Positions 1-64,000 of a stretch of 64,000 bases of DNA are shown here, piece by piece. The notes under the pieces are model-generated. The model saw only the letters and a program-made list of their open reading frames with translations. It was not told the origin of the DNA and made no database searches. Within the stretch, counting starts at the first letter, position 1. Every line of letters starts with the position of its first letter. Source of the stretch: Thioalkalivibrio paradoxus (GTDB lineage Bacteria > Pseudomonadota > Gammaproteobacteria > Ectothiorhodospirales > Ectothiorhodospiraceae). The stretch lies in NCBI GenBank assembly GCA_011390565.1, contig JAABSC010000010.1, forward strand, positions 3,107 to 67,106, written 5' to 3'. The position numbers and the translations under genes were made by a program.

Positions 1-403
1 CACCGACCCGGAAGTGCTGGAAACGCGCTTTCCGGTGCGGGTGGAAGACTTTGCGGTGCGGCGGGGCTCGGGCGGGCGCGGGCGATGCAACGGCGGCGAT
101 GGCGTGGTCCGGCGTCTGCGCTTCCTGGAGCCGATGGACGTCGTGATCCTGGCCAACCGGCGCCGGGTGCCGCCGTTCGGGCTGGCGGGAGGCGGTTGCG
201 GCCAACCGGGCCGGACGGTCGTGGAACGCGCCGGCGGGGCGGTCGAGGTTCTGGACGCCTGCGACCGGCGCGAGATGCTTCCCGGCGATGCACTGCTGCT
301 CGAAACCCCGGGCGGCGGCGCGTACGGATCCCCGGATGGGGACCGCCCGCACGTTGCAAACCCGGCAGGGTCGGTTCAACGCGACCCGCGCGAACTCCGG
401 TAA
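1..403 (+). CDS. Hydantoinase B / 5-oxoprolinase family protein, C-terminal part (5' truncated by window)
   Basis: Frame open from base 2: TDPEVLETRFPV..., PPFGLAGG, LETPGGGAYG, typical of the hydantoinase B/oxoprolinase C-terminus. Confidence 0.85.
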   Translation, partial: TDPEVLETRFPVRVEDFAVRRGSGGRGRCNGGDGVVRRLRFLEPMDVVILANRRRVPPFGLAGGGCGQPGRTVVERAGGAVEVLDACDRREMLPGDALLLETPGGGAYGSPDGDRPHVANPAGSVQRDPRELR

Positions 404-436
404 GGGATTCTTCGGGCGGCCTGCGCTGCTACCGCG

Positions 437-691
437 TCAGCCCTTTTCCGGCAGGACGATGTTGAGTTCGAGAATCTCGCGGTTGCCTTCGCGTTCGAGA
501 TTCATCTGTACCGCGTCGTCGCCCACCTGGACGTACTTGCGGATCACCGCGAGGATGTCCTGGTGCAGCTTGGGCAGGTAGTCGGGACCGGAGCGGTGCG
601 CCCGCTCGCGGGTGACGATCACCTGCAGGCGTTCCTTGGCGAGCGAAGCCGACTTGGGCTTGGACGAGCGGAAGAGATCGAGAAAACCCAT
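437..691 (-). CDS. minE: Cell division topological specificity factor MinE
   Basis: SASLAKERLQVIV...ILELNIVLP; directly downstream of minD. Confidence 0.97.
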   Translation of the reverse strand: MGFLDLFRSSKPKSASLAKERLQVIVTRERAHRSGPDYLPKLHQDILAVIRKYVQVGDDAVQMNLEREGNREILELNIVLPEKG

Positions 692-696
692 CGCGA

Positions 697-1506
697 TTAC
701 CCCCCGAAAAGGCGTCCGAAGAAGCCTTTTTTCTCGTTGACGAGGAAGCGGTGCGGACGATCCTCACCGAGGAAACGCGCGACCGCGTCGAGATAGGCCT
801 GACCCGCTTCGGAACCGTCTTCATGCACCACCGGCACGCCCGAGTTGGAAGCGTTCAGTACCGCCTGTGATTCCGGGATGACCCCGAGCAGGTCGATCGA
901 CAGGATTTCCTGCACGTCTTCGACGCTCAGCATCTCGCCCTTGTCGACGCGGGTCGGCGAGTAGCGCGTCAGCAGGAGTCGGGCGGGGATGGCGCCTTCT
1001 CCCTGTTCCGCCTTGCGGGTCTTGCTGGCCAGGATGCCGAGCATGCGGTCGGAATCGCGTACGCTGGAGACTTCGGGGTTGGTCACGACGATGGCCTCGT
1101 CCGCGAAGTAGGCGGCCATCAGCGCACCGCGCTCGATACCGGCCGGGCTGTCGCAGACGATGTATTCGAACTCTTCCGCGAGTTCGGTGAGCACCTTCTC
1201 GACACCCTCGGTGGTCAATGCGTCCTTGTCACGCGTCTGCGACGCGGGAAGGATGAAAAGGTTGTCGGCGCGCTTGTCCTTGATCAACGCCTGGCGCAGG
1301 TTCGCGTCGCCGTTGATCACGTTGACGAAGTCGTAGACCACGCGACGCTCGCACCCCATGATCAGGTCGAGGTTGCGCAGCCCCACGTCGAAATCGATCA
1401 CGGCTGTCTTGTGACCCTGAAGCGCAAGGCCCGTGGCAAGGGCGGCCGAGGTCGTCGTCTTGCCGACGCCCCCCTTGCCCGATGTAATTACGACAACACG
1501 TGCCAT
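697..1506 (-). CDS. minD: Septum site-determining ATPase MinD
   Basis: SGKGGVGKTT deviant Walker A, DFDVGLRNLD, C-terminal amphipathic helix KKGFFGRLFGG. Confidence 0.98.
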   Translation of the reverse strand: MARVVVITSGKGGVGKTTTSAALATGLALQGHKTAVIDFDVGLRNLDLIMGCERRVVYDFVNVINGDANLRQALIKDKRADNLFILPASQTRDKDALTTEGVEKVLTELAEEFEYIVCDSPAGIERGALMAAYFADEAIVVTNPEVSSVRDSDRMLGILASKTRKAEQGEGAIPARLLLTRYSPTRVDKGEMLSVEDVQEILSIDLLGVIPESQAVLNASNSGVPVVHEDGSEAGQAYLDAVARFLGEDRPHRFLVNEKKGFFGRLFGG

Positions 1507-1543
1507 ATCGCCTGTATCTCCTTGAAAAAGCGAAAGGGTTCGC

Positions 1544-2326
1544 CTAGATTTCAGTGATTTGAATGGTTTCGCCGGCGAGGGTCACCAGGCGGTTCTCGCC
1601 CCGCTCGCGGTCGAGGATGTCCTCGGCGATGCGGTAATGCCCGGCAATGGAAACCAGCTCCGCGTCGAGCCGGCGGCAGAAGATCCGCGCGCTCTCGAGC
1701 CCGCGCACGCCGGCCAGCGCGCGCCCGCGCAGGGTGCCGTGGATGTGAATGTGCCCGTCGGCGAGGACTTCGGCGCCCGCCGACACCGCGCCCAGCACGA
1801 TCAGGTCGCCGCCACGGGCGTAAATCTGTTGCCCCGAGCGCACCGGCTGTTCGACGATGCGGGTGGCGGTGTGTACCGCCGGTACGGCCTCCCGGGGCTT
1901 TTCGGGTTCCGGTGCCGGTTGCGCCGGGCGGGGGCGGGGCGCCGCTTCGGCTCCGCCTTTGCCGCCGAGCACCAGGGTCGGCAGACCGCTGGCCTCGGCC
2001 ACCATGTCCAGTACCGCATTTCCCTTGTGCAGGCCCATGACCTTGAACCCGTGGCCGCGAATACGCTCGAGTGCCACCATGAGGTCGGCGGCGGGCAACG
2101 ATGCAACGGCGTCGAAATCGACGATCAACGGCATGTCCTGCATCAGATCCGGGGCCTCGGCCATCCGCGCCGTGAGGGCTTCCCCCAGCGCGGATGGGTC
2201 GGCCGAATTCACGCGCAGGATGGAGACGAGCATCATGCGGCCCTTGAATTCGATGGCCTGCAGGGCTCCGGACGGGGCGTTCACCGCATCACGCGGCATG
2301 GCTGGGGAGGCACCGATGGCTGTCAC
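1544..2326 (-). CDS. minC: Septum site-determining protein MinC (alternative ATG start at 2299)
   Basis: [43 protein letters not shown]; upstream of minD. Confidence 0.95.
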
Positions 2327-2502
2327 CGTTCAGGGCTGGGGTTGCGGAAAGCTTCGGGGCGAGCGCGGATTGGGGCGTCAAGGCGTCACCTCGATCCTGT
2401 TCCACTGGCGCGGTCGCGCATGGGCGTTCGGGAACTGCTGATCTCGAGTCGCATGCGCGCATTGTAGCGCCTCGCGCGAGCGAGTGAAGTGGAGGATGTC
2501 GG

Positions 2503-3267
2503 TCAGCGCCGGGGCGGACCAGGGATCAGCGTGTTGGTGCGCGCGGCGTATTCCCGATAGCCCGGGCGCGATTCGCTCATGTGGCGATCCAGCAGCGTGA
2601 CCCCGGAAACCCGAAGGATCAGGAAAATCATCAGCGCGACACTGGGCAAAGCCCACCAGCCCCCGAAGGCGAGGCCGATCAACCCGTAGCCGATCCAGAG
2701 CACGATTTCGCCAAAATAGTTCGGGTGGCGGCTGTACCGCCAGAGGCCGCGGTCCATCACCTGCCCGCGATGGGCCGGGTCCGCCTTGAACCGCGCAAGC
2801 TGCCAGTCGCCGATGCTTTCGTAGAGGAAGCCGAACAGCCAGACCGCCCAACCCAGCCAGACCAGCGCCCAGATCGGTTCGCCGCCGCGCACGCTCGCGA
2901 ACATCGGCAGGGCAATCACGCCGACCAGGGCTCCCTGCAGCCAGAAAATGGTGACCAGGCTGCGCACGGCGAAGGCGAAGTCGGAACGGTCCTCGCGCAT
3001 GGCGGTGTAACGGGCGTCTTCGCCGTGACCCCAGTTGCGCCAGGTGATGTGTGCCGACAGGCGCAGGCCCCAGAGAAGCACCGGTATCAGCATGACCCAG
3101 GCGACGGCCGGCATGCCCGAGAGCCACCACCAGGCCAGCGCGATGACGATGAAACCGATGCCCCAGAAGCGGTCGACGAGGCTCGCGTCCCGAAGCGGCA
3201 CGCTGAAACTCCAGACCAGGCTCATCAGCGCGATCGCGGCAAGGAATCCCAACAGGTATACGGTCAT
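2503..3267 (-). CDS. DUF1295 family membrane protein (steroid 5-alpha-reductase-like)
   Basis: Hydrophobic; GEDARY, GLWRYSRHPNYFGE. Confidence 0.9.
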   Translation of the reverse strand: MTVYLLGFLAAIALMSLVWSFSVPLRDASLVDRFWGIGFIVIALAWWWLSGMPAVAWVMLIPVLLWGLRLSAHITWRNWGHGEDARYTAMREDRSDFAFAVRSLVTIFWLQGALVGVIALPMFASVRGGEPIWALVWLGWAVWLFGFLYESIGDWQLARFKADPAHRGQVMDRGLWRYSRHPNYFGEIVLWIGYGLIGLAFGGWWALPSVALMIFLILRVSGVTLLDRHMSESRPGYREYAARTNTLIPGPPRR

Positions 3268-3291
3268 GGCGCGGTCCTCGATCCTTGGAGC

Positions 3292-4350
3292 CTAATGTGA
3301 AGCCTGGGGGTTGCCGACGGCCATGGGTCGCTCGAACAGGACGTGGGATACGAACCACTCGTTGCCATCGTTGAAGCCGAAGAGTTCGGCGCAGGCCATG
3401 TAGAACATGCGCCAGCGCTGGAACCAGAGCCCGGCGTCGGCGCCATAGGTCTGTTCGAACAGGCGCAGGATGGGTTCGCGGGCGGCGTCCTGGCGTTTCA
3501 GCCATTCGTTGCAGGTGCGCTCGTAGTGACGACCGTTCACCCGCCACTGCCGCAGCACCCGCAGGTCGCGCTGAAAGTGCCGGGCGAGATCATCGGCGGG
3601 CATCAGGCCGTCGCGGAAGAAATACCGGCCCATCCAGTTGTCCGCGCCTTCGCTTTCGAAAAAGTAGGCCTGGTCACGGTGGCAGAACACGTGGATGAAC
3701 AGGCGGCCGCCCGGCACGAGCCAGGAGGACGCGCGCCGCAGGAGTTCTTCCCAGTTGCGCATGTGCTCGAACATCTCGATCGAAACCATGCGGTCGAACC
3801 CTGGCGACTCGGGCGCGAAGTCGTTCATGTCGGTGGTTACGATGCGCAGGTTGGCGAGGCCGCGCTCGTCCCGTCGCTGCTCGATGAACGCGCGCTGCGA
3901 GTGCGAGTTGGAGACCGAGACGATCTCGCTGTTGGGGTAGTGCTCGGCCATCCACAGGGACAGTGAACCCCAGCCGCAGCCAAGCTCGAGGATGCGCTGG
4001 CCGTCCGCGAGGCCGGCTCGGGTGCACGTGAGTTCCAGCATGCGCGCTTCCGCGGTGTCGAGATCGTCGACATCCGGATCCCACTGGCAGCAGGAATACT
4101 TGAGATGAGCGCCGAGGCACTGGTGGAAATACGCCGCCGGCACCTCGTAGTGCTGTTCGTTGGCGACGTCGGTGGACAAGGCGACCGGAGCCGAGCGCAT
4201 GGCTTCGACCAGTGCCTCGCGACGTTCCCATTGGGATTCGACATTGCCGCGCGTGTCGCGCAGGCGCTTCCGGAGCAGTTGCCGGATGCCGAACCGGAGC
4301 AGCGGATCGGGAACGCGCCCACGTTCCGCCCAGTCGATCAGTGTCTGCAT
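3292..4350 (-). CDS. SAM-dependent methyltransferase, cyclopropane-fatty-acyl synthase-like family
   Basis: ANEQHYEVP, LKYSCC, ILELGCGWGS, SIEMFEHMRN; start chosen at MQTLIDWAE (ATG 4350) rather than the ORF-track start. Confidence 0.9.
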   Translation of the reverse strand: MQTLIDWAERGRVPDPLLRFGIRQLLRKRLRDTRGNVESQWERREALVEAMRSAPVALSTDVANEQHYEVPAAYFHQCLGAHLKYSCCQWDPDVDDLDTAEARMLELTCTRAGLADGQRILELGCGWGSLSLWMAEHYPNSEIVSVSNSHSQRAFIEQRRDERGLANLRIVTTDMNDFAPESPGFDRMVSIEMFEHMRNWEELLRRASSWLVPGGRLFIHVFCHRDQAYFFESEGADNWMGRYFFRDGLMPADDLARHFQRDLRVLRQWRVNGRHYERTCNEWLKRQDAAREPILRLFEQTYGADAGLWFQRWRMFYMACAELFGFNDGNEWFVSHVLFERPMAVGNPQASH

Positions 4351-4519
4351 GTGTCCCCCTTTCGCAACCCTCATTGACCGGGTGGAAGCCGATCGGTTCC
4401 GGGCGCAGGGTTCGTCGCCGCCGCGTGGTGGACATCTCGACGACCTTCTTCCAGTGGATCGATGGAATTTCGTTTCGTTTCGACGGTCGCAGCTACATTC
4501 CTCCTGCGACGGTGACACC

Positions 4520-5053
4520 ATGCCACGAAACCCATTGCGCACGATCGCCCTGGCCTCGCTGTTTTCGATGGCGGTGGCGGGCTGCAGCAGCCATCCGCCA
4601 ATGCCGACGGTCGATTATGTCGATCTCGAGCGCTTCATGGGGGACTGGTACGTCATCGGCAACATCCCCACGTTCATCGAGCGGGGCGCGCACAACGCGG
4701 TGGAGAGCTACAGCCTGAATGCGGACGGCACCGTGTCGACGGTGTTCACCTTCCGCAAGGATGCCTTCGACGGTCCGGAGAAGCGCTACACCCCACGCGG
4801 ATTCGTGCGCAGCGAGGACAACGCCGAGTGGGGGATGCGCTTCGTGTGGCCCTTCAAGGCCGAGTTCCTGGTCATCTATCTGGACGAGGACTACAACCAG
4901 ACGGTGATCGGGCGGAGCAAGCGCGACTACGTGTGGATCATGGCGCGCGAGCCGGAGATCCCCGAAGAGGACTACCAGAAGATTCTCGCGTTCCTGGCCG
5001 AGCGCGGCTACGACACCGAACGCATCGAACGCGTGCCGCAGCGCTGGGAATGA
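4520..5053 (+). CDS. blc: Outer-membrane lipocalin lipoprotein (Blc-like)
   Basis: Lipobox-like signal MAVAGC; VDLERFMGDWYVI (GxW), IGRSKRDYVWIMAR. Confidence 0.88.
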   Translation: MPRNPLRTIALASLFSMAVAGCSSHPPMPTVDYVDLERFMGDWYVIGNIPTFIERGAHNAVESYSLNADGTVSTVFTFRKDAFDGPEKRYTPRGFVRSEDNAEWGMRFVWPFKAEFLVIYLDEDYNQTVIGRSKRDYVWIMAREPEIPEEDYQKILAFLAERGYDTERIERVPQRWE

Positions 5054-5063
5054 CGCTCACGCC

Positions 5064-5753
5064 TCAGCGGCGCAGGAAGCGCAGCCAGGCCCAGATGTTG
5101 AGCAGGCTCATCAGCGACTGCGCGACATAGGTGTAGGCCGCGGCCTTCAGAATGCGGTGCGCGTGCCGGTAATCGGTTTCGTACAGGTAGCCGCCGTCGC
5201 GCAGGATGGGCAGGGCACGGCCGAAGCTGGCATCGAGTTCCGTCGGCAGCGTGACGAAGTGCACGATCGCGGCCAATCCCATCGACAACAATCCCGCAAG
5301 CAGGAACATCATCCCCGGGGCGGGGTGGCGGGTGATGATGGTGATCACCGGGATCGCCAGCATCATGAACGCGCCGAGACGCTGACCCCCGGAGGCCCAG
5401 CGCACCAGTTCGCCGCGCAGGCGCAGGGGCGTGTAGCCCTCCGCATGCTGGATGGCATGTCCCACTTCGTGCGCGGCTACAGTGATCGCGGTCAGCGAAC
5501 AGCTGTTGTAATTGCCTTCCGAGAGGCGTACGGCCCGGGCTTCGGGGTCGTAGTGATCGCCCTGCTCGGTGGCCTCCACGGCGACGTCGCGCAACCCGCG
5601 CTCGTTCAGCAGGTGTCGGGCAAGTTCTCCGCCGGTGCCCTGGTAGCGGTCGGCCGGCTGGCTGTATTTCTGCATCGTCCGGCGCACCCACCAGCCCGGG
5701 CCATACGTGACCAGGAAGATGAGCGGAATCAGCAGGATGAGCAGGCGTGCCAT
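5064..5753 (-). CDS. Putative neutral zinc metallopeptidase (YugP-like, membrane)
   Basis: GDHYDP, AAHEVGHAIQH (HExxH), VTLPTELDAS, AAAYTYVA. Confidence 0.88.
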   Translation of the reverse strand: MARLLILLIPLIFLVTYGPGWWVRRTMQKYSQPADRYQGTGGELARHLLNERGLRDVAVEATEQGDHYDPEARAVRLSEGNYNSCSLTAITVAAHEVGHAIQHAEGYTPLRLRGELVRWASGGQRLGAFMMLAIPVITIITRHPAPGMMFLLAGLLSMGLAAIVHFVTLPTELDASFGRALPILRDGGYLYETDYRHAHRILKAAAYTYVAQSLMSLLNIWAWLRFLRR

Positions 5754-5821
5754 CGCGCTACTGTACGGCCTCGGTCCGTCGCCTGCCGTTTTCCACCCGA
5801 ATCCCGCGTGATGTCCGGCGC

Positions 5822-8122
5822 TCAGGTTTCATCGGCCGCGTCGGGATCATGCATGTTCCGGGTCTTCAGCGGCGGTTCGGGTGTTGTGTGTGCCGTCCCG
5901 GGCGCGGGTGCGGGCGCCGGCCCGGGCCCGGCCGTCGACTGCAGCAACTGGACATGCGCGGGCGGCGCATCGCCCTTCTTGTCCTCGCCGAAGTACAGGG
6001 TCATGTGCGGGAAGGGGATCTCGATGCCGGCTGCGTCGAAGTGACGTTTCACCAGCCGGTTGTAGGCGCGCCCGATGCCCCATTGCGCGCCGGGCAGCGT
6101 CTTGATGCGCACACGCACGTTCACGGAGCTGTCCGCGAGTGCGGTGACCCCGTGCACTTCGAGATCGCCGACGATGTTCGGACCGTGATCCGGATGCGAG
6201 CGCAGTTCCTCGAAGGCCTCGGACAGGCGCTGGACGACTTCGTCGGTGTCCTCCCGGTAAGCCACGCCATATTCGGCCAGGTGGTAGCTGAAATCGCGGG
6301 TGAAGTTGGAGACCGTGGTCACGGACGAGAACGGGATGACATGGAAGGTGCCCGAGAGGTCGCGCAACCCCAGTGAGCGGATCGTCAACTTCTCGACCGT
6401 GCCGGTGACCCCGGCCACCTGAACGACTTCGCCTGTGTTGATGGCGTTTTCGAACTGGATGAAAACCCCCGTGATGATGTCCTGGACCAGCGTCTGCGCG
6501 CCGAAGCCGATCGCCAGGCCCAGCACGCCGGCACCCGCCAGCAACGGCCCGATATTGATGCCGATCTCGGCCAGCACGATCATCGCGGCCATCACCGTGA
6601 GTGCGATCGCCAGGGCATTGCGGAAGATCGTGAGCAGGGTGGTTGCGCGCGCGCTCGGCGCGACGCGACCGCTCCGGGGAGTGAGCCGGTGTTCGATCCA
6701 GCTGGCCGCGACCAGCCAGAACAGTAACGTGATCCCGAGAATCATCGCGACGGACAGCGTTTTTGTCAGCAGAGCCGAGCCGTGGTCGGATTGCAGCCAG
6801 CCGCCCAGATTGAACAGACCCCAGGCATCGGCGATCACCGCCAGTACGAGCACCAGGATGACCGCCCGCATCACCTTCAGCGCGGTGGGAATGTAGGCGT
6901 TCAGCCGTTCCTCGAGCTTCGGAAAATTCTCCCGTGTTTCCGCGGGCAGGCGGATGCGCCGGCTGATGAACTGCGTGAGCACGGCCGCGACAAAGAACCC
7001 GACGAGAATCGCCGCCAGGCTCTGCCCGGTGGCGATGGCCATGAACGGCAGCGCGTCTTCCGGCCGGGTGACGCTGACCAAAGCCAACGCGCCGAAGTAG
7101 AGCAGGGCCAGCCAGTGCCAGGTGCGCGCGAGGATCGAGACACTGAAGCGCATGAAAGACAGCGAACTCTGGTCTCCGTAGGCCTGGATCCGCTGGCACA
7201 CCCGCGCGCGGTTCTGCAGGATGATGGCGACCGCGTAACTGAAGGCGACCAGCATCACCAGCAAACCCAGTGTACGGCCGGCTGCGGGGGAGATCTCGGT
7301 TTTGACGATGGGTGTCGCCAGCAGCAGGCCGTAGCCGATGAAACCCACCAGTCGGCTGATCCAGGCGTTCCAGTACGCCGCTTCTTCACCTGCCATGGGC
7401 AGCACGCGCAGGCCCGTGTAGCGGCTCGCGAACAGGATCCGCACCAATGCCTTGGTGACTTCGATCATCAGGAACGCGTTCAGGAACAGGGCATGGCGGG
7501 TCAGCATCGTGCCGGTGTCGCCGAACGCGAACAGCGCAAGGGCGTATCCCGCAAGCCAGGCCAGCACCACCACCAGCAGGTCCGCGGCGGCCGCCAGCAG
7601 AATCGCGGGAACGGTGCGGAGCAGGGCAAGACCGCGTTGGGATTTCAGCACCCAGCCGTCGAGTACGGCGAACACGGGTCGCGCCAGCCGGCGCAGCAGC
7701 AGGAAGAGCCCGACGGTCACGACGATCAGAATGAGGAGATCGAGGGCGGCGAGACCGGCGACGTTCCAGTCGGCGGACCGCAGGGCTGCCATCACGTCCT
7801 GCCCGATCGCCTGCAACTCCTGCAGTTCGGCCACGAAGCCTTCGGCGATCTCCTGGGTGAGTTGGGCAATACGGTTTGGAAGCGACGGAACAGGCGGCTC
7901 GGCGGACTCGGCCGTGGCATCCTCGGCCGAGGCGGCGCGCAGCGCTTCGAGCAGTCGGGCCCGGCTCTCGGGATCTTCCAGTGCGGAAATCAGGGCCTGT
8001 ACGGTGTCGGTTTCCTGTGCCTGGACCGTGGCCGCCATCGCGGTGGAGCAGGCGATCAGCAGGATCCAGGCGAGTGCGTGCCGGAGCAAGGGCACCCATC
8101 CCGGGTGCGGCTGTCGGGACAT
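5822..8122 (-). CDS. Large MscS-family mechanosensitive channel (YbiO-like)
   Basis: Signal peptide, many TM helices, GAGVLGLAIGFGAQTLVQD, GTVEKLTIRS, GIEIPFP; start 8122 or 8134. Confidence 0.9.
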   Translation of the reverse strand: MSRQPHPGWVPLLRHALAWILLIACSTAMAATVQAQETDTVQALISALEDPESRARLLEALRAASAEDATAESAEPPVPSLPNRIAQLTQEIAEGFVAELQELQAIGQDVMAALRSADWNVAGLAALDLLILIVVTVGLFLLLRRLARPVFAVLDGWVLKSQRGLALLRTVPAILLAAAADLLVVVLAWLAGYALALFAFGDTGTMLTRHALFLNAFLMIEVTKALVRILFASRYTGLRVLPMAGEEAAYWNAWISRLVGFIGYGLLLATPIVKTEISPAAGRTLGLLVMLVAFSYAVAIILQNRARVCQRIQAYGDQSSLSFMRFSVSILARTWHWLALLYFGALALVSVTRPEDALPFMAIATGQSLAAILVGFFVAAVLTQFISRRIRLPAETRENFPKLEERLNAYIPTALKVMRAVILVLVLAVIADAWGLFNLGGWLQSDHGSALLTKTLSVAMILGITLLFWLVAASWIEHRLTPRSGRVAPSARATTLLTIFRNALAIALTVMAAMIVLAEIGINIGPLLAGAGVLGLAIGFGAQTLVQDIITGVFIQFENAINTGEVVQVAGVTGTVEKLTIRSLGLRDLSGTFHVIPFSSVTTVSNFTRDFSYHLAEYGVAYREDTDEVVQRLSEAFEELRSHPDHGPNIVGDLEVHGVTALADSSVNVRVRIKTLPGAQWGIGRAYNRLVKRHFDAAGIEIPFPHMTLYFGEDKKGDAPPAHVQLLQSTAGPGPAPAPAPGTAHTTPEPPLKTRNMHDPDAADET

Positions 8123-8195
8123 GTCGTTCTCCATCGATTCGCGGCATTCAGGGTTCGGCGCGCTGTGAAGAGCCCGGCCGACCCGCACGACCAGT

Positions 8196-8984
8196 CTAGC
8201 GGCTCGCTGGCTGGGCTGACCACCCGGGCTCTTTCCGCGCGGGCAGCTCGAGCGGATCCAGCCAGCCCTCACCGAGCTGCGCCATCTGCTGCTCGATCCA
8301 CCGGGCACGCCCCCGAACGGTTTCCGAGGGGCGGGTCGGGGAATACCCGAGCGGGTTCGGCAACACGGCCGCGAGCAGAGCCGCCTGTTCACGGCTCAGT
8401 TGTCGGGCCGGTATGCCGAAATGGGAACGCGAAGCGGCTTCGATGCCGAAGATGCCGGGGCCCCACTCGGCAATATTGAGGTAGACCTCAAGGATGCGAT
8501 GTTTCGGCCAGAGGGTCTCGATCGCCACAGTGAATCCCGCCTCCAATGATTTTCGGAACAGGCTGCGCCCGTGCCAGAGAAACACGTTCTTCGCGGTCTG
8601 CTGGGTGATCGTGCTGGCGCCGCGCAGACGTTCGCCGCGCCGATGCGCGTCGACCGCCTGGCGGATGGAGCGCCAGTCGAAACCCCGGTGCAATGGAAAC
8701 TGCTGATCCTCGGCGGCGATCACGGCCAGGAGTATGTGGGGTGGCAAGGCGTCGATCGGTTGCCAGAACCGGTACAGGGACGATCCGAGCGGGCCCGAGG
8801 CATTGCTCAGCATGTACATCGAATACGGCGGGTTCACCCAGCGCAGGAGCAGCACGAGAAGGAGCAGGAACGCCAGGGCGAGCGCCAGGGCCGACAGGAG
8901 ACGACCGGCCCATCGCCGCACGCGGGAAGGACCTTGCCTGCGTCGGGCCGACCGGGCGCGCTTCCGGGAACGTGGGCGTCTCAT
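8196..8984 (-). CDS. mtgA: Monofunctional biosynthetic peptidoglycan transglycosylase
   Basis: [44 protein letters not shown]. Confidence 0.95.
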
Positions 8985-9095
8985 CGTTTCATTCTGCCAG
9001 AGTCAACGAGGGGGCCATGCCCGAAATGGCAGCCGGGCTGAACTAACATGCCCAAGACGGGCCGAAAAGGATTATTCAGCGGGGGTGCGAGCGCG

Positions 9096-9851
9096 ATGTC
9101 CGAACCGGAAGGGATTCAGGCGCCAAGTGTCGATCCAGACGAGGTGGCGCGCTACCAGCGGCTGGCCGCGGCCTGGTGGGATGAAGCGGGGCCGTTCTGG
9201 CCATTGCACGTACTGAATCGGGTACGCACCGACTGGATCGTGCGGCAGCTGGCACGTGAACTCGGGCGCGATCCGGACGCGCCGAAACCGCTGGAAGGTC
9301 TGCGGGTGCTGGATATCGGCTGCGGGGGCGGGATTCTGTCGGAGAGCATCGCGCGGCACGGCGCCCACGTGCTCGGAATCGACGTTACGCCACGCAACAT
9401 CACGATCGCGCAAGACCATGCGGCCGGGCAGGCGCTGGACGTAAGCTATCGGCAGGTGGCGCTCGAGGATCTCGACGAGATGCCCTTTGACGTGGTCCTG
9501 AACATGGAGGTCATCGAGCACGTGGTGGATGCGCAGGCCTTCCTGCAGCGCAGCCTGGGCATGGCGCGCCCCGGCGGGTTCGTGGTGCTGGCGACGCTGA
9601 ACCGGACGCTGGCTTCGTTCGTGGCCGGGATCGTTGGCGCGGAGTACATCTTCCGGCTGCTGCCGCGCGGAACCCATCAGTGGCGACGTTTCGTGCGTCC
9701 GTCGGAACTCGTCCGGCCGCTGGAGGCTGCCGGCGGTCGAATCGTCGCGCGCTCCGGGGTCGCGGTGAATCCTCTGACCCGCCGCATGCGCCTGAGCCGA
9801 TACGAGGGCATCAATTACATGCTGATGGCCCGGATGCCCGAGGCCGTCTGA
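9096..9851 (+). CDS. ubiG: Ubiquinone biosynthesis O-methyltransferase UbiG
   Basis: WWDEAGPFWPLH, VLDIGCGGGILSE, EVIEHV, GTHQW; start at ATG 9096. Confidence 0.88.
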   Translation: MSEPEGIQAPSVDPDEVARYQRLAAAWWDEAGPFWPLHVLNRVRTDWIVRQLARELGRDPDAPKPLEGLRVLDIGCGGGILSESIARHGAHVLGIDVTPRNITIAQDHAAGQALDVSYRQVALEDLDEMPFDVVLNMEVIEHVVDAQAFLQRSLGMARPGGFVVLATLNRTLASFVAGIVGAEYIFRLLPRGTHQWRRFVRPSELVRPLEAAGGRIVARSGVAVNPLTRRMRLSRYEGINYMLMARMPEAV

Positions 9852-9883
9852 AATCCTTCATCCGTTATCCACGGGGATAGAAC

Positions 9884-10210
9884 ATGAATCATCTGCCGTA
9901 CCGCTACCAGTCTCCCACCGGCGACGCCATCTCCTTCGATTTTCCGCTGCACGACCAGACGGGCTCGGCGACACGGGTGCATCAGTTGCTGGATCGCATC
10001 CTGCACGTGCTGAACCATGAGGTCGGTCTGCTCGGCGATACCCAGAACGGAGACCTGCTGCAGGCATTGGCGATGGCGCTGGCGGTACGCACGGAATTGA
10101 TTCCCGCCGATCCCGAACTCACTCATCGCCTGGCGCGGGACCTCACCAACCAGGCACTGAGTGCGCTGCCCGAGGCCCGTCACGAGCGGGTGCAGGTCGG
10201 CCACGCCTGA
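9884..10210 (+). CDS. Hypothetical protein (108 aa)
   Basis: ATG 32 nt after the ubiG stop, normal codon usage, no recognised family. Confidence 0.7.
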   Translation: MNHLPYRYQSPTGDAISFDFPLHDQTGSATRVHQLLDRILHVLNHEVGLLGDTQNGDLLQALAMALAVRTELIPADPELTHRLARDLTNQALSALPEARHERVQVGHA

Positions 10211-10240
10211 GACGCCGAGACGGTCAGCCGGAAAATTAAG

Positions 10241-10320
10241 GCACGGAAGAACACGGAAACAGAATTTTATTCAATGTCTTGTCCGCGTTCTTCCGTGTTC
10301 TTCCGTGGCTCGTGTTTTTT
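10241..10320. repeat. CACGGAA-type palindromic intergenic element, copy 1
   Basis: Perfect 17-bp inverted repeat CACGGAAGAACACGGAA (10242-10258 / 10291-10307); its spacer closely matches the copy at 46910. Confidence 0.9.
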
Positions 10321-10347
10321 TAGTTTGGGGTGACTCCACGCGCGATG

Positions 10348-11619
10348 TTAGTAAGGTGTTGCCCCAAAGGCGTGCATCGCCAGCAACGCGGCGCCCCAGG
10401 CCGCTTCTTCGTGTGGTGCGTTGGCGATGGGGACACCGTTCAGTCGCGAGCGGATGGCGGTCCACGCCATGTTCCGCGCGCCACCACCGACGGTGACGAT
10501 CCGGTCCACAGGTGCTGTGCCGAGTTGCGCCAGTCGTCGATAGCCGGCTGCCTCGATGCGCGCCATTCCCTCCAGCATCCCGTGTAGAAAATGGGCATCG
10601 TCAGCCGGCCGGGGATCGAGCCGGGGCACGTACGCGGGGTCGGTGACCGGAAAACGCTCACCGGGCCCCGGCAGCGGATAGTAGTCGAGCCCGGAGTCTG
10701 TCTGCGGGTCGATCCGTGCGCTGAGTTGATCGAGCAGCTCCGGCGAAAAGTGCTTTGCGAGCACCGCGCCGCCGCAGTTGGACGCGCCACCGACCAGCCA
10801 GTGGCCCAGCACCCGATGGCTGTAGACACCGCTCTCCGGATCGAACAGCGGTCGATCACACAGTTGTTTCAGGACCAGGGTGCTCCCCAGGCTGGTGACA
10901 CCGGTGCGCGTGTCGGTCACCCCGGTGGCGAGAAAGCCGGCAATGCTGTCGGTGGTACCGGCGACCACCTGGCTTTCGGGGTGCAGGCCCGTATCGGCGG
11001 CCCATGCGGAATCGATACGTCCGAGTGGAGTGCCCGTCGCGACGATCTCGGGCAGCAGCCGGGCATGCTCGCCGAGTTCCGCGCGCCACCACGCCGGCCA
11101 GCCTCCAGCCACGGGGTCGTAGCCGAGTTTCAGCGCGTTGTTCTCGTCACCGTGGCTGAACTCACCGCGCAGCTGCGCGGCGATCCACTCGGCCTGGTGC
11201 AGCACCCGCGAAGCGCCCGAGAGCGCGCCCTGCGCCCGCAACCAGAGGAGCTTGGCGGCCGAGGACGTGGCGCCGTGCGCGGCACTGTCGCGCGGGGCGA
11301 TCACTTTCAGCCGCGCGGCTTCGTGGAGGGCCCGGGCATCGTCGTACATCAACGCCGGAGCGACGGGTATTCCCGCGGCATCGAGGAGCAGCAGGGAGCC
11401 CGAGGTGCCGTCCACCGCGAGGGCGACAGGCTCGCTGGGGACCTGTTCGGATACCGTCCGCAACAGGCTGCGCACGGCTTCGAGCCAGGTCTGCGGGCTC
11501 TGTTCGCGTCCCTCGGGCCAGGGGCGCCGGAGTTGCAGTGCGCAGGCGCCGTTCGTATCCAGAACGACCAGGCGCAGCCCCGAGGTTCCGAGGTCGATGC
11601 CGATGAATCGGCGGACCAT
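10348..11619 (-). CDS. FGGY-family carbohydrate kinase (D-ribulokinase-like)
   Basis: IGIDLGTSG, VDGTSGS, GTTDSIA, SLGSTLV, GGASNCGG, VGGGARN. Confidence 0.9.
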   Translation of the reverse strand: MVRRFIGIDLGTSGLRLVVLDTNGACALQLRRPWPEGREQSPQTWLEAVRSLLRTVSEQVPSEPVALAVDGTSGSLLLLDAAGIPVAPALMYDDARALHEAARLKVIAPRDSAAHGATSSAAKLLWLRAQGALSGASRVLHQAEWIAAQLRGEFSHGDENNALKLGYDPVAGGWPAWWRAELGEHARLLPEIVATGTPLGRIDSAWAADTGLHPESQVVAGTTDSIAGFLATGVTDTRTGVTSLGSTLVLKQLCDRPLFDPESGVYSHRVLGHWLVGGASNCGGAVLAKHFSPELLDQLSARIDPQTDSGLDYYPLPGPGERFPVTDPAYVPRLDPRPADDAHFLHGMLEGMARIEAAGYRRLAQLGTAPVDRIVTVGGGARNMAWTAIRSRLNGVPIANAPHEEAAWGAALLAMHAFGATPY

Positions 11620-11647
11620 GGGCGGGTTGGCCGTGGTGGCGCCGGTC

Positions 11648-12052
11648 TCAGCCGCGCATCGGCGGGGGCAGATCGACCGGGGGCGCCGGTGTCCAGCCGT
11701 CGGCGCGGTGTTCGGCCACGACCTGGGTGTAGATGCCGCCGCGCACGTTGAAATCGGCCGTCAGGCGCATGAAACGCGGGCTCACCGCGGCCACCAGGTC
11801 GCCGAGGATCCGGTTGGTCACGGCCTCGTGATAGGCCCCTTCATTGCGATAGGACCAGATGTAGTTCTTCAGCGATTTCAGTTCCACGCAGGCCCCGTCG
11901 GGGACGTATTGCAGATGCAGTTCCGCGAAATCGGGTTGCCCGGTAGCCGGACAGAGGCAGCTGAATTCAGGGATCCGGATGTGAATCGTGAAGTCGCGGT
12001 CCGGTTGCGGGTTGGGGAAGGTGTCCAGGATCTTGCTGGGCTGACTGGGCAT
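11648..12052 (-). CDS. queF: NADPH-dependent 7-cyano-7-deazaguanine reductase QueF (short type)
   Basis: [38 protein letters not shown]; start MPSQPSK at 12052. Confidence 0.95.
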
Positions 12053-12140
12053 CGAGGCGTCCTTGAGCGGAAGTGTTTTCGGGCCATGGGCCGAACCATG
12101 TAAGATTCTACCCTTTGCGCTCACCGGACCCCACCCACCC

Positions 12141-15100
12141 GTGCGACTTTCCCGCATCAAACTGGCCGGATTCAAATCGTTCGTCGATCCGACGACCCTG
12201 GTGCTGCCGGGGAACCGGGTCGGGATCGTGGGTCCGAACGGCTGCGGCAAGTCCAACACCATCGATGCGGTGCGCTGGGTGATGGGGGAATCCTCGGCCA
12301 AGCACCTGCGCGGCGACTCCAGTGAGGACGTGATCTTCAGCGGTTCCTCCACCCGCAAGCCCGTGGGACAGGCCAGCATCGAGTTGTTCTTCGACAACAG
12401 CGAGGGCCGTCTCGGCGGCGAATACAGCAGTTTCGCGGAAATTTCCGTGCGCCGGGCGCTGACCCGGGACGGCCAGTCGAAGTACTACCTGAACGGCCAG
12501 CGTGCGCGTCGGCGCGACGTAACCGATCTCTTTCTCGGGACGGGTCTCGGGCCCCGCAGCTACGCGATCATCGAGCAGGGCATGATCTCGCGGCTGATCG
12601 AGGCGCGCCCGGAAGAACTGCGCGTCTACCTCGAAGAGGCGGCGGGCATCTCCAAGTACAAGGAGCGGCGACGCGAGACCGAGACCCGGATCCGCCACAC
12701 ACGGGAAAACCTCGAGCGGCTCGACGACGTGCGCGAAGAAGTGGATCGCCAGGCCGCGAAACTGACCCGGCAGGCCGAAACCGCCGAGCGCTACCAGGAA
12801 CTGGCGGCGTTGCGCCGTCAGCGCCGGGCGGAGTTGCTGCTTCTGCGACTGGGTGAACTCGACTCGCGGGTCGAAGCCGAACGCCGGCAGCTGGCCGACG
12901 CGGAAACCGCCCTCGCCGAGGTGCAGGCACGGGCTCAGCACCAGGAAACGGAAACCGAAACGCTGCGCGCGCAGCGCGTGGATCTCGAACAGGAACTGCA
13001 GACGGCCCAGGCGGGTTTCTACGAGATCTCCGGCAGCGTTTCTCGGCTTGAACAGTCGATCCGGCACGCGGAAGCGGAGTTGGAGCGCGAGTCCCGCGAG
13101 CAGACGCAGTTGGAAGCACGCATGCGGGAATCCGAACGGGCGGCCACGGAGGCTGCGGGACGGGTCCAGACGGTACAGGACGCGATTGCCACCCACGAGG
13201 AAGGCAGCGCGGCCGCAGCAAAGGCGCTGGAACTCTCGGAGCGCGAACTCGAGGCCGCGGAACAGGAGTTGAACGCCGCGCGCGAAGCGCATTCGGACTG
13301 GCATCGAGCGTTGGCGGAACCGCAGCAGAACGCGCAGCTGGCGCGAACCCGGATGGATCACGCCGATCAGCTGCTGCAGCAGTCGCGGCAGCGTCACGAA
13401 CGCTTGCTCGAGGAACAGGAGCGGTTGCCGCCCGAGCATGGGGACACGGAAACCACCGAGGCCGAGCAGGCGCTGGGCGTGGCTGTGCGGGGGCAGGAGC
13501 AGTTGCAGGAGAGGCGCAGCGCCCTCCGGGCCGAACTGGCCCAGCTCCGGGAGGAAGCGCAGGTGGAGCAGGAAGCCGCGCACGCGGCCGAGCGCAAGGC
13601 GCGGGAAATCGCCGGGCGGCTGGCTTCGCTGAAAATCCTTCCCGGACTGGACCAGGACCGGGATCGGGAAAAGTTCGAGACCTGGGCGCGCGCACGGGGT
13701 ATCGATCCGGCCCGGCGCGTGGCGGCGCAGATCGAGGTCGAGGCGGGTTGGGAGGCTGCGGTCGAAGTCGTACTGGGATCCTGGTTCGAGGCCGTGATGA
13801 TGCCGCTCTCGGAGGTACCCGAGGATCTTCCGGGCGCGGGGTTCCGCGCACTGGATCCCGACGCAGGAGTGCAGGCATTCAGCCCGGAATCGCTGGCTTC
13901 GCGGCTGAGCGGGCCGGATGCGCTGCGCGAGCACCTGGCGCGCGTTTACTGTGCGGGTTCACGGGACGAAGCGCAGGCGCGTCTGCGGACCTGTGGCCGG
14001 GGTGAGAGCGTGGTGACGCAGGACGGCAGCTGGCTCGGACCGGGTTGGCTCTGTCACCGCACCGTGGACCGGCAGGTGGAAGGCGTCGTCGAACGGCTGC
14101 GTCTGGAACGCGCACTGGAGCAGGAGGCGGCCGACTTGCGACGGCGCGGTGAAAAACACGCCGCTTCGATCGGGGCCCGGCGCGAGCGTGTCGGTCTTCT
14201 GGAAACCGAACTCGATGCACTGGAATCCGCGTTGCGTGAGAGCCAGCGCGAAGTCGCCCGCCTCGACGGACAGGTCCAGCGCCTGCGCGAGCGGTCCCGC
14301 CAGACCGAGGAGCAGCGCCGCCGCCTGGCCCGGGAGATCGCCGAGCTGGAGGAACAGATGGTACAGGCGGAGGTGCAGCGGGATGCGGCGCTGTCCGAGC
14401 GCAATACCGCGCTGGCGAGGTTCGAGGAACTGAACCGGGACAGCTCCACGCTCGAGGCGCGTGGCCGGTCGGCTCGGGAGCGGCAGGAAGCCGCCCGGAT
14501 GGAAGTCCAGAAAGCCCGTGAACACGCGTCCGCCGCTCGCTTGGCATTACAGGAAGTCCGGCACCGGGTCGCGATCGAGCAGGGCCACCTCGACCGCCTG
14601 GAACAGCAGGGAATACAGGACCGTGAACGCCTGGCGCAACTGGAGACAGCCCGGGCCGGGCGGCTTGCGCCCCTGGACGGCTGGAGGCGGGAGCTGCAGG
14701 CACAGCTCGCGAGTCGGCAGAATGCGGATGCGGCGCTGGCCGCTTCCCGCAATGCGGTGGACGCCTGTGATTCGGCTCTGCGCGCGCTCGGTGGGCAATT
14801 GCGGGAAGTGCAGGAAAAGGTGGAGCAAAGACGTTCCCGTTGCGAGGAGCGCCGTCTCCACCTGCGCGAGCTGGGGGTTCAGGAAGAACAGCTGGTGGCA
14901 CAGTTGCGGGAGACGGGATTTGCTCCGGCCGAGCTTGCCGAGGCGCTTCCCGACGACGCCTCGATGGCGGCCTGGGAGCAGGAGATCGCGGGTCTCGACC
15001 GGCGTATCGAGCGATTGGGGCCGATCAACCTCGCGGCGATCGACGAGGCTCGGGATCTGGTCGAGCGCAGCCGCTACCTCAAGGAGCAGCACGAGGACCT

Positions 15101-15629
15101 GGTCACGGCACTGGAAACGCTGGAACAGGCGATGCACCGGATCGACAAGGAGACGCGTGCGCTGTTCCAGAACACCTACGACCGGGTGAACGAAGGGTTG
15201 GCACACAAGTTCCGGCGGTTGTTCGGTGGTGGCGAGGCGCGGTTGGAACTCACCGGTGAAGACCTGCTGGACACGGGGGTCGCGATCATGGCGCGGCCGC
15301 CCGGGAAGCGGCTTTCGACGATTCATCTGATGTCCGGCGGAGAGAAGGCACTCACCGCCGCGGCGCTTGTGTTTGCAATCTTCGAGTTGAATCCGGCGCC
15401 ATTCTGTATGCTGGACGAAGTCGACGCACCTCTGGACGAAGCAAACGTGGGCCGGTTCTGCGCGCTGCTCGAGGAGATGGCGGAGCGGATTCAGTTCATC
15501 TTCATTACGCACAACAAAACGACCATGGCGATGGCCGAGCAGTTGATTGGGGTCACCATGCATGAACCCGGCGTGTCCCGCCTGGTCAGCGTGGATATCG
15601 ACGCTGCGGTCGAGCTGGCCGAAGCCTGA
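12141..15629 (+). CDS. smc: Chromosome segregation protein SMC
   Basis: [18 protein letters not shown], long coiled coils, [15 protein letters not shown]; GTG start at 12141. Confidence 0.97.
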
Positions 15630-15649
15630 ACGAACGAGGGAGGCTGTTT

Positions 15650-18627
<2,978 letters not shown>

Positions 18628-18656
18628 CTGCGCGGTGCGCGTGCGGCCGCGGGACG

Positions 18657-19481
18657 TTACTGGCCGGGTCGCTCCGGGATCTCGATCTGCGCGGCGGCGC
18701 GCAGTTCGTCCATGTAGGCCTGCAGCGCGCGCGCCTCGAGGATGTCTTCGAGCTGTGTCCGGACGTCCTGCAGGGCGGGGGGATCGATCTCGCGTGTGTC
18801 TTCGAGAAGGATCAGGTGCCAGCCGAACTCCGAGCGCACGGGTTCCCGGGTGAACTCTCCCGGTTGCAGGGCCGTGGCCGCCGCTGAGAACGCCGGTACC
18901 ATCTGGGCTGGCACGAACCACCCGAGATCGCCCCCGCGGGCCGCGGATCCGTCCAGTGAATGTTCGCCGGCGAGGGTGGCGAAATCGGCGCCCTCGATCA
19001 ATTCCGCAGCCAGTGCCGAGGCCTCGCCCTCGCTCTCGACCAGGATATGACGCGCGCGGTACTCGGTCGGTTCGAAGCCGCCGATCTGGGACTGGTACTC
19101 GGCCTCGAGTTCCGCCTCCGTGAACTCGACTTCCTGGGCCTTGCGTTCGATGACCTGTGAGGCCAGCAGGTTGGTCTCGATGTTGCGCAGGAGCATGCGA
19201 ATCTCGGGCTCCTGGTCGATTCCAAGGGCCAGCGCGCGTTGCCGCAGGAGTTCGAGGTTGATCAGCTCGTCGAGCGCGCCTTCGGTGCCCGCGGTGCCCG
19301 TTCCCGCCGCGAGGCCGGCGTAGGAAAACACATCCGACTGGGTGATGGCCTGTCCGTTCACGAGGGCCAGGACATCGGGGTCGGAGACGGCGGCTGCGGG
19401 CTCCGGGGGGGCGGCGCGGTCGCAGCCGGCCAGCGCGATGAGGGCCAGTGCAAGCAGGGGTGCGGCAAAACGAGGATTCAT
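18657..19481 (-). CDS. PpiC/parvulin-type peptidylprolyl isomerase lipoprotein
   Basis: Lipobox IALAGC, YRARHILV, GGDLGWF, PVRSEFGWHLI; start MNPRF at 19481. Confidence 0.9.
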   Translation of the reverse strand: MNPRFAAPLLALALIALAGCDRAAPPEPAAAVSDPDVLALVNGQAITQSDVFSYAGLAAGTGTAGTEGALDELINLELLRQRALALGIDQEPEIRMLLRNIETNLLASQVIERKAQEVEFTEAELEAEYQSQIGGFEPTEYRARHILVESEGEASALAAELIEGADFATLAGEHSLDGSAARGGDLGWFVPAQMVPAFSAAATALQPGEFTREPVRSEFGWHLILLEDTREIDPPALQDVRTQLEDILEARALQAYMDELRAAAQIEIPERPGQ

Positions 19482-19533
19482 GGGGCTCTCCGGGAACGAA
19501 ATGGAGCGGTGGGAGTGTGTCGGGCGGTGAGAC

Positions 19534-19833
19534 TCAGGGCAGCACGCGTTTGAACGGCCGTACCGTGACCTCACGGTACACGCCGGCCCCGACATAGGGG
19601 TCCGCATCGGCCCATGCGCGGGCTTCGGCCAGCGAGGGGAATTCGGCGATGATCAGGCTTCCCGAGAAGCCGGACGCACCGGGATCCGGGCTGTCGATCG
19701 CGGGAAAGGGGCCGGCAAGCACGAGACGGCCGGTATCGCGCAGCGCCTCGAGACGGGCCAGGTGTTCGGGGCGAACGCTCTTGCGTCGTTCCAGGCTGTC
19801 AGGGACATCGAGACCCTCGATCGCGTAGAGCAT
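19534..19833 (-). CDS. yciI: YciI family protein
   Basis: [34 protein letters not shown]. Confidence 0.93.
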
Positions 19834-19956
19834 CTGAGTTTCCTTCGGCAGGGGCCTGTACCAGGGGAATGAAATCGTGAAGCACGAATCGATTGCGCGT
19901 AGTATACATGCGCCGCTTCAGGGACCGTTCCCGGATGTTGATCAGCTTGAAAATAC

Positions 19957-20038
19957 AGCCACGGAAACACACTGAAGTCACTGAAAATTATTGAAAGACA
20001 CAGTCTTCTCCGTGACTTCCGTGTGTTTCCGTGGCTCG
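19957..20038. repeat. CACGGAA-type palindromic intergenic element, copy 2
   Basis: 28-bp inverted repeat with 2 mismatches: AGCCACGGAAACACACTGAAGTCACTGA (19957-19984) versus 20009-20036. Confidence 0.9.
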
Positions 20039-20127
20039 CCTGTTCATCGTCAGGGGTGGCACGGGGCCAGGATGGTTAGCGTAGACTTGCGATTCCAGGA
20101 ATGCCTGCGGCAGCGTTGTAGCGCGCG

Positions 20128-20745
20128 ATGACAGTTCTCACCATACATCCCGAAAACCCCCAGCCCCGTCTGGTGCAGCAGGTGTTGCGTCACCTCGACC
20201 AGGGGGCGGTACTCGTGTTGCCCACGGACGCCTGTTACGCGCTCGCCTGCCAGATCGGGGACAAGGCCGGTTCGGAGCGGATACGGCGCCTGCGTCAGCT
20301 GGACGAGAGCCACCACCTCACCCTGCTCTGCCGCGATCTCTCCGAACTGGGTGTGTACGCGAAGGTCGACAATACGGCGTTTCGCCTGATGAAGACGCTG
20401 ACACCGGGCCCCTACACCTTCATTCTGCCCGCGACGCGCGAGGTGCCCCGGAGACTGCAGCACGCCAAGCGCCGAACCGTGGGCCTGCGTGTGCCGGACA
20501 ACCGGGTGGTCCAGGCCGTGCTGGATGAACTCGGGGCGCCGTTGATGTCGGCGACCCTGCATCTTCCGGGCGATGCCTATCCGCTCAGCGAACCCTGGGA
20601 AATCAGCGAGCGGCTCGGCAAACAGGTCGATGCCATCGTCGATAGCGGCGCGGGCACCCTGGAAGCCACGACCGTGATCGATCTCACGGGGCCGGTACCC
20701 GAGGTCGTGCGCCACGGACGCGGTCCCGTTTCGTTCCTCGATTGA
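20128..20745 (+). CDS. yciO: Sua5/YciO/YrdC family protein (YciO-like)
   Basis: IHPENPQPRL, PTDACYAL, PGPYTFILPA, KRRTVGLRVPD. Confidence 0.88.
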   Translation: MTVLTIHPENPQPRLVQQVLRHLDQGAVLVLPTDACYALACQIGDKAGSERIRRLRQLDESHHLTLLCRDLSELGVYAKVDNTAFRLMKTLTPGPYTFILPATREVPRRLQHAKRRTVGLRVPDNRVVQAVLDELGAPLMSATLHLPGDAYPLSEPWEISERLGKQVDAIVDSGAGTLEATTVIDLTGPVPEVVRHGRGPVSFLD

Positions 20746-20863
20746 CCCCTGGTCTGGATCGGCCCATGGCCTGGATGGGCCACTGAATCCGGGCAGGATG
20801 CGCCGCCCGGCCTGTTTTCCGGGGATATGCCGGGTGGGTCCGGGGGTTGGGTATACTGCGCCG

Positions 20864-21535
20864 ATGGAATCCCTGATCCAGACCGTTGCCATCTGGGCAC
20901 TCCCGGTACTGTTCGCGATCACCGTGCACGAGGCGGCCCACGGCTACGTGGCGCGGGCGCTTGGTGATACCACGGCGGCGATGCTGGGGCGCCTCACGCT
21001 CAATCCGTTCAAACACATCGATCCGGTGGGTACCGTGGCGGTGCCGCTTGGCCTGCTGCTGATCACGGCTCTCACTCCGGCTCCCGCTTTCGTGTTCGGC
21101 TGGGCCAAACCGGTGCCGATCAATACCCGAAATCTCAAGCATCCGCAGCGCGATATGGCGGTCGTGGCGGTGGCGGGTCCACTGGCCAATCTGCTGATGG
21201 CGATCGGTTGGGCGCTGCTGATCAAGCTCGGCCTGTCCTGGGACCATGCTTTCAGTCAGGCAATGGTGTACATGGGCATCGCCGGGATCGCGATCAATGT
21301 GCTCTTGATGGTCCTGAACCTGTTGCCGCTGCCGCCGCTGGACGGTGGACGGGTGGTGAGCGGACTGCTCCCCGCGCGGATCTCGACGCGTTTCGACCGG
21401 ATCGAGCCGTACGGTCTGCCGATCCTTCTGGTCCTGCTGGTCACCGGTGTGCTGGGGGCCATCATCGGCCCCGTATACTCGGTGGTTTCCGAATCCATCG
21501 GCACCGTGATTGGATTGCCCGGCATGCGTCCGTAG
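20864..21535 (+). CDS. Site-2 protease (peptidase M50) family membrane protein
   Basis: HEAAHG, GRLTLNPFKHIDP, FGWAKPVP, NLLPLPPLDGG; start at ATG 20864. Confidence 0.92.
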   Translation: MESLIQTVAIWALPVLFAITVHEAAHGYVARALGDTTAAMLGRLTLNPFKHIDPVGTVAVPLGLLLITALTPAPAFVFGWAKPVPINTRNLKHPQRDMAVVAVAGPLANLLMAIGWALLIKLGLSWDHAFSQAMVYMGIAGIAINVLLMVLNLLPLPPLDGGRVVSGLLPARISTRFDRIEPYGLPILLVLLVTGVLGAIIGPVYSVVSESIGTVIGLPGMRP

Positions 21536-21561
21536 GGCGCGGGCTGCGGACGTTCCGGAGA

Positions 21562-22923
21562 ATGGCAGTGCGCAAGATTCTGATGGCCTTGCCCCTGATC
21601 CTCGCGCCACTCGCGGCGTGGCCGATCTACGTTGGCGTGCAGGTGGAGCAGGCGATGCAGGAGCCCCAGAGCGTGCAGGTCGGGGAACTCTGGGTGCAGC
21701 ATCTGCCGCAGCACTACGAGCGCACGCACTACAGCGCGGACGCGGGCAGTTTTCTGGAAGTCCGCGACGGGGACATCGAGGTCAGGCTCGAGCTGCAGCA
21801 CCGCGTGCGGCATCGGATTCTGGGTGCCGAACTGGAGACACGTCTCGTGGACGTTCACGTGAACGAGGAGACTCCTCCCGGTCTGCGCGAGGCGCTGCTC
21901 CGGGCGCAGCCGAACGCGGAGAGCTGGGTCGGGCTCGGCGGCGGGGTGAACGTGCGGCTGCAGACCCGTCCGTTCAGCCTGCAGTGGCCCATGGACACCG
22001 GCGCGACCGACACGGTCAGCATTCTGGATCTGGCGGACGGCCGCGGCGGGTTGGCCTACACGCGCGAGCGCATCGTGCTCAGTTTCGACACGCCCAGGAT
22101 TTCGATCTCGGACGGTGCACGGGTGTTGGAGGTCGACGGGGCCCACTACGGTCTGCTGGTGCACCCCGGACCCGGGGGCGATTACGTGACGCTGCCTGAT
22201 TACGATCTCAGCCTGGGCGCGGAGGAGGTTCGCCTGCGAGAAGGGGAGAGCGAGCGGCTTGCCATGCGTTCCCTCTGGGTGGCGGCATGGCAGAATTCGG
22301 CGCATGAGCGGCTCGACAGCGTGTTTCGACTCAAGGTCGGGACGATCGACGCGCCGCCGATTGCACTGCAGGCGATCGATGTGCATCTCAGCGCGCTGCG
22401 CCTGAGTCGGGGGGCGCTGCTGACTCTGATGCAGAACCTTGAAGGACTGCGCCTGGAGGATGTCCCGCTCGAAGCCCGCTCGGGGCTCGCCTGGGGCATT
22501 GCATTCGAAACGCTGAAAGAGATGGCCGCGGGCGATCCTCTGTTCCAGGCGGGGATGCACCTGAATCCGGATTCCGGACGGCGCCTGAGCGTCGCGGCGG
22601 ATCTTGCGCTGAAAAACGATCGCGAGCTTCTGGATACGCGGCCCCTCGAGGCGATTGTTCTGGGCCTTGAAATCGAAACGGGGCGCGAGGCGATGGCCGA
22701 GCTTGAGTCCCTTTTTCGGGCTTCGGGACTTCTCGAGGAAGGGGCGGGGGATGTCTTCGAACAGTGGCTGGAGCATGCGCTGTCCGAAGGCTGGGTGTTG
22801 GAATCCAGCGATGGTCTCCAGACGCGTCTGCGGCTGGAGGACGGGCGTCTGTATATCAATGGCGAAGACCGCACGCTGCTCTGGCTGGCGACGGTATTCG
22901 CGATCGGCGGGGGCATGTTTTAA
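21562..22923 (+). CDS. Membrane-anchored periplasmic protein, YdgA/DUF945-like
   Basis: N-terminal TM helix, beta-rich body, terminal LYING motif; family assignment is from general resemblance only. Confidence 0.6.
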   Translation: MAVRKILMALPLILAPLAAWPIYVGVQVEQAMQEPQSVQVGELWVQHLPQHYERTHYSADAGSFLEVRDGDIEVRLELQHRVRHRILGAELETRLVDVHVNEETPPGLREALLRAQPNAESWVGLGGGVNVRLQTRPFSLQWPMDTGATDTVSILDLADGRGGLAYTRERIVLSFDTPRISISDGARVLEVDGAHYGLLVHPGPGGDYVTLPDYDLSLGAEEVRLREGESERLAMRSLWVAAWQNSAHERLDSVFRLKVGTIDAPPIALQAIDVHLSALRLSRGALLTLMQNLEGLRLEDVPLEARSGLAWGIAFETLKEMAAGDPLFQAGMHLNPDSGRRLSVAADLALKNDRELLDTRPLEAIVLGLEIETGREAMAELESLFRASGLLEEGAGDVFEQWLEHALSEGWVLESSDGLQTRLRLEDGRLYINGEDRTLLWLATVFAIGGGMF

Positions 22924-22965
22924 TGGCGCCCGCATTCATGACATGAACGGCATAGGGATCTTTTC

Positions 22966-24186
22966 GTGAGCAGTCATCAGGGAGCGAATCAGCGCGTGCT
23001 TTCCGGCATGCGCCCCACCGGGCGTCTGCACCTCGGTCATTACCATGGCGTCCTGAAGAACTGGGTGGAACTGCAGCACAGCTACGAGTGCTTCTTCTTC
23101 GTCGCGGACTGGCATGCGCTGACCACGCACTACGAATCGCCCGGGGATCTGGGACAGCACGTGACGGATATGGTCATCGACTGGCTCGCGGCCGGGGTCA
23201 GCCCCAGCGCATCCACACTGTTCGTGCAGTCGCGCGTCCCGGAGCACGCGGAGCTGCATCTGCTGCTGTCGATGATCACGCCCCTGGGCTGGCTCGAGCG
23301 CGTACCGACGTACAAGGATCAGCAGGAGCAGCTGCGTGAGCGTGACCTCGCGACCTATGGCTTCCTGGGATACCCGGTTCTGCAGAGTGCCGACGTGCTG
23401 GCCTACCGCGCGGGCCTGGTGCCGGTGGGCGAAGACCAGGTGGCGCATCTGGAGGTGACCCGGGAAATCGCGCGGCGCTTCAATCATCTCTATGGTCGAG
23501 AGCCCGGCTTCGTCGAAAAGGCGGAGTTGGCGATCGACAAGATGGGCAAGAAGACGGCCCGCCGCTATCGAGACCTGCGCAAGCGGTTCCAGGAACAGGG
23601 CGACGACGAGGCGTTGGCGGTGGCCCGGGTGATGCTGGATTCGCAGCAGAACCTCTCCCTTGGCGATCGTGAACGGCTGTTTGGGTATCTTGAGGGCGGC
23701 GCCAAGATCATCCTGCCCGAACCGCAGCCGATGTTGACGCCGATGGCGAAAATGCCCGGTCTCGACGGTCGCAAGATGTCGAAGAGCTACAACAATGCGA
23801 TCAGCCTGCGTTCGGAACCGGCCCAGGTGGATCAGCAGATCCGCACCATGCCGACCGACCCGGCCCGGGTCCGGCGCACCGACCCCGGGGATCCGTCCAA
23901 GTGCCCCGTGTGGGCTTTGCACGAGGTCTACACCCCGGCATCGACACGGGAGGAACTGGCCGCGGGTTGCCGTTCGGCGGGCATCGGCTGCATCGATTGC
24001 AAGCGGCCGTTGATCGAGGCGGTACTGGCGGAACTGGGACCCATCCAGGAACGCGCGCGCGAGTACGCGGCGGATCCTGCTCTGGTGCGCAGTATCGTGA
24101 GCGAAGGTTCGGAGGCGGCGCGGGAGGAAGCCCGGGAAACGCTGGACGAGGTCCGCCGCGCGATGGGCCTGGATTACCTGCGTTGA
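22966..24186 (+). CDS. trpS: Tryptophan--tRNA ligase
   Basis: SGMRPTGRLHLGHY (HIGH-like), YPVLQSADVL, VPVGEDQ, KMSKS. Confidence 0.97.
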   Translation: MSSHQGANQRVLSGMRPTGRLHLGHYHGVLKNWVELQHSYECFFFVADWHALTTHYESPGDLGQHVTDMVIDWLAAGVSPSASTLFVQSRVPEHAELHLLLSMITPLGWLERVPTYKDQQEQLRERDLATYGFLGYPVLQSADVLAYRAGLVPVGEDQVAHLEVTREIARRFNHLYGREPGFVEKAELAIDKMGKKTARRYRDLRKRFQEQGDDEALAVARVMLDSQQNLSLGDRERLFGYLEGGAKIILPEPQPMLTPMAKMPGLDGRKMSKSYNNAISLRSEPAQVDQQIRTMPTDPARVRRTDPGDPSKCPVWALHEVYTPASTREELAAGCRSAGIGCIDCKRPLIEAVLAELGPIQERAREYAADPALVRSIVSEGSEAAREEARETLDEVRRAMGLDYLR

Positions 24187-24244
24187 TGCGACGCCGTACC
24201 GGGTTCGGAGACCGGTCCGCGCGAGGGCCCGGGGAGATCCGGGC

Positions 24245-25075
24245 ATGACGGCCGCGGTCGAGACGCCGGATCCGGAGAGCGCGGTCGAGGCCGATTGGGC
24301 CTGCCGCGTGAACGGGTCGCCCTTGGGTGAGCTGCCCGCGGATCTCTACATTCCTCCCGATGCACTCGAAGTGTTCCTCGAATCCTTCGAGGGACCGCTG
24401 GACCTGCTGCTGTACCTGATCCGGCGCCAGAACCTCGATATTCTCGCGATCCCGATCGCCGAAATCACCCGTCAGTACATGGCCTACATCGAGGTCATGC
24501 AGGCGTTGCGGCTGGAGCTTGCCGGTGAATATCTGGTCATGGCGGCGCTGCTGGCCGAGATCAAGTCACGCATGCTGCTGCCGCGGCCCTCGGCCGCGAG
24601 CGAGGATTCCGACGAGGACCCGCGCCTCGCGCTGATCCGCCAGCTGCAGGAGTACGAGCGTTTCAAGACGGCCGCGGAGCGTCTGGAAGCGATGCCGCGG
24701 ATGGACCGTGATGTCTTCCACGCGCAGGCCTCCCGGGACGCCCTGGAGGCCCCCCCGCCGCCCGCGCCCGAACTGGAGGAACTGCTCGAGGCACTGGTGG
24801 GAGTTCTCCGCAGGGCCACGCTGCGCAGCCATCATCAGATCAGCTCCGAGGCATTGTCGGTGCGCGAACGCATGGCACGCATCCTGGAGAAGCTGGAACA
24901 CGACGCGTTCGTGGAATTCACGAGCCTGCTGACGGGCGTCGAGGGCCGCCCCGGTGTGGTGGTCTCGTTTCTTGCCGTGCTCGAGCTGAGCAAGGCAGGA
25001 TTACTGGAGTGGGGCCAGGGGGACCCTTACGGGCCGATTCAGGTCCGGCGCCGGCGTACAGGGGAAGACGCATGA
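24245..25075 (+). CDS. scpA: Segregation and condensation protein A (kleisin)
   Basis: FEGPLDLLLYLIRRQNLDI, AEIKSRMLLP, FLAVLEL. Confidence 0.95.
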   Translation: MTAAVETPDPESAVEADWACRVNGSPLGELPADLYIPPDALEVFLESFEGPLDLLLYLIRRQNLDILAIPIAEITRQYMAYIEVMQALRLELAGEYLVMAALLAEIKSRMLLPRPSAASEDSDEDPRLALIRQLQEYERFKTAAERLEAMPRMDRDVFHAQASRDALEAPPPPAPELEELLEALVGVLRRATLRSHHQISSEALSVRERMARILEKLEHDAFVEFTSLLTGVEGRPGVVVSFLAVLELSKAGLLEWGQGDPYGPIQVRRRRTGEDA

Positions 25076-25740
25076 CCGAGCGGGACGAACGGGAACACAC
25101 GGAAACGGACACGCCCGGTCTGGACGGCCTGGAGCTGGTGTTGGAAGCCGTGCTGTTCGCCGCCTCCGAGCCCCTGCGGATGCAGGATCTCGTCGCGGCC
25201 TGCACGGGTATGGAGGGCGTCGGCCACGGAGAGGTCGAGGCGGCGCTGCAGCGTCTGGCCGAACACTATCGGGACCGTTCGCTGGAACTGGTGCGTTCCG
25301 CGAGTGGCTTCCGCTTCCGGGTCCGGCAGCGTTTTTCGTCGCATGTGCAGGCGTCCCTTCCGGAGCGGCCGCCGCGGCTCTCTCGTGCGCTGCTGGAAAC
25401 ACTGGCGATCATCGCCTACCGGCAGCCGGTCACCCGGGCGGAAATCGAGGACATCCGGGGGGTGGCGGTCAGTACACAGATCATGCGCAACATCCTCGAA
25501 CGGGAATGGGTGCATGTGGTGGGGCACAAGGAGGTTCCCGGGCGTCCCGCGCTCTACGCGACCACCCGGACCTTTCTGGACGACCTCGGTCTGTCGCGGC
25601 TCGATGAGCTTCCACCGCTGGATGCGTTGCGGGAGCTGGTCGATCCGCCCGTGGAGGCGGATAGTGACGAAGGGCCTTCCGGCGGCGCCGCGGATGGCGC
25701 GTCTTCCGACGAGACTGCGGAGCACCCGACGCTGCAGTAA
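25072..25740 (+). CDS. scpB: SMC-Scp complex subunit ScpB
   Basis: LEAVLFAASEPL, LSRALLETLAIIAYRQPVTR, GRPALYATT. Confidence 0.95.
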   Translation: MTERDEREHTETDTPGLDGLELVLEAVLFAASEPLRMQDLVAACTGMEGVGHGEVEAALQRLAEHYRDRSLELVRSASGFRFRVRQRFSSHVQASLPERPPRLSRALLETLAIIAYRQPVTRAEIEDIRGVAVSTQIMRNILEREWVHVVGHKEVPGRPALYATTRTFLDDLGLSRLDELPPLDALRELVDPPVEADSDEGPSGGAADGASSDETAEHPTLQ

Positions 25741-26092
25741 ACCGATGCCGTTCGTGGGCCATGCCGAAAGTGCCGGTACCCGCTCGCTTCGCCGGAAGCG
25801 CCGGTGCTGCGTTGGGCCCGTTTGAAACAGGGTGGTGGTTCCGGCACTTGCCCGCCTTGCTTCGGCAGTTCTGGCTGTGCTCCATCGTCATCGAACTCCC
25901 CGCATGGTCCACTCGTGTCCCGAGTCAGGACCCCCGCGCGGCACGGGCAAAATCTGAATCCTGATCTATAGTTGTCCGGGAGCCGCCGGGTTGTCCGATC
26001 CGGCGGAGTCTGGGCGCACGGCCCGGGCATGCACCGTACGACCCGTGTATCCGGGTCTCGCCATGGCCCCATGCACGGAGGATCAGCAGCGG

Positions 26093-26506
26093 ATGTCGGA
26101 AAAGGCCTTTGAGCTGAGCAAACGGGTCGGCCTGAAGATGGCCGAGACATTCAAACTCGGCATCCTGTTCGTGGCGGGGTTCTCGATTCTCTGGGCGACC
26201 ATCATCGAGATCGGAAAGTTCGTCGGCGCCGGCGGCCCGGATCTCGGCGATGTGCTGATGCTTTTCCTCCTGATCGAGCTTGCGGCGATGGTCGCGATCT
26301 ATTTCAAAAGCAACCGCCTCTCCGTCCGGTTTCTCGTCTACATCGCCATCACGGCCCTGACCCGCGTGCTCGTCGTCGACGTCAAGTACATGGAGAACAC
26401 CAAGATCGTCGTGCTGGTGGGGGCGATCTTCATCCTTACGCTGGGCGTGCTGATCCTGCGTGGCTGCGAGGTATGGTTCGGGCAGGACGAGGAATCAAGG
26501 GAGTGA
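26093..26506 (+). CDS. PsiE-family membrane protein, copy 1
   Basis: DVLMLFLLIEL, VRFLVYIAITALTR; start at ATG 26093. Confidence 0.8.
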   Translation: MSEKAFELSKRVGLKMAETFKLGILFVAGFSILWATIIEIGKFVGAGGPDLGDVLMLFLLIELAAMVAIYFKSNRLSVRFLVYIAITALTRVLVVDVKYMENTKIVVLVGAIFILTLGVLILRGCEVWFGQDEESRE

Positions 26507-26513
26507 AGGGGGG

Positions 26514-27026
26514 TCACTCCTTCAGCCGCGGCATCAGCATCGTCAGGTTGCAGGGACGGGTCCCCGCGTCGAGTTGCGTGACAATGATGCGGTTCCAGGC
26601 GGTTTCGCAGGCGTTGCGTGAACCCGGCAGCACGAAGATGAAGGTACCGTTGGCGACACCGGACAGGGCCCGGGACTGCAGGCTGGAAGTCCCGATTTCT
26701 TCGTAGGAAAGCTGTCGAAAAAGCTCCCCGAAACCGCTGATTTCCTTGTCAAGTAACGGGCTGATGGCCTCGGGTGTTCCGTCCCGCCCGGTGATCCCCG
26801 TACCTCCTGTGGTGAGAATGCAGTCGATGCCGGGATCGGCGATCCAGGCCGAGACCGTGGCCCGGATGGCGTAGAGATCGTCGCGAACCAGCTGTCGATC
26901 CGCCAGCGCGTGGCCGGCGGCGGCCAGCCGTTCGGCCAGAGCGTCGCCCGAGCGATCCTCGGCGAGGCTGCGACTGTCGGAAACGGTCAGCACGGCAATC
27001 CGGAGCGGTGTGGTTGCGGCAGTCAT
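26514..27026 (-). CDS. moaB: Molybdenum cofactor biosynthesis protein B
   Basis: [39 protein letters not shown]. Confidence 0.93.
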
Positions 27027-27085
27027 GGAGCGGTCCTTTTCGTGTATCGTCGCGGGGATGATAGACAGCCTTGGCGAGCCTTGAA

Positions 27086-27898
27086 ATGGCGGAGCGGTTA
27101 CAGAAATACCTGGCGTCCCGTGGCTTGGGTTCGCGGCGCGAGATCGAAGCGTGGATCTCGCGTGGAGAAGTGCAGGTCAACGGCCGGGTTGCGCAACTGG
27201 GGGACCAGGTGGAGCCGACGGACGTCATCCGCGTTCGGGGGCGCCCGGTGGCCGGAGGCGAGCGTTCCCATCGCTGGATCGCGTATCACAAGCCGGAAGG
27301 CGAAATCTGCAGCCGCTCCGATCCGGAAGGTCGCCCCAGCGTGTTTGCCGCGTTGCCCCGCCTGCGCGGGCAGCGTTGGGTGTCCGTGGGGCGTCTGGAT
27401 CTCAATACGTCCGGCCTGCTGTTGTTCACCACCGATGGTGCACTGGCGCACGCGTTGATGCACCCGTCCACGGGGCTGGTGCGTGAATACGCGGTACGCG
27501 TTCTGGGCGAGATTCCGACAGAGGTGCAGGAAGGCCTGCTTCGCGACGTCGAACTGGAGGATGGGCCGGCTCATTTCGACACCCTGCGGGCCGCGGGCGG
27601 CGAGGGTGCCAACCACTGGTTCCATGTCACCGTCGGCGAGGGCCGTAACCGGCTCGTGCGGCGGCTGTGGGAAGCGGCCGGCGTAACCGTGAGCCGGCTG
27701 ATCCGGGTGCGCTACGGACCGGTCGAGTTGGGTCGCGGTCTGCGCAGTGGTCGTTTTCGGGACCTGGAGCCCATGGAAGTCCGGGCGTTGTATGATGCCG
27801 CTGGGTTGCGGGTTCCGGCGCCGGCGAGCCCGTCGCGTCGAGGTTCCGGTTCCGGGGCGGCCCGGAAAACTCGACGGCCCGGGGCCAAGGGGCGCTAG
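27086..27898 (+). CDS. rluB: 23S rRNA pseudouridine synthase B
   Basis: S4 domain ERLQKYLA, HKPEGEICSRSDPEGR, GRLDLNTSGLLL, GRNRLVRR. Confidence 0.9.
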   Translation: MAERLQKYLASRGLGSRREIEAWISRGEVQVNGRVAQLGDQVEPTDVIRVRGRPVAGGERSHRWIAYHKPEGEICSRSDPEGRPSVFAALPRLRGQRWVSVGRLDLNTSGLLLFTTDGALAHALMHPSTGLVREYAVRVLGEIPTEVQEGLLRDVELEDGPAHFDTLRAAGGEGANHWFHVTVGEGRNRLVRRLWEAAGVTVSRLIRVRYGPVELGRGLRSGRFRDLEPMEVRALYDAAGLRVPAPASPSRRGSGSGAARKTRRPGAKGR

Positions 27899-27951
27899 AA
27901 TCCGTACGTATCGTTTCCGAGCGAGTCGCTGTGAGCGGGGAGCCACCACGG

Positions 27952-28392
27952 ATGATGAAAGCTGAAAAACTGGGTCACCGGGCGCTGCAATTCACCGAAG
28001 TCGCCGTACTCGCCGTGATTGCGGTGGCTACCGTGATCGCGATCCTGCAGGAGATCGCGTTCATGGTCGGGAACCGGGAGGTCACGCTTGCCGACCTGCT
28101 GCTGCTGTTCATTTTCCTCGAAGTCCTGGCCATGGTCGGGATCTACCTGAAATCCGGCCGCCTGCCGGTGCGTCTGCCGCTGTACATCGCAATCGTGGCC
28201 CTGGCCCGTTACATCATCATCGACATGAAGGCGATGGATTTCTGGGAGATGCTGGCGGTTTCGCTGGGGATTCTGCTGATCACGGTGGCGATCCTGATCC
28301 TGCGCTACGGGCATACCCGCTATCCCTATACCGATGAGGGCGGCCCGGGGGCTGAACCCCCGATCTCGAGGAGAGAGCGCTCGGAACCGTGA
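27952..28392 (+). CDS. PsiE-family membrane protein, copy 2
   Basis: ADLLLLFIFLEVLAMV, LPVRLPLYIAIVALARY. Confidence 0.85.
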   Translation: MMKAEKLGHRALQFTEVAVLAVIAVATVIAILQEIAFMVGNREVTLADLLLLFIFLEVLAMVGIYLKSGRLPVRLPLYIAIVALARYIIIDMKAMDFWEMLAVSLGILLITVAILILRYGHTRYPYTDEGGPGAEPPISRRERSEP

Positions 28393-29306
28393 CCCGGGCG
28401 ATTCAGGTACTGGTCCCCGGCCTCTGGAGGTCCAGCGCGCAGGCTCCGGAGGTGCCGCTGCCGCGCACACTGGCGCGGATCGCGGGCCGGGCACGCGCCG
28501 AACCGACCGTCGACACCGGATGGGAAACCGAACTCGCACACGCGTTGGGTTTCCGTCAGCCGACCGCGGGCGAACGCCGATGGCTGGCGGTTCCGGTGAG
28601 CCTCGCGCCTGGCATGACAGACCTTGTCGCCACGCGGGTGGAGGACCTCGACGCGGGAGAGATCGAAGCTCTTTGGGAGGCCGCTCGCCCCGAACTGGAT
28701 TTGGCCGGTGCGGCCCCTGAGGAGCGGTTTCCGGGTCTGCACCTGCTGGTCATGGCGGGTGAGGGGCGCTGGGAGGGGGTTCCGCCTTCCGTGGGGCTGG
28801 GGCATTCGATGCAGGCGCTGCGGCTGGACAGCCCGGTCTATCGCCGCTTGCAGGTGCTCGCCAACAACCTCCAGATGGCCTGGTTCGATCATGCCGTCAA
28901 CCGGTCACGCGTCGCGGCGGGTCAGGCTCCGGTGCAGGGACTCTGGCTCTGGTCTCCGGGGCTGCCCAGCGAGGCGCCGACCGTGCGGCACGTGGCGGGA
29001 GGGGGGTTGCTCGCGCGTTGGCTTGCGGAACAGGTGCAGGTGACCTGGTCCGCCGATCCGCTCGACCCGGATGCCGACTTCACCGTACTCGACGTCTTCC
29101 TGTCTGCGCGGTCGTCGGACCGGTTCGCGGGGCTTCTGCAATCGCTTTCCGACGACGTGCTGGAGAAGCGGATCGCGCGCGTGCGCCGCGACCCCTCGCT
29201 TGCACTGGTGGTGCACGATCCGGGTGTGGCGCGGTTGCGCCTCAACCGTCGGGACTGGCGCCGATTCTGGATCCGGGCGCGTGGCCTGGTCCCGGCTCGG
29301 GCCTGA
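28389..29306 (+). CDS. Hypothetical protein, resembles RpfE-type / phosphoglycerate mutase-related proteins
   Basis: GTG overlaps the preceding stop; LANNLQMAWFDHAVN...VQGLWLW resembles the NEIQMLLHxHPVN...NSLWxW block of that family (recalled, not searched). Confidence 0.6.
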   Translation: MTRAIQVLVPGLWRSSAQAPEVPLPRTLARIAGRARAEPTVDTGWETELAHALGFRQPTAGERRWLAVPVSLAPGMTDLVATRVEDLDAGEIEALWEAARPELDLAGAAPEERFPGLHLLVMAGEGRWEGVPPSVGLGHSMQALRLDSPVYRRLQVLANNLQMAWFDHAVNRSRVAAGQAPVQGLWLWSPGLPSEAPTVRHVAGGGLLARWLAEQVQVTWSADPLDPDADFTVLDVFLSARSSDRFAGLLQSLSDDVLEKRIARVRRDPSLALVVHDPGVARLRLNRRDWRRFWIRARGLVPARA

Positions 29307-29346
29307 ATCATGTGTACACGGGAGTTCTGACCCGCCGGGTCTGGCT

Positions 29347-29355
29347 TGCTATACT
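29347..29355 (+). promoter_or_regulatory. Candidate extended -10 promoter (TGnTATACT) for prfB
   Basis: TGCTATACT ends 29 nt upstream of the prfB ATG. Confidence 0.45.
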
Positions 29356-29384
29356 GCTCGGCTTTTCCGCCCGGATCGATTGCC

Positions 29385-30480
29385 ATGGAACTGAACCCGC
29401 ACTATTCGCTGATCGCCGACCTGCGAGGCCGTCTGGATGGCCTCAGGGGGTATCTTTGACTTCGCTGCCCGAGAGGAACGGCTGGAGGAAGTGCAGCGCG
29501 AGCTGGAAGTGCCCGATGTTTGGAATGACCCCGAGCGCGCCCAGGCCCTAGGCAAGGAGCGGTCCCAGCTCGAGGCGGTGGTGCTGAACATCCGCAGCAT
29601 CGAAGGCAAACTCGACGACAGCCAGGAGTTGCTGGAGATGGCCGAGGCTGACGACGACGCGGACACGGTCGCCGCAGTGGTCAGCGATATCGACCAATTG
29701 AACACGGAGGTCGAGAAGCTCGAGTTCCGGCGCATGTTCTCCGGGGAGATGGATCCCGCGAATGCTTTTGTCGATATACAGGCGGGTTCCGGTGGTACCG
29801 AGGCTCAGGACTGGGCGGAGATCCTGCTGCGCATGTACCTGCGCTGGGGCGAGCGTCGCGGGTTCAGGACCGAGATCATCGAACTGTCGGAAGGGGAGGT
29901 CGCGGGCATCAAGAGTGCGACCGTGAAATTCGAGGGCGAGTACGCGTTCGGCTGGCTGCGCACCGAGATCGGGGTGCATCGACTGGTCCGCAAGTCGCCC
30001 TTCGATTCCGGAAACCGCCGGCATACCTCGTTTGCGGCGGTTTTCGTGTCGCCGGAAGTCGACGACTCCTTCGAGATCGAGATCAATCCGGCCGACCTCA
30101 AGGTCGATACCTATCGCGCGAGCGGCGCCGGTGGACAGCACGTGAACCGGACCGAGTCGGCGATCCGTATCACGCACATGCCTTCGGGCATTGTCGTGGC
30201 GTGCCAGAACGACCGGTCCCAGCACAAGAACCGGGACACGGCGATGAAGCAGCTGAAGGCGAAGCTCTACGAAATGGAAATGCAGAAGCGCAATGCCGAA
30301 AAACAGGCGGTGGAGGATACGAAATCCGACATCGGCTGGGGCAGCCAGATTCGTTCCTACGTACTGGATCAATCCAGAATCAAGGATTTGAGAACTGGAG
30401 TTGAAGTGGGTAATACGCAGGGCGTCCTGGATGGCGATCTCGACCCCTTCATCGAAGCCAGCCTGAAGAGTGGACTGTGA
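29385..30480 (+). CDS. prfB: Peptide chain release factor 2, expressed via programmed +1 frameshift
   Basis: ORF1 MELNPH...RGYL* from 29385 joins the +1 frame at CTT TGA C; SPF and GAGGQ motifs. Confidence 0.97.
29445..29460 (+). promoter_or_regulatory. RF2 programmed frameshift site
   Basis: AGGGGG TAT CTT TGA C: internal SD-like sequence followed by the CTT-TGA-C slippery site. Confidence 0.96.
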
Positions 30481-31994
30481 TGAACCCTGACTCGCACGCG
30501 GAAGGGGATCGCACGGTCGATGAGAACAAGCTGATCGCGCAGCGCCGGGAAAAACTGCAGGCCCTGCGCGCCGAAGGGCCGGCCTTCCCGAATGACTTCC
30601 GGCGCGACAGCCTCGCCGCGGACCTGCACGCGCAGCACGACGATGCCGAACCCGAGACGCTGCAGGCGGCCGGGATCGAGGTGGTGGTGGCCGGACGCAT
30701 GCTGGCCAAGCGGGTCATGGGCAAGGCGAGCTTTGCAAGCCTGCGCGACCTGTCCGGGGACATCCAGCTGTTCGTGCAGCGCGATGCCTTGCCGGACGGC
30801 GTGTACGCCGCGTTCAGGCAGTGGGACCTGGGGGACGTGCTGGGCGCACGCGGCACATTGTTCAGGACCCGGACCGGGGAACTGTCGATCCAGGTGTCCG
30901 AACTGCGTCTGCTGACCAAGAGCCTGCGACCGCTGCCGGAGAAGTTTCACGGGCTCGCGGACCAGGAGACCCGCTACCGTCAGCGCTATGTCGACCTGAT
31001 CACCTCGACGGAAACCCGGGACCTGTTCCGCACGCGGACCCGGATCATCCAGTACATCCGCGAATATTTCACGACGGCCGGCTTCCTCGAAGTCGAGACC
31101 CCGATGATGCAGGCGATTCCGGGCGGTGCCACCGCGCGGCCGTTCATCACGCACCACAATGCCCTCGACATGGACCTCTACCTGCGCATCGCGCCCGAGC
31201 TGTACCTGAAGCGGCTGGTGGTGGGCGGGTTCGAAAAGGTGTTCGAGATCAACCGGAATTTCCGCAACGAGGGGCTCTCCACCCGGCACAACCCCGAATT
31301 CACGATGCTCGAATTCTACGAGGCGTTCGTGACCCATCACGAGTTGATGGACCGTACCGAAGAACTGATGCGGGGTCTCTGCCGCGACGTGCTCGGCACC
31401 ACGGAGATCGAGTACCAGGGCGAGACGCACGATTTCGGCTCCCCGTTTGCCCGGATGAGCGTGCGCGAGGCGATCCGGGCGTTCAATGACGACATCTCCG
31501 AGGCCGACCTCGAGGACGTCGACGCGATGCGGGGGCACTGCGCGCGGCTGGAGATTCCGGTCAAGCCCGGATACGGACGGGGCAAGCTCTGGCTCGAGGT
31601 GTTCGAGAAGACCGTGGAGACCCGGCTGCGCCACCCGACGTTCATCACCGGGTACCCGACCGAGGTTTCGCCGCTGGCGCGGCGCAGCGATGCGGATCCC
31701 TTCGTGACGGACCGCTTCGAGTTCTTCGTCGGCGGGCGCGAGATCGCCAATGGTTTCTCGGAGCTCAACGACCCCGAGGATCAGGCCGAGCGCTTCCGGG
31801 CGCAGGTCGAGGACAAGGAGGCCGGCGACCTCGAGGCGATGCATTACGACGCCGACTACATCCGGGCGCTGGAGTATGGCCTGCCGCCGACTGCGGGCGA
31901 GGGCATCGGGATCGATCGGCTGGTGATGCTGCTGACCGACTCGCCGTCGATCCGCGACGTCCTGCTGTTCCCCCACCTTCGCCCCGAATCCTGA
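30477..31994 (+). CDS. lysS: Lysine--tRNA ligase (class II)
   Basis: [47 protein letters not shown] (start GTG 30477 or ATG 30480). Confidence 0.98.
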
Positions 31995-32018
31995 AGCGAC
32001 CGGTCCATCAGGGGGCAG

Positions 32019-32027
32019 TGATATAGT
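32019..32027 (+). promoter_or_regulatory. Candidate extended -10 promoter for the small Cys-rich ORF and HAD gene
   Basis: TGATATAGT, followed by a GGAGG SD at 32046-32050. Confidence 0.4.
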
Positions 32028-32060
32028 GGGGATGCGTCGGAATTCGGAGGTGGATGCGCG

Positions 32061-32264
32061 ATGAGCGGTTGGGGTTGTCCTCATGAAGTCCGCGGGGAGT
32101 GCCAACACGTACTGGGCCGCACGTGCGAGCCGGGCATGAAGGGCTGTGTGCTCGCCGGGCGTTTCCTGTTCAGCGACCCGGAAAAGAATACCGCCCGGAT
32201 GCGCCGGGAGAAGGGCGGTGAGGAGCCGCGTCGGCCCGTCCGTGGACACAGCGGTCGCGACTGA
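32061..32264 (+). CDS. Small Cys-rich hypothetical protein (67 aa)
   Basis: GGAGG SD 10 nt upstream; four cysteines in MSGWGCPHEVRGECQHVLGRTCEPGMKGCVL. Confidence 0.7.
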   Translation: MSGWGCPHEVRGECQHVLGRTCEPGMKGCVLAGRFLFSDPEKNTARMRREKGGEEPRRPVRGHSGRD

Positions 32265-33000
32265 CCGCCACCGCGCGGTCCTGTTCGACGCGGCGGGAAC
32301 CCTGTTTCGATTGCGGACTCCGGTGGGCGCGGTCTATGCGGACGCAGCGCTGGCCCATGGACTCTCCCCGTGCCCCGATCTCGCGCAGCGCATCGAGCAG
32401 GGCTTCCACACGCAGTTCCCGGCGATGCCGCGTCCCCGCTACCGGCCCGGCGATCTCGCCCACAACGAGGCCGAGGATCGGCGTTGGTGGCGGCAGCTGG
32501 TGCGGCGGGTGATGCAGGATTTCGGGCCGCTCGACTTCGACCCCTTTTTCGACACGGTGTACGCCATGTTCGCACGCGCCGACGCCTGGGAACTCTTTCC
32601 GGAGGTTCCGGGCGTGCTTCGGGAACTGCGGCGGCGCGGCTTGCGACTGGCGATCGTCTCGAACTTCGATGCCCGTCTGCTGCCCGTCTGTGAAGGCCTG
32701 GGCCTGAGCAAGCGGGTCGATACCATCACCTATGCGGCCGAGGCCGGCGCGGCCAAGCCGGACGCCGGGATCTTTGCGCTGGTCCTGCGTCGGCTGGACC
32801 TGGATGCACGGGCTGCCCTGCACGTCGGTGATTCCCGGGAAGAGGATGTCGAGGGAGCGCACGCCGCAGGTATCGACGCGCTCTGGCTACACCGGGAGCC
32901 GTCTGAGCCCCGAGACCGTCGGCCCTCATCCGGGATCGCCGCAATCCCCGATCTGCGTGCCCTGATCGCCGGACCCCAAACCGACGAAACCGGGGTCTGA
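32242..33000 (+). CDS. HAD-IA family hydrolase
   Basis: VLFDAAGTL, IVSNFD, AKPDAGIF, HVGDSREED; GTG start 32242 is inferred. Confidence 0.88.
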   Translation: MDTAVATDRHRAVLFDAAGTLFRLRTPVGAVYADAALAHGLSPCPDLAQRIEQGFHTQFPAMPRPRYRPGDLAHNEAEDRRWWRQLVRRVMQDFGPLDFDPFFDTVYAMFARADAWELFPEVPGVLRELRRRGLRLAIVSNFDARLLPVCEGLGLSKRVDTITYAAEAGAAKPDAGIFALVLRRLDLDARAALHVGDSREEDVEGAHAAGIDALWLHREPSEPRDRRPSSGIAAIPDLRALIAGPQTDETGV

Positions 33001-33051
33001 CCCCAGGCTCCAACCGGGGTCTGACCCCGTTTTCGTGTGGGGTCTGACCCC
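32992..33051. repeat. Three copies of the palindrome GGGGTCTGACCCC (REP-like cluster)
   Basis: Copies at 32992-33004, 33016-33028 and 33039-33051, between convergent genes. Confidence 0.92.
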
Positions 33052-33070
33052 GGTTCGGGGTGTCCGCGGG

Positions 33071-35119
33071 TCAGTGGGTCTCGTGCCGCTCGTGGTAGCT
33101 GCGAACGAGGTGGGTCTGTACATCGGGTGGCGCGGGTTCATAGTCGGCGGCGCTGACCACGAATTCGCTGTCGCCGGCGCAGATGGATTTCAGGCGGGCC
33201 TCGAAGCCATCCATCTCGGCCAGCGGCACCAGGGCATGGATTTCCGTCCATCCCGGCGCGGGGCTGTCCGTGCCCGTGACCCGGCCCCGGCGGCCGGAGA
33301 ATTCGGCGCTGATCTGGCCGAAGTTGTCCTCGCTGGCCTTTACGCTGACCTGCACCAGCGGTTCAAGGACGACCGGGGCCGCTGCCCGAGCGGCTTCCAG
33401 CACGGCCTGCCTGGCGGCGGTCGAGAAGGAGATCTCGTTGGAATCCACTGCATGGTGCTTGCCGTCGAGCACGGTGACGCGCAGGTCCTGGATCGGGAAA
33501 CCCGCCAGCGCCCCGTCCTCCAGGGCCTGCAACACGCCCTTGTGCACGGCGGGCATGAAGTTGCCGGGAATCGTGCCGCCCTTGACTTCGTCGTGGAATT
33601 CGAACCCCGCACCCCGCGGCAGCGGATCGACCCGCAGCGCGACCTCGCCGAACTGACCGGAGCCGCCGCTCTGCTTCTTGTGCCGGTAGCGGCCCTCGGC
33701 GCCGCGAGTGACCGTTTCACGGTAGGGCACGGCCGGCTTGGAGGTATCCAGATGCAGGTTCCAGCGGCTTCCAAGCTCGTCAAGCAAAACCTTGAGGTGT
33801 TGCTCGCCGAGGCCGCGCACGACGGTCTGCCGGGTCTGGGGCTCGAAGCCGACTTCGAGACAGGGGTCCTCATCGAACATGCGCGCGAGCGCCTCTGAGA
33901 GCTTCTGTTCGTCCCCGTGCTTGCGCGCCACCATCGCCAGTCCGTAAACCGGCTTGGGAAAGGGCGGCGGCACGAGGTGAAAATAGTCCTCGTCGTGGGA
34001 GTCGTGCAGCACGGCGTCGCGGTGGAGTTCATCGACGCGCGCGACCGCGCAGATGTCGCCGGGCACACCGCGCGCCGTCTCGTTCTGCTGGCGTCCCTGC
34101 ATGCGGAACAGGTGCGTCACCTTGAACGGCTTGCGGGCGTCGCCGATCAACAACTGGGTGTTCGGTGTCACCGTGCCCTGGTGGATGCGGAACAGCGCGA
34201 TGCGTCCGCGGAAGGGATCGTTCTGAACCTGAAAGACGTGGGCGATCACGTGCTGGTCGGGGTCCGGCTGGACCGTCACCGGCTGGGCCTTCGAACCTTC
34301 ACCCTTCACGAAGTGCGGGGGGTTGCCCTCGGTTGGATCCGGCATCAGCCGACCGAGGATGTCGAGCAGTTCGCGGATGCCGGCTCCGGTGCGTGCGGAG
34401 ACGAAGCAGACCGGGATCAGATGACCTTCCCGCAGGGCCGCCTCGAACGGGTCGTGCAGCTGTTCGGGACTCAGCGACTGGCCCTGCTCGAGATACCGTT
34501 CCATCAGGGCTTCGTCGAGTTCGACCACCTGGTCGACGATGGCATCGTGTGCACTCTCGACGCTCGAGAACGCGGTGGAAACACCGGTGTCCGGTTCGAA
34601 GAAACAGTCCACGACCTGACCGCCGTCCGGGGTGGGCAGGTTGATGGGCAGACACTCCGGTCCGAAGCTGTCGGTGATGGATTGCATCAGCGCGGTCAGG
34701 TCCGGAGACTCGGCATCGATGCGATTGACCACGATCATGCGGCACTTGTCGGCCGCGGCCTCCATCGCCCGGCGGGTGACGGCCTCGATCCCGGCGCTGG
34801 CATTGATCACCACCGCTGCGGTTTCCACCGCCGGCAGGGAGAGCAGGGCCCGGCCGGTGAGGTCCGGAAGTCCCGGGGTGTCGAGCAGGTTGATCCAGTG
34901 ACCGGCCCATTCCAGGTGCGCGGGCGTGGTGTTGAGCGAGTGCCCCATCGACTTTTCGAGCGGATCCTGATCGCTCAGCGTGTCGCCGCGCTCGACCTGT
35001 CCCGGGTTTTTGATTTCGCCGGCGGCCGCGAGCAGGGCCTCGAGCAGGGTGGTCTTGCCGGAGCCGGCATGGCCCATCAGGGCAACGTTACGGATGTCCT
35101 TTACCGAAGAGGGTGTCAT
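33071..35119 (-). CDS. Elongation factor G-like protein (EF-G paralogue)
   Basis: GHAGSGKTT, DTPG, EDPCL, GLGEQHL, VPYRET, KKQSGGSGQFG, VLEPL. Confidence 0.92.
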   Translation of the reverse strand: MTPSSVKDIRNVALMGHAGSGKTTLLEALLAAAGEIKNPGQVERGDTLSDQDPLEKSMGHSLNTTPAHLEWAGHWINLLDTPGLPDLTGRALLSLPAVETAAVVINASAGIEAVTRRAMEAAADKCRMIVVNRIDAESPDLTALMQSITDSFGPECLPINLPTPDGGQVVDCFFEPDTGVSTAFSSVESAHDAIVDQVVELDEALMERYLEQGQSLSPEQLHDPFEAALREGHLIPVCFVSARTGAGIRELLDILGRLMPDPTEGNPPHFVKGEGSKAQPVTVQPDPDQHVIAHVFQVQNDPFRGRIALFRIHQGTVTPNTQLLIGDARKPFKVTHLFRMQGRQQNETARGVPGDICAVARVDELHRDAVLHDSHDEDYFHLVPPPFPKPVYGLAMVARKHGDEQKLSEALARMFDEDPCLEVGFEPQTRQTVVRGLGEQHLKVLLDELGSRWNLHLDTSKPAVPYRETVTRGAEGRYRHKKQSGGSGQFGEVALRVDPLPRGAGFEFHDEVKGGTIPGNFMPAVHKGVLQALEDGALAGFPIQDLRVTVLDGKHHAVDSNEISFSTAARQAVLEAARAAAPVVLEPLVQVSVKASEDNFGQISAEFSGRRGRVTGTDSPAPGWTEIHALVPLAEMDGFEARLKSICAGDSEFVVSAADYEPAPPDVQTHLVRSYHERHETH

Positions 35120-35220
35120 CAGATTGGTCCGAATGTGTCATTGAGTTGGTGCGGATGGACGGGCTTTTCGCGTCCTGCGTGCGACGAGGTCTCTCGCGTT
35201 CCCCGGCAGGACGGAAGCCG

Positions 35221-35385
35221 TCAGAAATAGCCGTCGAGGCGCAGATAGCCGATGAGGAACAACAGCGAGAGTACGCCAGCAATGATGTACAGCGTATTCG
35301 AGAGCCTGCGGTTGCCGGGCCGGCTGAAATAGGCGGCCCACAGCGCCAGAATGATCAGAACGACGAAGAAGAACAGAAACCGCAT
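35221..35385 (-). CDS. Small two-TM membrane protein (54 aa; below the ORF-track cut-off)
   Basis: MRFLFFFVVLIILALWAAYFSRPGNRRLSNTLYIIAGVLSLLFLIGYLRLDGYF*; ATG 5 nt after the ygfZ stop, GGGAG SD inside the ygfZ 3' end. Confidence 0.75.
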   Translation of the reverse strand: MRFLFFFVVLIILALWAAYFSRPGNRRLSNTLYIIAGVLSLLFLIGYLRLDGYF

Positions 35386-35390
35386 GGCGT

Positions 35391-36440
35391 TCAGGCTCCC
35401 TCGGGCACGGGATAGGGTAACGGGATCAGGTGGGCGACCGGTCCGTTGACGGCGCCCCAGCGCAGGGTGGAATCCGCCGCCGAGGTCTGCAGCACGGCAG
35501 TGGCGGCCCAGAGGGCGTCGGGGTGCAGCGTCGCATCGACGATCTCGCCATCAGGCTGGCCGGCATCGCCGCCTTCCCGAAAGACCGGGCTGCCCGGAAG
35601 AGGGCGTTCCTGTCCCTCGATGGCGAGCCGGAACATGCGGCGTTTCAATTTGCCGAGGTAGTGCATGCGCGCGACCACCTCCTGCCCCGGGTAACAGCCC
35701 TTGTTGAAGCTGATGCCGTTGAGCGCGTGCAGGTTGACCATTTGTGGAACGAAGGCTTCGCTGGTCTCGGGATAGATCACCGGTACCCCGGCGATGATGT
35801 CCAGCAAACGCCAACCCTCGGGCCCTACCGGCGCGCAGTGGACGTTGAAATCGTTCCATAGCGGGATGCAGGCATCGATCTCGCCGAAAATCTCGAAACG
35901 CGGATGGGTCATCGTGGGTACGCGGACAACCGATACGCCCCCGTGGGACATCACGTCGTTCACGGCCTCCGGGTAGCCCCCCAGCGCTTCCGTCAGGTGC
36001 CGCTCGGCGTTGGGTCCGGACACCCCGAACCGGATGCGCGAATCCTCGGCGTTCTCGATCAGCACCTGGGCGCGCAGGACGAACATGCTCAGGCGCTTGC
36101 GCACGACCTCCGCGCGCTCGGCAGTCGTGTCCAGCAGGTAGGCGTCCCGGTCCATCAGTACCCTGAAGACCGCGTAGGCGCGTCCTTTCGGATTGGCATA
36201 GCTGGAGAGCTGCGACTGCGTCGCCGAGACCTCGCGCACGTCGTTGCCCAGCTGTCCCTGGAGAAAGGATTGGGCGTCGTTTCCACGTATTTCCAGCAAT
36301 CCGCGGTGCGAAAGATCGCAGATCACGTCGCCGTTGACCGCCATGCTGCGTTCCCGGTCATCGTTCCCATAGTCCCGCAGATGGTCGCCCTCGAATTCGG
36401 CGCCGTGGTCGATCAGGTGTTTCTTCCAGTCTTCGCGCAT
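35391..36440 (-). CDS. ygfZ: Folate-binding Fe-S maturation / tRNA-modification protein YgfZ
   Basis: DAQSFLQGQL, FVPQMVNL, ISFNKGCYPGQEVVAR signature; start MREDW at 36440. Confidence 0.95.
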   Translation of the reverse strand: MREDWKKHLIDHGAEFEGDHLRDYGNDDRERSMAVNGDVICDLSHRGLLEIRGNDAQSFLQGQLGNDVREVSATQSQLSSYANPKGRAYAVFRVLMDRDAYLLDTTAERAEVVRKRLSMFVLRAQVLIENAEDSRIRFGVSGPNAERHLTEALGGYPEAVNDVMSHGGVSVVRVPTMTHPRFEIFGEIDACIPLWNDFNVHCAPVGPEGWRLLDIIAGVPVIYPETSEAFVPQMVNLHALNGISFNKGCYPGQEVVARMHYLGKLKRRMFRLAIEGQERPLPGSPVFREGGDAGQPDGEIVDATLHPDALWAATAVLQTSAADSTLRWGAVNGPVAHLIPLPYPVPEGA

Positions 36441-36555
36441 CACGTGCTCCCCTGCGGAGTGACTATACTGTGGAACCAGTTCGGCTCCATAGTAGACGAA
36501 CCTTTCAGCGGGTGTCAGATGGCCTCGGAACACCCATGATGATCAGGAGGAATGC

Positions 36556-36933
36556 ATGACCAGCGAGGTCCGCCCCGTCTTTCTCGACCTGCGCAGGATC
36601 CGCCTGCCCATCAATGCACTGGTCTCGATTCTGCATCGCGTGACGGGTGTTCTGTTGATCGTTTCGATCCCTCTGGTGCTGTGGTTGTTCGGGTTGTCCC
36701 TGTCCGGGCCGGACGGCTATGCGCAAGCCAGCACCGCACTGGGACACCCGCTGGGACGGGTGCTGCTGCTGGGCTGGTTCTGGCTGCTGATGCATCACTT
36801 CTTCGTGGGTATCCGCTTCCTGCTGCTCGAGATCGGAATCGGCGAAACGCGCCAGGGCTCGAGGGACACGGCGTGGGCGAGCCTGGCGGCGGGTGTCGTC
36901 TCTGCCGTGCTGCTCTGGGTGCTGTTCCTGTGA
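36556..36933 (+). CDS. sdhC: Succinate dehydrogenase cytochrome b556 subunit
   Basis: RPVFLDL, SILHRVTG, HHFFVGIRFL. Confidence 0.95.
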   Translation: MTSEVRPVFLDLRRIRLPINALVSILHRVTGVLLIVSIPLVLWLFGLSLSGPDGYAQASTALGHPLGRVLLLGWFWLLMHHFFVGIRFLLLEIGIGETRQGSRDTAWASLAAGVVSAVLLWVLFL

Positions 36934-37268
36934 GTCTCCTGAGCGGACAGCGCGCATGGCTGCTGCAACGGGTGACCGCGGTCTACGCGGGTCTTTATGT
37001 TTTTCTCGCGGTGGCCTGGCTGCTCGCGCGTCCCCCCGCCGATCACGCGGCGTGGCATGCGCTGGTCACCCAGCCCGTGGTGTGGCTCGCCACGGCCCTG
37101 TTCCTGCTGCTCCTGCTGCTGCACGCCTGGATCGGCCTGCGTGATGTGATCCTGGACTATCTGCGGCCGGCTTCGCTCCGGCTCCTGGTGCTGGTGCTCG
37201 CCGGCGGTGGCTTTCTTCTGCTGGCCCTCTGGGGCTTCTGGATCCTGATCGAGGCGGCACTGCAATGA
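36930..37268 (+). CDS. sdhD: Succinate dehydrogenase hydrophobic anchor subunit
   Basis: [23 protein letters not shown]; GTG overlaps the sdhC stop. Confidence 0.95.
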
Positions 37269-39028
37269 ACATCACGGTACGGAAATTCGACGCGCTGATC
37301 ATCGGGGCGGGCGGCGCCGGGCTGCGCGCGGCCCTGCAACTCTCGAACGCCGACGCCCGCGTGGCCGTGGTCTCCAAGGTGTTTCCGACCCGGTCGCATA
37401 CCGTGGCGGCGCAGGGCGGTGTGAACGCGGCCCTGGCCAACGTGCTGCCCGACTCCTGGCACTGGCACATGTTCGACACCATCAAGGGTTCGGATTATCT
37501 CGGCGACCAGGACGCGATCGAATACATGTGCCGGGCCGCGCCCAAGGTGGTCTACGAACTCGAGCATTTCGGCGTCCCGTTCTCGCGTCTCGACAACGGG
37601 ACGATCTACCAGCGTGCGTTCGGCGGCCAGAGCCAGAATTTCGGGCAGGACCAGGCCGCGCGCACCTGTGCCGCGGCGGACCGCACCGGGCACGCGATCC
37701 TGCACTCGCTGTACCAGCAGAACCTGCGCGCGCGCACCCACTTCTTCGACGAGTATTTCGCGGTCGACCTGATCAAGGACGACCAGGGATACGTGTTGGG
37801 CGTGGTGGCTTTCGAGATCCTCACCGGGAAGCCGATCGTGATCGAAGCCAAGACCACGCTCATCGCCACCGGCGGTGCCGGGCAGATCTTCCGCACCAAC
37901 ACGAACGCGCTGAGCAACACGGGCGACGGCATGGCGATGGCGCTGCGCGCCGGGGTTCCGCTCGAAGACATGGAGTTCGTGCAGTTCCACCCGACCGGCA
38001 TCGCCGGACGCGGCATGCTGATCACCGAGGGTGCACGCGGCGAGGGCGGGTTCCTGATCAACGGTGAAGGTGAACGCTTCATGGAGCGCTACGCTCCCAA
38101 GGTCAAGGATCTGGCCTCGCGCGACGTGGTCAGCCGGGCCATCGCGGTCGAGATCCGGGAGGGTCGCGGCTGCGGCAGGAACAAGGACCACGCGCTGCTC
38201 GACCTGCGCCACCTCGGCGCCGACACCATCATGAAGAAGCTTCCCGGAATCCGGGAGATGACGCTGACGTTCCTGGGGCTCGATCCGATCGAGCAGCCGA
38301 TCCCGGTATTTCCCACCTGTCACTACAGCATGGGCGGCATTCCCACGAACCGCGACGGGCAGGTGGTGGTCCCGGTGAAGGACACGCCGGAGGACCCCGT
38401 GCCGGGCCTGTACGCGGCGGGGGAGGCGGCTTGTGTGTCGGTGCACGGGGCCAACCGCCTGGGCGGAAATTCGCTGCTCGACATCCTGGTGTTCGGGCGT
38501 GCCGCGGCCAATCACATTCTCGAATACCTGGGGGAGAACCCGCATCACCGGGCCTTGCCCCAGGATTCGGTGGATCGGGCTTTGGAGCGGCTCGCACGCT
38601 GGGATCGCGAGGGCGAGGGCGAGGCGGTGGAGCCGCTGCGGCGCGAGCTGCGCAAGGTCATGGAGGATCACTGCGGCGTGTTCCGTACCGCCGAGGTCAT
38701 GCGCGAGGGGGTGGCCAAACTGCAGACCTTGCGCGAACGGATCGACCAGGCGGTGATCCGCGACCATACCCAGACCTTCAATACGGCGCGCGTCGAGGCG
38801 CTCGAGCTGGAGAATCTCTGGGACTGCGCCATCGCCACGATGCACTCGGCACTGGGTCGGGAAGAAAGTCGCGGAGCGCACAGTCGCGTGGATTTCACGG
38901 AGCGGGATGACGAACGCTGGCTGAAACATTCCCTGTATTCGCTGCAGGACGACGCGCTCGACTACAAGCCGGTGCGCACGCAACCGCTGACCGTCGAATC
39001 GTTCCCACCGAAGAAACGGGTGTACTGA
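37265..39028 (+). CDS. sdhA: Succinate dehydrogenase flavoprotein subunit
   Basis: [16 protein letters not shown] (covalent FAD His), [17 protein letters not shown]. Confidence 0.98.
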
Positions 39029-39060
39029 TCGCTACCGGCTCGAGCTTGAGGACACGCTGC

Positions 39061-39762
39061 ATGGAATTCTCGATCTACCGATTCAACCCCGACACTGACC
39101 GCGAGCCGCGGATGCAGGCGTTCACCCTCGACGACGCGATGGTCGAACCCGGGATGATGCTGCTCGATGCCCTGATCCTGTTGAAGGAACAGGACGACAG
39201 CCTCGGATTCCGGCGTTCCTGTCAGCACGGCGTCTGCGGCAGCGATGGCATGAACATCAATGGCAGCAACGGGCTGGCCTGCATTACCCCGCTGTCGAAA
39301 TTGAAGACGCCGATCGTGCTGCGCCCGTTTCCCGGCATGCCCGTGATCCGCGACCTGATCGTCGACATGGACAACTTCTACCGGCAATACCGGGAGGCCG
39401 AGCCCTGGCTGGTCAACGACACGCCGGAGCCCGAGGTCGAAAATCTGCAGAGTCCGGCGGATCGGGAACGGCTGGACGGCCTGTACGAGTGCATCCTGTG
39501 CGGCTGCTGTTCGGCCTCGTGCCCCTCGTACTGGTGGAACCCGGAACGCTTCCTCGGACCCGCCGCGCTGCTGCAGGCGGCGCGCTTCATCGAGGACAGC
39601 CGCGATCAGGACACGGAACGGCGCCTTGAGCGCCTGGACGATGCCTATCGCCTGTACCGCTGTCACAGCATCATGAACTGCACGCAGGTCTGTCCCAAGG
39701 GCCTCAATCCGGCGAAGGCGATCGGCGATATCCGCCGGACGATGATCAAGCGCTCGCTGTGA
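39061..39762 (+). CDS. sdhB: Succinate dehydrogenase iron-sulfur subunit
   Basis: RRSCQHGVCGSD, CILCGCCSASCP, CHSIMNCTQVCP. Confidence 0.98.
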   Translation: MEFSIYRFNPDTDREPRMQAFTLDDAMVEPGMMLLDALILLKEQDDSLGFRRSCQHGVCGSDGMNINGSNGLACITPLSKLKTPIVLRPFPGMPVIRDLIVDMDNFYRQYREAEPWLVNDTPEPEVENLQSPADRERLDGLYECILCGCCSASCPSYWWNPERFLGPAALLQAARFIEDSRDQDTERRLERLDDAYRLYRCHSIMNCTQVCPKGLNPAKAIGDIRRTMIKRSL

Positions 39763-40013
39763 AGCCGGACACGCAGACCCGCTGGCGCTGCCGGCGCGGC
39801 ATGCTGGAGAATGATCTCCTGCTGAAGGGATTTCTGGATCATGGATACGATCAACTCGACCAGGAGGGTCGCGATGCCTTCGAGCGCCTGCTCGGCTACC
39901 CGGACAACCTGCTGCTGGACCTCGTGCTGGAGCGCCAGTCGACGGTCGATGCGGGGATAGCCCGGGTTGTTCCCCTCATCCGCGCCGCCGTTGCGGCTGG
40001 CGCTGAAGACTGA
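39759..40013 (+). CDS. sdhE: Succinate dehydrogenase flavinylation factor SdhE
   Basis: RWRCRRGMLENDLLL (RGxxE motif), FERLLGYPDNLL. Confidence 0.93.
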   Translation: MKPDTQTRWRCRRGMLENDLLLKGFLDHGYDQLDQEGRDAFERLLGYPDNLLLDLVLERQSTVDAGIARVVPLIRAAVAAGAED

Positions 40014-40911
40014 CCGGATCCTGCCCGCGCTGGCGGTTGTGGCGCTCTGCGCAACGGTCTTCGCGGTAACCGTCGTTGTGCTGCGCTCCGGTTTCGTGCT
40101 TCCGGGCGCCATCGTGCCGCTTCTCGCCGTAGCCGCCGCGGGTTGGACCTGGAGCCGTCGGGCTCCCCACTGGGACTGGCTGGGCTGCGATCTCGAGGGG
40201 CGTTGGTGGCTCGCGACCCGCGAAGGCCTGCGTCACGAACAGCGTTTCGGGATTCGGGTGATGCCGGATACCCGCGTGAGTCTGCGATGGGTCGTGCTTG
40301 TGTGCCGGTTCGAGGACTCCGGCGCGCTGCAGGTGCTCTGGCTGCCCTGGTGGCGGATGGACCCACGGGATTTCCGGCGTCTGCGGGTCCGTCTGCGCTG
40401 GTCCCCGGAACACGAGCCCAAATCCGGGTGGGTCACGCGTCTTCGAGCCGCCATGAATTCCGGCATTGCTACACTGACGCGCTCAAACCACGTGGGAGTC
40501 CCCCGGATGCACAGCCCCCGGAACCTGCCTGAGGTCGAACACCTGTTGAGTGACGACCCGGATCATGTCTACACCGAGGACGAACTCGACGCCATCGAGG
40601 AGGTGGATCCCGAGCTGGCGTTGCGCCTCGATCGTGCCCAGACCTTCGCGCACCGAAAGGCGGAAGATCAGCCGGCCGAGGGGCCGATCGACGAGGATGC
40701 CGTGCGCCAGGCGGTCGAGGAGGCGCGCCGGATCCTGATGCAGGATGGTGGCGACATCGAATACGTGGGTCTGGAGGGCCGGACGGTACAGGTACGTCTC
40801 AAGGGTGCCTGCGTCGGCTGTCCGCGTTCGACCCTGGACCTGCGTAACGTGGTCGAGCGGCTCGTCCGCTCGCGCGCCCCGGGTGTGGAGCGCGTGGCGA
40901 ACACGTTCTGA
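39967..40911 (+). CDS. Single open frame: YgfX-like membrane protein followed in frame by a NifU/NfuA C-terminal-domain protein
   Basis: Two TM helices and DFRRLRVRLRW (YgfX-like), then DGGDIEYV...LKGACVGCP (NifU-C CxxC); no stop between them. Confidence 0.7.
   Translation: MFPSSAPPLRLALKTDRILPALAVVALCATVFAVTVVVLRSGFVLPGAIVPLLAVAAAGWTWSRRAPHWDWLGCDLEGRWWLATREGLRHEQRFGIRVMPDTRVSLRWVVLVCRFEDSGALQVLWLPWWRMDPRDFRRLRVRLRWSPEHEPKSGWVTRLRAAMNSGIATLTRSNHVGVPRMHSPRNLPEVEHLLSDDPDHVYTEDELDAIEEVDPELALRLDRAQTFAHRKAEDQPAEGPIDEDAVRQAVEEARRILMQDGGDIEYVGLEGRTVQVRLKGACVGCPRSTLDLRNVVERLVRSRAPGVERVANTF
40507..40911 (+). CDS. NifU/NfuA-like Fe-S carrier (probable independent start inside the ORF above)
   Basis: GGGAG SD at 40494-40498, ATG at 40507, acidic N-terminal extension, ACVGC motif. 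Confidence 0.75.
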   Translation: MHSPRNLPEVEHLLSDDPDHVYTEDELDAIEEVDPELALRLDRAQTFAHRKAEDQPAEGPIDEDAVRQAVEEARRILMQDGGDIEYVGLEGRTVQVRLKGACVGCPRSTLDLRNVVERLVRSRAPGVERVANTF

Positions 40912-40957
40912 ATTCCGATGCCAGCGTGTTCCCTGTCGGGACGGCGCGCCGGCGGCT

Positions 40958-43227
<2,270 letters not shown>

Positions 43228-43248
43228 ACCGCTGTTTCGGTCCGGCTC

Positions 43249-43572
43249 TCAGCGCTCCAGGTATTGCAGCTTGTCCGGCTTGCCATCCCATTCCTCGGCA
43301 TCCGGGGGCGGATCCTTGCGCGCAGTGATCACCGGCCAGCTGCGTGACAGCTCCGCGTTCAGTTCGATGAACACTTCCTGTCCTTCGGGCACGTCGTCTT
43401 CGGGCACGATGGCTTCGGCCGGACATTCCGGCTCACAAAGGGTGCAGTCGATGCATTCCTCGGGGTCGATCACCAGGAAGTTGGGGCCTTCGTGAAAACA
43501 GTCCACCGGGCAGACTTCGACGCAGTCGGTGTATTTGCACTTGATGCAGTTGTCCAGGACGACGTAGGTCAT
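43249..43572 (-). CDS. fdxA: 7Fe ferredoxin FdxA
   Basis: [41 protein letters not shown]. Confidence 0.97.
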
Positions 43573-43698
43573 GGGGTTCTCCGTTTCGGGTAACGAACGC
43601 TGAATAGAACGGCGAAATAGTAACCGCAGAGGCACGCAAGAGTGCGAACACCCGCGGACGTTGACGGAAAAGGCGTCCCCCGTCCCACGCGGGCGAGG

Positions 43699-46281
43699 TC
43701 AGGAAAACTCCTCGCGCAGTCGATACAGGGTGTCGAGGGCTTCCCGGGGCGTCAGGTGGTCGAGGTCCAGAGCCCGCAATGCCTCACGCAGCGCGTCGTC
43801 GTCGCGGTTGTCATCCGCGCGGGAAGGCGCGCCGAACAGCGGGAGCTGCGGTGGTTCCCCGGCCGCGAGCGCGCGCGCCTCGAGTTCGCCGAGGTGCCGG
43901 CGGGCGAGTTTCAGCACCGGCGCCGGAACGCCGGCCAGCGCCGCGACATGCAGTCCGTAGCTCTGGTTGGCCGGACCCTCCTGGATCTGGTGCAGGAACA
44001 CGACCGTATCGCGGTGTTCGATCGCGTCGGTGTGCACGTTGGCGACCCCGTGTTCGCGTTCCGCCAGCGCGGTGAGTTCGAAATAGTGGGTGGCAAACAG
44101 CGTCATCGAGCGGTTATGCCGGGCAAGGCGCTCGGCGCAGGCGAGGGCCAGCGCGAGGCCGTCGAAGGTGCTGGTGCCGCGTCCGATCTCGTCCATCAGG
44201 ACCAGGCTGTCCGCGCCGGCGTTGTGCAGGATGTTCGCGGCTTCGGTCATCTCCACCATGAACGTCGAACGCCCCGACGCCAGGTCATCGGAAGCCCCGA
44301 TGCGGGTGAAGATGCGATCCACGGGGCCGATGCTTGCCGAGCGCGCCGGCACGAAGCTGCCCATGCAGGCGAGGATCACGATCAGGGCGGCCTGGCGCAT
44401 GTACGTGGATTTGCCGCCCATGTTCGGACCCGTGATCACCAGCAGCCGGCGCGACTCGGGGTCGAGGTGCAGATCGTTCGGGACGAACGCCTGTTCCTGC
44501 GCCGCTTCGACCACCGGGTGACGGCCCGCTTCGATCCGGATGCCCGCTTCCTCGACCAGGTTCGGACAGGTCCAGTCGCGGCGTTCGGCATGGTCCGCAA
44601 GCGTGCAGTACACGTCGAGTTCCGCCGCGGCATCGGAGAACTCCCGCAGGGTGGCCAGCGCTTCGCGCAACTCGTCCAGCAGCGCTTCGAACAGTTCGCG
44701 TTCCAGCGTCAGCGCGCGATCCCGCGCGGACAGGATCTCGTCCTCGAATTGCTTCAACGCCTCGGTGGTGTAGCGCTCGGTATTTTTCAGCGTTTGCCGG
44801 CGGACGAACCGAGCGGGAACCCGCTCCGATTGGCTGCGCGACACCTCGATGTAGTAGCCGTGCACGCGGTTGTAGGCCACCTTCAGCTGCGACAGTCCGG
44901 TGGCTTCGCGTTCGCGCGCTTCCAGGTCACGCAGGAAGCCCTCGGCATCGGTCTCGAGGCCCCGCAGGCGGTCCAGCTCCGGGTTGAAACCGGCCCGGAT
45001 CACGCCACCGTCACTGAGACGCAGTGGTGGCAATTCCTCCAGCGCTCCGGCCAGCAGGTCGGACAGTTCTCCGCGCGGCTGCAGGCGTTCCCGAAGCGAT
45101 GCCAGCGGTGATGGGGAAAGCCCGGTGGCGAGCGTCTCGGCCAGCGCCGGAAGCTTCTGCAGCCCCTGCAGCAGGGCCACCAGATCGCGTGGACGGGCGG
45201 TGCCGAGGGCAATGCGGCTGGTGATGCGCTCGCAATCGGCCAGCCCGGAAAGTTGGCGGTGCACAATGCCGTGCAGGCCCGTTTCCAGCAGTTCGCGGAT
45301 CGAGCCCTGCCGGGCCCGTATTCCGTCGCGGTCGCGCAGGGGCTGATTCAGCCAGCGTGCGAGCAGGCGGGAGCCCATCGCCGTGTGGGTGCGGTCGAGC
45401 AGCGCGAGCAGGCTTCCGTTCCGTTCGCCGGAGAGGGTTCGGTTCAGCTCCAGATTCTGTCGGGTCACGGCATCGAGTTGCAGGGTGCCCGCGCGGGACT
45501 CGCGACTGAGGCCCGTGAGGTGTCCGAGGTTCCCGCGATAGCGGCTCTGAACGTAGGCGAGCAGGGCCCCGGCAGCCGCGAGACCCAGCGTCAGATCGTC
45601 GCAGCCGAAACCGGAGAGATCACGGGTCCGGAAATGTTCGGTCAGGATCCGGCGGGCGGAGACCGGATCGAAATGCCATTCGGGAAGGCCCTGGCTGCCC
45701 GGAAGGGTGCCGGACAGGCTCTCGGGCACCAGCAGTTCCACCGGATCGAGCCGCGCGAGTTCGGCCTGGAGTTCCGCCCGGTCGGCGACCTCGAGGACGC
45801 TGAAGCGGCCGCTGGCGAATTCGAGAATGCCCAACCCTGCCGGCGCACGTCCCCGGTCGGCGACTCCCGGGCAGATCGCGACGATCAGGTTGGCCCGCCG
45901 GGCTTCGAGCAGGGCCTCCTCGGAGACCGTACCGGGGGTGACCACCCGAACCACCTCGCGCTGCACCGGGCCCTTGCCAGCGCCAACCTCCCCGGTCTGT
46001 TCGCAGACCGCCGCCGAGACCCCTTTCTTCAACAGTCGCGCGAGGTAGGTCTCCATGGTGTGGACGGGAATGCCGGCCATGGGAATCGGCTGGCCCGCGG
46101 ACTCGCCTCGGTGGGTGAGGGTGATGTCCAGCAGCTCCGCGGCCCGCTTTGCGTCCTCGTGGAACAGCTCGTAGAAATCGCCCATGCGGTAGAGCAGGAG
46201 GGTGTCCGGGTACTCCGCCTTGATGCGCAGGTACTGCCGCATCATGGGCGTGTGTCCCTCGAATGGATCTTGGCTGGTCAC
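43699..46281 (-). CDS. mutS: DNA mismatch repair protein MutS
   Basis: [43 protein letters not shown]; GTG start 46281 (the ORF-track extension looks spurious). Confidence 0.97.
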
Positions 46282-46388
46282 GTGAGGCGTATCGTCGCTT
46301 GGGTGAGCGTTTCGGTTGAAGTCGGGCGGATGCGGTGGGATTGTAGCGGGGTTCGCCGGCATGCACGGCGCATTCGGGGAGGGCGGCG

Positions 46389-46898
46389 ATGAATCCTTCG
46401 AATCCGGTCGGGATCGAGGACACCATCCAGGCACTCGCGACCCAGCTGCGGGGCCGCGGCCAGCGGCTGTGTACCGCGGAATCCTGCACCGGGGGCGGCA
46501 TTGCCGCAAGGCTGACCGACGTGCCCGGCAGCTCCGGCTGGTTCGAATGCGGCTGGGTGACGTACAGCAATGCCTCGAAGACGGGGCTCCTGGGTGTGGA
46601 AGCCGGGCTGCTCGAACGCTGGGGGGCGGTGAGCGCGCCGGTGGCCGCCGCGATGTGCGCCGGGGCTCTGGAGCGCTGCGCGGCCGATTTTGCGTTGTCC
46701 GTGACCGGGATTGCGGGACCGGAGGGCGGCACGCCCGATAAGCCGGTGGGACTGGTATGGTTCGGATGGATGCGCCGCGGTCGGGATCCACGGACGGCGT
46801 CCCGGGTCTTTCCCGGTGGACGGGGGGAGGTCCGGGCCGCGGCGGCCCTGTGGTCGCTGCACCAGCTGCTCGAATACGCCTCGGAGCCGAATCGGTAG
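46389..46898 (+). CDS. cinA: CinA C-terminal domain protein (NMN deamidase, PncC-like)
   Basis: [41 protein letters not shown]. Confidence 0.92.
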
Positions 46899-46909
46899 CG
46901 TGAAGAACC

Positions 46910-46980
46910 AGCCACGGAAACACACGGAAACAGAAGTTTGTTCGATGTCCTGTCCGCGTTCTTCCGTGGCTCGTGTTTTC
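46910..46980. repeat. CACGGAA-type palindromic intergenic element, copy 3
   Basis: AGCCACGGAA (46910-46919) / TTCCGTGGCT (46962-46971); spacer near-identical to copy 1. Confidence 0.88.
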
Positions 46981-46995
46981 CATTGCCAACGCCCA

Positions 46996-47127
46996 TGGAT
47001 CCCGGCTCTGCGCTTCGCTCCGGCCGGGATGACGTGGTGGGGCGTCCCCAAACCGTCACCCCGGACCTGATCCGATGACGTGGTGGGGCGTCCCCAAACC
47101 GTCACCCCGGACCTGATCCGGGGTCCA
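46996..47127. repeat. GTCA-type REP doublet containing a perfect 46-bp tandem duplication
   Basis: Minus-strand REP GTCATCCCGGC...GCCGGGATCCA (46996-47033); plus-strand REP GTCACCCCGGACCTGATCCGGGGTCCA (47101-47127); 47028-47073 is identical to 47074-47119. Confidence 0.9.
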
Positions 47128-47241
47128 CGCGGCGGGGGATTAGGGATGCAGGCCGCGAGGATGCTTTGGATGCAAATCCGGGTTATGGGATACTCCGGCC
47201 CCGTTGGAACGACCGAACTCACCAAGGAAAAGGAGGATCGC

Positions 47242-48273
47242 GTGGACGAGAATCGCAAGAAGGCGCTCACCGCTGCACTGGGGCAGATCGAACGGCAGTT
47301 CGGCAAGGGCGCCGTGATGCGGATGGGCGATGGGACCGCGGTGCGGGACGTCGAAGTGATCTCCACCGGATCACTGGCCCTCGACGTGGCCCTCGGTATC
47401 GGCGGTGTCCCGCGCGGTCGTGTCGTCGAGATCTACGGTCCCGAGTCCTCGGGCAAGACGACCCTGACGCTGCACGTCGTGGCCGAGGCCCAGAAGGCCG
47501 GTGGGACGGCGGCGTTCATCGACGCCGAACACGCACTCGATCCCGGCTATGCGCAGAAGCTCGGCGTCAATGTCGACGAACTGTTGATCTCCCAGCCGGA
47601 TACCGGTGAGCAGGCCCTCGAGATCGCCGACATGCTGGTGCGCAGCGGAGCGGTGGACGTGGTCGTGGTCGACTCGGTGGCGGCGCTGACGCCGAAGGCG
47701 GAAATCGAGGGCGAGATGGGCGACGCCCACGTCGGGCTGCAGGCGCGCCTGATGTCCCAGGCACTGCGGAAGCTGACCGCAAACATCAAGCGATCAAACA
47801 CTTTGGTGATCTTCATCAACCAGATTCGCATGAAGATCGGCGTGATGTTCGGCAGCCCCGAAACCACTACCGGGGGGAACGCGCTCAAGTTCTACGCATC
47901 GGTACGCATGGATATCCGGCGCATCGGTGCCATCAAGCGCGGCGACGAGGTGATCGGCAACGAGACCCGCGTCAAGGTGGTCAAGAACAAGATGGCGCCG
48001 CCGTTCAAGGAGGCCTTGTTCGAGATCCTGTACGGCGAGGGGATCTCGCGCCTCGGCGAAGTCATCGAACTCGGTGTCAAGGAAGGACTGATCGACAAGT
48101 CCGGGGCCTGGTACAGCTACAACGGCGAGCGCATCGGGCAGGGCAAGGAGAATGCCCGGCAATTCCTGAAGGAACACACCGAAATGGCGGCGGAGATCGA
48201 GAAATCGCTGCGCGAGCGTTTCCTGCCGGCGCGTCAGCATGCGCGGAACGAGACTGAAAGCGCCGAAGGATGA
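47242..48273 (+). CDS. recA: Recombinase RecA
   Basis: AGGAGG SD, GTG start, [24 protein letters not shown]. Confidence 0.99.
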
Positions 48274-48730
48274 TCCGCGGGCGGCCTACGATGCCGCGCT
48301 GCGCCTCCTGGCAAGGCGCGAGCACAGCCCGCTGGAACTGCGCCGGAAGCTGGAGCAGCGCGGCTTTCTCCCGGAGACGATCCACCCGGGTCTCGACCAG
48401 CTCCGTGAACAGGGGTACTTGAGCGAGACCCGGTTCGCGGAGTCCCTCGCGCGCCACCGGGTGTCCCAGGGCTACGGCGAATTGCGGATCCGGGCGGAAC
48501 TGCGCCAGCACGAACTGGGCGCCGAGCTGATCGGGCGGGCGCTGGAAGTGCTGGATGCGGATTGGCGGGCTCTGGCCGCGGCGCAGGCCCATCGCCACTT
48601 CGGCACGCTACCCGATCAACCGGCGGCGAGACAGCGCGTTCTGCGCTACCTGACCCAACGCGGATTCCCGCCCGCGGCCGCTCGCGCGGCCCTTTCCGGA
48701 AGCCCGGAAAGAGAGGATGTCGAGGGTTGA
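48239..48730 (+). CDS. recX: Regulatory protein RecX
   Basis: [37 protein letters not shown]; start uncertain. Confidence 0.93.
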
Positions 48731-48796
48731 AATTCGAGCAAGTGTTGCATTTGCGTGGTACCCTGTGCGTATTCGCAACACATGTATCGGACCCCC

Positions 48797-51412
<2,616 letters not shown>

Positions 51413-51528
51413 TCGCGCATCTGTTTCGGCGCAAGCGCTCGCGCCTTGCTTCCGGTCCGTACGCCAATATGAAATCTTTGAATACACTGTTCGACCATCT
51501 GCAGCCTCCGGGAGCATAGGGAGCCCCC

Positions 51529-52761
51529 ATGTCTTTGCTGGTACTGAAATTCGGCGGAACCTCGGTGGGTACGACGGACCGCATCCAGAATGTGGCCGAT
51601 CGCGTGCTGCGCCTGCGTGGCGAAGGACACGCGGTGGTGGTGGTTGTCTCCGCGATGAGCGGTGAAACCGACCGCCTCCTCGGACTGGCGCGGGCGATCC
51701 AGACGCGTGCCGAGGGCCGCGAACTGGACGTGCTGCTCTCGACCGGTGAGCAGGTCACCATCGCTTTGCTGTCCATGGCCCTGGAGGCGCGAGGATGCCC
51801 GGCGCGCTCGTACACGGGCGGGCAGGTCAGCATCGTCACTGACAGCGCGCACAACAAGGCCCGCATCCGGAGCATCGATGACCATCGCATTCGTTCGGAC
51901 CTGAATGCCGGGCGGGCGGTCGTCGTGGCGGGTTTTCAGGGCATCGACGAAGAAGGGGCGATCACGACTCTCGGCCGAGGCGGCTCGGATACCACGGCCG
52001 TGGCACTGGCAGCCGCGTTGAAGGCCGACGAGTGCCGCATCTACACCGATGTCGACGGCGTTTATACGACCGATCCGCGGGTGGTGAAACAGGCCCGCCG
52101 TCTCGAGCGCATCACCTTCGAGGAAATGCTGGAAATGGCCAGCCTCGGGTCCAAGGTGCTGCAGATCCGATCGGTGGAGTTCGCCGGAAAATACAACGTA
52201 CCGCTTCGGGTGCTCTCCTCGTTCGAGGAGGGCCCCGGGACGCTCATCACAACGGAGGAAGAGCGCGTGGAGCAGGCTTTGGTGGCAGGAATCGCGTTCA
52301 ATCAGAACGAAGCGCAGCTGACGATCCAGGGTGTGCCGGACCAGCCGGGGGTGGCCTACGCCATTCTGGGGCCCATCGCGGACGCCAACATCGAAGTCGA
52401 CATGATCGTGCAGAACATCGGGGCGGACAACACCACCGATTTCACCTTTACCGTCAACAAGAACGATTACGAGAAGGCGATGGAGGTGCTGGGGCGGGTG
52501 TCTTCAACCCTCGGCGCCCGGAAGGTCGCGGGGGATACCCAGATCGCCAAGATCTCGGTGGTGGGCGTGGGGATGCGATCGCATGCCGGAATCGCCAGTC
52601 GCATGTTCGAAACCCTGGCGCGCGAGTCGATCAATATCCGCATGATTTCCACCTCCGAGATCAAGATCTCCGTCGTGGTGGACGAAAAATACCTCGAGCT
52701 GGGCGTCCGTGCCCTCCATGATGCCTTTGAACTTGAGCGGGAACCTGCAGGTCAATCCTGA
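51529..52761 (+). CDS. lysC: Aspartate kinase
   Basis: [24 protein letters not shown], two ACT domains, STSEIKIS. Confidence 0.96.
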
Positions 52762-52834
52762 GACTGGTAACAATGCACAGGTAACGGCAACCGGGCGACC
52801 GATACCGTCCGACACAGGCAGTGTGGAGAAGAGC

Positions 52835-53050
52835 ATGCTCATTTTGACTCGGCGCGTGGGCGAAACCCTGATGATTGGCGAGCAGATTTCCGTGACGGTT
52901 CTCGGGGTCAAGGGAAACCAGGTGCGTATCGGTATCAACGCCCCGCAGGATGTGGCCGTGCACCGCGAGGAAATCTACGAGCGGATTCAGCGCGAAAATC
53001 ATTCGGACGGCGGGGTTGAAGCCGACGAGCCCAAGGCGTCCGGAAGCTGA
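52835..53050 (+). CDS. csrA: Carbon storage regulator CsrA/RsmA
   Basis: [10 protein letters not shown]...[18 protein letters not shown]. Confidence 0.98.
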
Positions 53051-53123
53051 CGCTCCGCGGCATTTGGGGCGCAACCGGGCCTTCCCATTTTCAGCCCAAC
53101 CCCGTATCCTTCCGACCCTGTTC

Positions 53124-53214
53124 GGAGAGATGGCCGAGTGGTCGAAGGCGCTCCCCTGCTAAGGGAGTATGGGTCAAAAGCCCATCGAGGGTTCGAATCC
53201 CTCTCTCTCCGCCA
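53124..53214 (+). tRNA. tRNA-Ser(GCT)
   Basis: GGAGAGA acceptor stem, anticodon stem CTCCC/GGGAG around CT-GCT-AA, long variable arm, GGTTCGAATCC, encoded CCA. Confidence 0.97.
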
Positions 53215-53254
53215 GTCATGAAAAAGGGGCCCTCAAGGGCCCCTTTTTCATGAC
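53215..53254. terminator. Bidirectional intrinsic terminator
   Basis: Perfect 18-bp inverted repeat GTCATGAAAAAGGGGCCC-TCAA-GGGCCCCTTTTTCATGAC with A/T tracts on both sides. Confidence 0.88.
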
Positions 53255-53265
53255 TGATGAAGGAC

Positions 53266-53454
53266 GATTCGAACCCTCGATAATCCAACACGATGGTTCG
53301 ACTACTCCGGCGCGCAGCGCCGGAGTAGGACGCCAGCTCCGCTGGCGCCCCGCAGGGGTGAGCGGCGAAGCCGCGAATCCATCCCTCTCTCGTGACGGTT
53401 TGGGCTGCCTCCCCGAAGGGGTGAGTGGCGAAGCCACGAATCCATCCCTCTCTC
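53266..53454. repeat. tRNA-derived structured repeat region
   Basis: 16-bp inverted copy of the tRNA T-arm region, several hairpins, and two 44-bp direct repeats (53348-53391, 53411-53454) ending in a tRNA-3'-like sequence. Confidence 0.8.
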
Positions 53455-53458
53455 CTGT

Positions 53459-56275
53459 CTACGCGTTCCCGACGCGGAGTTCATCCCGATCCTCGGTGCG
53501 ACGATCTCGGAGCAGTATTTCAACCAAAACCGAACCGTCTTCCGGCGGTTCCAGGTGGAAGCCCACCTTGCGGCAAACACGCTGCATGCCCTCGTTCTCG
53601 AAGAGAATCTCGGCCGTGATGCGCACGATTCCCTCTTCCCGTGCGATGTCCGTGAGACGTCTGAGCAGTTCGGTCCCGATCCCCTGCCGCTGATCCGCAT
53701 CGTTGATCAGCATCGAGAATTCCGCGTGGCTGCTGTCGTGCAGCCGACTCCAGCGTCCGACGCCGAGGATTCGATGTTGTCCATCAGTGGGGTCCCGATA
53801 GTCCACCACCAGGGCCATCTCGCGGTCATAGTCCGTGAAGCAGATGCGCCTGAGTCTTTCGTGCGCGACCCGCTGGCCCATCTGCATGATCTGGAAATAG
53901 CGGAGATAGACACTGCGTTCCGAGAGCGTCTGGTGGAAACTGACGATCAGAGGCTCATCCTCGGGCCGGATCGGTCGTATCGTGACCGTCCGCCCATCGT
54001 GCAGCGTCCATTCGGACACGTACTGGGCCGGATACGGTCGGATCGCCGGCGCCGGCAAACCGGTGAGGTCGTAGTCGGTGCCGTACAGCACCACGCGTGC
54101 ATCCAGGGCGTTGAACGTGCCCGTGCCCGCATCCCCGTTGCCCGGCGTGGCAAGAAGCGGGTTGATGTCGAGTTCGCGGATCTCCGGGTGCTCGACGATC
54201 AGTTGACTGAAGCGCACCAGCAGGTTTTCGAGTTGGGTCAGATCGACCGCGGGACGCCCGCGTACGCCCTTGAGGGCCTCGTGGATGCGCGTCTGTTCCA
54301 TCAACCTGCGCGCCAGGGTCGTGGTCAGGGGTGGCAGGGCCACCGCGGTGTCGCGCAGCACCTCCACCATCTGGCCGCCCGCGCCGAACAGCAGCACCGG
54401 CCCGAACTGGCTGTCCGGGCTGCTGCCCAGTATCAGCTCGTAGCTTTCGTCGCGGTCCACCATGGGTTGCACGGTCACGCCCTGAAAATGATGCGCACCG
54501 GCCCGCTCGGAGACGGATGCCTGAATTCCGGCAAAGGCCTCGGCAACCGCCCCGGCGTGCGTCAGGTTCAGGCGCACGCCGCCCACGTCGGTCTTGTGGG
54601 TCAGGGTCTCCGAGTGCAGCTTCACCACCACCGGGTAGCCGATGGCCTCGGCTTCCCGCACCGCGTCTTCGGCGGTTGTGGCAAGGCGTGTCTCGACCAC
54701 CGGGATGCCATACGCCTGGAGCAGTGCCTTGGACTCGAACTCGGTGAGCAGCGTCCGCCCGGTCCGTCGTGCCGCTCCCAGCAACTGGCGCACGCCCGCC
54801 TGGGCCACACCGTTTTCTTTCCGGCCCATCGCAAGGGTGGGCGTCTCATAGAGGGCCTGCAGGTTGCAGTGATGGCGCCACATCAGGTTGAACAGGTGTG
54901 CTGCGGCATCGGGTTGCGCGTAGGTGGGGATGCAACCCTGGTTCAGGATACTGGTGCCGGGATAAACCTCGGCGCCCCCCATCCAGCTGGCGAGCACGGG
55001 CTTTTTCAATCCTTCGGCCTCGCACTTGATCAGCTCTGCCGTTCGGGTCGGATCGGTCATGGCCTGCGGAGTCAGGATCACGAGCATGCCATCGGAATTC
55101 GGGTCTGCCGCTGCACGCTCGAAGGCCAGCGCATACCGCTCCGGGTCCGCGTCGCCGAGGATGTCGATGGGGTTGCCATGACTCCAGTGTGGCGGCAGCA
55201 CCTCGTTCAATGCGCTGACCGTGTCTTCGTGCAGCGGGGTCAGTTCGCCTCCGCCCTGGATCAGCGTGTCCGTACTCAGGACGCCGGGTCCGCCAGCATT
55301 GGTCAGGATCGTCAGGCGCGGACCCTGGGGCAGATGGACCTGTTTGGCGAGGACTTCCGCCACGTCGAACATTTCCGCGAGGGAATCGACGCGCAGGACG
55401 CCGCAACGGCGGAACGCGGCATCGAGCACACGATCGCTCCCGGCGAGCGAGCCGGTATGGGAGGCGGCGGCCTTGGCGGCGGCCTCGGTTCGGCCGGCCT
55501 TGATGACGATGATCGGCTTCGTCAAGGCCACCTCGCGGGCCGCGGACAGAAACTGGCGCGCATCCCCGATGCTTTCCATGTAGATGACGATGCTGCGGGT
55601 GTGCGGATCATCGCCCAGGTAGTAGATGAGATCGCCCCAGTTCACATCCAGCATGGAGCCGATCGACGCGAAGTTGCTGAAACCCACGTTCTCGCGGCGG
55701 CTCCAGTCCAGCACGGCGGTGCCAATCGCGCCGCTCTGGCTGATGAATGCGACATGGCCCGGTTGCGCCATCACGCCGGCGAAGGTCGCGTTCAATCCGG
55801 TGCGAGGGCTCATCACGCCCAGGCAGTTCGGCCCGATCAAGCGCATCGCACTGTTGTGCAGGGCCTGGCGGATCTCGTCTTCCAGGGCGACGCCGTCGGG
55901 ACCGATCTCGCGAAAGCCCGCCGAGATCACGATCGCGCCCCGTACGCCATTGGCGACACATTCACGGATCACGCCGGGTACGGTGGGAGCGGGCGTCGCC
56001 ACGATCACGAGATCCACCGTGTCCGGGACCTCCGCGATGGACGGGTAGGCCCGGATGCCGAGTACGCTGCGCTTCCTGGCGTTCACCGGGTAAACGGTAC
56101 CGCCGAAGGGGTGGCTGAGCAGGTTCCAGAGCAGGGTGCGGCCAACGCTTCCGGGCCGGTCGGTGGCCCCGATGAGGGCGATGGACCGCGGCGTGAAAAT
56201 CGCCCGCAGGTGCAGGTAGTCGGAACGCAGGATGTCGTAGGAGGGATCGGTGTTTGCGGCGCGGCTGACAGTCAT
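53459..56275 (-). CDS. NDP-forming acyl-CoA ligase-like protein fused to a C-terminal GNAT acetyltransferase (Pat/Pka family)
   Basis: [31 protein letters not shown]-grasp, ELDINPL, then IRPIRPED...[10 protein letters not shown]; start MTVSRA at 56275. Confidence 0.93.
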
Positions 56276-56518
56276 GGGGATCCCGGGGGCTGAGTCAGTT
56301 GGTTGGATGGGTGATGCACGGCCGGTGTGTGCGCTGGCGTGTCCAGGACGAGGCGGTATTTGCGCTAGCCGGCCATGTTGCAACGCAGCATACCAAAGTA
56401 CCGGGTTCGGCAACACCGACCGTCCGTACACCCGAGCCTTCGGACCCCACGCGACGGGTCCCGCGCACCGTGCATCCATTGCGTCCAACGCCCGTCCGGG
56501 CAGGAAAGCACGTTTGGG

Positions 56519-59341
56519 CTATTGTTCCGCGGATTGACCTCGTGTCCCCGCCCGGGACGGGTCGGCCACCGGAACCCCGGGCACGAGGAAACGGGATTCG
56601 AAGGTCTCGACCGGCAACGGCTTGCTGAAGAGGTAACCCTGCATCTCGTCGCAGCCCAGCAGGCGCAGAAGTCGCGACTGCTCCTCCGTTTCGACGCCCT
56701 CCGCCACCACGTTGAGATTGAGCGCATGCGCCAGGGTGATGATGGTCGTCACCAGCGCCTGTCCCTGGGAGGAGTGCGTCATCGCCCGGACGAACGATAG
56801 ATCGATCTTCAGCGTGTCGACCGGCAGCTTCGCCAGGTAACTGAGCGACGAGAAGCCGGTGCCAAAGTCGTCGATTGCGATCGTCACGCCCATGGCCCGT
56901 ACCGCCCGCAGGGTGGCGATGGTCTGTTCCACGTCCGCCATGATCAGGCTCTCGGTGAGTTCCAGCTCAAGGCCTGCCGCAGCGCGAACATCGACGCTGA
57001 GCGCTTCCTCGAGCTCGGCGATGAACCCGATGCTGCGCAGTTGCAGCGCCGATACGTTCACCGCGACGCGTACCGCAGGCAGGCCCGAGTCGCACCAGCG
57101 CAGGTGATCCGCAATCGCCTTGTTCAGCGCCCAGCGTCCCGCCGCGAGGATGAGCCCGGTCTCCTCCAGAAGCGGGATGAACCGGTTCGGCGGCACCTGC
57201 CCGGTACGCGGATCGTTCCAGCGGATCAGCGCCTCGACACCCACGAGCGTGCCGTTCGTGAAGCTCACTTTGGGCTGGTAGTGCAGCACAAACTCCTCAC
57301 GGTCGATCGCCTGGCGCAACTGGCTCTCCAGGATCAGTTTGCCGGCCACGGCTTCGGTCATCTTCCGCGAATAGAACAGGTAGCGGTCGCCACCGGTCTT
57401 GGCATTCTTGAGCGCCGCCTCGGCGTTTCGGAACAGGACCTCGGCTTCCTTGCCGTCCTCGGGAAACAGCGCGATGCCGGCCTTGGCGGCGACACGATAG
57501 ACGTTTTCCTGCAGTTGGAACGATTGGTTATCGAAGACTGCCACCAGCCTCTCGAGCCGCAGCGTCATGTCCTCCTTGGTCCGTATTTCGGGCAGCACGA
57601 CCGCGAACTGGTCCGCCCCCACCCGCGCGAGCAGACGGGCGTCCCCGGTGAAGTGGGTGAGTCGCTCGGCCACGTGCCGCAATAACGCGTCGCCGGCCCG
57701 GCGGCCGAAGCTGTCATTGAAGTTCTTGAAATGCTCGAGGTCCATCAGAAAGATCGCGAGCGAATGCCCGGCGGTTTCGGCGACCTTCATGTGCTGCATC
57801 ACGCGCTCGATGAACAGGGTTCGGTTCGCCAGCCCGGTGAGCGGATCGTAGTACGCGAGTGCGTCGAGCTGGTCCCGCTTGCCGATATGGTCGATCGCGA
57901 ACGCGATGTCGTCGGCCAGTTCGTGCAGAAGCTTCAGTTCCCCCTCGTCGAAGAAGTCGGTTTCACGCGCATACAGGCCGAGCACGCCGACCACCGCATC
58001 GTCGATGATCAACGGCAGGCTGACGAGCGAGCGGATTCCCTGCTCGAGATGAGCACGCTTGTCGAGGATCCGCGAGTCGTTGGCGACGTCGTTGACCACG
58101 ACAGCCGTGCGTTCGCGCACCGCGACTGCGGAGGGCTCGTAACCGTTCGGCGCGTCGTCCTGAAGCGTCATGCGCGCTTTGACATCGACGAGAAGCTGTT
58201 CGGTCCCCGCCGAGGCAGCCGGCTCAAGCTTCATGGAAGTGAGATCGGCAAGGCCGATCCACGCCAGGCGGAATCCGCCGGCCTCGACGGCGATGCGGCA
58301 GGCTTCCTTGAACAGCTGGTCGCGGTTGCGCGCGCGTACAATCAGGCCGTTGACCTGGCTTAACACCGCGTTTACCCGGTTCAGGCGCAGGATATGGAGT
58401 TCGGCGCGTTTGCGCGCGGTGATGTCGGTGGCGACTCCGGCGATACGAACGATGCGGCCGGTGGCGTCGCGCACCGGGAAGTTGCGGGACTCGATCCAGC
58501 GGATCGACCCATCCGGGCGCAGAATTCGGTATTCCAGTTCGAACGTGCCCGTCCGCAACCCGTCCTGCGTGTTCTTCAGCGTCGTGGCACGGTCCTCGGG
58601 GTACAGGGTGTTGGCCCACGAGTCCGGATCGGCGTACAGGCTCTCGCAGCTGCGGCCCCAGATCTCCGCGTAGGCGGGGCTCACGTACAGGATGCGGCCT
58701 TTGCTGTCGCGCAGAAAGAACACGTCGCGGATGTTCTCGGCCATCTCGCGGAAGCGCGCCTCGCTGATGCGCAGGGTCTCTTCTGCACGCCTTTTTTCCG
58801 AGATGTCGATGTGCATCACGACCGCGCCGTTCACGCGCTCGCCGGCTAACGGCGCGACGCTCATCAGGAACCAGCGTTTCTCGGTCGGGGCGTTGCAGGG
58901 GTATTCGAGCATGAACTGCTTCTTCTCGCCCGCGAGCACCGCGCGGATGCCGGCGGCGGCCTCGTGTGCTTCGGCAGAGTCCTTTCCACGCGCCCGGTCG
59001 CAAACCGCGAGGTAGTCGACGCCGACTTCATAGCCCGGGGGCTGTCCGGCATTGTCGTCGCCGAAATGGCGCCACGCCTCGTTCACGGAAACAATGACGC
59101 CCTGGGCGTCGAGCAGGACAATGTGAGCCGGAAGCGCGTTGAGCACGGCGGCCTGCTTCGTCACCTCGATGTGGCGCAGCCGCTCCTGTGCGCTGAGGAG
59201 CAGGAAGGGCCTGCCGTCGGCGTCGCTCACCGAGTCCACCTCGCCCTTGGTGAGCCACTCCAGGCGCTGCCCGGTCTCGTGCAGCGTGGCAATGAGCGCG
59301 GAGATTTCCTCTTGCGCAGTCCCTTTCGTGGAACGCTTCAT
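56519..59341 (-). CDS. PAS-PAS-GAF-GGDEF(degenerate)-EAL protein, probable c-di-GMP phosphodiesterase
   Basis: YDPLTGLANR, GADQF at the GGDEF position, VEALIRW, DDFGTGFSSL, LKID, AEGVE, MQGYLFSKP. Confidence 0.93.
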   Translation of the reverse strand: MKRSTKGTAQEEISALIATLHETGQRLEWLTKGEVDSVSDADGRPFLLLSAQERLRHIEVTKQAAVLNALPAHIVLLDAQGVIVSVNEAWRHFGDDNAGQPPGYEVGVDYLAVCDRARGKDSAEAHEAAAGIRAVLAGEKKQFMLEYPCNAPTEKRWFLMSVAPLAGERVNGAVVMHIDISEKRRAEETLRISEARFREMAENIRDVFFLRDSKGRILYVSPAYAEIWGRSCESLYADPDSWANTLYPEDRATTLKNTQDGLRTGTFELEYRILRPDGSIRWIESRNFPVRDATGRIVRIAGVATDITARKRAELHILRLNRVNAVLSQVNGLIVRARNRDQLFKEACRIAVEAGGFRLAWIGLADLTSMKLEPAASAGTEQLLVDVKARMTLQDDAPNGYEPSAVAVRERTAVVVNDVANDSRILDKRAHLEQGIRSLVSLPLIIDDAVVGVLGLYARETDFFDEGELKLLHELADDIAFAIDHIGKRDQLDALAYYDPLTGLANRTLFIERVMQHMKVAETAGHSLAIFLMDLEHFKNFNDSFGRRAGDALLRHVAERLTHFTGDARLLARVGADQFAVVLPEIRTKEDMTLRLERLVAVFDNQSFQLQENVYRVAAKAGIALFPEDGKEAEVLFRNAEAALKNAKTGGDRYLFYSRKMTEAVAGKLILESQLRQAIDREEFVLHYQPKVSFTNGTLVGVEALIRWNDPRTGQVPPNRFIPLLEETGLILAAGRWALNKAIADHLRWCDSGLPAVRVAVNVSALQLRSIGFIAELEEALSVDVRAAAGLELELTESLIMADVEQTIATLRAVRAMGVTIAIDDFGTGFSSLSYLAKLPVDTLKIDLSFVRAMTHSSQGQALVTTIITLAHALNLNVVAEGVETEEQSRLLRLLGCDEMQGYLFSKPLPVETFESRFLVPGVPVADPSRAGTRGQSAEQ

Positions 59342-59631
59342 TCGGGCTCGCCGGGCAGTCCGAGAGCCTGTATCAGCAGCACCCTCTCGCTCAGGGATCC
59401 CACGATCCGCACGGGAGCCGGCAGCGGGCCGAGTTTGATCAATGTCGGCGTCATGAAAATACCATCGGCCAGCGCCCGCTGAGGCTCGCGGAATACGTCC
59501 ACAACCTCGATCGTATGTCGACCCTCCAGATATTCCCGACAGAGCGCGCCGAGGTTGGACGTAGCCCGCGCCGAGTTCGACGCGTGACCGGCCACATAGA
59601 GCCGGAAAGTGAATTTTTCGCGCTCCATCAC
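59338..59631 (-). CDS. kaiB: KaiB-family protein
   Basis: FRLYVAG.ASNS, IEVVDV..EP..A, TPTLIK, VRIVGSLS. Confidence 0.92.
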   Translation of the reverse strand: MMEREKFTFRLYVAGHASNSARATSNLGALCREYLEGRHTIEVVDVFREPQRALADGIFMTPTLIKLGPLPAPVRIVGSLSERVLLIQALGLPGEPE

Positions 59632-61412
59632 GGCTTGTCCTGTTTCTTTCTGGCTCCGCCGGGATCGGCGCCGCGCAACTCGTCCAGGCGCGAGTGCTTG
59701 GTCACGAGACTGCTTTTGCGCTCGACGTTCGTCCGCGCAAGCAGCGCTTTCTCGACCCTCTTGGCCTCGAGTTCCACGCCCAGCGCCCTCAGCTGCACCT
59801 CAAGCTCTGCCACCTCGGCTTCGATTTTTACGCGCTTGAGTTTTTCCGCAGCGTCTGCCATACCTGCCGCCGCATGCTCGCCGCTTTCCTTCTGCCAGCG
59901 CAGCGTACCCATGAGCACCTGTCCTCCCAGGCTGTAGGTGTCTGCAAGAGTCACGCCCTCGTCGCTGAGGATCAGTTCGCGCACCTGGTTTGAGTGATCC
60001 GTACCGCGTGACTTGATGATCGACAGCCCGCGGTTGCGTTCTCCCGCCTGCACCACGTCGCTCAGATGGATCGAGGTATCGGCGAGCGTGGAAATCTGCC
60101 GTGCGGTGCTGCCTTCGGGGGGAGTGGAGGTCTCGTTGAGCAGACTGCTGCACAGCAGCGTGATGCCCTCGGCCTTCGACCAGTTGATGAGCCGCTCGGC
60201 CACGCTGTTGGCGCTCATCGAGTCCCCGGGATTGTGCCAGGCCGACACCGGGTCGATCACCAGGCAGCGTGCCTTGTGCTCCTTCGCGAGCGCCAGGATA
60301 TTCGCGAAGTAGATCTCCGCATTCCCGTTGGTGATGCGCACGGACGCCATGCGCAGCTGCCCGCTCTTAACGTAGCGCGCGAGGCGAATCCCGACCGAGG
60401 CGAGGTTGCGGATGACCTCGTTGGCATCGGAATCGAAGGTCGCGAACAGCGTGCGCTCGCGGCGCTTGCACGCGGCTTGTGCGAAGGCGCCGCACAACGT
60501 GGTCTTGGCGGTACCTGGAGAGCCCTCGATCATTATGGTCGCGCCGCGGTAGTACCCACCGTCCAACATGGTATCGAGTCGCTGCACACCGCTGGAGACG
60601 CGCTCGTCGCTGATTTCGAGCGAGCCGCGCTCGAGCGGCCGTGCGACTTCGACCTCGAATCCACGTCTGCCGATGATGAACGGCGACTCGTTCTCGTCGA
60701 AGCTCGTTCCCCGGTACTTCTGAACCCGCAGGCTGCGCTGCGACACGCCCAGCACCACCTTGTGGTTCAGCGTCACCCCACAGTCCACCATGAACTGCAT
60801 GAACGCGAGGGGCTCGCGGCCGATGGCGGAAATCTCGTCGCCGGCCGCCTTTGCGGTGATGATTGCGGTCAGCTCGCGCGCGAGCAGCCAGTCGTGCAGT
60901 CGATAGATCTCCGTGCGCCTGGCGGTCGGGTCGGCGAGCAGTGCAAGCAGGACATCGAGGGCGTCGAAGACGATGCGCCGCGCTCCGGTCGACTCGATCA
61001 GTGCCTGCAATGCGGCCAGCATGCCCCCGAGATCGAAGTCACCCGACTGGATCAGATCGGCCGCCGGCTGCGCATCAACGAAAGAGAGCTTTCCTTCCAG
61101 CTCGGGGAGATTCCAGCCGAAGCTTTCCACGTTCGCGCGAATGCGCTTCGAGTGCTCTTCGAAGGCAACGAAAATGCCGGGTTCCTTCATTTCGCGCAGG
61201 CCGTGCACGAGGAACTCGAGCGCGAAGAGGGTCTTGCCCGAGCCCGGTCCGCCCAGCAGCAACGTGGTGCGTCCGCGCGGGAGCCCCCCCCGAGTGATGT
61301 GATCGAAGCCGACGATGCCGGTCGGCGCCTTTCGGGGCGAGCCGCTTACGGACGTGTCGGTATCGGGTTTGCGGGAAGCGTTCACGCGGTCTGGTCCCCC
61401 ACTGTTGAGCAT
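59628..61412 (-). CDS. kaiC: KaiC-family double-domain ATPase/autokinase
   Basis: PTGIVGFDHITRGGLP, GPGSGKT, KYRGT, GSPGTAKT, ISTLADT, KSRGTDHSNQVRE; start at ATG 61412. Confidence 0.93.
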   Translation of the reverse strand: MLNSGGPDRVNASRKPDTDTSVSGSPRKAPTGIVGFDHITRGGLPRGRTTLLLGGPGSGKTLFALEFLVHGLREMKEPGIFVAFEEHSKRIRANVESFGWNLPELEGKLSFVDAQPAADLIQSGDFDLGGMLAALQALIESTGARRIVFDALDVLLALLADPTARRTEIYRLHDWLLARELTAIITAKAAGDEISAIGREPLAFMQFMVDCGVTLNHKVVLGVSQRSLRVQKYRGTSFDENESPFIIGRRGFEVEVARPLERGSLEISDERVSSGVQRLDTMLDGGYYRGATIMIEGSPGTAKTTLCGAFAQAACKRRERTLFATFDSDANEVIRNLASVGIRLARYVKSGQLRMASVRITNGNAEIYFANILALAKEHKARCLVIDPVSAWHNPGDSMSANSVAERLINWSKAEGITLLCSSLLNETSTPPEGSTARQISTLADTSIHLSDVVQAGERNRGLSIIKSRGTDHSNQVRELILSDEGVTLADTYSLGGQVLMGTLRWQKESGEHAAAGMADAAEKLKRVKIEAEVAELEVQLRALGVELEAKRVEKALLARTNVERKSSLVTKHSRLDELRGADPGGARKKQDKP

Positions 61413-61796
61413 GGATTCCCCGACCAATTATTTCGTGTGAGCGCGATTCCGTATGTGCGGTAAGCAACGTATGACAGCGCGCCTCCCAGCACGTCGACCC
61501 TGCGCGGGACGGCGGGGCAGGGGTGGGCCCTGCTTTCGCGGGCGCGCGCCCGTCGCTTGGGAATGGTCGGGCACACGATGGGCTGAATGTGTCGGAGAAA
61601 CGGTGGCTTGTGTTCGGTAGCGCACGGAAATGCTTTCTCCCGATTCATATCCTTTTCCAACGACAACTCGAATCTCGGGAAGCTTTCGCGACTCATCGCA
61701 AGGGACGCAAGCATGAGCTGCTGAAGTCGGTGGGTTCGACTGCAGGAGTAGTCGAAACGATATGTCATCACCACACACTACTTTGTCGAGGGCGCT

Positions 61797-63470
61797 ATGT
61801 TGATAGCCAGACTTTGTATTCTTTCCGGGGCGCTGATGTTGAGCACGAGCGCGATCGCCCAGCAGAATCTGCCGGACGCGGGGGGTCAGCTTCAGCAGAT
61901 CAGACCGGGTCCGTCCATCGAGCCCCCGCCCCCGGAGTTCCGTTTTCAAGAACGCAGTTCCCCCGAAGCGCCTGCCCCGAGCGACGTGCGACTGCTCGTC
62001 AACTCGCTGCATGTGACCGGTCATACCTTGTTCACCGAAGACGAACTGCTCGCAGCCACGGAGTTTGTTCCGGGACGGGAGCTGTCGCTTGCCGATCTTC
62101 AGGTCCTGGCGGCGAGAATTTCTGCCTACTATCAGGAACGCGGCTTTTTCGTTGCTCAGGCCTACATTCCCGCCCAGGAAATCGTGGACGGCGCCGTCAC
62201 GATCGCCGTACTCGAAGGCCATTTCGGCGATATCACACTGCGCAACGAATCGGGTCTTTCCGACCGACGCGTGCGGACCATTCTCGATGGGCTGGAGAGC
62301 GGCGACACGATCGCCCTGCAGCCTCTCGAAAGGCGGCTACTGCTTCTGTCGGATGTTCCCGGCGTGGTCGTGAGTTCCACCCTGGCGCCCGGAGCGGCGG
62401 TGGGCGAATCCGATCTGATCGTCTCCGTGACGCCGGGGCGCCGCGTGACCGGCAGTGTCGAAGCGGATAACGCCGGAAGCTATTACACCGGTCAGAACCG
62501 TATCGGCGGCACGGTCAATTTCAACAATGTGACCGGCAACGGCGACGTCGCATCCCTGCGTGGATTGACGTCGGGTTCGGGAATGCAATATGGACGCGCC
62601 ACGTATCAGATCCCCCTGGGAAAGGGGAATGTCGGCATTTCCTACACCGCGTTGGACTACGAACTCGGCAAGGAACTCAGTGTTCTGGATGCCCACGGCA
62701 CGGCGCGAATCGTCGGCCTTTATGGCAGCTATCCCCTGATCCGTTCGCGCAACACCAATCTCTACCTGCTGGGGGGATACGACGACAAGCGGTTTGATGA
62801 TCGCGTCGATGCGACGTCGACGATTACGGAAAGGAAGGTTCGGGTCGGAAGCCTGGGTGTCGCCGGCAACCACCGGGACCAACTGGGTGCCGGTGGTTGG
62901 ACCAGCTACTCCGTCATTGGGTATTCCGGTGACGTCGACATCATTACGCCGGAGGCGCTGGCGTTCGATCAGCAGACGGCCCGGACCGACGGTGGTTTTT
63001 CAAAAATCCAATATGAACTGGCGCGCACGCAGAGTCTGACGGAAACGGTCTCTTTTCTCGCTTCGATCAACGGACAGTTTGCCTCGGGCAATCTGGACAG
63101 CTCCGAGAAAATCGGCATGGGCGGCCCGTATGCAGTGCGCGGATACCCGGTGGGCGAAGGCTTTATGGACGAGGCGCACATCGTTCACCTCGAATTGCGC
63201 AAGCGTCTGAGGTTTTTCGATACGAGCCCTGGCCAGTTGCATGTGTTGGGTTTTTATGATTACGGAAGGGGCACCATCAACAAGGACCCCTGGACCGACG
63301 AAGACAATCACAGGAATTTGCGCGGCGCGGGCGCAGGGCTCATCTGGGAGGATTACGGCAACTACAGGTTGAGTGTCACGTACGCGGAGCGACTCGGTAG
63401 CGAGCCGGTGACCTCGATTCCGGATAACCCCTCCGGTCAATGGTGGTTGCACGCCATCAAATATTTCTGA
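61797..63470 (+). CDS. ShlB/FhaC/HecB-family outer-membrane transporter (TpsB)
   Basis: Signal peptide, POTRA (ARISAYYQERGFFVAQAYIPAQEI), VRGYP loop, C-terminal aromatic residue (KYF). Confidence 0.93.
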   Translation: MLIARLCILSGALMLSTSAIAQQNLPDAGGQLQQIRPGPSIEPPPPEFRFQERSSPEAPAPSDVRLLVNSLHVTGHTLFTEDELLAATEFVPGRELSLADLQVLAARISAYYQERGFFVAQAYIPAQEIVDGAVTIAVLEGHFGDITLRNESGLSDRRVRTILDGLESGDTIALQPLERRLLLLSDVPGVVVSSTLAPGAAVGESDLIVSVTPGRRVTGSVEADNAGSYYTGQNRIGGTVNFNNVTGNGDVASLRGLTSGSGMQYGRATYQIPLGKGNVGISYTALDYELGKELSVLDAHGTARIVGLYGSYPLIRSRNTNLYLLGGYDDKRFDDRVDATSTITERKVRVGSLGVAGNHRDQLGAGGWTSYSVIGYSGDVDIITPEALAFDQQTARTDGGFSKIQYELARTQSLTETVSFLASINGQFASGNLDSSEKIGMGGPYAVRGYPVGEGFMDEAHIVHLELRKRLRFFDTSPGQLHVLGFYDYGRGTINKDPWTDEDNHRNLRGAGAGLIWEDYGNYRLSVTYAERLGSEPVTSIPDNPSGQWWLHAIKYF

Positions 63471-63531
63471 ACCGGGTGAGTGATAGCAGCATGGCGATTG
63501 AAAACATGACAACGATGCGTGGAGTGACAAC

Positions 63532-64000
63532 ATGAACCGCAAATATCTGTGTGTCCCGAGCAGCCGCGGTCGCCGGTTACCGCCCATGTGGACGAAAATC
63601 GAGAAAAGCGGTGTCAGGCGATCGGTCGGCGCAGAAGTCCCGACCTGGCGATTGCGCTATATCGTTCAGGCGATGACCCTCGCTTTGTTCGCGACCCTGG
63701 GTTCAACTGCCCAGGCTCAGCCTCAGGGCGGGGTTGTTTCGGCGGGTACCGCGACGATCAACGATAGCATTGCGGGCCAGATGACCATCACCCAGGACAC
63801 CGCCAGAACGGCGATCAACTGGAACAGCTTCAGCATCGGCTCGGGTAACTCGGTCGAATTCATCCAACCGGGCAGCAGCTCGATCGCATTGAACCGCGTT
63901 ACGGGATCCAACCCTTCGGAGATCATGGGCAGCCTGTCGGCCAACGGCCAGGTCTTTCTGCTGAATCCCAACGGTGTGCTGTTCGGCACGGACGCCCAGG
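63532..64000 (+). CDS. Filamentous haemagglutinin-like TpsA exoprotein (3' truncated by window)
   Basis: Open frame from ATG 63532 to the window end, translated by hand: long signal peptide ending AQA, then INWNSFSIG, LNRVTG, ANGQVFLLNPNGVLFG (TPS domain). Confidence 0.92.
   Translation, partial: MNRKYLCVPSSRGRRLPPMWTKIEKSGVRRSVGAEVPTWRLRYIVQAMTLALFATLGSTAQAQPQGGVVSAGTATINDSIAGQMTITQDTARTAINWNSFSIGSGNSVEFIQPGSSSIALNRVTGSNPSEIMGSLSANGQVFLLNPNGVLFGTDAQ

Follow-up and report, generated by a model that had tools for sequence, protein, structure and literature searches.

Based on its gene order, domain composition and conservation, the three-gene locus described here is judged somewhat likely to encode a KaiA-independent KaiBC module with a c-di-GMP phosphodiesterase (PDE) as its built-in output. 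All three genes lie on the minus strand of the window, that is, the whole 64-kb stretch of DNA that was analyzed, and comprise kaiC (61412–59628; 594 aa from ATG 61412, with TTG 61427 as an alternative start; two RecA-like KaiC domains), kaiB (59631–59338; 96–97 aa from GTG 59631 or ATG 59628; PF07689, 64.5 bits) and a sensor c-di-GMP PDE gene (59341–56519; 940 aa). Open reading frames and Pfam assignments bore out the first-pass annotation of this DNA as far as the three genes and their positions are concerned. Of the two ATGA stop/start overlaps that it reported, the one at the kaiB/PDE junction is genuine, whereas the kaiC/kaiB junction reads GTGATG, corresponding to a 4-nt GTGA overlap with the GTG 59631 start or a 1-nt TGATG overlap with the ATG 59628 start. 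The operon promoter is presumably located in the 384-nt intergenic region (61413–61796) between kaiC and a divergent tpsB-like gene, where no match to the sigma-70 consensus was found, and inspection of the sequence downstream of the PDE gene gave no convincing terminator. A look-up among RNA-seq runs returned none that contains the locus. When about 35 of the window's 45 likely genes were scanned with Pfam (the other ten or so being mostly short ORFs), neither KaiA nor a histidine kinase or response regulator was detected, in line with the earlier statement that kaiA, a SasA-type kinase and a response regulator are absent; the remaining scanned genes were housekeeping genes. A Pat-type acetyltransferase gene found downstream was rejected as a member of the Kai–PDE system because its likely start (ATG 56275) lies 243 nt past the PDE stop and because orthologous loci carry no such gene.

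The kaiC-kaiB-PDE arrangement is a compact unit conserved across phyla, and what is conserved directly behind kaiB is the N-terminal module of about 190 residues with which the PDE begins. Among the 80 closest KaiC loci, 72 were informative in having sequence past kaiB, and in 70 of these, from several phyla, the module opens the gene directly after kaiB, nearly always with an overlap of −4. In the reciprocal direction, metagenome loci found by searching with the module had kaiB immediately upstream in 76 of 80 cases, and at least 62 of the 80 also contained kaiC. Recurrence at these frequencies in genomes and metagenomes is far beyond chance, and the module is almost exclusive to the position right after kaiB; module genes apart from kaiBC were seen at four loci (L084, L135, L147 and L155). 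The complete triplet with 4-nt overlaps was also found in Ectothiorhodospira lacustris and in one Gammaproteobacteria MAG, in both of which the flanking genes differ. A neighborhood survey for the triplet had been proposed with the first-pass annotation, for which non-conservation was to count against a Kai–PDE link, and the survey found the arrangement conserved. An exact look-up in public assemblies returned no identical copy of the window PDE.

The arrangement is thus widespread, and it has been catalogued previously. De Luca et al. 2011 (PMC3164672, Fig. 4) recorded genes for histidine kinases or GGDEF/EAL proteins behind kaiC-kaiB; by its described contents, that paper gives domain contexts only. 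The description of the system as undescribed therefore does not hold, the more so as KidA, a GGDEF/EAL protein of Synechococcus elongatus (Synpcc7942_1859), binds fold-switched KaiB (PMC9478674). Relative to the described contents of PMC3164672, the present analysis puts numbers on the shared N-terminal module, the coupling by 4 nt, the specificity in both search directions, the CII Asp-Ser pair of KaiC and the degenerate GGDEF domain.

The module consists of an N-terminal extension, which is the candidate Kai-docking element (59341–59135, minus strand; PDE residues 1–69), and PAS1 of the PAS_4 type (59134–58802, minus strand; residues 70–180) with conserved C114 and C149. The extension was predicted by AF2 to fold as helix/β-hairpin/helix (H9–30, E37–39, E45–47 and H49–69), and the model of the whole helix-hairpin-helix and PAS module has a pLDDT of 86.8. 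Conservation within the protein peaks in the extension (0.72–0.84 over residues 21–80), and that of the module is on par with that of KaiB. The first-pass annotation had overlooked this module as the Kai-linked element. A PDB sequence search with the module yielded no meaningful match (E > 0.07), and Foldseek with its model retrieved generic PAS folds alone (TM ≤ ~0.5), neither result hinting at a cofactor or partner. A plasmid search with the module recovered the PAS core only, without the extension and with no kaiBC nearby; relatives of the PAS core, which are short stand-alone proteins or are fused to GerE or GGDEF domains, do not adjoin kaiBC. Generic multi-PAS proteins swelled the hits of the representative-library search, which yields no family size.

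The enzyme behind the module varies. In genomes, approximately 40 outputs are GGDEF-EAL proteins, approximately 13 are histidine kinases and 1 is a combined histidine kinase and EAL protein; in metagenomes, 41 are GGDEF-EAL proteins versus 8 histidine kinases. Overall, about three quarters of the outputs are GGDEF-EAL proteins and the others are hybrid histidine kinases. Judging from these domain arrangements, the Kai-linked element is the N-terminal module of about 190 residues rather than the EAL domain, and histidine kinases can stand in as the output. We tentatively propose, with less assurance than the assignment of the PDE as output, that the helix-hairpin-helix of about 70 residues and PAS1 may together form an uncharacterized, dedicated adaptor for docking to KaiB or KaiBC; that this adaptor may be how KaiBC systems lacking KaiA generally connect to their outputs in several bacterial phyla; that c-di-GMP hydrolysis rather than two-component phosphotransfer may be the predominant output of the clade; and that the clade may work with its altered CII active site, which has Asp-Ser in place of Glu-Glu.

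The remainder of the PDE follows the PAS-PAS-GAF-GGDEF*-EAL order that had been read from the DNA, with the domains recovered by Pfam, and the AF2 model of the full-length protein has a pLDDT of 79.6. PAS2 (58774–58412; residues 190–310; PF08447 and PF00989) and GAF (58330–57866; residues 338–492; PF13185), both delimited with the model, precede GGDEF (57856–57374; residues 496–656) and EAL (57322–56585; residues 674–919), all on the minus strand. The GGDEF domain carries the signature GADQF and no RxxD I-site; the motif check thus found no GG(D/E)EF signature of a diguanylate cyclase, and this domain is degenerate across the main clade (GADQF, GADHF or DADHF). The EAL domain retains EALxR, N, ELTE, DDFGTG, KID, EGVE and QGY, motifs that are conserved with conservative changes at most in 38 relatives, and superimposes on active EAL structures with a TM of ~0.9 in Foldseek. 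With a degenerate GGDEF and a complete EAL site, the protein is therefore expected only to degrade c-di-GMP, and the third gene should encode a dedicated c-di-GMP PDE whose GGDEF site is dead.

A precedent for contact between such a protein and KaiB is available in KidA, the N-terminal PAS region of which binds fold-switched KaiB directly, and its authors proposed a link from the Kai state to c-di-GMP (PMC9478674). Like the window PDE, KidA has a multi-PAS N-terminus followed by GGDEF and EAL, a likeness of architecture. The two proteins differ in that KidA is a member of the KaiABC circadian clock found by co-IP, whereas the window PDE is an operon partner of kaiBC, and in that KidA, which contains four PAS domains but lacks a GAF, retains the residues on which GGDEF activity and EAL activity depend. 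The same precedent lends itself to the reverse reading, in which the PAS-PAS-GAF protein is a KidA-like input to or modulator of the timer that, bound to fold-switched KaiB, tunes the kinetics of KaiBC, or brings in redox, light or oxygen signals, while its EAL domain is run by its own sensors and not by the Kai state. The PAS domains of KidA alone shorten the clock period, GGDEF and EAL being dispensable for that effect (PMC9478674), and the window PDE has three sensor domains as well as the conserved C114 and C149 in PAS1. However, the EAL catalytic residues are conserved, selection on the output domains is clear, and a module that heads different enzymes is what one would usually see where an input domain controls an output. 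We regard the modulator reading as unlikely; it is compatible with the assignment of the PDE as output.

The proposal that the timer itself works without KaiA is based on the features of KaiC. The window KaiC matches PF06745 twice (E 9e-88) and exceeds the cutoff of NCBIfam PRK09302 (449 bits versus 408), whereas its score against TIGR02655, the cyanobacterial circadian equivalog, is below the cutoff (235.5 bits versus 546); on these scores the protein is a KaiC but not an ortholog of the cyanobacterial clock protein. Its best PDB match is Rhodobacter sphaeroides KaiC (8DBA, E 1.8e-100), and the alignment reaches residue 564 of 594, across the coiled-coil region of a helical, coiled-coil-like C-terminal extension of about 90 residues with a heptad-like tail (59900–59631, minus strand). 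Such an extension is a feature of KaiA-independent KaiC2-type proteins (PMC10076222). The KaiBC hourglass of R. sphaeroides (8DBA, 8FWJ; PMC10076222) has no kaiA and shares with the window the kaiC-kaiB order, the KaiB family and a C-terminal coiled-coil extension of KaiC (~50–90 residues). The window KaiC therefore appears most like the KaiA-independent R. sphaeroides type, its C-terminal extension included, and by analogy kaiA would not be required for a KaiC of this type. The window KaiB matches 4KSO, 5JWO and 8FWJ in the PDB, scores 60 bits against the NCBIfam KaiB equivalogs, below their cutoff of 110, and has Ala at the position of S. elongatus G88. The gene after kaiB encodes a GGDEF*-EAL protein here, whereas a related alphaproteobacterial operon, from Bradyrhizobium, encodes a PAS histidine kinase and a response regulator (PMC3899966).

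The Walker motifs of the window KaiC are GGPGSGKT and GSPGTAKT (Walker A) and RIVFDALD and CLVIDPVS (Walker B), those of CII being intact. S441 and T442 (60092–60087, minus strand) are the counterparts of the S431/T432 phosphorylation pair and align with the Ser-Ser pair of 8DBA, so that CII has a Ser/Thr pair of predicted phosphosites; the first Ser is present in all common clade variants, and the second position is T, A or E. D327 and S328 (60434–60429, minus strand) occupy the position of the CII catalytic Glu-Glu, where FDS aligns with the FEE of 8DBA, whereas CI has FEE; the Glu-Glu pair is thus found in CI only. F-D-[S/T/A] is the common CII form across 82 clade members, in which the CI pair remains EE. 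Since Asp-Ser replaces Glu-Glu in CII, a phosphorylation cycle like that of R. sphaeroides is not to be assumed. These features, along with the variable second phosphosite, are in keeping with a KaiC that is not a time-keeper, namely an ATPase switch that senses stress or energy and goes through no phosphorylation cycle, and whose nucleotide state the PDE reads via KaiB; in R. sphaeroides, it is the post-hydrolysis ADP state of CI that governs the binding of KaiB, and the effect of phosphorylation is marginal (PMC10076222). The constant Ser at the S431 position and the intact CII Walker motifs argue against this possibility, as does the fact that Asp may still serve as the catalytic base. It is accordingly viewed as rather improbable, slightly more so than the modulator role, and it would be a variant of the KaiBC–PDE output proposal without contradicting it.

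Evidence for contact, beyond shared expression, may be sought in the evolutionary distances of 58 loci. Distances of the N-terminal extension correlate with those of KaiB (r 0.59) and KaiC (r 0.54), versus r 0.13 for its own GGDEF and r 0.16 for its own EAL, and once KaiC is controlled for, a partial r of 0.40 with KaiB is left; these mirror-tree correlations are confounded by the adjacency of the genes on the DNA and by non-independent pairs. Judged by these distances, the first ~68 residues of the PDE appear to have evolved in step with KaiB and KaiC and not with the enzyme's own catalytic domains. Although operon membership alone indicates just co-regulation, the idea that one promoter merely sets the amounts of Kai and PDE proteins that never touch is given only a slim chance, because the module is specific to its position downstream of kaiB and is retained across output swaps, equals KaiB in conservation, varies together with KaiB and KaiC and not with its own catalytic domains, and is joined in frame to KaiB and the PDE in one metagenomic case (P0029), which may be a frameshift artifact.

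A possible mechanism is proposed for the KaiBC–PDE unit. KaiC may autophosphorylate without KaiA, and fold-switched KaiB may be captured on CI in the ADP-bound, post-hydrolysis state, both as in R. sphaeroides; this capture could provide a timer or an energy-state switch that is reset by the ATP/ADP ratio. The PDE may then use its N-terminal module to dock onto the KaiB–KaiC complex or fold-switched KaiB, as KidA does via PAS, and docking could be relayed along the PAS-PAS-GAF helical spine to alter EAL activity. In this proposal, c-di-GMP levels would therefore track the Kai state. The direct gating of c-di-GMP degradation and the control of a sessile/motile switch that the first-pass annotation put forward are conjectural. 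PAS1, PAS2 and GAF could add redox, light or ligand input, the degenerate GGDEF domain could bind GTP as an allosteric activator, and docking of the PDE could in turn influence the kinetics of KaiB, as is the case with KidA.

To our knowledge, only the oscillator side of KaiA-less KaiBC systems outside cyanobacteria has been dissected, in R. sphaeroides. The present locus, together with some 150 relatives, suggests a testable output that is co-encoded with the timer; the output protein has a recognizable Kai-linked module and, in roughly three out of four cases, is predicted to be a c-di-GMP PDE. Biochemistry can thereby draw on a defined construct (PDE residues 1–69 or 1–190) and a defined readout (c-di-GMP hydrolysis). 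If the proposal is true, daily or energy-state timing would be tied to biofilm and motility decisions in bacteria of soda lakes, soil and sediment.

In cyanobacteria, the KaiC-binding histidine kinase SasA likewise has an N-terminal Kai-docking domain that heads an output responsive to the clock state. In SasA, docking to KaiC is the task of a KaiB-like thioredoxin fold, whereas the N-terminus of the window PDE is a helix-hairpin-helix followed by PAS, and a SasA-type N-terminus (KaiB-like thioredoxin fold with a histidine kinase) was not found in this protein; in addition, the window has a separate KaiB and its predicted output is c-di-GMP hydrolysis. Foldseek matches of the PDE model include DosP, PA0575 and MorA, the closest structures being E. 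coli DosP (E 1e-52) and the P. aeruginosa GGDEF-EAL protein PA0575 (42% identity). DosP and the P. aeruginosa proteins PA0575, RbdA and MorA have PAS sensors upstream of a GGDEF-EAL tandem, like the window PDE, but all are without its N-terminal extension, and we know of no Kai link for any of them. The structure entries of PA0575 and PA0861 (RbdA) contain bound GTP.

The kaiC (61412-59628), kaiB (ending at 59338) and 940-aa predicted phosphodiesterase (PDE; 59341-56519) genes lie adjacent on the minus strand as three open reading frames. This arrangement, with the PAS-PAS-GAF-GGDEF*-EAL architecture of the third product, had been read in the first-pass annotation and was borne out by the ORFs and by Pfam and NCBIfam assignments. 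KaiC matches the Pfam KaiC domain twice (E 9e-88) and scores 449 bits with NCBIfam PRK09302, whose cutoff is 408; KaiB matches PF07689 (64.5 bits), and the PDE has PAS, PAS, GAF, GGDEF and EAL domains. The accompanying claim of two ATGA overlaps was half right because, on inspection of the sequence, the kaiB/PDE junction is indeed ATGA and the kaiC/kaiB junction is GTGATG, where the two genes overlap by GTGA when GTG is taken as the kaiB start codon and by a single nucleotide when ATG is. The reported absence of kaiA, a SasA-type kinase and a response regulator held among the ~35 of 45 likely window genes covered by Pfam scans, which turned up no KaiA, histidine kinase or response regulator, the remaining ten or so ORFs being mostly short; the scanned genes are housekeeping only (mutS, recA, alaS, aspartokinase, EF-G, sdhAB, SMC, ligA and others).

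In the AF2 model of the PDE (pLDDT 79.6), a helix (residues 9-31), a hairpin (37-47) and a second helix (49-69) precede PAS1 (72-179), PAS2 (207-306), GAF (340-492), GGDEF (507-656) and EAL (684-919) domains linked by long helices, and the top structural matches are DosP, PA0575 (solved GTP-bound), MorA and RbdA. The PDE should hydrolyze c-di-GMP and not make it, because the set of EAL catalytic motifs is complete, the GGDEF signature reads GADQF, and motif inspection found no I-site in the GGDEF domain. The first ~190 residues, comprising the helix-hairpin-helix and PAS1, form a module whose most conserved stretch is residues 21-80. PAS1 (58802-59134) carries C114 and C149, invariant or nearly so in homologs, and the motifs YLxVCD and EYPCHSP; the cysteines hint at redox sensing or at covalent attachment of a cofactor, and a fold search returned generic PAS matches only.

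The kaiC-kaiB-PDE triplet with 4-nt overlaps also occurs, with orthologous PDEs and different flanking genes, in Ectothiorhodospira lacustris and one Gammaproteobacteria MAG. A genome scan with KaiC gave 361 relatives, of which the closest 80 (62-72% identity) span Gamma- and Betaproteobacteria, Verrucomicrobiota, Acidobacteriota and Gemmatimonadota. Among the 72 of these loci with sequence past kaiB, the gene immediately following carries the module in 70, almost always with an overlap of -4, and its product shares 51-81% identity with the window PDE over the first ~190 residues. In the reverse direction, a metagenome search from the module found kaiB directly upstream at 76 of 80 loci and kaiC as well at no fewer than 62; the survey of kaiC-kaiB-EAL neighborhoods proposed earlier recovered a conserved triplet. 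A few module-bearing genes lack kaiBC next door, and the PAS core alone has more distant relatives in unrelated gene contexts. At locus L016 (11425-13289), no module gene follows kaiB directly; two tandem module copies are found 3.4-4.7 kb downstream, with an unrelated GGDEF-EAL gene ahead of them.

Behind the module, the genome loci encode ~40 GGDEF-EAL proteins, ~13 hybrid histidine kinases (HisKA-HATPase-REC-Hpt by Pfam), one histidine kinase that also has an EAL domain, and three broken genes; the metagenome loci encode 41 GGDEF/EAL proteins against 8 histidine kinases. In a minority clade of Kai-linked proteins (L021, L034, L047, L058, L061, L064 and L067), the RxxD I-site, GGDEF and EAL motifs are all intact, and these proteins may be bifunctional instead of phosphodiesterase-only. 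When pairwise distance matrices were compared across 58 complete loci, the N-terminal extension (the first ~68-69 residues) correlated with KaiB (r 0.59) and KaiC (0.54), and its correlations with the GGDEF and EAL domains of the same protein were just 0.13 and 0.16. Between those two domains r was 0.86, and controlling for KaiC left a partial correlation of 0.40 between extension and KaiB. Furthermore, the metagenomic protein P0029 (L003, 8001-12170) joins KaiB, the module and PAS-GAF-GGDEF*-EAL in a natural in-frame fusion with no kaiC nearby. It may be a Rosetta-stone fusion, or else the assembly may have introduced a 1-nt frameshift where the stop and start codons overlap. In our view, kaiC and kaiB together with a candidate Kai-docking N-terminal module make up the conserved unit, and the output attached to it is either a phosphodiesterase for c-di-GMP or a histidine kinase.

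Among solved structures, KaiC is most similar to the KaiC dodecamer of R. sphaeroides (8DBA, E 1.8e-100), with an alignment that takes in the C-terminal extension as far as residue 564 of 594. In R. sphaeroides, this extension forms a coiled coil that leaves the A-loop exposed and frees autophosphorylation from any need for KaiA, and KaiB binds the CI domain when CI is in the ADP, post-hydrolysis state (PMC10076222). The phosphosite pair is S-S in that protein and S441/T442 in the window KaiC. Unexpectedly, the catalytic Glu-Glu pair, present in both CI and CII of R. sphaeroides KaiC, is replaced by Asp-Ser in CII of the window KaiC (D327/S328; 60429-60434). F-D-[S/T/A] is the common CII form across 82 clade members, in which the CI Glu-Glu pair is retained and every Walker motif is intact. 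This pattern suggests that the kinase or ATPase chemistry of CII is altered throughout the subfamily; because of the Asp-Ser site, a normal phosphorylation cycle is not to be assumed, and a KaiC that switches with its nucleotide state must be kept in view as an alternative. The window KaiB matches solved KaiBs and has Ala (A88; 59362-59364; family consensus LQALGLE) at the position of S. elongatus G88. Since G88A is one of two mutations that lock KaiB in the fold-switched state (PMC9478674), the window KaiB may favor the binding-competent fold.

Conservation, architecture, active-site status and co-variation are established in this analysis; binding, the direction of control and any physiological output we infer, and the order of events proposed below is modeled on R. 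sphaeroides KaiBC and on KidA, the S. elongatus PAS-GGDEF-EAL protein whose PAS domains bind fold-switched KaiB (PMC9478674). The state of KaiC, that is, the CI nucleotide and possibly CII phosphorylation, would govern capture of fold-switched KaiB. The N-terminal module could then dock the PDE onto KaiB or the KaiBC complex, and the helical PAS-PAS-GAF spine may relay the signal to the EAL domain.

The gene context, initially considered undescribed, was already known: De Luca et al. (PMC3164672) record histidine kinase or GGDEF/EAL genes downstream of kaiC-kaiB, and the KidA paper notes PAS genes in an operon with kaiBC and proposes a bridge from Kai to c-di-GMP (PMC9478674). A literature search found no experimental test of a kaiC-kaiB-GGDEF/EAL operon. 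Added here are the common N-terminal module with its two-way kaiB specificity, the 4-nt coupling seen at nearly every locus, the finding that dedicated phosphodiesterases predominate among the outputs of this clade, and the Asp-Ser substitution in CII; the kaiC-kaiB-PDE hypothesis is well defined and testable at the bench.

Downstream of the PDE gene on the same strand lies a gene for a Pat-type protein acetyltransferase (53459-56275, minus strand; an NDP-forming acyl-CoA synthetase-GNAT fusion), most likely starting at ATG 56275, 243 nt past the PDE stop, with no convincing terminator in between; its position beside kaiBC is not conserved at other loci. On the upstream side, divergent from kaiC, is a ShlB/FhaC-type two-partner-secretion transporter gene (61797-63470, plus strand; POTRA and ShlB domains), whose TpsA partner may sit past the window end. 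The window has a G+C content of 65%, the nearest named relative of the operon is that of E. lacustris (KaiC 72%, PDE 77%), and sediment and soda-lake metagenomes contain sequence near-identical to the window.

What the first reader, a model, noticed from the sequence alone, without database searches (positions are those of the whole stretch)
60087..60560. KaiC CII domain keeps the Ser-Thr phosphosites but has lost the catalytic glutamate pair
Seen: CI has GPGSGKT and FEE. CII has GSPGTAKT (Gly to Ala before Lys) and FDSD (60426-60437) where S. elongatus KaiC has YEES (E318/E319). The phosphosite-equivalent IST (60087-60092; S431/T432) and the arginine-finger KSRG are retained. Known: E318 is required for CII autokinase activity. 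Inference: CII either uses an Asp-based or slower chemistry, is phosphorylated in trans, or is a nucleotide-binding scaffold, so the mechanism should differ from known clocks.
Basis: partly seen in the sequence, partly recalled or inferred. Interest (0 to 1): 0.65.

Follow-up and report, generated by a model that had tools for sequence, protein, structure and literature searches.

The report
KaiC with remodelled CII active site
This bacterial KaiC clock-type protein really lacks both catalytic glutamates in its second ATPase ring. The change is not decay: it is a conserved, two-step redesign shared by a monophyletic clade in dozens of genomes, and whether these proteins still phosphorylate themselves is open and easy to test.

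Summary

**What the gene is**
- The minus-strand ORF 59628-61427 (599 aa) is a double-domain KaiC. It heads a translationally coupled kaiC-kaiB-PAS/GAF/GGDEF/EAL operon.
- CI is canonical: GGPGSGKT and FEE.
- CII reads GSPGTAKT and F-D332-S333-D334 where S. elongatus and R. sphaeroides KaiC have E-E. It keeps the Walker B Asp, T441, S446-T447 and K472/R474.

**How the change arose**
- It is not a private defect. Tail-extended KaiC homologues fall into three nested tiers:
  - EE tier: GTGKT with Ser-Ser sites, which includes KaiC-RS.
  - DE tier: GT[A/S]K with Ser-Thr sites.
  - DSD tier: a monophyletic clade that includes this protein and also has an invariant Glu337.
- CII is at least as conserved as CI in the DSD tier, so the site was remodelled under selection.

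**Mechanism**
- Most likely (about 0.5): CII still binds ATP and does slow, Asp332-based phosphotransfer to Ser446. CI and KaiB then gate a c-di-GMP phosphodiesterase.
- Main rival (about 0.3): CII is a non-catalytic nucleotide-sensing ring. In its favour, this lineage shows extra CII-specific drift, and one orthologue has lost Asp332 as well.

**Novelty**
I found no description of this variant in the papers I could search. I class it as a new variant of a known kind.

The parts
59628..61427 (-). kaiC homologue, 599 aa from TTG 61427 (alternative ATG at 61412). Two KaiC/RecA-type domains plus a C-terminal helical tail.
   Evidence: Pfam PF06745 twice, 293.9 bits. NCBIfam NF006799 at 449 bits against a cut-off of 408. 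Best solved-structure match 8dba, E 1.8e-100. Foldseek TM 0.75-0.92 to KaiC-RS.
61230..61253 (-). CI Walker A GGPGSGKT (aa 59-66), canonical.
   Evidence: 118 of 121 close homologues are identical.
61155..61163 (-). CI F89-E90-E91, the intact catalytic Glu pair.
   Evidence: E90 and E91 are invariant in alignments A1 and A2.
60501..60524 (-). CII Walker A GSPGTAKT (aa 302-309), with Ala307 where GK[ST] normally has Gly.
   Evidence: At this position Ala is 99% in the DSD tier and 78% in the DE tier, while Gly is 100% in the EE tier. The Mcm2-7 Walker A boxes read the same way: GDPGTAKSQ.
60426..60437 (-). F331-D332-S333-D334, in place of the Y/F-E-E-S catalytic Glu pair of CII.
   Evidence: Gap-free alignments to 8dba and 8zn5. 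These residues form the loop after strand 326-330 in the model. In the DSD clade set, defined by Asp at 332 and S/A/T at 333, position 333 is Ser in 87% and position 334 is Asp in 88%.
60417..60419 (-). E337, a clade-specific invariant Glu. It is mostly Gln in the other tiers. It is the third residue of helix 335-343, for which D334 is the N-cap.
   Evidence: 165 of 165 in the DSD tier; Q 59 / E 24 in the DE tier; Q 25 of 37 in the EE tier. Secondary structure.
60252..60263 (-). CII Walker B L-V-I-D392, retained.
   Evidence: D392 is 100% in the DSD and DE tiers.
60231..60233 (-). N399, equivalent to S. elongatus R385 and KaiC-RS E369, the residue that modulates the catalytic carboxylate. It is Lys or Arg in 90% of the clade but Asn here.
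   Evidence: The role of R385/K375/E369 is from PMC2777353 and 10.64898/2026.04.01.715469.
60087..60107 (-). Phosphosite loop T441-A-R-Q-I-S446-T447, equivalent to T426, S431 and T432.
   Evidence: S446 is Ser in 161/165. T447 is Thr in only 126/165 (Ala 22, Ser 7). Position 441 is Ser or Thr in 157/165.
60003..60014 (-). K472-S-R474-G, the trans-acting Lys and Arg finger, retained.
   Evidence: K472 and R474 are 100% in the DSD and DE tiers.
59676..59906 (-). C-terminal extension predicted as one 77-residue helix (aa 508-584), the KaiC-RS-type coiled-coil tail.
   Evidence: AF2 helix H508-584. Foldseek aligns 561 columns to dodecameric KaiC-RS 8fwi. HMMER aligns query residues 33-569 to residues 7-539 of 8dba.
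59338..59631 (-). kaiB (97 aa). Its GTG start overlaps the kaiC TGA stop (GTGA).
   Evidence: Pfam PF07689, E 7.5e-18. Solved-structure hits to KaiB 4kso and 8fwj_M. Overlap read.
56519..59341 (-). PAS-GAF-GGDEF-EAL protein (940 aa). Its ATG overlaps the kaiB TGA stop (ATGA). The GGDEF signature reads GADQF, while the EAL and DDFGTG motifs are intact, so it is likely a c-di-GMP phosphodiesterase.
   Evidence: Pfam EAL 4.8e-72, GGDEF 3.7e-37, GAF and PAS. Motifs read from the translation. Overlap read.

Best explanation
**Shown**
- The gene encodes a KaiA-independent, KaiC-RS-like KaiC with a C-terminal coiled-coil tail. It is the first gene of a kaiC-kaiB-phosphodiesterase operon.
- Its CII catalytic centre is a derived, selectively maintained variant. 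The P-loop is GxxGTAKT. Asp332 replaces the general-base Glu (E318). Ser333 replaces the Mg-ligand Glu (E319). Asp334 and an invariant Glu337 flank the next helix.
- The variant arose in two steps: EE to DE together with the Ala P-loop, then DE to DSD. It defines a monophyletic clade whose members come from several bacterial phyla.

**Inferred**
- CII still binds ATP-Mg. The Walker A Lys/Thr, the Walker B Asp and the trans Lys/Arg finger are all invariant.
- CII acts as a slowed, Asp332-based autokinase and ATPase whose main acceptor is Ser446.
- The canonical CI ring supplies the ATPase step that lets KaiB bind.
- The KaiB-KaiC state controls the co-translated PAS-GAF-EAL phosphodiesterase, so the module works as an hourglass or metabolic switch on c-di-GMP rather than as a circadian oscillator.
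For: - **Identity and fold:**
- **Residue equivalence:** gap-free alignments to KaiC-RS, whose E302/E303 are the experimentally defined CII catalytic pair (PMC10076222), and to 8zn5.
- **Clade-wide conservation:**
- **Nested origin:** in the FastTree phylogeny the 165 DSD sequences share an ancestor with only 3 others. That group sits inside a 276-sequence Asp-first clade that excludes every EE sequence.
- **No relaxation of CII:** the ratio of CII to CI pairwise identity is 1.06 in the DSD tier, 1.21 in DE and 1.00 in EE.
- **Catalytic periphery kept:**
  - K308, D392, K472 and R474 at 100%.
  - S446 at 98%.
  - Ser or Thr at 441 at 95%.
  - Lys or Arg at the R385-equivalent in 90% of the clade. 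That residue is reported to neutralise the catalytic carboxylate, which implies there is still a carboxylate to regulate.
- **Asp can work here:** Pattanayek et al. report both E318A and E318D as arrhythmic but say only E318A lacks phosphoryl transfer.
- **The Ala P-loop is an ATPase Walker A box:** Mcm2-7 subunits read GDPGTAKSQ.
- **Operon coupling and conservation:** the overlapping stop/start codons are. The conserved kaiC-kaiB-output gene order across 80 genome loci is.
Against: - No biochemistry exists for any Asp-first KaiC that I could find.
- Ser333 removes the Glu that ligates Mg ion A, so the two-metal kinase geometry cannot be the same.
- Thr447, the first site phosphorylated in S. 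elongatus, is replaced in 24% of the clade.
- The Ectothiorhodospira lacustris orthologue (72% identical) reads F-S-S-D, so it has lost Asp332 as well.
- The query and its 93%-identical relative differ from the clade consensus at 13 of 133 highly conserved CII positions, including W452S and K399N, but at only 1 of 118 in CI (Fisher p 0.0018). That pattern fits weakened catalytic constraint in this particular lineage.
Confidence: 0.5

Rival explanations
1. CII is a catalytically inert pseudo-kinase ring. It binds ATP or ADP to hold the hexamer or dodecamer together and to sense energy charge, but it neither hydrolyses ATP nor phosphorylates Ser446. Timing or switching would rest on the CI ATPase and KaiB alone.
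For: - Both catalytic Glu are gone, including the Mg-A ligand.
- Thr447 is variable.
- One orthologue has also lost Asp332.
- There is a CII-specific excess of substitutions in the query lineage, 13 against 1.
- From my own knowledge, not checked here: in E. coli RecA, replacing the catalytic Glu with Asp (E96D) cuts ATP hydrolysis strongly while ATP binding is kept.
Against: - Asp at position 332 is near-invariant: only 2 of the 121 closest sequences (query included) lack it.
- Ser446 is kept in 98%, and the basic residue that modulates the catalytic carboxylate in 90%.
- CII is overall as conserved as, or more conserved than, CI.
- An inert ring would not obviously need to keep an acid, an acceptor Ser and its regulator together.
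Confidence: 0.3
2. Ser446/Thr447 are phosphorylated in trans, by the second canonical KaiC of this genome or by another kinase. CII would be only a substrate and nucleotide-binding platform.
For: This genome has a second kaiB-kaiC-hybrid kinase locus with an intact CII E-E pair. The phosphosites are retained.
Against: - In 13 of 20 genomes carrying this KaiC type, no other KaiC homologue was found at E <= 1e-20. Some of these are incomplete metagenome-assembled genomes.
- KaiC phosphorylation is an inter-subunit reaction inside one ring (PMC2777353).
- The two paralogues are only about 32% identical, so mixed rings are unlikely.
- The conserved partner genes are KaiB and a c-di-GMP enzyme or histidine kinase, not a Ser/Thr kinase.
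Confidence: 0.05
3. The motif changes are decay of a gene on its way to loss, or assembly or sequencing errors.
For: - The operon is patchy: within the order, only this genome and one genome of another genus carry it.
- Two relatives have an in-frame stop: Massilia sp. Root418 (TAG) and one Gammaproteobacteria MAG (TGA).
Against: - The frame is open for 599 codons and is translationally coupled to kaiB.
- The same residues recur in the 120 closest protein clusters, from independent metagenome and genome sources.
- CII conservation is high.
Confidence: 0.02

Closest known systems
KaiC of Rhodobacter (Cereibacter) sphaeroides, KaiC-RS (PDB 8DBA, 8FWI/8FWJ, 8DB3; Pitsawong et al. 2023, PMC10076222)
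   Same: - Best sequence hit (E 1.8e-100) and best fold hit (TM 0.75-0.92).
- Double domain with a roughly 50-80-residue C-terminal helix of the coiled-coil, dodecamer-forming type.
- No KaiA.
- kaiC-kaiB gene order followed by a signalling protein.
- Canonical CI.
   Different: - KaiC-RS has GVAGAGKS and E302/E303 in CII. Its CII hydrolysis is abolished by E302Q/E303Q.
- Its sites are Ser-Ser, and it has Glu at the R385-equivalent.
- The query has GSPGTAKT, D-S-D, Ser-Thr and Asn (Lys/Arg in its clade).
- The query's output is an EAL phosphodiesterase rather than a histidine kinase.
Synechococcus elongatus KaiC (PDB 2GBL and others) and its E318A/E318D mutants (Pattanayek et al. 2009, PMC2777353)
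   Same: - Same fold (TM about 0.72-0.88).
- Same phosphosite triad: T426, S431 and T432 correspond to T441, S446 and T447.
- Same trans Lys/Arg finger.
- The natural D332 reproduces the engineered E318D change.
   Different: - No KaiA and no buried A-loop system.
- The E319 Mg ligand is replaced by Ser.
- Ala in the P-loop.
- A long C-terminal tail.
- The engineered E318D kills rhythmicity in S. elongatus, whereas here Asp is the selected state.
Cyanobacterial KaiC2 and R. palustris KaiC (Schmelling et al. 2017, PMC5520375; Ma et al. 2016, PMC4794148)
   Same: KaiA-independent, tail-extended KaiC encoded next to kaiB and a PAS signalling protein. Proposed hourglass-type timers.
   Different: These are described as keeping the catalytic EE residues in both domains, with Ser-Ser (TSS) sites. 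The query clade has neither.
kaiC-kaiB-GGDEF/EAL gene contexts (De Luca et al. 2011, PMC3164672) and KidA, a multi-PAS protein that binds KaiB (PMC9478674)
   Same: - A GGDEF/EAL protein directly downstream of kaiC/kaiB in non-cyanobacteria was already noted.
- In KidA, the PAS domains bind KaiB.
   Different: Those reports do not address the CII active site. I found that the c-di-GMP-type output is concentrated in the DSD tier: 20 GGDEF/EAL against 7 kinase, compared with 1 against 13 in the DE tier.
Mcm2-7 Walker A box GDP[G/S]T[A/S]KSQ (PMC2952866)
   Same: The same P-loop wording, PGT-A/S-K-S/T, with Ala or Ser where most P-loops have Gly, in the Walker A boxes listed for the ATPase active sites of the Mcm2-7 helicase.
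   Different: MCM is an AAA+ protein, not a RecA-type domain. This is a resemblance of motif only.

Membership tests
KaiC family (double-domain KaiC/RecA-type ATPase; Pfam PF06745, NCBIfam NF006799) | Two tandem KaiC-type P-loop domains | tested here: met
   PF06745 matched in two stretches, 293.9 bits. NF006799 at 449.4 bits, over its cut-off of 408. Fold match to KaiC structures.
KaiC family (double-domain KaiC/RecA-type ATPase; Pfam PF06745, NCBIfam NF006799) | CI Walker A GxxxxGK[ST] plus the catalytic Glu-Glu pair | tested here: met
   GGPGSGKT and F-E90-E91.
KaiC family (double-domain KaiC/RecA-type ATPase; Pfam PF06745, NCBIfam NF006799) | CII Walker A GxxxxGK[ST] | tested here: not met
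   GSPGTAKT has Ala307 in place of the Gly before Lys. This is conserved in 99% of the clade.
KaiC family (double-domain KaiC/RecA-type ATPase; Pfam PF06745, NCBIfam NF006799) | CII catalytic Glu-Glu pair (E318/E319) | tested here: not met
   D332-S333 by gap-free alignment to 8dba and 8zn5, and by position in the model.
KaiC family (double-domain KaiC/RecA-type ATPase; Pfam PF06745, NCBIfam NF006799) | Phospho-acceptor Ser/Thr pair plus the T426-equivalent in CII | tested here: met
   T441, S446 and T447.
KaiC family (double-domain KaiC/RecA-type ATPase; Pfam PF06745, NCBIfam NF006799) | Autokinase, autophosphatase and ATPase activity | not testable with these tools
   Needs purified protein.
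Cyanobacterial circadian KaiC (TIGR02655 circ_KaiC; KaiABC oscillator) | Score over the equivalog cut-off, and KaiA present | tested here: not met
   TIGR02655 scores 235.5 bits against a cut-off of 546.25. No KaiA (PF07688) in the genome.
KaiC-RS / KaiC2-type KaiBC hourglass (Pitsawong et al. 2023) | A C-terminal extension of about 50 aa that forms a coiled coil | tested here: met
   Predicted single helix aa 508-584. Aligned to the tail of 8dba and 8fwi. Dodecamer formation itself was not testable.
KaiC-RS / KaiC2-type KaiBC hourglass (Pitsawong et al. 2023) | Ser-Ser phosphosites | tested here: not met
   Ser-Thr in the query and in 76% of its clade. Ser-Ser is typical only of the EE tier.
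KaiC-RS / KaiC2-type KaiBC hourglass (Pitsawong et al. 2023) | CII catalytic pair E302/E303 that drives fast constitutive autophosphorylation | tested here: not met
   D-S at these positions. Phylogenetically, the query lies in an Asp-first clade that excludes all EE sequences.
KaiC-RS / KaiC2-type KaiBC hourglass (Pitsawong et al. 2023) | Adjacent kaiB and a downstream signalling output gene | tested here: met
   kaiB overlaps the kaiC stop and the PAS-GAF-GGDEF-EAL gene overlaps the kaiB stop. The gene order is conserved across related loci.

The most novel reading that the evidence does not exclude
The DSD-type CII ring may be a true pseudo-kinase. It would be a conserved ATP/ADP-sensing ring with no phosphoryl transfer. 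This widespread KaiBC clade would then run as a phosphorylation-free, CI-only energy-charge switch wired mainly to c-di-GMP turnover. Ser446, Asp332 and Glu337 would be kept for nucleotide or Mg sensing rather than for catalysis.
Probability: 0.3. Interest if true: 0.7.

Novelty: new variant of a known kind. Interest (0 to 1): 0.55.

Why it matters
- **The assumption it challenges.** Work on KaiC evolution and on 'proto-clocks' treats the two Glu-Glu pairs as universal and as the basis of kinase, phosphatase and ATPase activity.
- **What was found.** A monophyletic KaiBC clade, drawn from Beta- and Gammaproteobacteria, Acidobacteriota, Gemmatimonadota and Verrucomicrobiota, has replaced the CII pair while keeping the acceptor Ser. 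The sample comprises 165 sequences, including about 40 species genomes.
- **If these proteins still autophosphorylate.** They would show that a RecA-type kinase can run on an Asp base without the second-metal Glu. They would also give natural 'slow' variants for dissecting KaiC chemistry.
- **If they do not.** They would be the first Kai systems that signal without a phosphorylation cycle.
- **Output.** In either case the clade links Kai timing modules to c-di-GMP, and so to biofilm and motility decisions, in non-phototrophs.
- **Testability.** Cultured carriers exist: Paucibacter sp. XJ19-41, Methylomonas sp. LL1 and Ectothiorhodospira lacustris. The question is directly testable.

Tried and rejected
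- **Residue-level structural superposition.** Structure prediction and fold search return no coordinates. I could only use the secondary-structure register and the gap-free sequence alignments. Whether Glu337 reaches the active site therefore stays open.
- **An experimentally studied Asp-first KaiC.** The Legionella pneumophila kai paper, where autophosphorylation was reported, is not held. I could not obtain that sequence, so I do not know which tier it belongs to.
- **Literature searches.** I searched for KaiC with catalytic glutamate, aspartate, E318D and GGDEF. I found no description of the Asp-first or DSD variant. The Pseudomonas KaiC-like preprint does not mention Walker motifs or glutamates at all.
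- **Private decay or artefact.** Rejected on conservation.
- **The Ala P-loop as a sign of a dead site.** Rejected because the Walker A boxes listed for the Mcm2-7 ATPase subunits read the same way, and because this genome's second KaiC carries GTAGSAKT in its otherwise canonical CI.
- **Trans-phosphorylation by a second KaiC.** Disfavoured, because most carriers have a single KaiC.
- **Glu337 as a relocated catalytic Glu.** Considered, not established. In the model it is the third residue of the helix capped by Asp334, which could be purely structural (a capping-box arrangement).
Full report
**1. Observation**

- The region lies inside a minus-strand ORF, 59628-61427, of 599 aa.
  - CI GGPGSGKT (aa 59-66) and F-E-E (aa 89-91).
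  - CII GSPGTAKT (aa 302-309, 60501-60524).
  - F-D-S-D (aa 331-334, 60426-60437).
  - S446-T447 (60087-60092).
  - K-S-R-G (aa 472-475).
- The protein is a KaiC:
  - Pfam KaiC/ATPase is matched twice, at 293.9 bits.
  - NCBIfam NF006799 scores 449 bits, over its cut-off. The cyanobacterial equivalog TIGR02655 is far below its cut-off.

**2. Residue equivalence**

- The best solved relative is R. sphaeroides KaiC (8dba, E 1.8e-100).
- In that alignment, and in the one to the designed cyanobacterial-type KaiC 8zn5, there is no gap between the Walker A Lys and the motif. F-D-S-D pairs with F-E-E-A and with F-E-E-S.
- The two Glu of KaiC-RS are the E302/E303 pair, whose Gln substitution abolishes CII hydrolysis (PMC10076222).
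- In S. elongatus, E318 is the general base for T432/S431 and E319 ligates Mg ion A (PMC2777353).
- So D332 corresponds to E318, S333 to E319 and D334 to S320.
- An AlphaFold2 model built on a 60-sequence alignment (pLDDT 83.8) gives the same register as CI. Strand 326-330 is followed by the loop 331-334 and then helix 335-343. In CI, strand 84-88 is followed by F89-E90-E91-H92 and then a helix.
- The model also predicts one 77-residue C-terminal helix (aa 508-584).
- Foldseek ranks the dodecameric KaiC-RS structures first (TM 0.75-0.92, 561 aligned columns including the tail).

**3. Not a private defect: three nested tiers**

- *Close homologues.*
  - A search of the 5.8-billion-protein collection returned 7063 relatives at E <= 1e-30. 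The 120 best are 65-93% identical to the query.
  - In those 120 plus the query, the P-loop has Ala before Lys in 120 of 121, and F-D-[S/A/T] stands at the Glu-pair position in all but two.
- *Wider sampling.* I used one representative per 50%-identity cluster, together with 80 genome loci. Tail-extended KaiCs fall into three types:
  - EE tier: GxxGTGKT, F-E-E-S and Ser-Ser sites. This tier includes KaiC-RS.
  - DE tier: GxPGT[A/S]K[T/S], F-D-E and Ser-Thr sites.
  - DSD tier: GxxGTAKT, F-D-S-D and mostly Ser-Thr sites. This tier includes the query.
- *Phylogeny.* In a FastTree phylogeny of 313 sequences rooted on this genome's second KaiC:
  - The 165 DSD sequences share an ancestor with only 3 others.
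  - That group lies inside a 276-sequence Asp-first clade that contains no EE sequence.
  - The inferred history is therefore EE to DE, roughly together with the Gly-to-Ala P-loop change, and then DE to DSD.
- *Clade-specific Glu.* The DSD tier also has Glu337, present in 165 of 165. It is mostly Gln elsewhere.

**4. Selection**

- CII is not relaxed at clade level. Mean pairwise identity of CII relative to CI is 1.06 in the DSD tier, 1.21 in DE and 1.00 in EE.
- K308, D392, K472 and R474 are 100% conserved. S446 is at 98%, and Ser or Thr at 441 is at 95%.
- The residue equivalent to S. elongatus R385 is Lys or Arg in 90% of the DSD tier. R385 is reported to damp the catalytic carboxylate.
- These are features of an active site that has been retuned, not abandoned.
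- Two observations point the other way:
  - Thr447 is replaced in 24% of the clade: Ala 22, Ser 7, and others.
  - The query lineage is itself unusual.
    - The query and its 93%-identical relative differ from the clade consensus at 13 of 133 highly conserved CII positions but at only 1 of 118 CI positions (Fisher p 0.0018).
    - The CII changes include W452S, T301E and K399N.
    - The Ectothiorhodospira lacustris orthologue reads F-S-S-D.

**5. Context**

- kaiC, kaiB and a 940-aa PAS-GAF-GGDEF-EAL gene are joined by GTGA and ATGA stop/start overlaps.
- The GGDEF signature is degenerate (GADQF), while the EAL and DDFGTG motifs are intact. This is read directly from the translation. The output is therefore probably a c-di-GMP phosphodiesterase.
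- The genome has a second, canonical kaiB-kaiC-hybrid kinase locus, two kaiB genes, no kaiA and no photosynthetic reaction centre.
- Across 80 related genome loci the kaiC-kaiB-output order is conserved. The output gene differs by tier:
  - DSD tier: GGDEF/EAL in 20 loci and a histidine kinase in 7.
  - DE tier: GGDEF/EAL in 1 locus and a histidine kinase in 13.
  - These counts are not corrected for relatedness.
- That a GGDEF/EAL gene can follow kaiC-kaiB was already noted in 2011 (PMC3164672).
- In 13 of 20 genomes carrying a DSD-type KaiC, it is the only KaiC homologue.
- Within this organism's order, only this genome and one genome of another genus have it. This points to horizontal acquisition.

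**6. Mechanism**

- *What supports a working CII.*
  - Nucleotide binding by CII is strongly supported by the invariant Lys/Thr, the Walker B Asp and the trans Lys/Arg.
  - The Ala P-loop is not a defect. The Walker A boxes listed for the Mcm2-7 ATPase subunits read GDPGTAKSQ (PMC2952866). This genome's other KaiC has GTAGSAKT in a CI domain that keeps E-E.
  - Asp at the general-base position is compatible with phosphotransfer. Pattanayek et al. state that E318A and E318D are both arrhythmic and that 'the former' lacks phosphoryl transfer.
- *Preferred reading (confidence about 0.5).* CII is a slowed, Asp332-based autokinase and ATPase acting mainly on Ser446. The canonical CI ring gates KaiB binding, as in KaiC-RS. 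The KaiB-KaiC state controls the phosphodiesterase.
- *What remains inferred.* ATP binding, Asp catalysis, Ser446 as the acceptor, dodecamer formation and control of the phosphodiesterase are all inferred, not shown.
- *Main rival (about 0.3).* CII is a non-catalytic nucleotide-sensing ring. Support comes from the loss of the Mg-ligand Glu, the variable Thr447, the F-S-S-D orthologue and the CII-specific drift of this lineage.
- *Minor rivals.* Trans-phosphorylation (about 0.05) and decay or artefact (about 0.02) are poorly supported.

**7. Comparison and novelty**

- The protein works like, and is related to, the KaiC-RS/KaiC2-type KaiBC hourglass. It fails two of that group's defining features, the E302/E303 pair and the Ser-Ser sites, and it sits in a separate clade.
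- Published surveys state that catalytic EE residues are conserved in cyanobacterial KaiC1/2/3, in R. palustris KaiC and in all reconstructed ancestors.
- None of my searches found a description of the Asp-first or DSD variant. I could not read subscription-only papers, notably the Legionella kai study.
- I class it as a new variant of a known kind. A KaiC specialist would find it moderately surprising, and it is cheap to test in cultured carriers.

Noticed in passing
G000 contig C2, locus L009 8029-9612 (-), with kaiB at 9533-9862 (-) and a hybrid histidine kinase at 5645-8026 (-): A second, shorter KaiC (527 aa) in kaiB-kaiC-kinase order. Its CII is canonical (GATGTGKT, F-E-E-S), but its CI Walker A reads GTAGSAKT, with Ala before Lys. 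Its phosphosite reads I-A-T, so Ser431 is replaced by Ala.
   Followed up: partly
window 56519-59341 (-): The output protein has a degenerate GGDEF signature (GADQF) but intact EAL and DDFGTG motifs. It is probably a c-di-GMP phosphodiesterase only. Its first ~60 residues lie ahead of the first PAS domain and match no domain family.
   Followed up: partly
window 59628-61427 (-), CII half (aa 275-505): The query and its 93%-identical metagenomic relative differ from the clade consensus at 13 of 133 highly conserved CII positions, including W452S, T301E and K399N. In CI they differ at only 1 of 118 (Fisher p 0.0018). CII is evolving faster in this particular lineage.
   Followed up: yes
protein P0009 (Ectothiorhodospira lacustris KaiC, 72% identical): This cultured relative reads S-F-S-S-D, so it has lost Asp332 as well. 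It still keeps Q-I-S-T, the Ala P-loop and E337. It would serve as a natural 'no acid at the base position' control.
   Followed up: partly
search of the organism's order: The DSD-type kaiC occurs in only this genome among about 35 genomes of its genus, and in one genome of a sister genus. It looks like an accessory, probably horizontally acquired operon.
   Followed up: partly
loci L010-L089: The gene after kaiB differs by tier. In the DSD tier it is GGDEF/EAL in 20 loci and a histidine kinase in 7. In the DE tier the counts are 1 and 13. The loss of the second Glu therefore coincides with a shift of output to c-di-GMP enzymes. These counts are not corrected for phylogeny.
   Followed up: partly
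L028 (Massilia sp. Root418) 5980-7755, and the genome holding L026: These two DSD-type kaiC genes carry one in-frame stop each (TAG and TGA), splitting the gene. They are possible pseudogenes or recoding sites.
   Followed up: no
window 61797-63470 (+) and 63532-63999 (+): Divergently from kaiC lies a ShlB/FhaC-type two-partner-secretion transporter (POTRA plus ShlB domains). It is followed by the start of what I read, from its sequence and without a family search, as a haemagglutinin-like exoprotein. G+C falls to 0.58-0.61 in this stretch.
   Followed up: partly
window 53124-53214 (+) and 53459-56488 (-): A tRNA-Ser(GCT) gene, and a 1009-aa protein of Pat type (NDP-forming acyl-CoA synthetase domains fused to a GNAT acetyltransferase), lie just downstream of the Kai operon.
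   Followed up: partly
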